A DNA stretch of 34,992 nt, taken from a virus (taxonomy: Duplodnaviria; Heunggongvirae; Uroviricota; Caudoviricetes). A program made the position numbers and the translations under genes. Shown piece by piece: positions 1 through 34,992 of the stretch. How positions within the stretch are numbered: the stretch's first letter is position 1; every line of letters starts with the position of its first letter. The stretch covers positions 86,638 through 121,629 of IMG/VR virus record IMGVR_UViG_3300028888_000071, one strand, 5' to 3'. The notes under the pieces were generated by a model. The model searched no databases, was not told where the DNA came from, and saw only the letters and a program-made list of their open reading frames with translations.

Positions 1-1
1 T

Positions 2-955
2 GAGTATGAAGACCGCATAAATTTCGCGTGTCCCTATTGTGGTGACTCGACAAACGCTCACAAGAAACGCGGCAACATCTATCTAGACAACCTTACATTC
101 CATTGCTTCAACTGCGGGCACCACAGCAACTACATGCAGTTCTTGAAAGACTTTGACATGTCAGTCGGAGAAGAGAACCTTGAGTTCGTAGCGGAAACCA
201 TAAAACGCGGGACAAGGAAGAAACAGACGACATTTGACATAGAACTGTTCAGCATTCTAAACAATCTCGCCGTAAGCAGAGAAACTCTAAAAAGACATTT
301 CAGACTTAGTGAAATAACTAAAGGGACTGGAATATATGAATATCTTGAAGGAAGATGTGTTCATAGAAAGCTTGAGAGATTCCTTTACAACAGTTACCAT
401 AACGAATTATGGATACTGAATTTTGGCAAATCTAGTAACATAACAGGTGTGCAGATAAGGTCATTTGATGAATCCAAAGTGAAGTACCGGACATACAACA
501 TATCTAAAATATATAGTTACACTGGCAAAGAAATGCTGGAACTTGACGATGACACTTTGGCTGAGATAAACAAGATAAGCATGACATTCAACATAATGTC
601 AGCTGACTTGTTCGCGCCAATATATGTGTTTGAGGGCGCGATAGACGCGATGTTCTTGAAGAACAGTATTGGAATATGTGGAGTTAACCGGAACTTTGAC
701 TTGGTGGAGAACTTGCCAGAAACAAGATATTTATTTGACAACGACAAAGCTGGCTTTGAACGCACGATGGAGAAACTGAATGACGGCAAGAAAGTGTTCA
801 TGTGGAAAAAGTTCTTAGATGACTTGGGAATCACTGAACAGATAAAAGACTTCAATGACTTGATTGTGTACATGCTGAAGAACAAGACAAGTTTTGATTT
901 CAACAATATAGAGAACTATTTCACAGACGAGAAACTGGATCTCATAAACATTTAA
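2..955 (+). CDS. gp61: DNA primase, T4 gp61-like (5'-truncated by window; frame open from base 2)
   Basis: Frame upstream of track start 134 reads EYEDRINFACPYCGDSTNAHKKRGNIYLDNLTFHCFNCGH (CxxC...HCxxC Zn-binding domain as in gp61); TOPRIM motifs YVFEGAIDAMF and FDNDKAG. Confidence 0.92.
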   Translation, partial: EYEDRINFACPYCGDSTNAHKKRGNIYLDNLTFHCFNCGHHSNYMQFLKDFDMSVGEENLEFVAETIKRGTRKKQTTFDIELFSILNNLAVSRETLKRHFRLSEITKGTGIYEYLEGRCVHRKLERFLYNSYHNELWILNFGKSSNITGVQIRSFDESKVKYRTYNISKIYSYTGKEMLELDDDTLAEINKISMTFNIMSADLFAPIYVFEGAIDAMFLKNSIGICGVNRNFDLVENLPETRYLFDNDKAGFERTMEKLNDGKKVFMWKKFLDDLGITEQIKDFNDLIVYMLKNKTSFDFNNIENYFTDEKLDLINI

Positions 956-979
956 AGCCCGGACTAATGTCCAGGCTTT
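954..979 (+). terminator. Intrinsic terminator-like hairpin after primase
   Basis: AAAGCCCGGAC-TAAT-GTCCAGGCTTT, one mismatch, directly after the stop. Confidence 0.6.
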
Positions 980-1055
980 GTTTATAAAACGATTAAGCTA
1001 ATTTAAAAATTTAGTTTATCAAGATCTATTGCAGTTTCTAGCCATCCCCATTTAG

Positions 1056-1112
1056 ACCAATGGTCTTTATAACTATTTTACAGACAATGAACTTGATTTG
1101 CTTGAAATATAA
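1056..1112 (+). pseudogene. Relic second copy of the primase 3' end
   Basis: Translates ...LYNYFTDNELDLLEI* versus primase end IENYFTDEKLDLINI*; no start codon, upstream in-frame TAG. Confidence 0.75.
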
Positions 1113-1140
1113 AAATCCCACTCAATTGAGTGGGATTTGG
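1111..1140. terminator. Perfect 26-bp palindrome, likely bidirectional terminator
   Basis: AAATCCCACTCAATTGAGTGGGATTT (1113-1138) between convergent units. Confidence 0.75.
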
Positions 1141-1193
1141 TTTATTATAGTTTTATTCTTTTTGTTCAACTAGTCTTTTTATTTCATTACAAA

Positions 1194-1685
1194 TTAAATT
1201 TTATTTTTAATATTAAACATTATAGTTACTAATGCAAGGTCTGCTGCTCTAAAATCAGTAACCCGCCATTCTACATCAGGATCATCATATCCATCTGCTT
1301 CTAAATATTCACATAATGTGCTAAATAATACTATACCTATATTTTTGTCATCATTTAACTTCTGTTTCAAATCATTAATTACATCATTAATATCTGGACT
1401 ATAACAAGATTTATATCTATCAAAATATCCATTATAGATATTGGTGTAATTTGATTTTGACATATTTTTTATATTTGTTTTAATATTTTGTATATTTAAT
1501 TTATTGTCTTGTGTGACATATCCATCAAAAACAGTTGCGTCATAAGCTTTCTCGACATAAGAATAACCGAGTTTATCAAATATATTTTTAAACCAATCTT
1601 GTGCGCTTTGCACAAACTGATATGAAGTAAAATCAAGCATAGATTTACTTTCATTTACAAATTCACTAAATTTCTGTATTTTCAT
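1194..1685 (-). CDS. Hypothetical protein with capsid-targeting-like N-terminus (MKIQKFSEFVNE|S); AT-rich
   Basis: 163-aa ORF; TATAAATA on minus strand at 1707-1714; N-terminus resembles T4 internal-protein leader. Confidence 0.75.
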   Translation of the reverse strand: MKIQKFSEFVNESKSMLDFTSYQFVQSAQDWFKNIFDKLGYSYVEKAYDATVFDGYVTQDNKLNIQNIKTNIKNMSKSNYTNIYNGYFDRYKSCYSPDINDVINDLKQKLNDDKNIGIVLFSTLCEYLEADGYDDPDVEWRVTDFRAADLALVTIMFNIKNKI

Positions 1686-1706
1686 AATTTATCTTTTTAT
1701 TTTTAT

Positions 1707-1714
1707 TATTTATA
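1707..1714 (-). promoter_or_regulatory. T4-type late promoter TATAAATA
   Basis: Exact match about 20 nt upstream of the 1685 start. Confidence 0.65.
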
Positions 1715-1732
1715 TTATGTAAATTTAAAGAT

Positions 1733-2686
1733 ATGAAAGAGCTTCTTACAGAAAAATATCGTCCAAAGACATTAGACGAAATCGCATTGCCGGAAAGAGT
1801 GAAGAACATTCTCAAGAATGGAATCCAGACAAATCTTTTATTGTATGGCACACAGGGAACCGGAAAGACTTCAACTGCAAAGCTGATGGTGAAGTCTTTC
1901 AAGCACCAGTACATTTACATCAACTGTTCAAAAGAGACTGGTATCGACACAATCCGAGAAAAGATTTCTCAATTCTGCATGACATCATCACTGATGAGCG
2001 GCGGCAACAATCTCAAAGTTGTCATCATGGACGAGATGGACGGTATGTCAACTCAAGCTTACCAAGCATTGCGCGGCTGTATTGAGGAGTTCGCTTGCAA
2101 CACCAGATTCGTTGCAACTTGCAACTTCTTGTCAAAAGTTCCTGAGCCAATCCAAAGCAGATTTGAGTGCATCAGCTTTGACTTTGACGCAGAAGAAATG
2201 GTTGAAGTCAAGAAAATGTACGCATACAGGATAAAGCAGATTTGTGACAATGAGGGCGTTGAAATAGAAAAGCCAGCAATATCGATGCTGATGAAGAACA
2301 ACTTCCCTGACATGCGTTCAATCGTGAACAAACTGCAATCAATGATAATCCAGGGAGTGACTGACATCACAGCTGAACATGTGTCAAAGACGAATTCTGC
2401 ATGCACTGATGTCTTTGACTTGGTCATAAACGGGAATGATCCAGTCGAAAACTACAAGATGCTTGTCAGCAACTACAGCACAAAAGTAGATGAGGTTTTA
2501 GACAGTCTCGGAAAAGAGTTCATTGAGTATATAATCTCATCAAGAGAAGACTTGACTAGATTCATCCCGCACATCACTATCATAACTGCAAAATACCAAA
2601 GCCAGAAAAACATGTGCATCGACCCAGTCGTGTGCATGCTTGCTTGCGTGTTTGAACTGCAGCAGACTTTCAGACAACAAATATAA
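1733..2686 (+). CDS. gp44: Clamp loader small subunit (T4 gp44 / RFC-like AAA+ ATPase)
   Basis: EKYRPKTLDEI, Walker A GTQGTGKT, Walker B DEMD, SRF(E)C sensor motif. Confidence 0.95.
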   Translation: MKELLTEKYRPKTLDEIALPERVKNILKNGIQTNLLLYGTQGTGKTSTAKLMVKSFKHQYIYINCSKETGIDTIREKISQFCMTSSLMSGGNNLKVVIMDEMDGMSTQAYQALRGCIEEFACNTRFVATCNFLSKVPEPIQSRFECISFDFDAEEMVEVKKMYAYRIKQICDNEGVEIEKPAISMLMKNNFPDMRSIVNKLQSMIIQGVTDITAEHVSKTNSACTDVFDLVINGNDPVENYKMLVSNYSTKVDEVLDSLGKEFIEYIISSREDLTRFIPHITIITAKYQSQKNMCIDPVVCMLACVFELQQTFRQQI

Positions 2687-2805
2687 ACAACAAATTGAAT
2701 TGGCGGCAGGCCAAGAGCATTCATTTCGCACGAAGCGGATTAACATAAACATTTAGTTTCAATTATAATCTGGTATAGTATGACAATTAGCAATTTATAA
2801 CGACA

Positions 2806-3123
2806 ATGAACTATATAAAGATTACATATAACATATTTGTAGTGAAGAACCAGAACGGCTTCAACAATGCTTTATATGACTTCATGAAAGTCGATGAAGG
2901 TTGTTTTTATTCCAAACAAGAACTGAGAAGCATGGTGACTGATTTTCCGAAAAGTTATCCGGCGGCAGTTATTTTCCACAAAGAATATGATATCGGTAGA
3001 ATATCAGTCGATGTGCTATATAAAAATGAAGTGTCCGAGCTACTTGAATCTTTTGAAAAATTTAATGTTAAAATAAAAGATAATGATATGGATATAAAAC
3101 TAGAAACAAATCAAAAGAATTAA
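2806..3123 (+). CDS. Hypothetical protein
   Basis: 105-aa ORF on operon strand, no recognised motif. Confidence 0.6.
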   Translation: MNYIKITYNIFVVKNQNGFNNALYDFMKVDEGCFYSKQELRSMVTDFPKSYPAAVIFHKEYDIGRISVDVLYKNEVSELLESFEKFNVKIKDNDMDIKLETNQKN

Positions 3124-3282
3124 CACAACACAGCTAAGTATGGATACTGCTGTACTGTTTTTGAATATGATGCTTCTGCGTTAGAAGAAGAGGAGGACCG
3201 CGACATGAGCGGATATCATTATTACTATTATACTAAATGTCCAAAGTGCGGAAATAGAATTTTAGTAAACACATTGATGTAA
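3124..3282 (+). pseudogene. Degenerate Zn-ribbon protein fragment, in frame with the preceding ORF beyond its TAA
   Basis: HNTAKYGYCCTVFEYDASALEEEEDRDMSGYHYYYYTKCPKCGNRILVNTLM*; intact CPKCG, degenerate first Cys pair, no ATG covering the N-terminal half after the TAA. Confidence 0.5.
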
Positions 3283-3301
3283 GTAAAATATTAGAAGAAT
3301 A

Positions 3302-4108
3302 ATGTCAAATATTGAACTATTGAATTGTGATTGTTTTGACTATATGTCAAAAATGGAAGACAACAGTGTCTCTCTTATTGTAACGGATCCACCGTATGGG
3401 ATAGATTTCAAAGGAGTCACTTCGAATACAGACTGGGATTCTATAAAAGATTACAATAGTTTCTTATGCAGATTCTTGTCAGAAGCCAAAAGAATACTGA
3501 AAGAAGATGGCACAATGTGGATGTTCTGTGCCAGGACAATGATACCTGAAGTATTCAAGTGCATATCCGAATGTGGGCTTCAGTGCAATCTTGAGAATTG
3601 GATGACATATGCTCGACAGAAAGGAAGAGGAAGTTCTCATAGATTAAAATCACTAGCAGAAGAAATACTGCATATCACTAAATCAGACAAATGGACATTC
3701 AATAAAGTTGAATATCTCCGTGAAGTTGTTGCTCCTTATGTCAAAGACGGCAAGCCTCGTGGGTGGTTCTTAGACCAAAACACAGGCATGCGAGTTCGTT
3801 GGACAGGGATTGGCAATGTTTTAGCATTCACAAGTCCAACATACAATTCAAAGTTTGAGAAGCAGATACACTCTACTCAAAAACCAGTTCTTCTAAATAT
3901 AGAACTGATAATGCTTTCATCAAAACGTGGAGACACAGTGTTCGATCCTTTTTCTGGTAGTGGAAGTTGTGCAGTAGCTTGTGAACTTATTGATAGAAAC
4001 TTTATAGGATGTGAAAAAGATCAAGATATGTATGAAAAATCTTGGGCTTGGATAAATGATATAAATTATGATGAAGCATACAATTATGTGAAAACAAGAG
4101 TAAAATAA
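3302..4108 (+). CDS. Orphan amino (N6-A or N4-C) DNA methyltransferase, beta-class
   Basis: Catalytic DPPY precedes SAM-binding DPFSGSGS; HSTQKP motif; no adjacent endonuclease. Confidence 0.92.
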   Translation: MSNIELLNCDCFDYMSKMEDNSVSLIVTDPPYGIDFKGVTSNTDWDSIKDYNSFLCRFLSEAKRILKEDGTMWMFCARTMIPEVFKCISECGLQCNLENWMTYARQKGRGSSHRLKSLAEEILHITKSDKWTFNKVEYLREVVAPYVKDGKPRGWFLDQNTGMRVRWTGIGNVLAFTSPTYNSKFEKQIHSTQKPVLLNIELIMLSSKRGDTVFDPFSGSGSCAVACELIDRNFIGCEKDQDMYEKSWAWINDINYDEAYNYVKTRVK

Positions 4109-4421
4109 ATACAAAACAATGAGAGAAGAACTAAAAAAATTTCATCCGTTAAAATATAAATGTAAACTGACACAAGCATCTTATGATCTGTTCGAAGAGA
4201 TCGAAGAAACTTTATATAATGATGATCTTAAAGAAGATGATATTGTATGGAGTATTCATTACAAAATCACTACAATGCTAGAGATATGTAACCCAGTACT
4301 CAATGACTATAAATGGTTACAAGGAATGTTAGAAGTCATAGATAGACATGGAGCCTAAATTGATAACATATTCATATCTTTCTGCTAATGAAGCAAAACA
4401 ATTATGTGAAAACAAGAGTAA
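4071..4421 (+). repeat. Direct repeat of the methyltransferase 3' end (4071-4103 and 4388-4421) flanking ORF 4119-4358
   Basis: 24-bp perfect core ACAATTATGTGAAAACAAGAGTAA at 4080-4103 and 4398-4421, each preceded by ATGAAGCA. Confidence 0.85.
4119..4358 (+). CDS. Hypothetical protein
   Basis: 79-aa ORF 10 nt after MTase stop. Confidence 0.65.
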   Translation: MREELKKFHPLKYKCKLTQASYDLFEEIEETLYNDDLKEDDIVWSIHYKITTMLEICNPVLNDYKWLQGMLEVIDRHGA

Positions 4422-4432
4422 GTTAATCATAA

Positions 4433-4440
4433 TATAAATA
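4433..4440 (+). promoter_or_regulatory. Late promoter TATAAATA
   Basis: Exact match upstream of 4468. Confidence 0.65.
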
Positions 4441-4467
4441 AATATGTAAATAAATATATTTGTTTGT

Positions 4468-4974
4468 ATGAGAGTATTACGTTTTGCTGATTGGGTTGCT
4501 GAACGCATGAAGATCAGACCAGTCACAAATGCTGAATTAGATAAAGTCAAAGAAATTTCTGACAGAATTGCTCAAACTGCTAAAACAAAGTCAACAGATT
4601 ATAGAACCAGAAAACTGAGATATATTTCTGATGCTTTTAGTAAGTATTATGACATGAATTTTGTCGATAGTAGTATATATTATTCACCCGGACAAGGTGG
4701 ATTTATAAAAGCTGCCGATCATACAATGGATACGCGATTCAAAGTATGGGCTAACACTTTGTCTGGCCCAGCACTTCTCAAAAAACACGAAGCACGTGCT
4801 AACAGCAAATCAATAAAAGAGCCAAAACTGTTTGCTACAATGTATTGTGCATTCGAAATGTATGGAACAGAAAACAATTATGTAGCAAATACGATCATAC
4901 GGTATTATATGGACAGACTAATACGTCAGTATAACACCACAGACGATGTCATCATAGATGTGTTTTTTATATAA
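4468..4974 (+). CDS. RPVTNAE-leader family protein 1
   Basis: MRVLRFADWVAERMKIRPVTNAE leader; C-terminal half paralogous to 5391..5855. Confidence 0.85.
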   Translation: MRVLRFADWVAERMKIRPVTNAELDKVKEISDRIAQTAKTKSTDYRTRKLRYISDAFSKYYDMNFVDSSIYYSPGQGGFIKAADHTMDTRFKVWANTLSGPALLKKHEARANSKSIKEPKLFATMYCAFEMYGTENNYVANTIIRYYMDRLIRQYNTTDDVIIDVFFI

Positions 4975-4983
4975 AAGTACAAT

Positions 4984-5358
4984 ATGGACTCAAGATTAGA
5001 AAAAATAAGATATTTCAAAGCGAATGTGATGGACTTTGAAAGTTACATCAACGACAGAATCAAACAGACTAAAGAAGAGAATAGCAAAGTAGAAGAAAGC
5101 TTGGTGCCAAGAACTCAAGGAAGTTTTGTTCCAAATGAAAATGTTCCAGAAGACTGCATAGCTTACATTATTTCTAACATTGAGAATTTTGACTCTATCT
5201 ATGACAAATCTTTAGTGAAAATTGGAAGAATGCATTGTTCATTAAGATACGCAGATCCACAATTGTTTGAGAAGATTTATGATTTAGCTAATGAATGGCT
5301 GGTTGAAAACGATTATGATGAATGTGACATAGAAGACATAGAAGAGATTTTTGGATAA
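4984..5358 (+). CDS. Acidic hypothetical protein (late operon)
   Basis: 124-aa ORF between two leader-family genes; internal VMDFESYINDR segment. Confidence 0.75.
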   Translation: MDSRLEKIRYFKANVMDFESYINDRIKQTKEENSKVEESLVPRTQGSFVPNENVPEDCIAYIISNIENFDSIYDKSLVKIGRMHCSLRYADPQLFEKIYDLANEWLVENDYDECDIEDIEEIFG

Positions 5359-5390
5359 TTGCAATAATTGAAACATAATATATTGTCAAT

Positions 5391-5855
5391 ATGAAAATAT
5401 TTAAAACAGATAATTTTGTTTCAGAAAGACTGAAGATCAATCCTGTCACTAATGCTGAATTTGACAAGATCCGACAAGACATAAAAGATATTACGAATAA
5501 CAGATACAAAAATGTGAGAAACTTAGATGATGCGATAGACAATTATAGTCGTTATATCAAAAAATTCTCTTTTGATGACATATACATTGACAAAGTTGTA
5601 GATATTGTATTTAATAATAAAATTGCAGAATGGGACTTTGGTTTAAGCAAATCTGAACTTATAAAAACACATAAGACAATAGCCAAAAGGGATCAGACAG
5701 ATTGCGATAGATTCATTTATACATATTGCACATTCGTAATGTACGGAACAAAAACTGACAATACATCTAAAACAATCATAAAATTCTATACGGACATGCT
5801 TAAAAAACTATATGGCGCAACAGACAAAACTATTACAGATTCATTTTTTGAATAG
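5391..5855 (+). CDS. RPVTNAE-leader family protein 2
   Basis: MKIFKTDNFVSERLKINPVTNAE leader; YCxFxMYGT...TIIxxYxDxL shared with 4468 protein. Confidence 0.85.
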   Translation: MKIFKTDNFVSERLKINPVTNAEFDKIRQDIKDITNNRYKNVRNLDDAIDNYSRYIKKFSFDDIYIDKVVDIVFNNKIAEWDFGLSKSELIKTHKTIAKRDQTDCDRFIYTYCTFVMYGTKTDNTSKTIIKFYTDMLKKLYGATDKTITDSFFE

Positions 5856-5877
5856 CATACTTTAATCATAGCATAAC

Positions 5878-5906
5878 AAAAAGCCTCCAAGTTTTGGAGG
5901 CTTTTT
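5878..5906. terminator. Bidirectional intrinsic terminator
   Basis: AAAAAGCCTCCAA-GTT-TTGGAGGCTTTTT between convergent genes. Confidence 0.9.
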
Positions 5907-5929
5907 CTTCATACAAATAATAAAAAATT

Positions 5930-6490
5930 TTACAAGCCAACGAGTTGTTCGTCCCAATAGTCACATCTGAATGTCAATTGAGCCTCGGAAGCTTCATTGT
6001 TGCCATAATCCAAATCATTGCCGACTTGCAGTTGTCCAGTCGGGAACATGTCTTTGCAGACAATTTTTCTGTAGATACTTCCATCACGGTTGTACTGCAC
6101 GATGATTGCTGAACCCACATATTGTGATTTCATTCCTGACATGCCTGTAAGCGGATCCCATATCTTGTTGCACCATCTTCTCAATGTAGTGTAGATATAG
6201 TTCTCGTTGGAATCGTTCAAGTTCATTGTCCATGTCACTTGCAAATCAAGTGTGGTTTTGTCTGGAAAACCAGCATAAGATCTTGTAGCTTGTTTGAACT
6301 TCTGCTCAGTCGTTGAAACAGATGGGTTTAATCCATCAAGACCAGAAATACTTTTGACGTGTTCAAGCAGCAATGCATGATCTATCTGGACAGAAGCAGG
6401 CGGGAACACTGTCATTTCAAACAACGCTCTATATACCGGTTCCCAGTGTTGAGTACTAGGTACAGAATTACTATAATGTGGTAATGCCAT
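5930..6490 (-). CDS. gp19: Tail tube protein, T4 gp19-like
   Basis: 186 aa; EP..F.., TRSYAG, W..KIWDPLTG, Y.GS.IIVQYNRDG, QLTFRCDYW pattern of gp19-type tube proteins; late promoter 6534-6541. Confidence 0.85.
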   Translation of the reverse strand: MALPHYSNSVPSTQHWEPVYRALFEMTVFPPASVQIDHALLLEHVKSISGLDGLNPSVSTTEQKFKQATRSYAGFPDKTTLDLQVTWTMNLNDSNENYIYTTLRRWCNKIWDPLTGMSGMKSQYVGSAIIVQYNRDGSIYRKIVCKDMFPTGQLQVGNDLDYGNNEASEAQLTFRCDYWDEQLVGL

Positions 6491-6533
6491 TGTTCTATAA
6501 TATATTTTTCAGTATGGAATGTTATTCCGTTAT

Positions 6534-6702
6534 TATTTATACAAGCTGTCTTCAGGCAAAAAATAGTTGGCATCCATTCATTTTTAGCAAATCTGTTGCG
6601 AAAGTTACAATTATAAATAAATTGACTTATATAATATGAGAATGTCCAGCATTCTTATATTGCAAGATATATAAATATACTTGTACTGCATAAGTATAAA
6701 TA
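6534..6702. promoter_or_regulatory. Divergent late-promoter region: TATAAATA minus 6534-6541; plus 6612-6619, 6670-6677, 6695-6702; hairpin 6633-6661
   Basis: Four exact octamers oriented toward flanking structural genes. Confidence 0.8.
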
Positions 6703-6715
6703 AAAAATTTTTGAA

Positions 6716-8713
6716 ATGGAAAAGAAAAAAACGTTACTAATCGTAGAACAGACAAATACGGACTTGAAGCAGTCTGTATCTGAAAGTTCAGATGTGATAT
6801 ATCTTGAAGGCACGTTTACCGAGTTCAAAGTGAGAAACAGGAATGGACGAATATATGAAGCTAATGATTTCCTTCCGAAGATGAACGAGCTCATGCCGAA
6901 AATCGAGAAACACACTTTGCTTGGCGAGCTTGACCATCCTGTCAATTTTGATGTATCACTGAAAAATGTGTCTCATGTTGTTGAAAAACTAGAGTATGAT
7001 GAGAAAAACGACAGAATCATTGGAAAAATCAGACTGCTGAACACTGATGCTGGAAAGCAAGCACAAGCACTTGTCCAAGCAGGAATCCCTCTTCATATAT
7101 CATCAAGAGCAGCAGGACAGATAAACCCGCAAACCGGAAAAGTGACACTAGAAAAACTGTTCACTTATGATTTGGTAGCAGATCCCGGATTTGAAAACGC
7201 AGAACTCAAACGAGTGAATGAAGCATACGGCTTTTCTGATTTAGAAAACGTTTACATTTATGAGTGCGAGATGCCGACTGAAACTGAAAATGACAATATA
7301 GAAAATATATCTAAACAAATGAATAATGTTATAACAGAAAAGAACACAAATGTCAACGTTTCTGATTTCCAAAAATACACTGAATACATTGCAGGTGTTA
7401 TTGAAGGAGTCAAAAGCAGTATCGATGATCTCAAAAAACAAATCAAAGTGAATGAATCTGCGAACGCTGTCGTTGCTGAACCAAGCAACAATGAACAACT
7501 CACACAATATGTGAACTATCTGGCTGAGCGGGTCCAAGCAGTAAGCGACCACAGTGACTATCTTGCTGAACAGCTCCAGAAGAACTGTGACCACAATGAC
7601 TATCTTGCAGAACAAGTCGAAAAGGCAATCGATTTCTCAGACTATATTGCTGAGAACTTAGACAACAGCATCAAATACAGCCAGTATCTTGGCGAAAAAC
7701 TTGATGAGAACTTCGCGCACAATGACTATCTTGCAGAACAGCTGCAGAAGAACTGTGACCACAATGACTATCTTGCTGAACAGCTGCAGAAGAACTGTGA
7801 TCATAATGACTATCTTGCTGAAAAACTTGAGGTCACCGGAAACTTCACCAACTACCTTGCTGAAAATCTTGAGAAGAATTTTGAACACAATGACTATCTT
7901 GCAGAACAGCTTCAGAAGAACTGTGACCACAATGACTATCTTGCAGAACAGCTGCAGAAGAACTGTGACCACAATGACTATCTTGCTGAACAGCTGCAGA
8001 AAAATTTTGACCATAACGATTATCTTGCAGAAAACATCAATAACTCATTCAAATACCAAGAATATCTTGCTGAACAGCTTCAAGAAGTCGCCGATGAGAC
8101 TAATATGATCAGTGAGTCAAATAAGACGAAGTCAGAAACTGTTGAAACCAAAGTCAATGAAAGCAAAATCACTCCTGAACCTGTGGCAAACAGCAACAAA
8201 GAATATATGTCAAGCATCACTGAGAAACTTGATGCGTTATTGTCTGCTCAGATGAACATGGTCAAAGAAGACAATTTCTTGAACTTCCTTTCTGAATCTC
8301 GCAAGCAAGAATTCAGCTCATTGCAGCCTGAAGTGCAAGAAATGATTACTGAGGCAATGAATGCTGCAAAAGTGAAGAACGAAACCCAAGCTAATATGGT
8401 TTGGAAGAAAGTCTATGAGTCAAAGAAAGGGCTGGATCTTGTTGAGAACATGCCTGCCGTTTATCGTGACAAATGGAATGCTTTGTCTGACAAACGCAAA
8501 GCAGAAATATTGAATGAAGCTAAGTTCTACAACTTGAAGGGAACTAACGAAATTGAATATTTCTGGTCAACAAGAGATCTGCGCGACAACACCGCTATTC
8601 TTGAAAGAGTCGACACTGATTCTGCAAAGACTTGGACATATGACAAAAACCAGCAAAATGATTACATATCAAATGTCCTCAACCGCGCAAAGAAAAACAT
8701 GAGAGGCTGGTAA
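6716..8713 (+). CDS. gp21: Prohead core protease (T4 gp21-like) fused to scaffold/core domain
   Basis: NRNGRIY, GELDHP (His), ISSRAAG (Ser), DLVADPG; followed by long coiled-coil repeat region. Confidence 0.92.
   Translation: MEKKKTLLIVEQTNTDLKQSVSESSDVIYLEGTFTEFKVRNRNGRIYEANDFLPKMNELMPKIEKHTLLGELDHPVNFDVSLKNVSHVVEKLEYDEKNDRIIGKIRLLNTDAGKQAQALVQAGIPLHISSRAAGQINPQTGKVTLEKLFTYDLVADPGFENAELKRVNEAYGFSDLENVYIYECEMPTETENDNIENISKQMNNVITEKNTNVNVSDFQKYTEYIAGVIEGVKSSIDDLKKQIKVNESANAVVAEPSNNEQLTQYVNYLAERVQAVSDHSDYLAEQLQKNCDHNDYLAEQVEKAIDFSDYIAENLDNSIKYSQYLGEKLDENFAHNDYLAEQLQKNCDHNDYLAEQLQKNCDHNDYLAEKLEVTGNFTNYLAENLEKNFEHNDYLAEQLQKNCDHNDYLAEQLQKNCDHNDYLAEQLQKNFDHNDYLAENINNSFKYQEYLAEQLQEVADETNMISESNKTKSETVETKVNESKITPEPVANSNKEYMSSITEKLDALLSAQMNMVKEDNFLNFLSESRKQEFSSLQPEVQEMITEAMNAAKVKNETQANMVWKKVYESKKGLDLVENMPAVYRDKWNALSDKRKAEILNEAKFYNLKGTNEIEYFWSTRDLRDNTAILERVDTDSAKTWTYDKNQQNDYISNVLNRAKKNMRGW
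7502..8089 (+). repeat. 14 tandem 42-nt (14-aa) coding repeats, consensus CDHNDYLAEQLQKN
   Basis: 14 Y[LI][AG]E motifs at exact 14-residue spacing. Confidence 0.95.
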
Positions 8714-8824
8714 CAGCCTTTCATGCTTTTTGCTTGGACAAATGAATTATGGCTATGACACATGTCAAGAGAATAGATGAAATCTCAAGATATGACATCA
8801 TAAATATATGAATAAACGAAAGTA

Positions 8825-9289
8825 ATGTACGACGTCATAATAGCAATTAGCACAATATTCACCATGATAGTTGGAACGGGTGGTATTTTGTTCTACAAAC
8901 AGGGCAAACGTCTTAAAGCAGCTGAAGCGGCAGCTGCCGAAAAAGATGTGTTGAGACGCGACTTGGAAAACCAGAAAAGCACAAATGACGAATGGATCCG
9001 TCTATACAACGAGACTAAAACTGAACTGCTCAGTTCACAGACAAAAGTGAATGAACTTCAGAACAAACTCCAGAAATCAATTGAAGTCGAAGGCCACCAG
9101 AGACTTGTCATAAACGACTTGACTTGGTCGAGATGTATCGTCAATGGATGTCCAAATCGCGTGCCACCGAGGAATTTCGAGAAAAAACTTGAGAAAATCG
9201 AAAACTTGCACGATGACATCACACGCACATCAGAAACATCCAAACAAGAATTTGATTTTGAAGAGGGAGAAATTGATATCGACAGATAA
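8825..9289 (+). CDS. Membrane-anchored coiled-coil protein, possible holin-like lysis protein
   Basis: Single N-terminal TM, coiled coil, C-terminal CIVNGCPNRVPP motif recalled from Bacteroidota prophage lysis modules. Confidence 0.5.
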   Translation: MYDVIIAISTIFTMIVGTGGILFYKQGKRLKAAEAAAAEKDVLRRDLENQKSTNDEWIRLYNETKTELLSSQTKVNELQNKLQKSIEVEGHQRLVINDLTWSRCIVNGCPNRVPPRNFEKKLEKIENLHDDITRTSETSKQEFDFEEGEIDIDR

Positions 9290-9314
9290 TGAAAACAAAA
9301 TAACACAACTCAAG

Positions 9315-9340
9315 AACCTCCGCTTTTGCGGAGGTTTTTT
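9315..9340 (+). terminator. Intrinsic terminator followed by late promoter TATAAATA (9341-9348)
   Basis: AACCTCCGC-TTTT-GCGGAGGTT plus T-tract. Confidence 0.9.
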
Positions 9341-9365
9341 TATAAATATAAAAAGACATCTAAAC

Positions 9366-9815
9366 ATGAAAATATTGAAAACAGACAATTTTGTTTCTGA
9401 ACGAATGAAGTTCAGACCAGTGACGAATGCTGAACTGGAACAAATACAGAAAGATATAAAAGACAAAAAGGAAATTTTGTTTTTAGTTTGGCCAGAATCA
9501 CATAACACAGTAAGCAAAATAATAAAGTATATTGGATCTGAACATAAAGCATGCACGCAAGATGATTGCTGTGGTTTCATACTGAATATTGATGACATTA
9601 GAAAACTCGCGAAAAGCAAAATAATTCATATGGGAAACCGTGAAACCTCAGATTATGTGTTTATGGTGAATCCGGACACAAGTGAAGAAGACATGAAAGA
9701 AATGATAACCAGTTCTCCAAATTTTCCATATTTGTACAATGTCATCAGAAAACCGGAATACACGCGGCAGATATTCTCAGCAATTGAGTTAGAAGATGAA
9801 CCATACTGGAAATAA
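9366..9815 (+). CDS. RPVTNAE-leader family protein 3 (start 9366, not 9144)
   Basis: MKILKTDNFVSERMKFRPVTNAE; the track start spans a terminator and promoter. Confidence 0.85.
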   Translation: MKILKTDNFVSERMKFRPVTNAELEQIQKDIKDKKEILFLVWPESHNTVSKIIKYIGSEHKACTQDDCCGFILNIDDIRKLAKSKIIHMGNRETSDYVFMVNPDTSEEDMKEMITSSPNFPYLYNVIRKPEYTRQIFSAIELEDEPYWK

Positions 9816-9828
9816 ATATAAGCAAAAC

Positions 9829-10251
9829 ATGAAAATACTAGACATAAGCCAATTCATAGCCGAACGCATGAAGTTCAGACCAGTCACAAATGCAGAAATG
9901 GATGTTGCAAAAGAACAAATAAAGAAAGCGCTAGAGAACAAAGCAAAGGATCCAAGAATGTGGGAGATTGGCGACATAGCTTACACATCATGGGGGTATA
10001 GCATGACACTAGTCGATTTCTATAGACTAGTCAGACGAATAGGCAAAGTGACATTTGAATTTGAAACGCTTGACTCTAAGATTGTTTCAGGAAGCTATAC
10101 AAGCCCAGCAGGATGCTACGAAGTTCCGAATGAAAGCAAACCGGGAGGTTTGGTGAGAGGACGTATTGACAAAAACGGCTATCTTAAAATGCAGGGACGT
10201 TATCTTCACTTGTGGGACGGCAAACCTGTTTATGCAAATCATTGTGACTAA
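9829..10251 (+). CDS. RPVTNAE-leader family protein 4 (start 9829)
   Basis: MKILDISQFIAERMKFRPVTNAE; payload GDIAYTSWGYSMTLVDFY...WDGKP. Confidence 0.85.
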   Translation: MKILDISQFIAERMKFRPVTNAEMDVAKEQIKKALENKAKDPRMWEIGDIAYTSWGYSMTLVDFYRLVRRIGKVTFEFETLDSKIVSGSYTSPAGCYEVPNESKPGGLVRGRIDKNGYLKMQGRYLHLWDGKPVYANHCD

Positions 10252-10271
10252 TTGAATAAATAAACGCAAAT

Positions 10272-10553
10272 ATGAACACAGACAATATAACAAACGGCCA
10301 CGGCCAGACTGAAGAAATGAATGTTGTTGCTCAGCAGCAAGCAGAACAGACAGAAAAAGAATTCAAGAAAGAACCGAGAAAAAGTGGTTACACTCCGCCT
10401 GTGTATGTTCAGCAGAAACAGAACAAGAAAGATGAGTCAAGTGAAGGCGGAAAACATGAAACGAACATCACACAAGGTAGAGGCTATGTGAAAGATTTCG
10501 ACTCTTGGGTGAACGACAAAGCAAAAGAGACTAAAGACTACAACAACGAATGA
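10272..10553 (+). CDS. Small hydrophilic hypothetical protein
   Basis: 93 aa, highly charged, C-terminal YVKDFDSWVNDK. Confidence 0.7.
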   Translation: MNTDNITNGHGQTEEMNVVAQQQAEQTEKEFKKEPRKSGYTPPVYVQQKQNKKDESSEGGKHETNITQGRGYVKDFDSWVNDKAKETKDYNNE

Positions 10554-10747
10554 TAATAGCGCTTCTCATATTTCTAACAATAATCGCGATCATCGCTGTA
10601 GTGACATATGTCATATGCTTTGGAATGGGCGCTTCTGCAATCGTGATTGTGGTGGTTGGAATCCTCATCGTTGTCGGATGCACTATAGCAGGCGTGATTA
10701 AACTTATAAACAAACAGAAAAAGCAAAATGAGAATATTAGACACTAG
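10550..10747 (+). CDS. Small membrane protein
   Basis: Two hydrophobic segments and basic tail; ATGA overlap with upstream gene. Confidence 0.65.
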   Translation: MIIALLIFLTIIAIIAVVTYVICFGMGASAIVIVVVGILIVVGCTIAGVIKLINKQKKQNENIRH

Positions 10748-11345
10748 CCAATTTGTCTCAGAACGCATGAAGTTCAGGCCAGTCACTAATGCAGAATGGG
10801 AGCAAGTGCATGACAATATTGTTCCAAAATACAAGTATTTTCCGAAAACTAAATTAGAACTTAGACGATTGATACAGGACATAATGTCCCGTAAAGGGAC
10901 TAACTGCGATTTGAATGACATTGATGTTACAGAAATAACTGATATGTCTTATCTATTTGCTGACAAAGATGAACGTTGCATTCCTTTTAACGATATAGTA
11001 TGTGAGTTCCACGGAGACATTTCTAAATGGGATGTGTCAAAAGTCACCAACATGAATAGCATGTTCTGGGGAGCAAGATCATTCAATTGTAACATTTCTG
11101 AATGGGATGTCTCAAATGTGACCAATATGGAAGGCATGTTCTGCCAAGCAACAAAATTCAACCAGAATATAAGCCATTGGAAAACGTCAAGCGTTGTTGA
11201 CATGTCATATATGTTCCAAAACGCTTCTTCATTCAACCAAGATTTGAGTGGCTGGAATGTGAAAAACGTACAGTGTTATACTTTGATTTTTATGGATAGT
11301 CCATTAAAAAATTCTCCAGACAAATGGCCGCATTTCGCAGAATGA
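10728..11345 (+). CDS. RPVTNAE-leader family protein 5 carrying a DUF285 (BspA-like) repeat domain
   Basis: MRILDTSQFVSERMKFRPVTNAE; repeats WDVSKVTNMNSMF, WDVSNVTNMEGMF, WKTSSVVDMSYMF, FNQDLSGWNV. Confidence 0.9.
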   Translation: MRILDTSQFVSERMKFRPVTNAEWEQVHDNIVPKYKYFPKTKLELRRLIQDIMSRKGTNCDLNDIDVTEITDMSYLFADKDERCIPFNDIVCEFHGDISKWDVSKVTNMNSMFWGARSFNCNISEWDVSNVTNMEGMFCQATKFNQNISHWKTSSVVDMSYMFQNASSFNQDLSGWNVKNVQCYTLIFMDSPLKNSPDKWPHFAE

Positions 11346-11585
11346 TTATTCTGCTAACTTAAACTTGCCGTCTTTCACAGTGTAAGTCTCAAGTTTTGTC
11401 ATGCGTTTGCCTCGTTTCACTCCAAAATCAGTTTTGAATTTCCTTCCGTCTTCAAGCTCAAACACCCAGTCATAGAACCACGCATTGTATGTCCCGTCAG
11501 GAAGCGTGTGGATGCTTGGGTAATTTTCTTCAGAATCGTCAAACATTACGATTTGACGCTGCATGATATCTGACATTTTCTTCAT
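11346..11585 (-). CDS. Hypothetical protein (likely start 11585)
   Basis: ORF abuts DUF285 gene; minus-strand TATAAATA at 11606-11613. Confidence 0.65.
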   Translation of the reverse strand: MKKMSDIMQRQIVMFDDSEENYPSIHTLPDGTYNAWFYDWVFELEDGRKFKTDFGVKRGKRMTKLETYTVKDGKFKLAE

Positions 11586-11613
11586 AATAAAACTTTGATA
11601 TTTGTTATTTATA

Positions 11614-12288
11614 TCAATAAACAATAAAGTCTTTCTTGACTTCTTCTATTTTGTTCTCCCAAGTGCTTCCAGAATAGTCATCATTGTGTGAATTTATCTC
11701 GTAATAGTCTAGTTCAAACCCAACTCGTTTCAGATATGCGCCACGGTATTCGTCGCCACATACTGTTGCGTAAGCATCTACATCAAACAAGAACTTTTTG
11801 AGAAGTCCAGTGTCTTTGTAGAAAGCATCCACAAAACGATACATTTCTTCAGCATGCTCAATCCAAGCGTATTTGCCAAATCCAGTGATGCCGCTTTTGT
11901 CATATATGATCATGTCACGAAGCCAGTCAAGCAAGTCACTTGCAGTTTTCACGACATTTTCAGAACTTGCTCTTTCTGAAATCCAGCCAAGAATCAAATC
12001 TTTCCATTTGTTGATTTCAGATATCATGTCTGGCTTGTCTTTTTTAGCACAATGTCCTTTGTGCTGCTCATAATAGCAGATAAGCATGAATGCATATGAA
12101 AGCTTGCCGTTTATGTCGTCTAGCATTTCAAGCAGTCCTCTTCCAAAAGTGTAATGACTTCCAAACCCATTGATGTTGTATTCAGATATGGGCCATTCGG
12201 ACTCAATCATTTCTCTCTTGGGAATCACTAATGTATGACAGGTTGACGAATTCGTTTCAAACACGTTTTTTCTAATCTGGATTTTCAT
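11614..12288 (-). CDS. FETNSS-leader family protein A
   Basis: MKIQIRKNVFETNSSTCHTLVI. Confidence 0.85.
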   Translation of the reverse strand: MKIQIRKNVFETNSSTCHTLVIPKREMIESEWPISEYNINGFGSHYTFGRGLLEMLDDINGKLSYAFMLICYYEQHKGHCAKKDKPDMISEINKWKDLILGWISERASSENVVKTASDLLDWLRDMIIYDKSGITGFGKYAWIEHAEEMYRFVDAFYKDTGLLKKFLFDVDAYATVCGDEYRGAYLKRVGFELDYYEINSHNDDYSGSTWENKIEEVKKDFIVY

Positions 12289-12294
12289 AACTAA

Positions 12295-12924
12295 TTATTT
12301 TATATTGATATTGATTCTTTTGTTGTTTACCACAAGCACGTCTTTGCACTTGTCTGAATAAATGATGAGTGAGTCTCCATTTTCCATAAGCATATGCTTC
12401 TCATCATATCCCTTCAACACCGATATATTCAGACTGTGCTTGTAGTAAAGAACTCGGTCGCCAGTCTTGATGGGAGTCCCGTTGACATCAGTCAATTCGT
12501 GATGTGGCTCTTGCTTTTCGCCAATCACTTTTTCGATATTCTCTATGTGGCTGTAGACATTCACATGAAAAGTGACAGTGTCATCTGAAACGACTGTGGA
12601 GATTTCCATGTCAAACATGTCGTCTTTGATGGCAACTGTGCCTGCTCCCAAAAGTTTCTCTTTTTCTTCTTCCGTGATATACGCAGAAAGAGAAAGTTTC
12701 GTGTCACGGTCAAACTGCTTGTGCATGTTCGCAAGCAGGCCGTTCTTGGCAAATGAAAGCTTGTACATTTTCAAACACCCTATGACAGGATAGAAACGGT
12801 AATGCTTAGTGATGTCTTCACCAAGCAAGTCTTTGATGTAATTCTTGAAATGCACTTTCAGTCTCTGGTTTGTCTCATGAAGAGCGGTGTAACCGTAAAC
12901 TCCCTTAATGTCTTTATTCTTCAT
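12295..12924 (-). CDS. Hypothetical protein
   Basis: 209-aa ORF, first gene after early-type promoter 12949-12978. Confidence 0.75.
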   Translation of the reverse strand: MKNKDIKGVYGYTALHETNQRLKVHFKNYIKDLLGEDITKHYRFYPVIGCLKMYKLSFAKNGLLANMHKQFDRDTKLSLSAYITEEEKEKLLGAGTVAIKDDMFDMEISTVVSDDTVTFHVNVYSHIENIEKVIGEKQEPHHELTDVNGTPIKTGDRVLYYKHSLNISVLKGYDEKHMLMENGDSLIIYSDKCKDVLVVNNKRININIK

Positions 12925-12944
12925 AATCTTATTTTTGTTGTTTA

Positions 12945-12978
12945 TATAAATATAACAAAATACTACATAAAATTACAT
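12945..12978. promoter_or_regulatory. Overlapping divergent promoters: late TATAAATA (+, 12945-12952) and early-type ATGTAA-N18-TATATT (-, 12978-12949)
   Basis: Both motifs match instances elsewhere in the window. Confidence 0.7.
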
Positions 12979-12979
12979 T

Positions 12980-14518
12980 ATGGTTGATTATCAGAAAAAA
13001 ATAAATGAAAGACTTGACCGATACATGCCACATTGTGTTGTCGCGTTGAATGAAGCAGAAGACAGCAAAAAATATGTAGACAAAGCTCCACAGATAAAGG
13101 GATATTTCAAACTCATAAGTGTCAGATACATGAAACGTGTGAGTGACATAAAGAAAATGTGTGTCGAATACATAAACACTTTTGTAGATGGCGCGCTTAA
13201 CATCGCGAAAAACATGGATGATGTGAAGCTTTGCAAAGGCATAGACAGTCTTTCCACCGATCTTGACTTTGAGGCAGAAGGCGTGAGCACAAACCATGAA
13301 ACGAAAAAGTCAGACAACAAAAGCGGTGTGCTGTTCTTGACAATGGACAAAGCTCTGAAGACTAAGCTTGACACAATCATCGAGAAAGTAAGAGAGCGTT
13401 CTAAGAAATCTGAAATGCTCAGGGAATGGGCTACACTTATGCTGCTGCAGTCAAAGATAACAGCAAGTGACATCATCATCGATGAAACCACGAAAATGCT
13501 CAAAGATGAAAAGACGAAAAAAGAGCAAGAGAGCAAAAACGAGAAAGCAAAAAAAGATGCTGAACAGAAACTTGCTGCATTAGAAGCAGAACACAAGAAA
13601 TACCAGAAAGACTTGAACGATTTCATCGAACAGTATGGTGAACCAGCACAATGGTTCAAAAACAAAGATGTGAAACTCAAAGATCTGGTAGAACTCGCGA
13701 ACGGTTTTTCGGAAGATGACTTCTCGAAAGCACTTGATGAAGATTCAGAACTAAAGAGCCAGCGTCTGAAATTCTACGACACATATTCTGACCGGAAAAA
13801 AGCAGACACTGACTTAGAACAAGAACTTAAAGACACAGATTTCAACAATTTGGATCATGACATACAGAATTACATATATGCGTGTATCGTTGTAGACAAG
13901 TCAACTGCTGACGGAAGTTTCATCGCATCGCCCATTGACATATGCATAGCAGTGAGCAACAACAAAGACGCAGAGACTCTTCTCAAAAAGCAGGGACGTG
14001 ACAAAACAGTCGATGGGATAGACTTGAGCAAATACAAGATAAAGTTCAGCGATGAAGCAAAAGCTGAAGAAGCATTCAAACAGTTCATAAAAGACAAGTC
14101 ATTCGCGTTCAGAGCAGTGTATTATTTCTCAAGACTGTTTTCAGCAGACAAAAGCGTTCTTGCTGAGTCAAACAGGATTCATGTGCTGAAGTCAAGCGAA
14201 TTCATCTGTGAGCAGATGTTTGACAACACAATGAGTCTCGCTGACGCAAGTCTTGCCATAATGGATGTCCTTGACGACTGTGAAGACGGCTGCTTGTATG
14301 TTGGCAACATCCCCGGGTTTGATGAAGTAGACTACATAATGCTAGATGGCGATGGCGGCTGGGGAATGTATGCTGAACATGGCGACTTGCAGCGTGCGTT
14401 GGCTGGCGAAGGACCACAGAATGCATGTCCTGTCAAACTTACAGACAGCCACAAGCTTGCTCTGCTCACTACATTGTTCGACAAACTCACTGAAGATTTA
14501 GCATCAAAATTGAAATAA
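12980..14518 (+). CDS. Large charged coiled-coil hypothetical protein, candidate internal head protein
   Basis: 512 aa; N-terminus MVDYQKKINE|R; late promoter upstream. Confidence 0.8.
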   Translation: MVDYQKKINERLDRYMPHCVVALNEAEDSKKYVDKAPQIKGYFKLISVRYMKRVSDIKKMCVEYINTFVDGALNIAKNMDDVKLCKGIDSLSTDLDFEAEGVSTNHETKKSDNKSGVLFLTMDKALKTKLDTIIEKVRERSKKSEMLREWATLMLLQSKITASDIIIDETTKMLKDEKTKKEQESKNEKAKKDAEQKLAALEAEHKKYQKDLNDFIEQYGEPAQWFKNKDVKLKDLVELANGFSEDDFSKALDEDSELKSQRLKFYDTYSDRKKADTDLEQELKDTDFNNLDHDIQNYIYACIVVDKSTADGSFIASPIDICIAVSNNKDAETLLKKQGRDKTVDGIDLSKYKIKFSDEAKAEEAFKQFIKDKSFAFRAVYYFSRLFSADKSVLAESNRIHVLKSSEFICEQMFDNTMSLADASLAIMDVLDDCEDGCLYVGNIPGFDEVDYIMLDGDGGWGMYAEHGDLQRALAGEGPQNACPVKLTDSHKLALLTTLFDKLTEDLASKLK

Positions 14519-14519
14519 T

Positions 14520-14735
14520 ATGAGAAGAATATTCAGATTCATAAAAGCTTTGTTCAAATATGTCGTTTACGGACATTTCAAGAACGTCACATTTGAAGAA
14601 TATGTCGAGAGACTTGCCAGATGTTCATCTTGTGAATTTCTAGACAAAGAAAAGTGGTGCTGTGGTGTTTGTGGTTGCTATGTCAGCAAGAAAGCAAAAT
14701 GGGCAACAGAAGAATGCCCTGAAGAAAAATGGTGA
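14520..14735 (+). CDS. Small Cys-rich Zn-binding protein (DUF6171-like)
   Basis: RLARCSSC...CCGVCGC...K...CPEEKW. Confidence 0.75.
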   Translation: MRRIFRFIKALFKYVVYGHFKNVTFEEYVERLARCSSCEFLDKEKWCCGVCGCYVSKKAKWATEECPEEKW

Positions 14736-14742
14736 CAGAGTA

Positions 14743-14934
14743 ATGAATGTGTGGATTGCGAGAGACATTGATGGCAGACTGTTCATGTATTTTGTGGAGC
14801 CAGTGTTTAGCGGTAAATACTGGAAAGCCGACAAGTATTCATCAATGGTTGACATAAGCAACACAGAACTAGACGAAACATACAAGTCGCTCAGTTGCAA
14901 AGACGGGCCACTTAAACTCAAACTGAGAAAATGA
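14743..14934 (+). CDS. Small hypothetical phage protein (start 14743)
   Basis: MNVWIARDIDGRLFMY..P motif recalled from small phage ORFs. Confidence 0.7.
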   Translation: MNVWIARDIDGRLFMYFVEPVFSGKYWKADKYSSMVDISNTELDETYKSLSCKDGPLKLKLRK

Positions 14935-14935
14935 A

Positions 14936-14960
14936 AAAGCCAGTCGATTGACTGGCTTTC
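14936..14960. terminator. Bidirectional terminator
   Basis: AAAGCCAGTC-GATT-GACTGGCTTT between convergent genes. Confidence 0.85.
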
Positions 14961-14973
14961 AGTTGCGTTCAAC

Positions 14974-15369
14974 TTAGTCTAAGTTGTATTTTTTGTATTC
15001 GGGATATTCTTCAAAAAACAGGTCAAAGTCATTTTCTTTCATCACTCTTTTCCAAAATACATATGGACTTATTTCCCCTATATATGAAGACCTAGCCCAT
15101 GTGAATCCTCCACTCTGTTTATCTGTTCCAGAATATCCATATTTCTGAAATAATGTGACATTTGGGCGGTTTCCCTGTCTTTGCTGTTCTTCTAACATTT
15201 TGACGACAACGCCCATTGGAAATTTTTCTATGTATCCAACCAAATCGTCTTTAGTCAAACCAAATGGATTCTTGCTTATGTCTTTTTCTATTTGCTCCCA
15301 TTCTGCATTAGTAACTGGCCTGATCTTCATTCGTTCAAAAACAAATTGATTTGTGCCTGATATTTTCAT
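14974..15369 (-). CDS. RPVTNAE-leader family protein 6
   Basis: MKISGTNQFVFERMKIRPVTNAEWEQ; payload FPMGVVVKMLEEQ.RQGN...GGFTW...FW..V...FDLFF..YP. Confidence 0.85.
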   Translation of the reverse strand: MKISGTNQFVFERMKIRPVTNAEWEQIEKDISKNPFGLTKDDLVGYIEKFPMGVVVKMLEEQQRQGNRPNVTLFQKYGYSGTDKQSGGFTWARSSYIGEISPYVFWKRVMKENDFDLFFEEYPEYKKYNLD

Positions 15370-15381
15370 TATATTAAATTT

Positions 15382-15864
15382 TTATAGTTTTTCCATATAA
15401 AGCTTACCAGGTATGCGGTCGTCTAATGTCCATTTGGCATCTTTTCCGCGTAACACATAGATGTCATTAGTTGTCTCATCTATTGTTAGAAGAACTTGCC
15501 TGCTTTCTTTGCGTGTTCCTGTACCAAATATTCTAGACACTTCTACATTCCAGACCAGCCAATACATGCCATATCTGTTCGCAACAGTGACAAAGTCATC
15601 TATATTTTCTACATGTAATTCTCGACTATCATAGCAATCACCAAATTTTGATATTTCTTCACTAACCTTTGCGGGTTTTATGTATTTCTGTTTTTTTAGT
15701 GGATAGCCAGCTGTAAGACGTTTTTCTATAAGTTTAATCATATTTGGAGCCAGTATTGTCTTCATTCTTTTTGTCTGTTTCTCGATTTTAGCTAATTCTG
15801 CATTAGTCACTGGCTTGATCTGCATTCGTTCGGAAACAAACTGGTTAACATCTAATATCTTCAT
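15382..15864 (-). CDS. RPVTNAE-leader family protein 7
   Basis: MKILDVNQFVSERMQIKPVTNAE. Confidence 0.85.
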   Translation of the reverse strand: MKILDVNQFVSERMQIKPVTNAELAKIEKQTKRMKTILAPNMIKLIEKRLTAGYPLKKQKYIKPAKVSEEISKFGDCYDSRELHVENIDDFVTVANRYGMYWLVWNVEVSRIFGTGTRKESRQVLLTIDETTNDIYVLRGKDAKWTLDDRIPGKLYMEKL

Positions 15865-15872
15865 AGTTTTGT

Positions 15873-16739
15873 TTATGTTGTATAGAAATATGAAACTGAA
15901 TGTCTCATCTGACTTATCTCTTCTTTTATCTCTTGCATTTCAGTGTCACCCCACTGCGCGTACATGTCATAGTTGATTGTCACGTTCCCTGGCAGGTTGT
16001 ATTGGAACATGCCAAGAATCCTTGACATGTGTTTCATGCACAATGCTACACAGTATCTGAAAAACAAGTCATCATCAAACAAGTCACAGTCCGGAATAGT
16101 GCAGAGTGTCTGGAACACACAAGAGAATTTTGGAAGTTCACCAGTGAATCTCAGTTTCTTCGTAAGACGGTTGTATTTGAAGCCGTGCATCTCTTGCAGA
16201 AGCTGTCTCGCTTCATCGAAGAAATACCAGTTGCATGTCCAGTAAAGAAGGTTGTCTGCTGCTTGCGGGAGCCTGTCATTGTACATTGAACTTGCGAACA
16301 TTCTCTGGACGCCAAAATCCAGATTGCCGCCGTCAAGTCTTGTCGAACTCCCCCAGCCAGCTTCGCCACTGAATCTTCCAAGCTGGTACACTCTCAACAC
16401 AGAAAACACATTGTCCGGCATGACGATGACGCCTCTGTCTTTCTGTGTCTCTGACTTCTTTATCTTGTTGCCGTCCATCCCGTCTCTATTTGTCAGCCCA
16501 AGTCTAAAGCTGTCGTCTCTGAACACCTCCCACGGACATGTCAGGTACAGTTCTTCGACTGCGTCATCATAAGCATTGTAGAAATATCTTTTTGCTTCAC
16601 CGACTATCTGAGCAATAGCAGCAGTCGGAAGCGAAAACGGAATCTGGCAGTTCAGCGTCATCTGCTTGTTTATCCTGTCTGTCAATGCCGCTAAACATTC
16701 TTGAGACTCCGTGTCTTTGCAGTCAACATAATAGCTCAT
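15873..16739 (-). CDS. gp13: Neck protein, T4 gp13-like
   Basis: C-terminal LFFRYCVALC...LGMFQYNLPGNVTINYDMY.QWG..E.QEIKEEI matches gp13 pattern. Confidence 0.85.
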   Translation of the reverse strand: MSYYVDCKDTESQECLAALTDRINKQMTLNCQIPFSLPTAAIAQIVGEAKRYFYNAYDDAVEELYLTCPWEVFRDDSFRLGLTNRDGMDGNKIKKSETQKDRGVIVMPDNVFSVLRVYQLGRFSGEAGWGSSTRLDGGNLDFGVQRMFASSMYNDRLPQAADNLLYWTCNWYFFDEARQLLQEMHGFKYNRLTKKLRFTGELPKFSCVFQTLCTIPDCDLFDDDLFFRYCVALCMKHMSRILGMFQYNLPGNVTINYDMYAQWGDTEMQEIKEEISQMRHSVSYFYTT

Positions 16740-16749
16740 ATTATATCGT

Positions 16750-18162
16750 TTATTCTATAGGGTCTGTGACCAGATAAGAAGTGTTCGGGTCAATAGAAAC
16801 CATGCTTCCAATCTGGCTTAGAAATGAATTTGCTAACACTACATTCTGTGTGTCGCCATTCACTTGCTTCACTTTGAATATCACGTTCTTGTACATAGTG
16901 TCGTTGAAATCAACATTAGCCTGCACCAGATAACTTCTAGTGACATTGTCAGGCTCTATCAATGTGCCTATCACTTGACGAGTGATTGTGTTGTTAGACA
17001 TCATAAATGAAACTTGTTTTGACTCCTCATTGTAGAAAGCGCTCTTCGTCTCGATGACATTGATGTCATCATTGATGTTGAACAAGACTTCTGTGGCGAT
17101 GTTCATGTCACCGAACATAACATGTGCAGACTCAGTGTGTCCAATCACTGAAGCATTGTTGTTTATGTACTTGAATCTCTTCAAGAAGTCAAAGATATAG
17201 TCAATGGGCGGCACTTCAGAAACAGAAGTGATTCCCTTGACGCCAGGAGAAGCATTCACTTCTATGATATAGTTCTCGCCAGTGTTCTTGTCGATTATCA
17301 TGTCCACTCCACACCACTTGCATTTCACAGCAGCTGCAGTGTCTATGGCGAGTTTCTTCTGGTCTTCAGTCAACTCAAAAGACTCAATCGTGCCTCCAAG
17401 ACTGAAGTTGGTCCTGAAGTCCCCGTCAATCTTGTTTCTTCTCATCACGCCGATGATTTCAAAGTTCTCTTTGCTGTTTGACTGTCTCGCATATGACTTG
17501 TTGAACACATGAATGCGCAAGTCATAGTCAGACTCAATCTTGTTCTGCATCAATATCTCTGCGTTCGGAACAAGTTTGAACAATGTCTCAAGCGTTGACT
17601 TCAGAGACATGTAAGAGTCTATGATGAACACGCCGATTCCCTTCTTGCCGTCAAGAAGCTTGCAGACGATAGGGAATGCGTTGCCAATCACGTTCACTTT
17701 CTTCTGCAGTCTGTCCATGTCATCTGCAGTGATGACTGTAGTCTTCGGCGTGGGTATGTTCTCTGCAGAAAGCACTTTGTATGTAGTGTACTTGTTCTCG
17801 CAGTTCTCGTAACTTTCTAATGTGTTGATTACGAAAAAGCCGCGGTTCTCAAACTCTTTCAAGAAGTTCTTTGTGCGAGAATTCTTCAGAATCGTAAGTC
17901 TCGGCAGCACAATCGTGTTGTTCGTGCTGATGTCAAACGAAGTGTCTCCACTAATGACTATATAGTTATGATCATCTTTACGATTCAATACTGCGATCTC
18001 AGGGTCAGCATACAAAAATGTTATTCCAGTCTCAGCACATTTCTCCTGAAGCATTTTGCAAAATGTAGAATTCGTTATTGAACTAAGATAAAGCAGTTTC
18101 ACTTTGTCAGTCTTCTTTGACTCAGTCAAAAACGTTCCATATACTTTATTGAATGATTTCAT
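16750..18162 (-). CDS. rimK: RimK-like ATP-grasp ligase fused to degenerate retropepsin-like domain
   Basis: NKYTTY..L....IPTPKT, PIVCKLLDGKKGIGV, MQNKI..DYDLRI, FRTNFSLGG, CGVD, IEVNASPG. Confidence 0.88.
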   Translation of the reverse strand: MKSFNKVYGTFLTESKKTDKVKLLYLSSITNSTFCKMLQEKCAETGITFLYADPEIAVLNRKDDHNYIVISGDTSFDISTNNTIVLPRLTILKNSRTKNFLKEFENRGFFVINTLESYENCENKYTTYKVLSAENIPTPKTTVITADDMDRLQKKVNVIGNAFPIVCKLLDGKKGIGVFIIDSYMSLKSTLETLFKLVPNAEILMQNKIESDYDLRIHVFNKSYARQSNSKENFEIIGVMRRNKIDGDFRTNFSLGGTIESFELTEDQKKLAIDTAAAVKCKWCGVDMIIDKNTGENYIIEVNASPGVKGITSVSEVPPIDYIFDFLKRFKYINNNASVIGHTESAHVMFGDMNIATEVLFNINDDINVIETKSAFYNEESKQVSFMMSNNTITRQVIGTLIEPDNVTRSYLVQANVDFNDTMYKNVIFKVKQVNGDTQNVVLANSFLSQIGSMVSIDPNTSYLVTDPIE

Positions 18163-18182
18163 AATTGCCTAATATATCATTT

Positions 18183-18220
18183 TATTTATAAACAAACAGG
18201 ACGCCCTTTAGAGCGTCCTG
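18183..18220 (-). promoter_or_regulatory. Terminator hairpin (18197-18220) followed by late promoter TATAAATA (18183-18190)
   Basis: CAGGACGC...GCGTCCTG stem; octamer upstream of rimK start. Confidence 0.7.
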
Positions 18221-18251
18221 CAAACAAAAAAATTACAATCATGACAGGCTT

Positions 18252-18872
18252 CTACGCCTTAGTTTCTTTTTCCAATACTTTCCAGTATTTCTTATGTATT
18301 GCTGTTCCATCAACATCACCCCATTTGCACGGCTTTATCCATTCCCAGCCATCGACATCAACAATAAGTTCATCAACAATATGTGGCCATTTCTTGCAAG
18401 CTTGCTGGAACACTTTATTGTATGCGTCTTTTCTCCGTTGGCAATATCTCTTGTAGAACTTAGTCTTCATCACTTTAGCACGCAAACCTCTCTCAACAGG
18501 ATTGCCATCTTTGTCAGAAAACCGTTCATGAATGAGCTGTCCTAATCTTTCTGTGTCTTTTTCTCTCATCATTTCTCTTGTCCATCCACTGTCGATTCTC
18601 CAATAGACAAAATCCCAGAATTTTTCTTGCAAGTTAGCAATCCATTCTTTCTTTGATGTATGATATGGCGGACGCATATACTTGTTTGGACCAGAAAGCA
18701 GTTGAGTGAGACTTCCATCCCACCAGCAAAGATATTCATCTCTATAAGTGCCCCATTTCTCTTTGCCGCAGACACGCATCTTGTTTTTTCTAAGTTCGTT
18801 CTCAATCCAAGAAATGGCTTCATACAAGTCATTCCCGTTTTTCTTGAACCATTCGTCACCCCAGCAATGCAT
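18252..18872 (-). CDS. Hypothetical protein (Trp/Lys-rich)
   Basis: 206-aa ORF in minus-strand operon. Confidence 0.75.
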   Translation of the reverse strand: MHCWGDEWFKKNGNDLYEAISWIENELRKNKMRVCGKEKWGTYRDEYLCWWDGSLTQLLSGPNKYMRPPYHTSKKEWIANLQEKFWDFVYWRIDSGWTREMMREKDTERLGQLIHERFSDKDGNPVERGLRAKVMKTKFYKRYCQRRKDAYNKVFQQACKKWPHIVDELIVDVDGWEWIKPCKWGDVDGTAIHKKYWKVLEKETKA

Positions 18873-18885
18873 AACACTTTATATT

Positions 18886-19404
18886 TTAAGTATGATTATA
18901 TTTTCCAAACACTGCTACATCTTCAGTCTCATTTATATGTTCGAATGGTGAATAACAATCATCTTGTCTTAATGCTTTTTGATATTCTTCATATGTCATC
19001 CAATAACCATCATACAATTTGTCTATTGGCCGTATGCCTTCAAACCCTTTGCGTTCCATATCAGCAATAACTTCTCTTCTATATGCAACATACGCATCAC
19101 ATTCCGGACCTTTGTTTTTCTCTGCATACAATTTGATAGACTCTTTCTCATTCTTGATATTCTTATCAAAAATCGTTCTGTTCTTTTCTTCTACTTCATT
19201 GGCGTCCATCAAAGCAAAGCTCCAATAATATTGCTCAGACCAGAAATTGCCCCACGTCTCTTTGAACTCAGAACTGTCAGGCGAACGCTTAGCATACATT
19301 TTTCCAGCTTTCCAATCCAAGAAGTTTGACTTCTTGACTATAGAAAGCGAATGCTCACTTGAACTGTTAGTCTCAAAAACTCCTTTTCTTATTTGTATTT
19401 TCAT
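18886..19404 (-). CDS. FETNSS-leader family protein B
   Basis: MKIQIRKGVFETNSSSEHSLSIV. Confidence 0.85.
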   Translation of the reverse strand: MKIQIRKGVFETNSSSEHSLSIVKKSNFLDWKAGKMYAKRSPDSSEFKETWGNFWSEQYYWSFALMDANEVEEKNRTIFDKNIKNEKESIKLYAEKNKGPECDAYVAYRREVIADMERKGFEGIRPIDKLYDGYWMTYEEYQKALRQDDCYSPFEHINETEDVAVFGKYNHT

Positions 19405-19421
19405 ACTACTTTGTAATTTGT

Positions 19422-19775
19422 CTAACTCCTATCTCCCCAAAGAGATATTGCTGTCCATTTGTTGTCAGGAGTAGTCTCCCACAGAGTCTCATAATAATTG
19501 TCATCGCAAAATTCTTCGAATTCATCCATAGTCAATGCACATAGATACTTCTTTCTGAACTCGTCTTTACTTTGATACCAGGGTATTTCATGAGTTTTTT
19601 GATAATCCTCCCATTGTTTATCAACTTCTTCTTTGGTGACTATCTCAAGACTATAACCATTAATATAAAGTTCTTCTTTGTCAAGAAGATCTGATTGCTC
19701 TTTAGAAATGATGCTCAATGAATGCGTAGAGCTAGAATTAGTCTCAAAAACGCCTTGCCTGATTTGAACTTTCAT
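19422..19775 (-). CDS. FETNSS-leader family protein C
   Basis: MKVQIRQGVFETNSSSTHSLSII. Confidence 0.85.
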   Translation of the reverse strand: MKVQIRQGVFETNSSSTHSLSIISKEQSDLLDKEELYINGYSLEIVTKEEVDKQWEDYQKTHEIPWYQSKDEFRKKYLCALTMDEFEEFCDDNYYETLWETTPDNKWTAISLWGDRS

Positions 19776-19790
19776 AATTTTATTTTTTAC

Positions 19791-19858
19791 TTACAACAAT
19801 AATATAATAAAAATTTGTCAGATTTTACAACAATAATATAATAAAAATCGTCAGATTT
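19791..19858. repeat. Tandem ~34-bp duplication containing early-type promoter (minus TTGTAA-N18-TATATT, 19830-19801)
   Basis: TTACAACAATAATATAATAAAAAT(TT/C)GTCAGATT twice. Confidence 0.85.
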
Positions 19859-19887
19859 TTGTTATATCAAATAAAATAATTGTAATT

Positions 19888-20448
19888 ATGGAAAAAGGAC
19901 ATATAACCGTTATTTGGTGCGATTGGGGAGACCATGACACCGCAACTCTGCAAAAAATCTGGCAAGATGCTACCAACATCGATGTCATTCACATCACACA
20001 GTGGAATGATGTGATGGAGACTTGTGTGAGCCTTGCATTAGAAAGAGAAGATGACACTCTTCTTCTATGCGGGCACGGCACAAAATACGGCCTGCTTGCT
20101 CCGGACACATATTCAGAATATGTAGTCCACGACTTCAACTCAAGCAAGATTCATGCTCGGAAAGTGATTGGACTATTCTGCCATGCAAGCAGCTTTGCAG
20201 AACGCAACGACTTGCACGGACTGTTCTCTTCAATGTTCATATCAAACATAAATGAAGCAGTTGACTATGGCGTGAACTCAGCAGGGAACGAGATAGATTT
20301 CTGCAACGACATGGTTTTTGATGAAGTCACAAAGGTGCTGCAAGGCACAGCTACATTAGACGAATGCTGCTCTAACATCAGGGCATTAGGTCGTATAGTC
20401 AACCACCAAGTGATGGAGTTCAATGCCAGTGGGATAATGCTTTTATAA
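19888..20448 (+). CDS. Hypothetical protein, possible clan CD (caspase/gingipain-like) cysteine peptidase
   Basis: LLLCGHG (His63) and VIGLFC (Cys98) after hydrophobic strands. Confidence 0.5.
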   Translation: MEKGHITVIWCDWGDHDTATLQKIWQDATNIDVIHITQWNDVMETCVSLALEREDDTLLLCGHGTKYGLLAPDTYSEYVVHDFNSSKIHARKVIGLFCHASSFAERNDLHGLFSSMFISNINEAVDYGVNSAGNEIDFCNDMVFDEVTKVLQGTATLDECCSNIRALGRIVNHQVMEFNASGIMLL

Positions 20449-20522
20449 ATTTATTGTTCGTTTTTATTATTTTAAAAAATAAGACTGTTACATAAAACCC
20501 AACATATTAAAGGTGAATAGTT

Positions 20523-20783
20523 ATGCTAAGATGCAGATTCTATGTCGGTATAAAGGAAACCGGTGATGACTACAGGCCAATGATTTGGCCAATCAAATAT
20601 CCATATTGGTGCACTGGTGAAAATGAAACAAGCTTCTGCCTTGTCGCTTATGTAGATTCAGTTGAAGACCTTATGAAACAATGGCCGGAAGCTCATGACA
20701 TTGAAGAAGAGGAAGTCGAGAAAATAGAGTTCACAGAAAGATTCAGAAAGCCTGACTGGTATGTCGAGAACGATTATGTCTGA
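20523..20783 (+). CDS. Conserved small phage protein
   Basis: DYRP..WPI.YPYWCTG...WPEA...FTERF.KPDW motif recalled from other phages. Confidence 0.75.
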   Translation: MLRCRFYVGIKETGDDYRPMIWPIKYPYWCTGENETSFCLVAYVDSVEDLMKQWPEAHDIEEEEVEKIEFTERFRKPDWYVENDYV

Positions 20784-20846
20784 CACAATACATCGAGGCG
20801 TTGTTCAACCAACTTATGGTTGTACTATATTATAATTCCAAATGAT

Positions 20847-22826
20847 ATGAAAGAAAAGACAATAGAAGAAAAATACAAAACATTATCAGAAGTAGAACAT
20901 GTACTGTTAAGACCTGGAACATATGTTGGTTCCACAGTGCTTTGTGAGCCGACAAAAGAACTCATATACGACAACGAAGAAAAGAAATTTGTAGAGAAAG
21001 ACGTGCAGTATGTGCCAGCACTACTCAAGATATTTGATGAAATCTTCAGCAACTCAATTGATGAGTCAAAGCGAAACAAGAAACTTGACACAATCAAGAT
21101 AACGATTGACCAAGTCAATGGCTTCATCAGTGTCTTCGACAATGGCGGCATTCCTGTTGTGATGCACAAAGATACCAAGATGTGGGTGCCAGAAATGGTA
21201 TTTTCCAGCATGAGGTCAGGGTCAAACTTCGATGACTCTGAAGAAAGAGACTGGGTGGGAACAAACGGACTTGGCTCTACACTCACTAACATATTCTCTA
21301 AAAAGTTCACTGTCCGCACTGCTGATGGCAAGAATGAGTTTGTGCAGACTTTCGAGAACAACATGTCAGCCAAGTCAAAGCCCAAGCTAAAACCAAGTGG
21401 AAAGAAGTTCACTGAAATCACATTTGAGCCTGACCTGTCAAGATTCGGTATAGAATCTATTGATGACAACCACCTTGACATGTTCGTCAAACGAATAATG
21501 ACAGCAGCTGCGACTAACCCAAACCTCACCATATCCATAAATGGGAAGAAACTCAACTTCAAGACTTTTGAGTCTTACTGCAGACTGTTCACTGATGACT
21601 TGATATTCGAGAAAGGCAAGGGCTGGGAAGTCGGTTTCGCGCCGTCATCTTCGTTCCGCCATATTTCAATCGTCAACTCAGCAGAAACAAAAGACGGCGG
21701 CACACATGTCAACTATATCACTGACCAAGTAGTCACTTATCTTCGTGAACTGATAAAGAAGAAACATAAAGTCGATCTGAAACCAGGTGACATCCGCAAC
21801 CATTTGTTCGTGTTCATCTCTTGCTCGATACAGAATCCTGCGTACAGTTCACAGACAAAAGAGAAACTGATAACTGACCCTAAGAACTTCGGCACATCTC
21901 ACACGATAACTCCAAAAACACTTAAGGCGATATTCAATTCTGAGATAACAGCAAGCATTCTTGACTGGGTTAACCGCAAGAATGAAGCTGATGAGAAAGC
22001 AGCTGTCCGCAACGCAAACAAGCAGCTTGCCAAAGTCAAGATTAATAAACTGATTGACGCAAAGGGAAAGGACAGGAGAAAATGCACTCTGATGCTGTGT
22101 GAGGGAGACTCCCCAATGGCAGGCTTCAGAAAATACAGGAACCCCGAAACCCAGGGTGCCTTCCCGCTGAGAGGAAAGTCACTGAACGTGAGAGAAGTGC
22201 CGAACTCGAAAGCTATACAGAACCAAGAAATCAAAAGTATCGTCGGCGCACTTGGACTGCAGTTCGGCAAAAGCCCGTTCGTCTACGACAAGAACGGCAA
22301 ACTCATTGAAGACAACTTGCGGTATGGCGAGATACATATATACTCAGATGCTGATATCGACGGCATATCCTGCGCGAGCCTGCTTGTCAACATATTCGAG
22401 AAATGGTGGCCCGAGCTGTTCAAAGAACATCGTATCGCAAGATGCGAGACTCCCGTGATTATCGCACGCCACAAGAAGTCGGGCAAAGTGCTGAACTTCT
22501 ACTATGATGACGAATGGGAAGACTGGCAGAAGAAAAACAATGTTGACCAGTATGATGTTGACTACAAGAAAGGACTTGCTGCATTGACTGATGAAGAGTA
22601 TGAGGAAATCATCCGCAACCCGAGACTTTATTATTACGACATCACAGACAACTCAAACGAGAAACTTAACATCTGGTTTGGAAATGACTCATCACTCAGA
22701 AAAGAAGAACTGATGAAGCCCGATGTGCCACAACGAATTTATTCTGACACAGCAAAGCCTGTGAAGAAAGAAAAAGAGCAAGTTGTGGAAAAACCAAAAA
22801 AGAAGAAAACTGCTTCGCTTTTCTAA
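20847..22826 (+). CDS. gp39: DNA topoisomerase II large subunit (ATPase + TOPRIM; T4 gp39+gp60 equivalent)
   Basis: EHVLLRPGTYVGS, EIFSNSIDE, GTNGLGSTL, CEGDS, PLRGK, DADIDG; start at second Met 20847. Confidence 0.95.
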   Translation: MKEKTIEEKYKTLSEVEHVLLRPGTYVGSTVLCEPTKELIYDNEEKKFVEKDVQYVPALLKIFDEIFSNSIDESKRNKKLDTIKITIDQVNGFISVFDNGGIPVVMHKDTKMWVPEMVFSSMRSGSNFDDSEERDWVGTNGLGSTLTNIFSKKFTVRTADGKNEFVQTFENNMSAKSKPKLKPSGKKFTEITFEPDLSRFGIESIDDNHLDMFVKRIMTAAATNPNLTISINGKKLNFKTFESYCRLFTDDLIFEKGKGWEVGFAPSSSFRHISIVNSAETKDGGTHVNYITDQVVTYLRELIKKKHKVDLKPGDIRNHLFVFISCSIQNPAYSSQTKEKLITDPKNFGTSHTITPKTLKAIFNSEITASILDWVNRKNEADEKAAVRNANKQLAKVKINKLIDAKGKDRRKCTLMLCEGDSPMAGFRKYRNPETQGAFPLRGKSLNVREVPNSKAIQNQEIKSIVGALGLQFGKSPFVYDKNGKLIEDNLRYGEIHIYSDADIDGISCASLLVNIFEKWWPELFKEHRIARCETPVIIARHKKSGKVLNFYYDDEWEDWQKKNNVDQYDVDYKKGLAALTDEEYEEIIRNPRLYYYDITDNSNEKLNIWFGNDSSLRKEELMKPDVPQRIYSDTAKPVKKEKEQVVEKPKKKKTASLF

Positions 22827-22827
22827 C

Positions 22828-23460
22828 ATGAACCCGTTCAGAACGCTTGGCCTCAAAGACAACGCATCCATAGAAGAAACAAAAAAGAGATTCAGGAAGC
22901 TTTCTATGAAGATGCACCCTGACAAGGGAGGTGATGAGGCTGAATACGCCAAGCTGCTTGATGCTTACAAACTTATACTTGATGGCTACAAAATAGTCAT
23001 TCCGGTTTATGTCCCCAAGCCAAAGCCGAACAACACTGTGACTCCTGTCGATGTGTTCATAACACTTGAGGAAGGGATGTGCGGCTGTGAAAGAAACATT
23101 TCACTTAGATCGGAAACTGTCAAAGTGGACATTCCAAAAGGGATGTTGCCTATGCAGTCAGTCAACTATGAGGGAATGGGTGAGAAAAACCAAGACGGCG
23201 TCAGAGGAATGTTGTGCGTCACAGTGAAGTTCATAATGCCGGAAGGATTCACATTTGAAAGATACTTGACAGAAACAGTATTGGTCTACAGTGTCAAGTT
23301 GAAAACCATTCCGAAGACAATATCTATCACATTGTGCGGAAAGACAAAGAAAATAAAAATGCCGTCGAAGTTGTATGACGGCATGTTCCTTAAAGTTAAA
23401 GATTTTGGTTACTGCAACGGAGGCGTGAAACATCCGCTGTATGTGAGAGTCTGCTTATAG
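22828..23460 (+). CDS. dnaJ: DnaJ-type co-chaperone (J domain + C-terminal substrate-binding domain, no Zn finger)
   Basis: NPFRTLGL...MHPDKGGD; ITLEE..GC, VKVDIPKG, GMG....G..G.L.V. Confidence 0.88.
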   Translation: MNPFRTLGLKDNASIEETKKRFRKLSMKMHPDKGGDEAEYAKLLDAYKLILDGYKIVIPVYVPKPKPNNTVTPVDVFITLEEGMCGCERNISLRSETVKVDIPKGMLPMQSVNYEGMGEKNQDGVRGMLCVTVKFIMPEGFTFERYLTETVLVYSVKLKTIPKTISITLCGKTKKIKMPSKLYDGMFLKVKDFGYCNGGVKHPLYVRVCL

Positions 23461-23506
23461 TTCTGCTTCATTGCATTAACCGTGCTTATAAACAATTTTC
23501 ATGTTA

Positions 23507-23536
23507 TTGTAAATTTCCAAAAAGTTTTGTTATATT
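23507..23536 (+). promoter_or_regulatory. Early-type promoter TTGTAA-N18-TATATT
   Basis: Shares AAAAGTTTTGTTATATTCAATT with 24190-24223. Confidence 0.7.
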
Positions 23537-23576
23537 CAATTTGTTAACATAAAAAATAACTTTAAATTTATTACCT

Positions 23577-24122
23577 ATGGTTATCAAAAGTCTTTTAGAA
23601 AAGTTCTTCGAACAAAACAAAATGCAAGATGTCACTGAAATGCCAGTGGCTAAAATCCAGTCAGTAATCCAACAAATCGCCGATTTCTGTGCAGCAGAAA
23701 TCGCAAGAGAAGCCGAGCTGCTTTCCGTTGCAGACATCTATGACGCACAGGCAAAGTTCCTGAAGAAAGCTAAGCCCGTGCAGCAGACAGCAAACACGCC
23801 TGTGGTGCGCAAGGGCCGCCGCCCGTTCGCCAAAGAGAAGTACAAGAACTATGTGCTGTATTCTTCTCTTGACGATATCCCTGCCGGGGTAGACACAAAC
23901 AGAATCATGTGTGTCTACACAAACAAGAACGGCAAGCGTGTCGGAAAGAGATACGGCATCCTCGACACCACAATCCCCGCGATGCAAGCACGCAACCATA
24001 TCCGTTCTGCATACGCACTCAAGATGAACGAGAACTTCTTGAATGTGTCAAGCAAAATGGTGTTCTCCAATCGCAAGGATAGAGTCCTCAAGACGGACCG
24101 CAAAATGTATCCTGTGAGATAA
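23577..24122 (+). CDS. Basic hypothetical protein
   Basis: 181 aa, Lys/Arg-rich, has its own promoter and terminator. Confidence 0.75.
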   Translation: MVIKSLLEKFFEQNKMQDVTEMPVAKIQSVIQQIADFCAAEIAREAELLSVADIYDAQAKFLKKAKPVQQTANTPVVRKGRRPFAKEKYKNYVLYSSLDDIPAGVDTNRIMCVYTNKNGKRVGKRYGILDTTIPAMQARNHIRSAYALKMNENFLNVSSKMVFSNRKDRVLKTDRKMYPVR

Positions 24123-24152
24123 TCATCCGTTCAATAAATTTATAGGTTTCAT

Positions 24153-24178
24153 TGGGTGGTTTCGGCCACCCATTTTTA
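24153..24178 (+). terminator. Intrinsic terminator with UUCG loop
   Basis: TGGGTGGT-TTCG-GCCACCCA plus T-tract. Confidence 0.85.
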
Positions 24179-24189
24179 TTTCACGACAA

Positions 24190-24219
24190 ATGTAAAACCA
24201 GAAAAAGTTTTGTTATATT
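24190..24219 (+). promoter_or_regulatory. Early-type promoter ATGTAA-N18-TATATT
   Basis: Same motif and spacing as three other sites. Confidence 0.7.
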
Positions 24220-24246
24220 CAATTGTAACCAAAAAATTTTAGAACT

Positions 24247-25770
24247 ATGATAGAAGAATTAAAGAAAGAAATCCTCAACGGCGAAAACACCAACGTCGCA
24301 TTCTCCGAAAACGGGGCAAAGATGAACGCAACCACCGGCAAGAACCTGCTGGACATGTCGTTCAAAATCCCTGCAATGAGAGCCGGCGGAATGAGGATGG
24401 TCAGCAATCTATCGAAACTCGCGTTCATGGAATCTCCTGAACTGTTCATCAGATTCATATTCTATCTCCGCGACATCCGCGGTGGTATCGGTGAACGTGA
24501 CAGTTTCCGCAACTCTTTCTTGTGGCTTTCCGAGAACCAGCCAGAAATCGCCTCCAAACTTCTGCCGTTCATTCCTGAATATGGCCGTTGGGACGATCTC
24601 GTCTGGATTGCCATCCACACCAAGAATGAACATGTGATGGAAACCGCAGTGAAAATCATTGCGAACCAGATGAAAGAGGACAAGGGCAAAGACAATGTCT
24701 CACTCCTTGGCAAGTGGCTGCCTTCCGTCAATGCCGGTCTCAAGTCTGTATCTGAGGCAAAAACCCTCATCAAACTCATCAACAAAGTGTATGGCTCCAA
24801 AATCAATGCTGCCTACTACAGAAAAACCGTTTCTCTCTTGAGAAAGAAAGCAAACGTGGTTGAACGCAACATCGCTGCAAAGACTTATGGCGACATCAAC
24901 TACGAGGCAGTGCCTTCACTGGCAAACACTCGTTATGCGAGACTGTTCCTCAAATATGACGAAAACCGCCGTAGAAACTATCTTGACTCTCTCGCCAAAG
25001 GAGACAAGAAAATCAATGCAGCAGCATCCTTCCCGCATGATGTGTGGAAACTGATCCGTCGTGAGCCGCAGACTGCAGAGCAGATGTGGAAAGCTCTGCC
25101 TGATTTCATCAAAGGCGACTCCAAGACACTTGTTGTGAGAGACGGCAGTGGCAGTATGACTTGCACCATCCCGAACAGCACCACAACTGCTCTTGATGTC
25201 GCAAGCTCCCTTTGCGTCTACTTCTCCGAAAGAATGACTGGCGAGTTCAAGAACAAGTTCATCACGTTCAGTGCAAGACCTCAACTTGTCGAACTTGGAG
25301 ACAACACTTCTCTCGAAGACAAAATGTGGCTGCTTGACAGTTATGATGACTGTTCAAACACCAACATCGAAGCAACATTCCAACTGGTGCTTGACACTGC
25401 TGTGAACAACCACCTCAAGCAAGAGGAACTGCCCACATCGTTGCTGATTGTCTCCGATATGGAGTTTGACTATGCGGTAAACCGTTCGGCCCGCGAGGAC
25501 AAACTGTTCACCACCATCAGAAAAAAATGGGAAGCAGCAGGATACCAGCTTCCGAGACTGGTGTTCTGGAACGTGAACTCAAGAACAGGTGCCATTCCGA
25601 TGACACAGAACAAAAACGGCGTCATTCTCATCAGCGGGTTCTCCGCATCGCTCTGCAACATGGTTCTCAGTGAGGAGACTGACCCCTATCTCGCCCTCGT
25701 CAAGGTTCTCAATGGTGACCGTTACAATCCAATCATAGATGTGATTAGAGACAATCTCTCAACCCTTTAA
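24247..25770 (+). CDS. DUF2828 (TROVE/Ro60-like) protein with C-terminal VWA domain
   Basis: RDIRGG.GER, YGRWDDL, KWLPS, Y..VPS.A, MIDAS DGSGSM, SDMEFD, FWNVNS. Confidence 0.9.
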   Translation: MIEELKKEILNGENTNVAFSENGAKMNATTGKNLLDMSFKIPAMRAGGMRMVSNLSKLAFMESPELFIRFIFYLRDIRGGIGERDSFRNSFLWLSENQPEIASKLLPFIPEYGRWDDLVWIAIHTKNEHVMETAVKIIANQMKEDKGKDNVSLLGKWLPSVNAGLKSVSEAKTLIKLINKVYGSKINAAYYRKTVSLLRKKANVVERNIAAKTYGDINYEAVPSLANTRYARLFLKYDENRRRNYLDSLAKGDKKINAAASFPHDVWKLIRREPQTAEQMWKALPDFIKGDSKTLVVRDGSGSMTCTIPNSTTTALDVASSLCVYFSERMTGEFKNKFITFSARPQLVELGDNTSLEDKMWLLDSYDDCSNTNIEATFQLVLDTAVNNHLKQEELPTSLLIVSDMEFDYAVNRSAREDKLFTTIRKKWEAAGYQLPRLVFWNVNSRTGAIPMTQNKNGVILISGFSASLCNMVLSEETDPYLALVKVLNGDRYNPIIDVIRDNLSTL

Positions 25771-25797
25771 TGGGATTTTGTTTTTCATTCTTTTTCC

Positions 25798-25824
25798 AAG
25801 GCCGCTCAATTGAGCGGCCTTTTT
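25798..25824 (+). terminator. Perfect 24-bp palindrome terminator; late promoter 25829-25836 follows
   Basis: AAGGCCGCTCAATTGAGCGGCCTT plus T-tract. Confidence 0.85.
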
Positions 25825-25857
25825 CTATTATAAATAAATTGTATAACTCTAAACAAG

Positions 25858-26349
25858 ATGAACATAAAGTCACTGCAGCCACACAAGTTCCGCTCGAAAA
25901 AATCCCCGTTCAAGCAGGGATATTACAATCCGTTGTTCCCGAACAAGTACTGCGGGCAGACTCCAATCATATATCGTTCAAGCTGGGAATACAAAGTGTG
26001 CAAGTTCCTTGATGAGTCTCAGTCAGTTACTAAGTGGGGCAGTGAATGCATATGCATACCATATTTCAGCATGTTAGACAACAAGCAGCATGAATACTTC
26101 CCAGATTTCTATTTTGAATACAACACTGGGACTACGATAAGAAAGATAATCGTTGAGGTGAAACCAAAGAAAGACTTGACTCCACCAGTGAAGCCAAAGA
26201 AAGAGACTCCGAAAACATTGGCGAACTACCAGAGAGCTGCACAGACTTATATCAAGAACATGGAAAAGGCGAAAGCGTGCAAGACATACTGTGAACTGCA
26301 TAACATGGAATACAAGTTCGTGACAGAAGACTCTCATCTTAACTTTTGA
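25858..26349 (+). CDS. gp4: Head completion protein, T4 gp4-like
   Basis: QG.Y.P..P.KY.G...IIYRSSWE, KWGSE, IPY, YFPDF, EVKP. Confidence 0.92.
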   Translation: MNIKSLQPHKFRSKKSPFKQGYYNPLFPNKYCGQTPIIYRSSWEYKVCKFLDESQSVTKWGSECICIPYFSMLDNKQHEYFPDFYFEYNTGTTIRKIIVEVKPKKDLTPPVKPKKETPKTLANYQRAAQTYIKNMEKAKACKTYCELHNMEYKFVTEDSHLNF

Positions 26350-26373
26350 TAAATAATATAAAACACTCACATG

Positions 26374-26410
26374 AACCCGGACATCAAATCCGGGTTTCTT
26401 TTTATAAATA
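26374..26410 (+). terminator. Terminator followed by late promoter (26403-26410)
   Basis: AACCCGGA...TCCGGGTT plus T-rich tail, then TATAAATA. Confidence 0.8.
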
Positions 26411-26430
26411 TATTGTGTATAAATCAAAAT

Positions 26431-26613
26431 ATGTTTATAAAACAAGTAGCAGAAAGAGTATTAGTATTGAATGACAAAATGGAGGTGGTGACGGCATACG
26501 AAAACGCAAAGTTTTCTGTGTCAGATTCCAGAATAAAGATTTTCTCTGCAAACGACAAGAACATCATATTTTGCGATATGCCCATCGAAAACACAAGTAT
26601 ATTATATAGATAA
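26431..26613 (+). CDS. Small hypothetical protein (start 26431)
   Basis: Track start 26371 lies upstream of the terminator and promoter. Confidence 0.65.
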   Translation: MFIKQVAERVLVLNDKMEVVTAYENAKFSVSDSRIKIFSANDKNIIFCDMPIENTSILYR

Positions 26614-26614
26614 A

Positions 26615-27979
26615 ATGGCAACCACGACAACCACAATATCATCTGCCTATGGGACAATGACATCAACAACCACAACAACCACAGTCGTCCCCAACATCTA
26701 CAACGACAAAGGCTGTGGTGGCGGAACTCCATCTTGTGGCGAATACAGCGCATATGTGAAATGCATGCAAGACTTATATGCAGGCGTTGGTGCGTGTCAA
26801 GAAATCTACATTCTTGACTCAGATGGCCAGCCAGTTGACATAGACAGAATCGACAGGATAGACATGACACTGAGCAATGAGTTTGAGTGTGTCGTCATGT
26901 CGACAGGAAACGCGATAAGTATTGAAAGTTTGCAGACAAGTTATGACGGCCCTTTGTTCGAACTCAATCCAGACAATTTCTGGGACAATGAAGACAAGTA
27001 TTTTGAAACACATAATGTGAGAGTCGCCGACAATGATCCAGAACTAATATGTCCTGATGATGAGAAAGCAATCATTTTTGGAAAAGAAGAAGACGGTGAT
27101 GTTTTCCACGGACATATCATCTTCAACCCGTTCACCTACACTGGAGCTTTGTATTTGAAAATCATGTCAAATGAGAACAATGAGGGTTCTTGCATTTGCA
27201 TGCTGAACGGACTGCCACAGATAGTCACTCTCAATGCTAAAAACAGCATTATAAATATTTTAGACAATTGTGACGCTTCAGTGCTGAATATAATGTCATT
27301 GAACTCATTGTATCGACCAAGTGTCTTGAAGGTGAACAGTATTACAGTGTCTTGCACGAAGGGAGTTACAAACAAGGGATTAGTCAGGATATGTTATGAT
27401 GGTTCAAAGATACCGGAAATCGCAGGCAGGCTTACTGCAGAAATAATGTTGAAGTTCAATGACAGTGATGTTGAAGCTGGAGCTACGAAAATTATAAAAT
27501 GCGTACCTATGGCAAACGTCAAGAAATCAACTATGATAACAAAGAACAACGGTTGTGGCTGCAGCTGCAAATGCGAGTGTGATGAGAACGAATACAATGT
27601 TGGCGGAATAGTCTACAAATATGTGTCACAACTGCCTACTGCAAGTTGGAACACAATGAATGCAATATATCTTGTGGACAATCCAAACGCAACAAAAGAA
27701 AAGCAGTATTTGGAGTACATAACCGTAAAGAGAAATGTCAACGGAGTATGGGCATACACTTGGGAGAGAATGGGTGATGTGAACTATGACATCAATGTCG
27801 AGCAGAAATCTAAACACTCTGTCGCAATAAATCTCACAGACAACGAAGATGACAAAGACACAATAGTGCTGAAACATAAAGACCGCAAGAATGGAAAAGG
27901 TTCTATGATTGCGTTTGACAAAGATGGAGACAGCACAATCGTCGCAAAAGTGACACACATCGACGGAGGACGATTATAA
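26615..27979 (+). CDS. Putative virion structural/fibre-associated protein
   Basis: Late operon; V..LPT...IYLV...Y.EYI...W module and terminal IDGG recalled from gut-phage tail proteins. Confidence 0.65.
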   Translation: MATTTTTISSAYGTMTSTTTTTTVVPNIYNDKGCGGGTPSCGEYSAYVKCMQDLYAGVGACQEIYILDSDGQPVDIDRIDRIDMTLSNEFECVVMSTGNAISIESLQTSYDGPLFELNPDNFWDNEDKYFETHNVRVADNDPELICPDDEKAIIFGKEEDGDVFHGHIIFNPFTYTGALYLKIMSNENNEGSCICMLNGLPQIVTLNAKNSIINILDNCDASVLNIMSLNSLYRPSVLKVNSITVSCTKGVTNKGLVRICYDGSKIPEIAGRLTAEIMLKFNDSDVEAGATKIIKCVPMANVKKSTMITKNNGCGCSCKCECDENEYNVGGIVYKYVSQLPTASWNTMNAIYLVDNPNATKEKQYLEYITVKRNVNGVWAYTWERMGDVNYDINVEQKSKHSVAINLTDNEDDKDTIVLKHKDRKNGKGSMIAFDKDGDSTIVAKVTHIDGGRL

Positions 27980-27986
27980 ATAAATT

Positions 27987-28667
27987 ATGGAACAGAATAA
28001 CGAATTCACCAGGATAACGCTTCTGCAGAATGACAAGATAAGTTCATATTCCGTCAAAGACTTTCTTGAACATATGAACTACAAGCTGGCTTCTGCTGAG
28101 CCTATATGGTTTGACAGCAATTTCTACAAGAAACCGAAAATGTTCATAGGGAATGCTGATGGCAAACCTGTGTTCGTTGGTCCATATATGGCAGGCGATG
28201 GCATTTCAATTGTGAATGACACAAGCTCAAAACGAGTTGGTGAAATCAGAATGAAATACCCGATACCGGTTCTTTCAGGAAATTCAGGAAAAGTGCTTGC
28301 TGTCAGTGTCGATGAAACTCATATTGAATGGGCAGACCTCAACATTGAACATGGCACTACTGAATACTGGAACTCAAGAATAGGATATGTGCCTGAAGCC
28401 GGAAAAATCATCATTTATGATGATTACAAGACTGAAACAATCGAAGGCAAAACTGTAATGTATCCTGGAATAAAAGTCGGAAACGGAAATGCATATGTAC
28501 AAGATCTGATGTTTGCAGATAGTTATTACAACGACTTGTTTGAACGACATATAAATGATGCATCTATACACGTGACTCCACAAGACAAACAGAGATGGAA
28601 CAGAAAACTGAATGTTGACGACATCCAGGGCGTTGAAAATGAAACTTTGATATTCAACAGAAACTAA
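27987..28667 (+). CDS. Tail-fibre-associated protein with Mtd N-terminal-like domain
   Basis: YWNS...VP..G.IIIY.D...GIKVGNG..Y..DL.F followed by H.ND..IHVT..DK.RWN; late promoter 27975-27982. Confidence 0.6.
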   Translation: MEQNNEFTRITLLQNDKISSYSVKDFLEHMNYKLASAEPIWFDSNFYKKPKMFIGNADGKPVFVGPYMAGDGISIVNDTSSKRVGEIRMKYPIPVLSGNSGKVLAVSVDETHIEWADLNIEHGTTEYWNSRIGYVPEAGKIIIYDDYKTETIEGKTVMYPGIKVGNGNAYVQDLMFADSYYNDLFERHINDASIHVTPQDKQRWNRKLNVDDIQGVENETLIFNRN

Positions 28668-28697
28668 TATAAATAAAAAATAAATATAATAAATAAA

Positions 28698-30344
28698 ATG
28701 GCAGAAACTTGGTCTGATGAACCCTTAATTAGTAAAATAACATTGCCTGGCTCAGGTGGTTCTTACTATTTGAAAGATGCTGAAGCTAGACGAAAAATTG
28801 AAGCTCTTGGTGCACCAACCCACTTCTTGGGCCAGACAACAACCGCATTGACTGATGGTTCTACAACGAACCCCATCACTATTGGTGGAAAATCTGTTAC
28901 TGCAGAAGGTGGTGATATTGTTGTATATTCAACTGGTGGACCTGCATTGCAAGGATTGACAAAAGAATTTATTTGGGATGGAAGCCGATGGTTACAACTC
29001 GGTGACCTTTCAAATCTCGGAAAACTTGCTTACAAAGATAACGTTGTACTTGAAAAAGGAAGTGCTGCAAATGTTCTTGGCAGCGGTACAACATTCACAG
29101 CAGCAGATTCTGCAGTATCATTCACTGGTAACACCACCGCTAATGTTATTGGTGCTGATGCTACGCTGCAAGCTACTGCTCCAACATTGACTGTTACGGC
29201 ACAAATGACAACACTCGGAGCATCTGCATCTGGAACAGCAGTCACTCCTGCAACAACAGCTAATGCTATCACTGAACTTGGAACTCCTACAACCGATGTT
29301 TTTGTGAAAAGCGTTACTGCAGAAACCAACAAAAAACTGGTCACCACATCAGTGATACCTGCTGGAACAGCCACAAGTGTCCTGCAAGGCGTCACCCCGA
29401 CTACACAGAAACTTGGTGTTTCTACATTGACTCCTGCTACAAATGCTGCACATGAAGCAATTTATAATATCACGCCTATCACATCAAAACTGGCAACAAC
29501 CACAATTCCTAATGTTACTAACACCACTGATGTGTCTATTCCTAATGTGACTGGCCATGATGACGTGTCTATCCAGTCAGTGACCAGTGTTGGCACAGCT
29601 GACACTTGGGCTTTTGCGATGGGTAGTGGAACTGACGCTGAAACTCTTATCATCACAGGCACAAATGGAACAGTTCCCACAGTAGAAGATAAAGTTGCAA
29701 CAAAGGTGACATTAGGCACTGCTCTTCAAGCATCAAAGGTGACACTGGGAACTGCTATCACCGCAGCAACTGGTAGTCTAACTTCAAGTGGTGATGGTGC
29801 TACTGTTGCTACAGGACTAAATAATCCTAACACTTTTGCTGTTGCTACTGTTGGCACATCCGTCACATATGCTACTGGTTCATTGTCAGCAAGTGGTGAT
29901 GGTGCTGCTGTTGTTACTGGCATTGATGCAACAAACAAGACATCTGTTGCTACTGTTGGTACAGCCGTCACTGTTGCTACTGGCGCAACTGCTACTGATG
30001 CTACAGGTGCTGCTATCGTAACTGGTGTAACCATCGGTGACTCTGCTCCAGCAATCACTGCATTTGGAACTCCTACAACTGCAACTGTTCTACAAAGCGT
30101 CACTGTTACAGATCCTACAATCACGATTTCAACTAACGCATCAGGTGGTGTTAGCGTTGCTACAGGAATTGATGAAGCTACAGCAACTCCTCCTGCTGTC
30201 ACCTTCAACAGCAAAGACCAGAAAGCTGTTGTTGACAACATTGGTACAGGAACTGCTGCTGGACAGGCAATCACTGTTGGAGCTGATACTGTCAAAGTTG
30301 CTGAATTTGATAGCCTTGACATCACAATTGTTGATCCTTCATAA
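28698..30344 (+). CDS. Thr/Ala/Gly/Val-rich fibre-like structural protein
   Basis: N-terminal ISKITLP...Y.LKDAEAR module; long low-complexity beta-type body; late promoter 28668-28675. Confidence 0.7.
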   Translation: MAETWSDEPLISKITLPGSGGSYYLKDAEARRKIEALGAPTHFLGQTTTALTDGSTTNPITIGGKSVTAEGGDIVVYSTGGPALQGLTKEFIWDGSRWLQLGDLSNLGKLAYKDNVVLEKGSAANVLGSGTTFTAADSAVSFTGNTTANVIGADATLQATAPTLTVTAQMTTLGASASGTAVTPATTANAITELGTPTTDVFVKSVTAETNKKLVTTSVIPAGTATSVLQGVTPTTQKLGVSTLTPATNAAHEAIYNITPITSKLATTTIPNVTNTTDVSIPNVTGHDDVSIQSVTSVGTADTWAFAMGSGTDAETLIITGTNGTVPTVEDKVATKVTLGTALQASKVTLGTAITAATGSLTSSGDGATVATGLNNPNTFAVATVGTSVTYATGSLSASGDGAAVVTGIDATNKTSVATVGTAVTVATGATATDATGAAIVTGVTIGDSAPAITAFGTPTTATVLQSVTVTDPTITISTNASGGVSVATGIDEATATPPAVTFNSKDQKAVVDNIGTGTAAGQAITVGADTVKVAEFDSLDITIVDPS

Positions 30345-30363
30345 TAAAACATCATTATATTGC

Positions 30364-30393
30364 AATGCCGGAACACATGTTCCGGCATTTTTT
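30364..30393 (+). terminator. Intrinsic terminator; late promoter 30407-30414 follows
   Basis: AATGCCGGAAC-ACAT-GTTCCGGCATT plus T-tract. Confidence 0.9.
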
Positions 30394-30436
30394 ATATGTC
30401 AAGAATTATAAATAATTAAAACAATAATCACAAACT

Positions 30437-31924
30437 ATGTCCGTAGTAAAGAAAATTCAATTACCAGACAATACAATTGTTGACATAAACGACAATAGAA
30501 TAAAACGATACACAAACGCAACAGGCACTGCAGCAGTTTCGGCTGACCCTCCTTACACTCATGCTAAATGGGATGTCACTGATGCATCAATAACTGCTTA
30601 TTATGATGGACTTGTCGTTTCACTTGTCGTGCCTGTCACTGGACACGACACTTTTGGAACAGCATTCCAGATAAACTCACTTGGCTACAAGCCTGTCGTC
30701 TTTGATGACAATGATGGAATTGGTGACAGACATACAGCAGGCTCAACGATTTGGATGGTCTACAATCCAACACAGACTTCCACTCTGTATATGAATTCAT
30801 CTACAGCAACGACTGTGACTGGGTGTTGGCAATCTGTTGAAGGCAACCCCGGAAATGTCGTCTACACAGGTCTAGATGAATCTCAGGGTGACATCATAGA
30901 CTCAGCAACAGGACAACAAGTCGACATAAAACAATATGCTAAAAAAGAATGGGTGGAAGATCAAGAATATCTGACGCTTGAGACACTGCCGCCTGATCTT
31001 GGCGTCCAGTCTGACTGGAACGAGACTGACTCCGAGAGCAAAGCATTCATAAAGAACAAGCCGACTATACCACAACCGCCAACAATCGGAACACTTTCAA
31101 CGACAAGTGCGTCTGCGCAATCGACATCAGCAAGTGAAAGTTTCAGCAATGCAATCACATTGCACAAGATCTCTAAAACCGGTTCATACAATGACTTGCT
31201 GAACAAGCCAACGATTCCAGCTGCACCTGGAACGCTGAACACTAACATTTCTACCGCACAGTCTGTTTCATCATCTGAAGCATTGAGTGGTTCAATAAGT
31301 CTCCACAAGATAGCTAAGACTGGTTCATATAACGACTTGCTGAACAAACCAAACTTTGCGACAGTCGCAACAAGTGGAAGCTACACTGATCTGGACAACA
31401 AGCCAACTATACCGGCTGCTCCTGGAACATTGAACACGAACAATACAACTGCACAGACTGTTTCTTCATCTGAAGCATTGAGCGGTTCAATTAGTCTTCA
31501 CAAGATTGCTAAAACCGGAAGTTATGGTGATTTGCTGAACACGCCGAGCTTTGCTACTGTGGCGACATCTGGTAGTTATACAGATCTTGACAACAAGCCG
31601 ACTATACCTACTGTGAACAATGCGACACTGACTATTCAGAAGAATGGCACGCAAGTTGCGACTTTCACTGCAAATGCTTCGTCTAATGTGACCGCAAACA
31701 TCACTATACCGACAACGGTAAGTTCATTTACAAATGATGCAGGATACATTACTGCTGACCAAGCATTGCCGCCGGTGACTGCAGCAGACAATGGAAAGTT
31801 CTTGATTGTGACTAATGGCTCTTGGCAGATCCAAGAGCTCCACACAAATGTGTATTTTACAGGAAACACAACTCCATCTCAGGCGCTTGGCGACAACGGA
31901 GACCTTTATTTGCAAACCCTATAA
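30437..31924 (+). CDS. Tail fibre-like protein with repeated modules
   Basis: Repeats [KT][TS]GSY.DL.N[KT]P (five), LHKI.KTGSY (three), QSDWN..AFIKNKP, TLTIQKNG. Confidence 0.78.
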   Translation: MSVVKKIQLPDNTIVDINDNRIKRYTNATGTAAVSADPPYTHAKWDVTDASITAYYDGLVVSLVVPVTGHDTFGTAFQINSLGYKPVVFDDNDGIGDRHTAGSTIWMVYNPTQTSTLYMNSSTATTVTGCWQSVEGNPGNVVYTGLDESQGDIIDSATGQQVDIKQYAKKEWVEDQEYLTLETLPPDLGVQSDWNETDSESKAFIKNKPTIPQPPTIGTLSTTSASAQSTSASESFSNAITLHKISKTGSYNDLLNKPTIPAAPGTLNTNISTAQSVSSSEALSGSISLHKIAKTGSYNDLLNKPNFATVATSGSYTDLDNKPTIPAAPGTLNTNNTTAQTVSSSEALSGSISLHKIAKTGSYGDLLNTPSFATVATSGSYTDLDNKPTIPTVNNATLTIQKNGTQVATFTANASSNVTANITIPTTVSSFTNDAGYITADQALPPVTAADNGKFLIVTNGSWQIQELHTNVYFTGNTTPSQALGDNGDLYLQTL

Positions 31925-31935
31925 TTTAGCTTAAT

Positions 31936-32655
31936 ATGAAAAACATCGAAAAAGCAATTGAAGCAGAACAAGAGTACATCCAACTGAACTTGCAAGGCGA
32001 GCAGCCAAACATACATGACTACCTCGACCAATGGGGATATTCAGATTTAGAAGAGTTTCATAATGACAAAATTGAATATCAGTTGAAAAATTTAGACTGG
32101 ACTGTCATAGAACAGCCAAGAATAGATTTGTCGTTGGTCACATGGAATGTTAGAGACAAAGTCCCGTCATACATGTATGCTATAAACACTGGCGAAAAAT
32201 ACGCGTTCATCAAAAATGGTTATGAAAATGAGAATGAACTTGTAGACAAAGGGTTCACGATAGTCAAATTTGGATATAACGCGACGAATGAAACAGCCAC
32301 AAGTGGATTGATACTATCTTTTGATGGTGATTTTAGATTGTATCTGCTTATTCCAAAACATATAGATGTGTCAATCAACTTGTTTTTGAAAAAGCTCAAT
32401 GAATATTTCATACAGCTTGGCCTTGACTCTGTCGTTGATGGCAATGACATACTGATAGATGGAAGAAAAGTGTGTGGAAGCGCCACGTTTGAAGCAGGTG
32501 ACATGACAGGCTTTGTCTGTCAAGTTACATTCACTGACCATATTGATGAAATAAAAGAAATATGTGGTGAGAGAAACAAAATGCCGGGATTCATACCGCA
32601 AAACATTCTCACTGCATACCAATTAAAAGATAAATTTTTAGAATGGCTACAATAA
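31936..32655 (+). CDS. BPL/LplA/LipB-fold (biotin/lipoate ligase-like) protein
   Basis: GNDILIDGRKVCGSA motif with conserved Lys; preceding helix FLKKLNEYFIQLG. Confidence 0.65.
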   Translation: MKNIEKAIEAEQEYIQLNLQGEQPNIHDYLDQWGYSDLEEFHNDKIEYQLKNLDWTVIEQPRIDLSLVTWNVRDKVPSYMYAINTGEKYAFIKNGYENENELVDKGFTIVKFGYNATNETATSGLILSFDGDFRLYLLIPKHIDVSINLFLKKLNEYFIQLGLDSVVDGNDILIDGRKVCGSATFEAGDMTGFVCQVTFTDHIDEIKEICGERNKMPGFIPQNILTAYQLKDKFLEWLQ

Positions 32656-33755
32656 TATTATATCCAACAGCTGACGTCACACTGAACCATTCATGCAGTT
32701 CTGGTAGTTCTGGTTATTCTCTAATTGATGATGTGACACCAGATGACAATTCAACATATATTTATCTACGATCTGGTGGTAGTGATACTTCATCATCTTC
32801 AGCTAACGCGACATCTACATTCAAAGTGAGCGGCACATCGCCATATACCAATAAAAAAGTGTATATAACTGGTGTTAGTTATCGCGTGCGTGGTTGGCGC
32901 GGTGATAACGGATCAGCGGGGGGTGTTGCTAGAATCGGTGTATCCATAAATAATGGCAATTACACAAATGGCTCAGAACATTCTTTGGCTAAATCATGGA
33001 CTAACTACTCAGCCAGTCTTAGTCCATCCGGTCTTAACACAACATACAATACATTTGATGCCGCTAACATACGCATGCAAGTGTACACAACCGCTGTTGG
33101 AAAAAGCAACAACGAAACAAGAATAACCCAAGCATATTTAACTATAACATATCTTCCATACTATAATGTTTCAGTTGGCGGTTCGCAAGGGTGTTCATCA
33201 GCAACAGCAAGTGCATCTGAAGCAAGAGAAGGCACAAACGTCACTTTCACCGCAACGGCAAGTTCAGGATACCGGTTTGACGGATGGTATTCTGATTCTA
33301 GCTACACGACTCGTGTGTCCACAAGCGCATCATATACTGCTGCCATAAATGCTGACACAGTGTTGTATGCTAAAGCCAAAAAAATCTACACTATAACAGT
33401 CCACGGTGATGACCACATGTCAGCAAGCACAGACTTGGCATCTGGAGTAGATGGCGAAGTCGCGCATCTTGTAGCAGACTACACATCGGGTATCGTCACC
33501 TTTGACGGGTGGTACACTGATGCTGCGAAAACACAGCGTGTCTATCCGTATCGAGAATGGGAATACACGATAAACGGCGCAAATCTAGAAGTGTGGGTGA
33601 AGTCAACCGTGTCATTTGGACTATATGTCAAGCTGAGCGGCACTTGGACACTTGTGAACAGACTATACCGGAAAGAGAATGGTTCATGGGTGGTGCAAGA
33701 ACGTCCCGACCAAATTTTGTCTAATGATGTCAAATATGTCAAAAAAGACACATAA
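32643..33755 (+). CDS. Fibre/receptor-binding-like protein with two InlB B-repeat-like domains
   Basis: VTFTATASSGYRFDGWY and VTFDGWY repeats; C-terminal LYVKLSGTW...LYRKENGSW motif. Confidence 0.7.
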   Translation: MATIILYPTADVTLNHSCSSGSSGYSLIDDVTPDDNSTYIYLRSGGSDTSSSSANATSTFKVSGTSPYTNKKVYITGVSYRVRGWRGDNGSAGGVARIGVSINNGNYTNGSEHSLAKSWTNYSASLSPSGLNTTYNTFDAANIRMQVYTTAVGKSNNETRITQAYLTITYLPYYNVSVGGSQGCSSATASASEAREGTNVTFTATASSGYRFDGWYSDSSYTTRVSTSASYTAAINADTVLYAKAKKIYTITVHGDDHMSASTDLASGVDGEVAHLVADYTSGIVTFDGWYTDAAKTQRVYPYREWEYTINGANLEVWVKSTVSFGLYVKLSGTWTLVNRLYRKENGSWVVQERPDQILSNDVKYVKKDT

Positions 33756-33805
33756 CCATAACACATCATTCGTTTTTATAAATACAAAAATAATATACTG
33801 TCAAC

Positions 33806-34992
33806 ATGCCAGAACCTATCATAACAATACCAATCAAATGGATTACCGACAAGAACAAACAGAACTTTTTTCCGGTAACTCATCTGAATGCTGTCAGAAA
33901 CACACAGAATGAAAATCTGACTGTTCTGCTTGGAAGAAAGCAAGACATGATAACAAGTGACAACAAACTCAGCTGGGATCTTGTGGATCATCCAGATCTT
34001 CCAACAGTGAACGACGCGACACTGACTATCCAGAAAAACGGCACAACAGTACAGACATTCACCGCAAACGCTTCATCTAACAAGACTGCTAACATAACCG
34101 TTCCGACATCTGCTGCTGATGTGAATGCTCTGCCTAGTTCTACTAAGTATGGCGCATCACTTGTCTTGAGCATAGATTCTACCACATATGTGGTGACTGC
34201 TCAACTGAAAGACCAAGATGGCAACAACCTCGGCAGTGCACAGACTGTTGACTTGCCTCTCGAAAGTGTCGTCGTCAGTGGCTCATATGACGCAGCCACA
34301 AAGAAAGTGATATTGACACTTCAGAATGGAAGCACTATAGATTTCAGTGTTGCTGACTTGATAAGTGGTCTTCAGACTGAAATAACTGTGCAGAACCCGT
34401 TGTCTGCAGATCTCATTACGGATGGCAACACGAACAAAGTCTACACGGCGACAGAAAAGACTAAACTGAGTGGCATCGCATCTGGTGCAGAAGTCAATGT
34501 CCAGTCAGACTGGAATGTGACAAGCAGCACAAGTGATGCTTTCATCAAGAACAAGCCCACAATTGGGAACGCAACCATAACGCTCCAGAAAAACGGCACG
34601 AATGTAGATTCATTCACGACAAACGCAACAAACAACAAGACTATAAACATTGCAGTGCCGACAAAGACAAGTGACTTGACGAATGACGGTGACGGCACGA
34701 ATGCATTCTTGACACAGCACCAAGACATTTCTGGAAAGCAAGACAAGATAACCTCAACGAACAAACTGAGCGCTGACCTTATCTCAGATGGAACGACGAA
34801 CAAAGCCTACACCGCAACAGAAAAAACTAAACTGAATGGCATTGCTGCTGGTGCTGAAGTGAATGTCCAGTCAGACTGGAATGTTGTAGACTCTTCAAGT
34901 GATGCTTTCATAAAGAACAAGCCGACAATTGGAAACGGCACGCTTACAATATGGCAAAACCAAACATCTAAAGGCACTTTTACGGCAAACCA
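33806..34992 (+). CDS. Tail fibre-like protein, 3'-truncated by window (absent from ORF track)
   Basis: Open frame from ATG 33806 (MPEPIITIPIKWITDKNKQNFFPVTH...) to window end; QSDWN..AFIKNKP and TLTIQKNG modules; TATAAATA at 33777-33784. Confidence 0.85.
   Translation, partial: MPEPIITIPIKWITDKNKQNFFPVTHLNAVRNTQNENLTVLLGRKQDMITSDNKLSWDLVDHPDLPTVNDATLTIQKNGTTVQTFTANASSNKTANITVPTSAADVNALPSSTKYGASLVLSIDSTTYVVTAQLKDQDGNNLGSAQTVDLPLESVVVSGSYDAATKKVILTLQNGSTIDFSVADLISGLQTEITVQNPLSADLITDGNTNKVYTATEKTKLSGIASGAEVNVQSDWNVTSSTSDAFIKNKPTIGNATITLQKNGTNVDSFTTNATNNKTINIAVPTKTSDLTNDGDGTNAFLTQHQDISGKQDKITSTNKLSADLISDGTTNKAYTATEKTKLNGIAAGAEVNVQSDWNVVDSSSDAFIKNKPTIGNGTLTIWQNQTSKGTFTAN

Follow-up and report, generated by a model that had tools for sequence, protein, structure and literature searches.

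A two-part N-terminal tag on unrelated late proteins of a huge rumen phage, a putative capsid-targeting propeptide

What is the function of a short, nearly constant N-terminus on a series of phage proteins that otherwise seem unrelated? The question is raised by a stretch of 34,992 nucleotides (positions 86,638 to 121,629 of record IMGVR_UViG_3300028888_000071, here termed the window) within a 121.6-kb contig from an uncultured, huge rumen phage that is kin to T4 and the Lak megaphages. An earlier note on this DNA had described seven open reading frames with a shared leader, proposed as an address for packaging captured domains into the capsid. A six-frame motif scan allowing up to three substitutions found exactly seven copies in the window, each at the N-terminus of an open reading frame that begins with ATG, and these are the ones described, at 4468, 5391, 9366, 9829 and 10728 on the plus strand and at 15369 and 15864 on the minus strand. 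On balance, we read the tag as a probable capsid-targeting propeptide in two parts, by which this huge relative of T4 would mark the N-termini of its cargo and which would be cut after Glu12.

The tag and its conservation

All seven copies follow the consensus M-[KR]-[IV]-x5-[FW]-[VI]-x-E12-R-[ML]-[KQ]-[IF]-[RKN]-P-V-T-N-A-E23 originally proposed, and beyond E23 the conservation runs on as an amphipathic helix to approximately residue 31. The extent of the family had been understated, as the entire contig carries 19 full copies and one that has decayed. The tag is 23–30 residues long and is found on about 20 small late proteins with otherwise unrelated payloads; with the contig estimated by CheckV to be 38% complete, these 20 extrapolate to about 50 cargo genes per genome. 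A profile search against 1.84 billion representative proteins from public data returned about 160 tagged protein clusters, and nearly all of the approximately 150 matches listed align at residues 1–33, placing the tag at the extreme N-terminus. Three related contigs hold 25, 5 and 2 profile matches. The tag was not found in the six closest deposited relatives and thus cannot serve the wider group as its general signal for head loading.

Across the 19 full genomic copies, residues R13, P18, V19, T20 and A22 are invariant while being encoded by two to four synonymous codons each, and as had been suggested this argues for selection on the peptide. E12 does not vary among the tags (138 of 138). 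The residue at P3 before this glutamate is isoleucine in 62, valine in 72 and leucine in 4 of them; the T4 motif is L/I-x-E, and the scaffold of the rumen phage itself uses leucine or isoleucine. The resulting F-[VI]-[SA]-E12 pattern of aromatic, aliphatic, small residue and glutamate is like that of the scaffold sites and of F-I-A-E10 in T4. With a gap of two residues, L4, F9, V/I10 and E12 match positions 4 and 7 (targeting), and 8 and 10 (processing), of the T4 capsid-targeting sequence, or CTS (PMC9026906). Note that this likeness (MK..., F-I/V-A/S-E) requires the gap and covers only about four positions, and that the ungapped T4 sequence MKTYQEFIAE scored -39 against the position-specific matrix of the tag, within the null range, so that no homology was detected without a gap. 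Other genes of the contig show no excess of the bare pattern [FYW][LIVM]xE at their N-termini (4 observed, 3.7 expected).

In a syntenic relative, a late open reading frame carries the first half by itself, with MKVLDFNNFVNE followed by alanine scoring above all 28,621 null windows, and a late open reading frame of 163 amino acids at 1194..1685 on the minus strand, starting MKIQKFSEFVNE, likewise resembles the first half only. The suggestion that E23 forms a second cleavage site fares poorly: its P3 residue is asparagine, T20–E23 resembles a helix N-cap, and a diverged relative that retains tag residues 1–19 lacks N21 and E23, which counts against cleavage at this position.

Payloads, late units and strain turnover

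The picture of one constant tag on unrelated, swappable payloads is borne out. In an all-against-all BLASTP comparison of the window, the payloads of leader gene 1 (4468..4974, plus strand, 168 aa, tag 4468–4536), which is helical, and leader gene 2 (5391..5855, plus strand, 154 aa, tag 5391–5459) are homologous with 32% identity, and each of the remaining five stands alone, in agreement with the six payload types counted before. These five are leader gene 3 (9366..9815, plus strand, 149 aa, tag 9366–9434), leader gene 4 (9829..10251, plus strand, 140 aa, tag 9829–9897), whose first segment ends in FIAE as in T4, leader gene 5 (10728..11345, plus strand, 205 aa, tag 10728–10796), leader gene 6 (14974..15369, minus strand, 131 aa, tag 15301–15369), with an all-helical payload that is predicted confidently and not assigned to a known fold, and leader gene 7 (15382..15864, minus strand, 160 aa, tag 15796–15864), with an orphan payload. 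The payload of leader gene 5 is indeed DUF285 (PF03382, a BspA-type repeat), with 140.3 bits against a Pfam cut-off of 25 over residues 93–195, outside the tag. The product of leader gene 4 matches tagless viral proteins over residues ~30–140 only. Elsewhere, this payload is a free-standing viral protein of ~105–110 amino acids.

Among 193 tagged proteins the payloads fall into at least 37 BLAST-level families, with unrelated folds that include DUF285 and a left-handed beta-solenoid. Most families are small orphan globular domains rather than fibres, and about 93% of the payloads match no known family; an anti-defence role for them is pure conjecture. As judged from AlphaFold models, with pLDDT values of 80–94 for the payloads and 49–74 for the tag, the latter is predicted to lie outside the payload folds.

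The exact TATAAATA boxes reported ahead of two leader genes are present, 35 nt upstream of 4468 and 25 nt upstream of 9366. The first (4433..4440, plus strand) heads the unit 4468, 4984 and 5391, and the second (9341..9348, plus strand), directly after a terminator hairpin, heads the unit that starts with leader gene 3 and continues through 9829, 10272, 10550 and 10728. A third box (18183..18190, minus strand) precedes a RimK-like ATP-grasp gene, a gene for a neck or head-tail adaptor-like protein (15873..16739, minus strand) and the leader genes at 15864 and 15369. The box is present 47 times, compared with 14.5 in shuffled sequence, and it is also found upstream of the tail-tube, protease and neck units. 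Every leader gene lies in a TATAAATA-headed unit of the T4 late type that is shared with or adjoins head, neck and tail genes, one of them directly 3' of the major capsid gene, and leader genes are covered by contigs from RNA libraries. By analogy with the T4 late consensus, the boxes would act as promoters and the leader genes would be expressed late. As about 59% of the genes of the contig are in such units, however, late placement is weakly discriminating. Turnover is evident at the 5391 slot, where the entire gene is missing from a close strain and other genes take its place in another relative, and this resembles how the accessory internal-protein loci of T-even phages behave.

A prohead protease and a possible route into the capsid

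The gene at 6716..8713 (plus strand) encodes a 665-residue fusion of an S77/gp21-type prohead protease domain (~6716–7285) and a scaffold with repeats at ~7508–8083. The product scores 39.7 bits against Peptidase_S77 (cut-off 27), and its profile matches the solved structure of T4 gp21 (5JBL, E=4e-8), which places H74 and S129 in the catalytic positions; among 22 homologues, H74, S129 and S130 show little or no variation. The N-terminus carries LLIVE-11, comparable to LIE-9 of T4 gp21 (PMC9026906). In the scaffold half, 14-residue repeats provide 15 Y-[LI]-[AG]-E sites, and the density of [LI]xE reaches 8.1 per 100 residues, against 1.2 genome-wide.

A similar boundary appears in the ATP-grasp enzyme (16750..18162, minus strand), whose N-terminus MKSFNKVYGTFLTE is followed by SKK. 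After an N-terminal extension of variable length, 85 of 113 homologues show x-x-E-[SAG]-K, with the glutamate at residues 5–35 and leucine, isoleucine or valine at P3 in 81 of the 85. This family-wide L/I-x-E boundary before S-K makes it probable that the lineage has short N-terminal propeptides that can be cleaved off, and the enzyme itself is probably a second, differently tagged head cargo within the late operon of 15864 and 15369.

Capsid loading and removal of the tag by the 6716 protease fit every test run. The case is circumstantial and is built from a protease with catalytic histidine and serine, sites of the same shape in scaffold and ATP-grasp enzyme, late units, a tag outside the fold and the turnover of cassettes. 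By this route, tagged proteins would be made late in infection alongside the head proteins, and residues 1–12 (MKIL....F-V/I-S-E) would attach to the scaffold core while the prohead assembles, like MKTYQEFIAE in T4. The gp21-type protease would then cut after Glu12, and the released cargo would be packaged, retained in the head and injected into the host together with the DNA. The segment R13–E23 (R-hydrophobic-K-hydrophobic-x-P-V/I-T-N-A-E) and the amphipathic helix from T20 would stay on the mature cargo and may serve a second role. Against this reading stand the frequent valine at P3, the gap that the likeness to T4 requires, the lack of enrichment of the bare pattern and the absence of the tag from the six closest relatives. 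Further, a plain CTS needs about 10 residues, so that the equally conserved residues 13–31 are not accounted for, about 50 different cargo genes per genome are many, and DUF285 and beta-solenoid payloads would equally suit an external binding role.

A further reading, to which we assign a small likelihood, is a two-step address. Here residues 1–12 would be disposable and cut after E12, and all mature cargos, irrespective of payload, would share a neo-N-terminus of Arg/Lys13, hydrophobic-K-hydrophobic-x-P-V/I-T-N-A-E and the amphipathic helix, which could hold them on the DNA or the inner capsid wall, order their exit through the portal or set their lifetime in the host. The last option is suggested because an exposed N-terminal arginine or lysine is a secondary destabilising residue under the bacterial N-end rule.

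Alternative readings and known systems

It is unlikely that the tag is instead an uncleaved docking peptide that fixes small binding modules on an external virion structure such as head fibres, whiskers, decoration sites or the baseplate. Recurrent DUF285/BspA-type repeats and beta-solenoids are typical binding or fibrous modules, the tagged genes are late and sit among structural genes, and residues 13–31, with helix N-cap and amphipathic helix, resemble a stable binding element more than a disposable propeptide. External docking does not, however, sit well with the prevalence of small globular orphans among the payload families, nor with an invariant E12 inside a protease-site-like F-V/I-x-E whose half of the tag occurs alone on another late open reading frame. 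No candidate receptor structure is known, and it would be unusual for one virion to bear about 50 different decorations.

We regard it as quite improbable that the tag is the place where a phage enzyme, such as a RimK-like ATP-grasp ligase, recognises or modifies its substrates, or that it is a shared degradation or chaperone tag, with a single enzyme then serving many proteins. Invariant E12, K15, T20 and E23 could be ligase substrates, both ATP-grasp paralogs of the contig head late operons running into leader genes, and a relative with a 74%-identical enzyme has two leader-type genes directly downstream. Moreover, among the six deposited relatives without the tag, five lack the enzyme and LR756501.1 shows no more than a weak match of 28% identity. 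Yet 17 of the 20 leader genes of the contig lie outside operons headed by ATP-grasp genes, no ATP-grasp gene is present on a relative's 128.6-kb fragment that has 25 tag matches, and at more distant loci (41–43% identity) there is no tag within 20 kb. The L/I-x-E boundary of the enzyme before SKK also suits a co-packaged cargo better than a maturase, and the tagged substrates would be full-sized folded proteins, unlike the known peptide substrates of ATP-grasp enzymes. The consistent linkage to an adjacent maturase that a RiPP-like tag would show was not found, with only 3 of 20 genes in ATP-grasp-headed operons and no radical-SAM gene on the contig.

Highly improbable, finally, is an origin without targeting, in which a single paralog family diverges fast and its N-terminus alone stays constant, through recent duplication or gene conversion at the repeated 5' DNA: third positions are oddly uniform (I3 always ATA, I16 ATC in 13 of 14, N21 AAT in 18 of 19), repeated leader DNA cross-links assembly graphs and eight members of the contig are true paralogs, but unrelated folds occur among the payloads, one payload is tagless in other phages, four-fold degenerate sites of invariant residues vary freely, and the tag is kept across clusters of at most 50% identity and in distinct genomes otherwise without DNA similarity.

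If the tag does load the capsid, the proteins that uncultured megaphages of rumen and gut inject become readable from sequence, with about 50 genes per genome in at least 37 families. This would yield a list of candidate host-takeover and anti-defence proteins, nearly all without known function, and would show that huge phages have come upon the T4 principle of capsid targeting anew, with other tag sequences and on a larger scale. The conserved second half hints at a step without T4 precedent, be it retention, ordered ejection or post-injection fate. In practice, the tag could serve to load foreign proteins into phage heads.

Several known systems share parts of this arrangement. Encapsulins likewise rely on a short conserved peptide to bring diverse cargo inside a shell of the HK97 fold; these peptides, most of them C-terminal, attach directly to the shell protein and are uncleaved, and no cargo is passed on to a second cell. 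Polymorphic toxin and effector systems also combine a constant N-terminal delivery module with many payload cassettes and fast strain turnover, but they use bacterial secretion and long trafficking domains, whereas here the carrier would be the virion and no toxin domains were recognised. Another comparison is with the propeptides of inner-body and ejection proteins in the giant phages phiKZ, 201phi2-1 and SPN3US, which have gp21-like proteases, dozens of head proteins, processed internal paralogs and several glutamate sites per propeptide, although their propeptides are mostly longer than 100 residues, have S/A-x-E sites and do not place one tag on dozens of unrelated families (PMC5694885, PMC7411985). 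In SPN3US, the first 15 residues of gp53 and gp54 are the same and contain sites E12 and E15, a precedent for two nearby glutamate sites in a conserved leader (PMC5694885).

The nearest parallel is the CTS of T4, found on its internal proteins (IPI, IPII, IPIII) and on Alt (Mullaney & Black 1996; reviewed in PMC9026906, PMC3012670). Both are tags from residue 1 on unrelated small late proteins, ending in aliphatic-x-Glu before what is, or here would be, the mature part, and both come with a gp21-family protease, a site-rich scaffold and diverse orphan payloads encoded at accessory loci that vary. The T4 sequence is MKTYQEFIAE followed by A, and that of the rumen phage MKILDTSQF-V/I-S/A-E followed by R. 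The rumen tag counts 12 residues to the first glutamate, against 10 in T4, with valine as frequent as isoleucine at P3 and an invariant arginine at P1', and T4 has no counterpart to residues 13–23 and the amphipathic helix, which are equally conserved in the rumen phage. T4 itself makes do with three internal proteins and Alt, whereas the rumen phage, known from its sequence alone, carries about 20 tagged genes per 121 kb.

Extent and distribution of the tag

A six-frame scan for ER[ML][KQ][IF][RKN]PVTNAE located exactly seven copies in the window, each 11 codons past an ATG, and the genes concerned, named here by their window start (4468, 5391, 9366, 9829 and 10728 on the plus strand, 15369 and 15864 on the minus strand), are the same seven leader genes that the earlier note had listed. 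The same scan of the whole contig (G000:C1) yielded 19 full copies of the tag and one decayed copy, so that the earlier description of the family was correct but took in only one third of the contig's members. The decayed member, g63859 (G000:C1:63859-64284, plus strand, outside the window), begins at the equivalent of position 14 with MKIKPVTNTE, and the place of the first half is taken by a short out-of-frame ORF; its metagenomic homologue P0075 retains the full tag. Note that the window forms the final 35 kb of a 121.6-kb viral contig of about 38% completeness (CheckV), from a phage whose DNA occurs in metagenomes of sheep gut or rumen and other gut.

A profile built from residues 1-34 (alignment A2) was compared with 1.84 billion representative proteins. 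At E<=1e-3 there were 162 matches, of which 72 reached E<=1e-10; almost all fall on residues 1-33, in proteins about 100-270 aa long. Three related viral contigs were positive with 25, 5 and 2 matches. The viral contigs G001-G003 have only family genes in common with the window and no common backbone. Two of the matched proteins, P0009 and P0084, were rejected as family members, as they are high-GC repeat translations with five internal matches each. In the logo of 138 representatives the tag reads M1 K2 I3 L4 x T6 x x F9 [VI]10 S11 E12 R13, continuing as [IMV]14 K15 [VI]16 [KQR]17 P18 [IV]19 T20 N21 A22 E23 [LWF]24 [DE]25, with positions 27 and 31 also hydrophobic; E12 never varies, and R13, P18, T20, N21 and E23 hardly do. 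An internal start at M14 was rejected, position 14 being I, M or V across the family. From the logo, T20-N21-A22-E23 between V/I19 and L/W/F24 can be read as a helix N-capping box with a hydrophobic staple.

Among the 19 copies the invariant residues R13, P18, V19, T20 and A22 are each encoded by two to four synonymous codons, so that the constraint acts on the peptide, as the earlier note had proposed. Some two- and three-fold sites are strikingly uniform (I3 ATA, I16 ATC, N21 AAT), which may reflect shared ancestry.

Diverged tag copies, two in number, are found on a 321.7-kb contig of GCA_016648615.1 together with an S77 protease, Gp23 and a gp44-like clamp loader. The tag was not found in LR756500, LR756501, LR756502, LR756504, Lak-A1 or Tenacibaculum phage PTm1, and a tblastn search of 50,697 deposited phage records gave no match; it is therefore the invention of one sub-lineage. 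A word-based protein search with residues 1-40 produced two candidates only, and the motif was not found in the literature searched. A second family of small ORFs, beginning MFSDN, occurs at G000:C1:86304 (333 nt before the window) and at six more sites on the contig; with no late promoter and no protease-site-like motif it is probably unrelated to the tag.

Payloads, gene turnover and late units

All-against-all BLASTP of the contig's payloads groups 4468 with 5391 (32% identity) and shows eight members outside the window to be beta-solenoid paralogs; the other ten are singletons. In total, 193 tagged proteins fall into 37 BLAST-level payload families, and a Pfam family could be assigned to only about 7% (DUF285 in 7 and beta-solenoid in 2 of 141). 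The payload of 9829 resembles free-standing viral proteins of about 105-110 aa, but the match spans residues ~30-140 only (TM 0.74-0.84), and the domain therefore occurs without the tag. In the metagenomic 15369 homologue P0031 (222 aa) the payload domain is tandemly duplicated behind a single tag (alignment A3). AlphaFold models of 15369 and 4468 give the tag one helix at residues 6-15 and another that starts at T20/N21, separated by a break at P18, with pLDDT of 49-74 in the tag and up to 80-94 in the payload domains. In these two models the tag is not an integral part of one shared fold, a possibility that the earlier note had raised against its own reading, and neither model has a significant fold match in the PDB or the AlphaFold DB clusters. 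Atlas look-ups with the payloads of 15864 and 9366 likewise yielded nothing usable.

Gene content is variable at the locus of 5391. In the closely related strain X3, which differs from the window at about 2% of positions in covered stretches, positions 5359 and 5878 are linked on one contig through just 25 letters of other sequence, and gene 5391 is therefore absent there. This hyperplastic slot (window 5360-5877) lies between an MD[SK]RLEK gene and the tail-tube gene, and in the syntenic relative locus L040 it is occupied by six unrelated small genes. Contigs from public runs also join different leader genes, at 4551 to 9853, 9388 to 10749 and 9433 to 11081; as the tag DNA is repeated at these joints and their short sides measure 25-46 nt, they are most likely assembly cross-links. 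Repeated tag DNA could nevertheless serve as a substrate for cassette recombination.

The T4-late-type promoter box TATAAATA occurs 47 times on the contig versus 14.5 times in shuffles, usually 19-22 nt before an ATG, and stands ahead of the genes for the tail-tube-like protein and the protease-scaffold fusion as well as the neck-protein operon. All leader genes lie within units headed by this box. Within the window these are the plus-strand units with boxes at 4433 (4468, 4984, 5391) and 9341 (9366, 9829, 10272, 10550, 10728), in agreement with the boxes that the earlier note had placed before 4468 and 9366, and the minus-strand unit with its box at 18190 (ATP-grasp, neck protein, 15864, 15369). 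As about 59% of the contig's crude genes belong to such units, the late placement of leader genes is consistent but only modestly discriminating (P about 5e-4, with genes that are non-independent). At 9316-9348 (plus strand) and 18183-18225 (minus strand), a GC-rich terminator hairpin, a T-run and TATAAATA form one compact cassette before leader-gene units, and the same arrangement precedes three units outside the window. For 4468, 5391, 10728, 15369 and 15864, a single sheep-gut sample supplied RNA-library contigs that match with 0-1 differences, a weak hint of transcription; the depth of these contigs is uneven where that of the DNA runs is flat, but contig depth is unfit to rank genes and the differences are suggestive at most.

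The prohead protease and residue E12

A Gp23-type major capsid gene lies immediately upstream of the window, with a leader gene directly 3' of it, and its product could not be aligned by sequence with the solved T4 capsid proteins. Gene 6716 encodes a scaffold joined to a prohead protease of the Peptidase_S77 (T4 gp21) type. Its nearest deposited relatives belong to huge uncultured phages (LR756500-LR756504) and to the Lak megaphages of Prevotella. T4-like Flavobacteriia phages come next, and there the same fusion bears the annotation 'prohead core scaffolding protein and protease'. The protease-domain profile matches the solved T4 gp21 structure 5JBL (E=4e-8), and H74 and S129 align with both catalytic positions, which are alanine in the 5JBL chain, taken to be an inactive mutant.

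The scaffold half holds fifteen Y-[LI]-[AG]-E sites within 14-residue repeats, and its [LI]xE density is 8.1 per 100 aa versus 1.2 genome-wide, as expected for a scaffold similar to T4 gp22 that is diced by an L/I-x-E protease (PMC9026906). The repeats, about fourteen in number, of consensus NDYLAEQLQKNCDH and each with a Y-L-A-E site, are encoded at window 7508-8083 (plus strand); the repeated DNA breaks short-read assemblies, with contig ends near 7606 and 7957. The protease N-terminus itself carries LLIVE-11 (family consensus LLILE/R, the slash marking the boundary after Glu), which recalls LIE-9 of T4 gp21 (PMC9026906). The gene directly 3' of the protease-scaffold gene (window 8825-9289, plus strand) has a small product that carries a transmembrane segment at its N-terminus and weakly matches an Rz-like spanin (E=5e-4).

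In the tag, F-[VI]-[SA]-E12 has the same aromatic-aliphatic-small-Glu shape as the scaffold sites. The leader-type genes of a relative with 72% identity in the protease retain residues 1-19 without N21 and E23 (MKILGYETYVSE/KLNIQPVSKARL), and therefore E12, not E23, is the deeply conserved glutamate. As P1' is variable in the scaffold sites (Q, N, K, R), the invariance of R13 is probably no requirement of the protease and points to a second function. If the cut falls at E12, all cargo would share a basic neo-N-terminus, with Arg or Lys first. Docking of the tag (A2) to the protease domain (A5) gave a score of 0.00, which speaks neither for nor against binding.

In two late ORFs the tag is confined to residues 1-12. 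These are a 96-aa ORF at L040:10893-11180 (minus strand), starting MKVLDFNNFVNE/AIVD, and an ORF at window 1194-1685 (minus strand), starting MKIQKFSEFVNE; no known family was found for either. The start of the former outscores all 28,621 null windows. Genes with [FYW][LIVM]xE close to the N-terminus, taken as a wider class, show no enrichment (4 observed versus 3.7 expected), and a 9-position PSSM shows a modest enrichment, with 2 above the 99.9th percentile versus 0.12 expected.

Rival readings and the T4 precedent

The earlier note had interpreted the leader as a tag for loading proteins into the head. This interpretation is partly supported, and we lean slightly towards regarding the tag as a novel form of capsid targeting on the T4 principle. 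The most serious rival holds that it is a docking peptide for an external structure, in line with the DUF285 and beta-solenoid payloads and with the structured second half of the tag, but this leaves the invariant, protease-site-like E12 unexplained.

The tag might otherwise be recognized by a modifying enzyme. No radical-SAM gene was found on this contig, but it does encode a RimK-like ATP-grasp protein (window 16750-18162, minus strand; Pfam RimK, 111.8 bits) and a paralog (G000:C1:66939-68465, minus strand). Both head operons containing leader genes, an arrangement that recurs in a relative. Nevertheless, 17 of the 20 leader genes lie in units headed by other genes, an ATP-grasp gene is missing from a 128.6-kb fragment on which the tag has 25 matches, and distant ATP-grasp loci lack the tag. 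The enzyme moreover bears a propeptide-like boundary of its own: in 85 of 113 homologues an N-terminal extension of variable length ends in x-x-E-[SAG]-K, immediately ahead of the conserved core; the Glu falls anywhere from residue 5 to 35, and 81 of the 85 have L, I or V at P3 (for example MKSFNKVYGTFLTE/SKK in the window, MELTE/SKK and MKYIKLYEQFVNE/AKE). This boundary is likely a prohead-protease site, and the family gives an independent sign of short cleavable propeptides in this lineage. In a 165.6-kb relative the ATP-grasp gene is flanked by the gene for the S77 protease on one side and by an ADP-ribosyltransferase-toxin-like gene on the other. Finally, the unrelated folds and the synonymous variation both contradict simple paralogy or gene conversion.

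The capsid-targeting reading finds its closest precedent in the internal proteins of T4. IPII and IPIII in the deposited genome begin MKTYQEFIAE/A, and member 9829 begins MKILDISQFIAE/R. In the T4 capsid targeting sequence, positions 4 and 7 serve targeting and positions 8 and 10 processing (PMC9026906), and given a two-residue gap these match L4, F9, V/I10 and E12 of the tag. The ungapped T4 sequence scores within the null range, so that the likeness is a resemblance rather than a demonstrable homology. The likely protease site on the ATP-grasp ligase suggests that this enzyme is itself packaged in the head, as is T4 Alt. T-even internal-protein loci are known for gene turnover of the kind seen here. 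The slot of gene 5391 behaves like these loci (PMC3012670).
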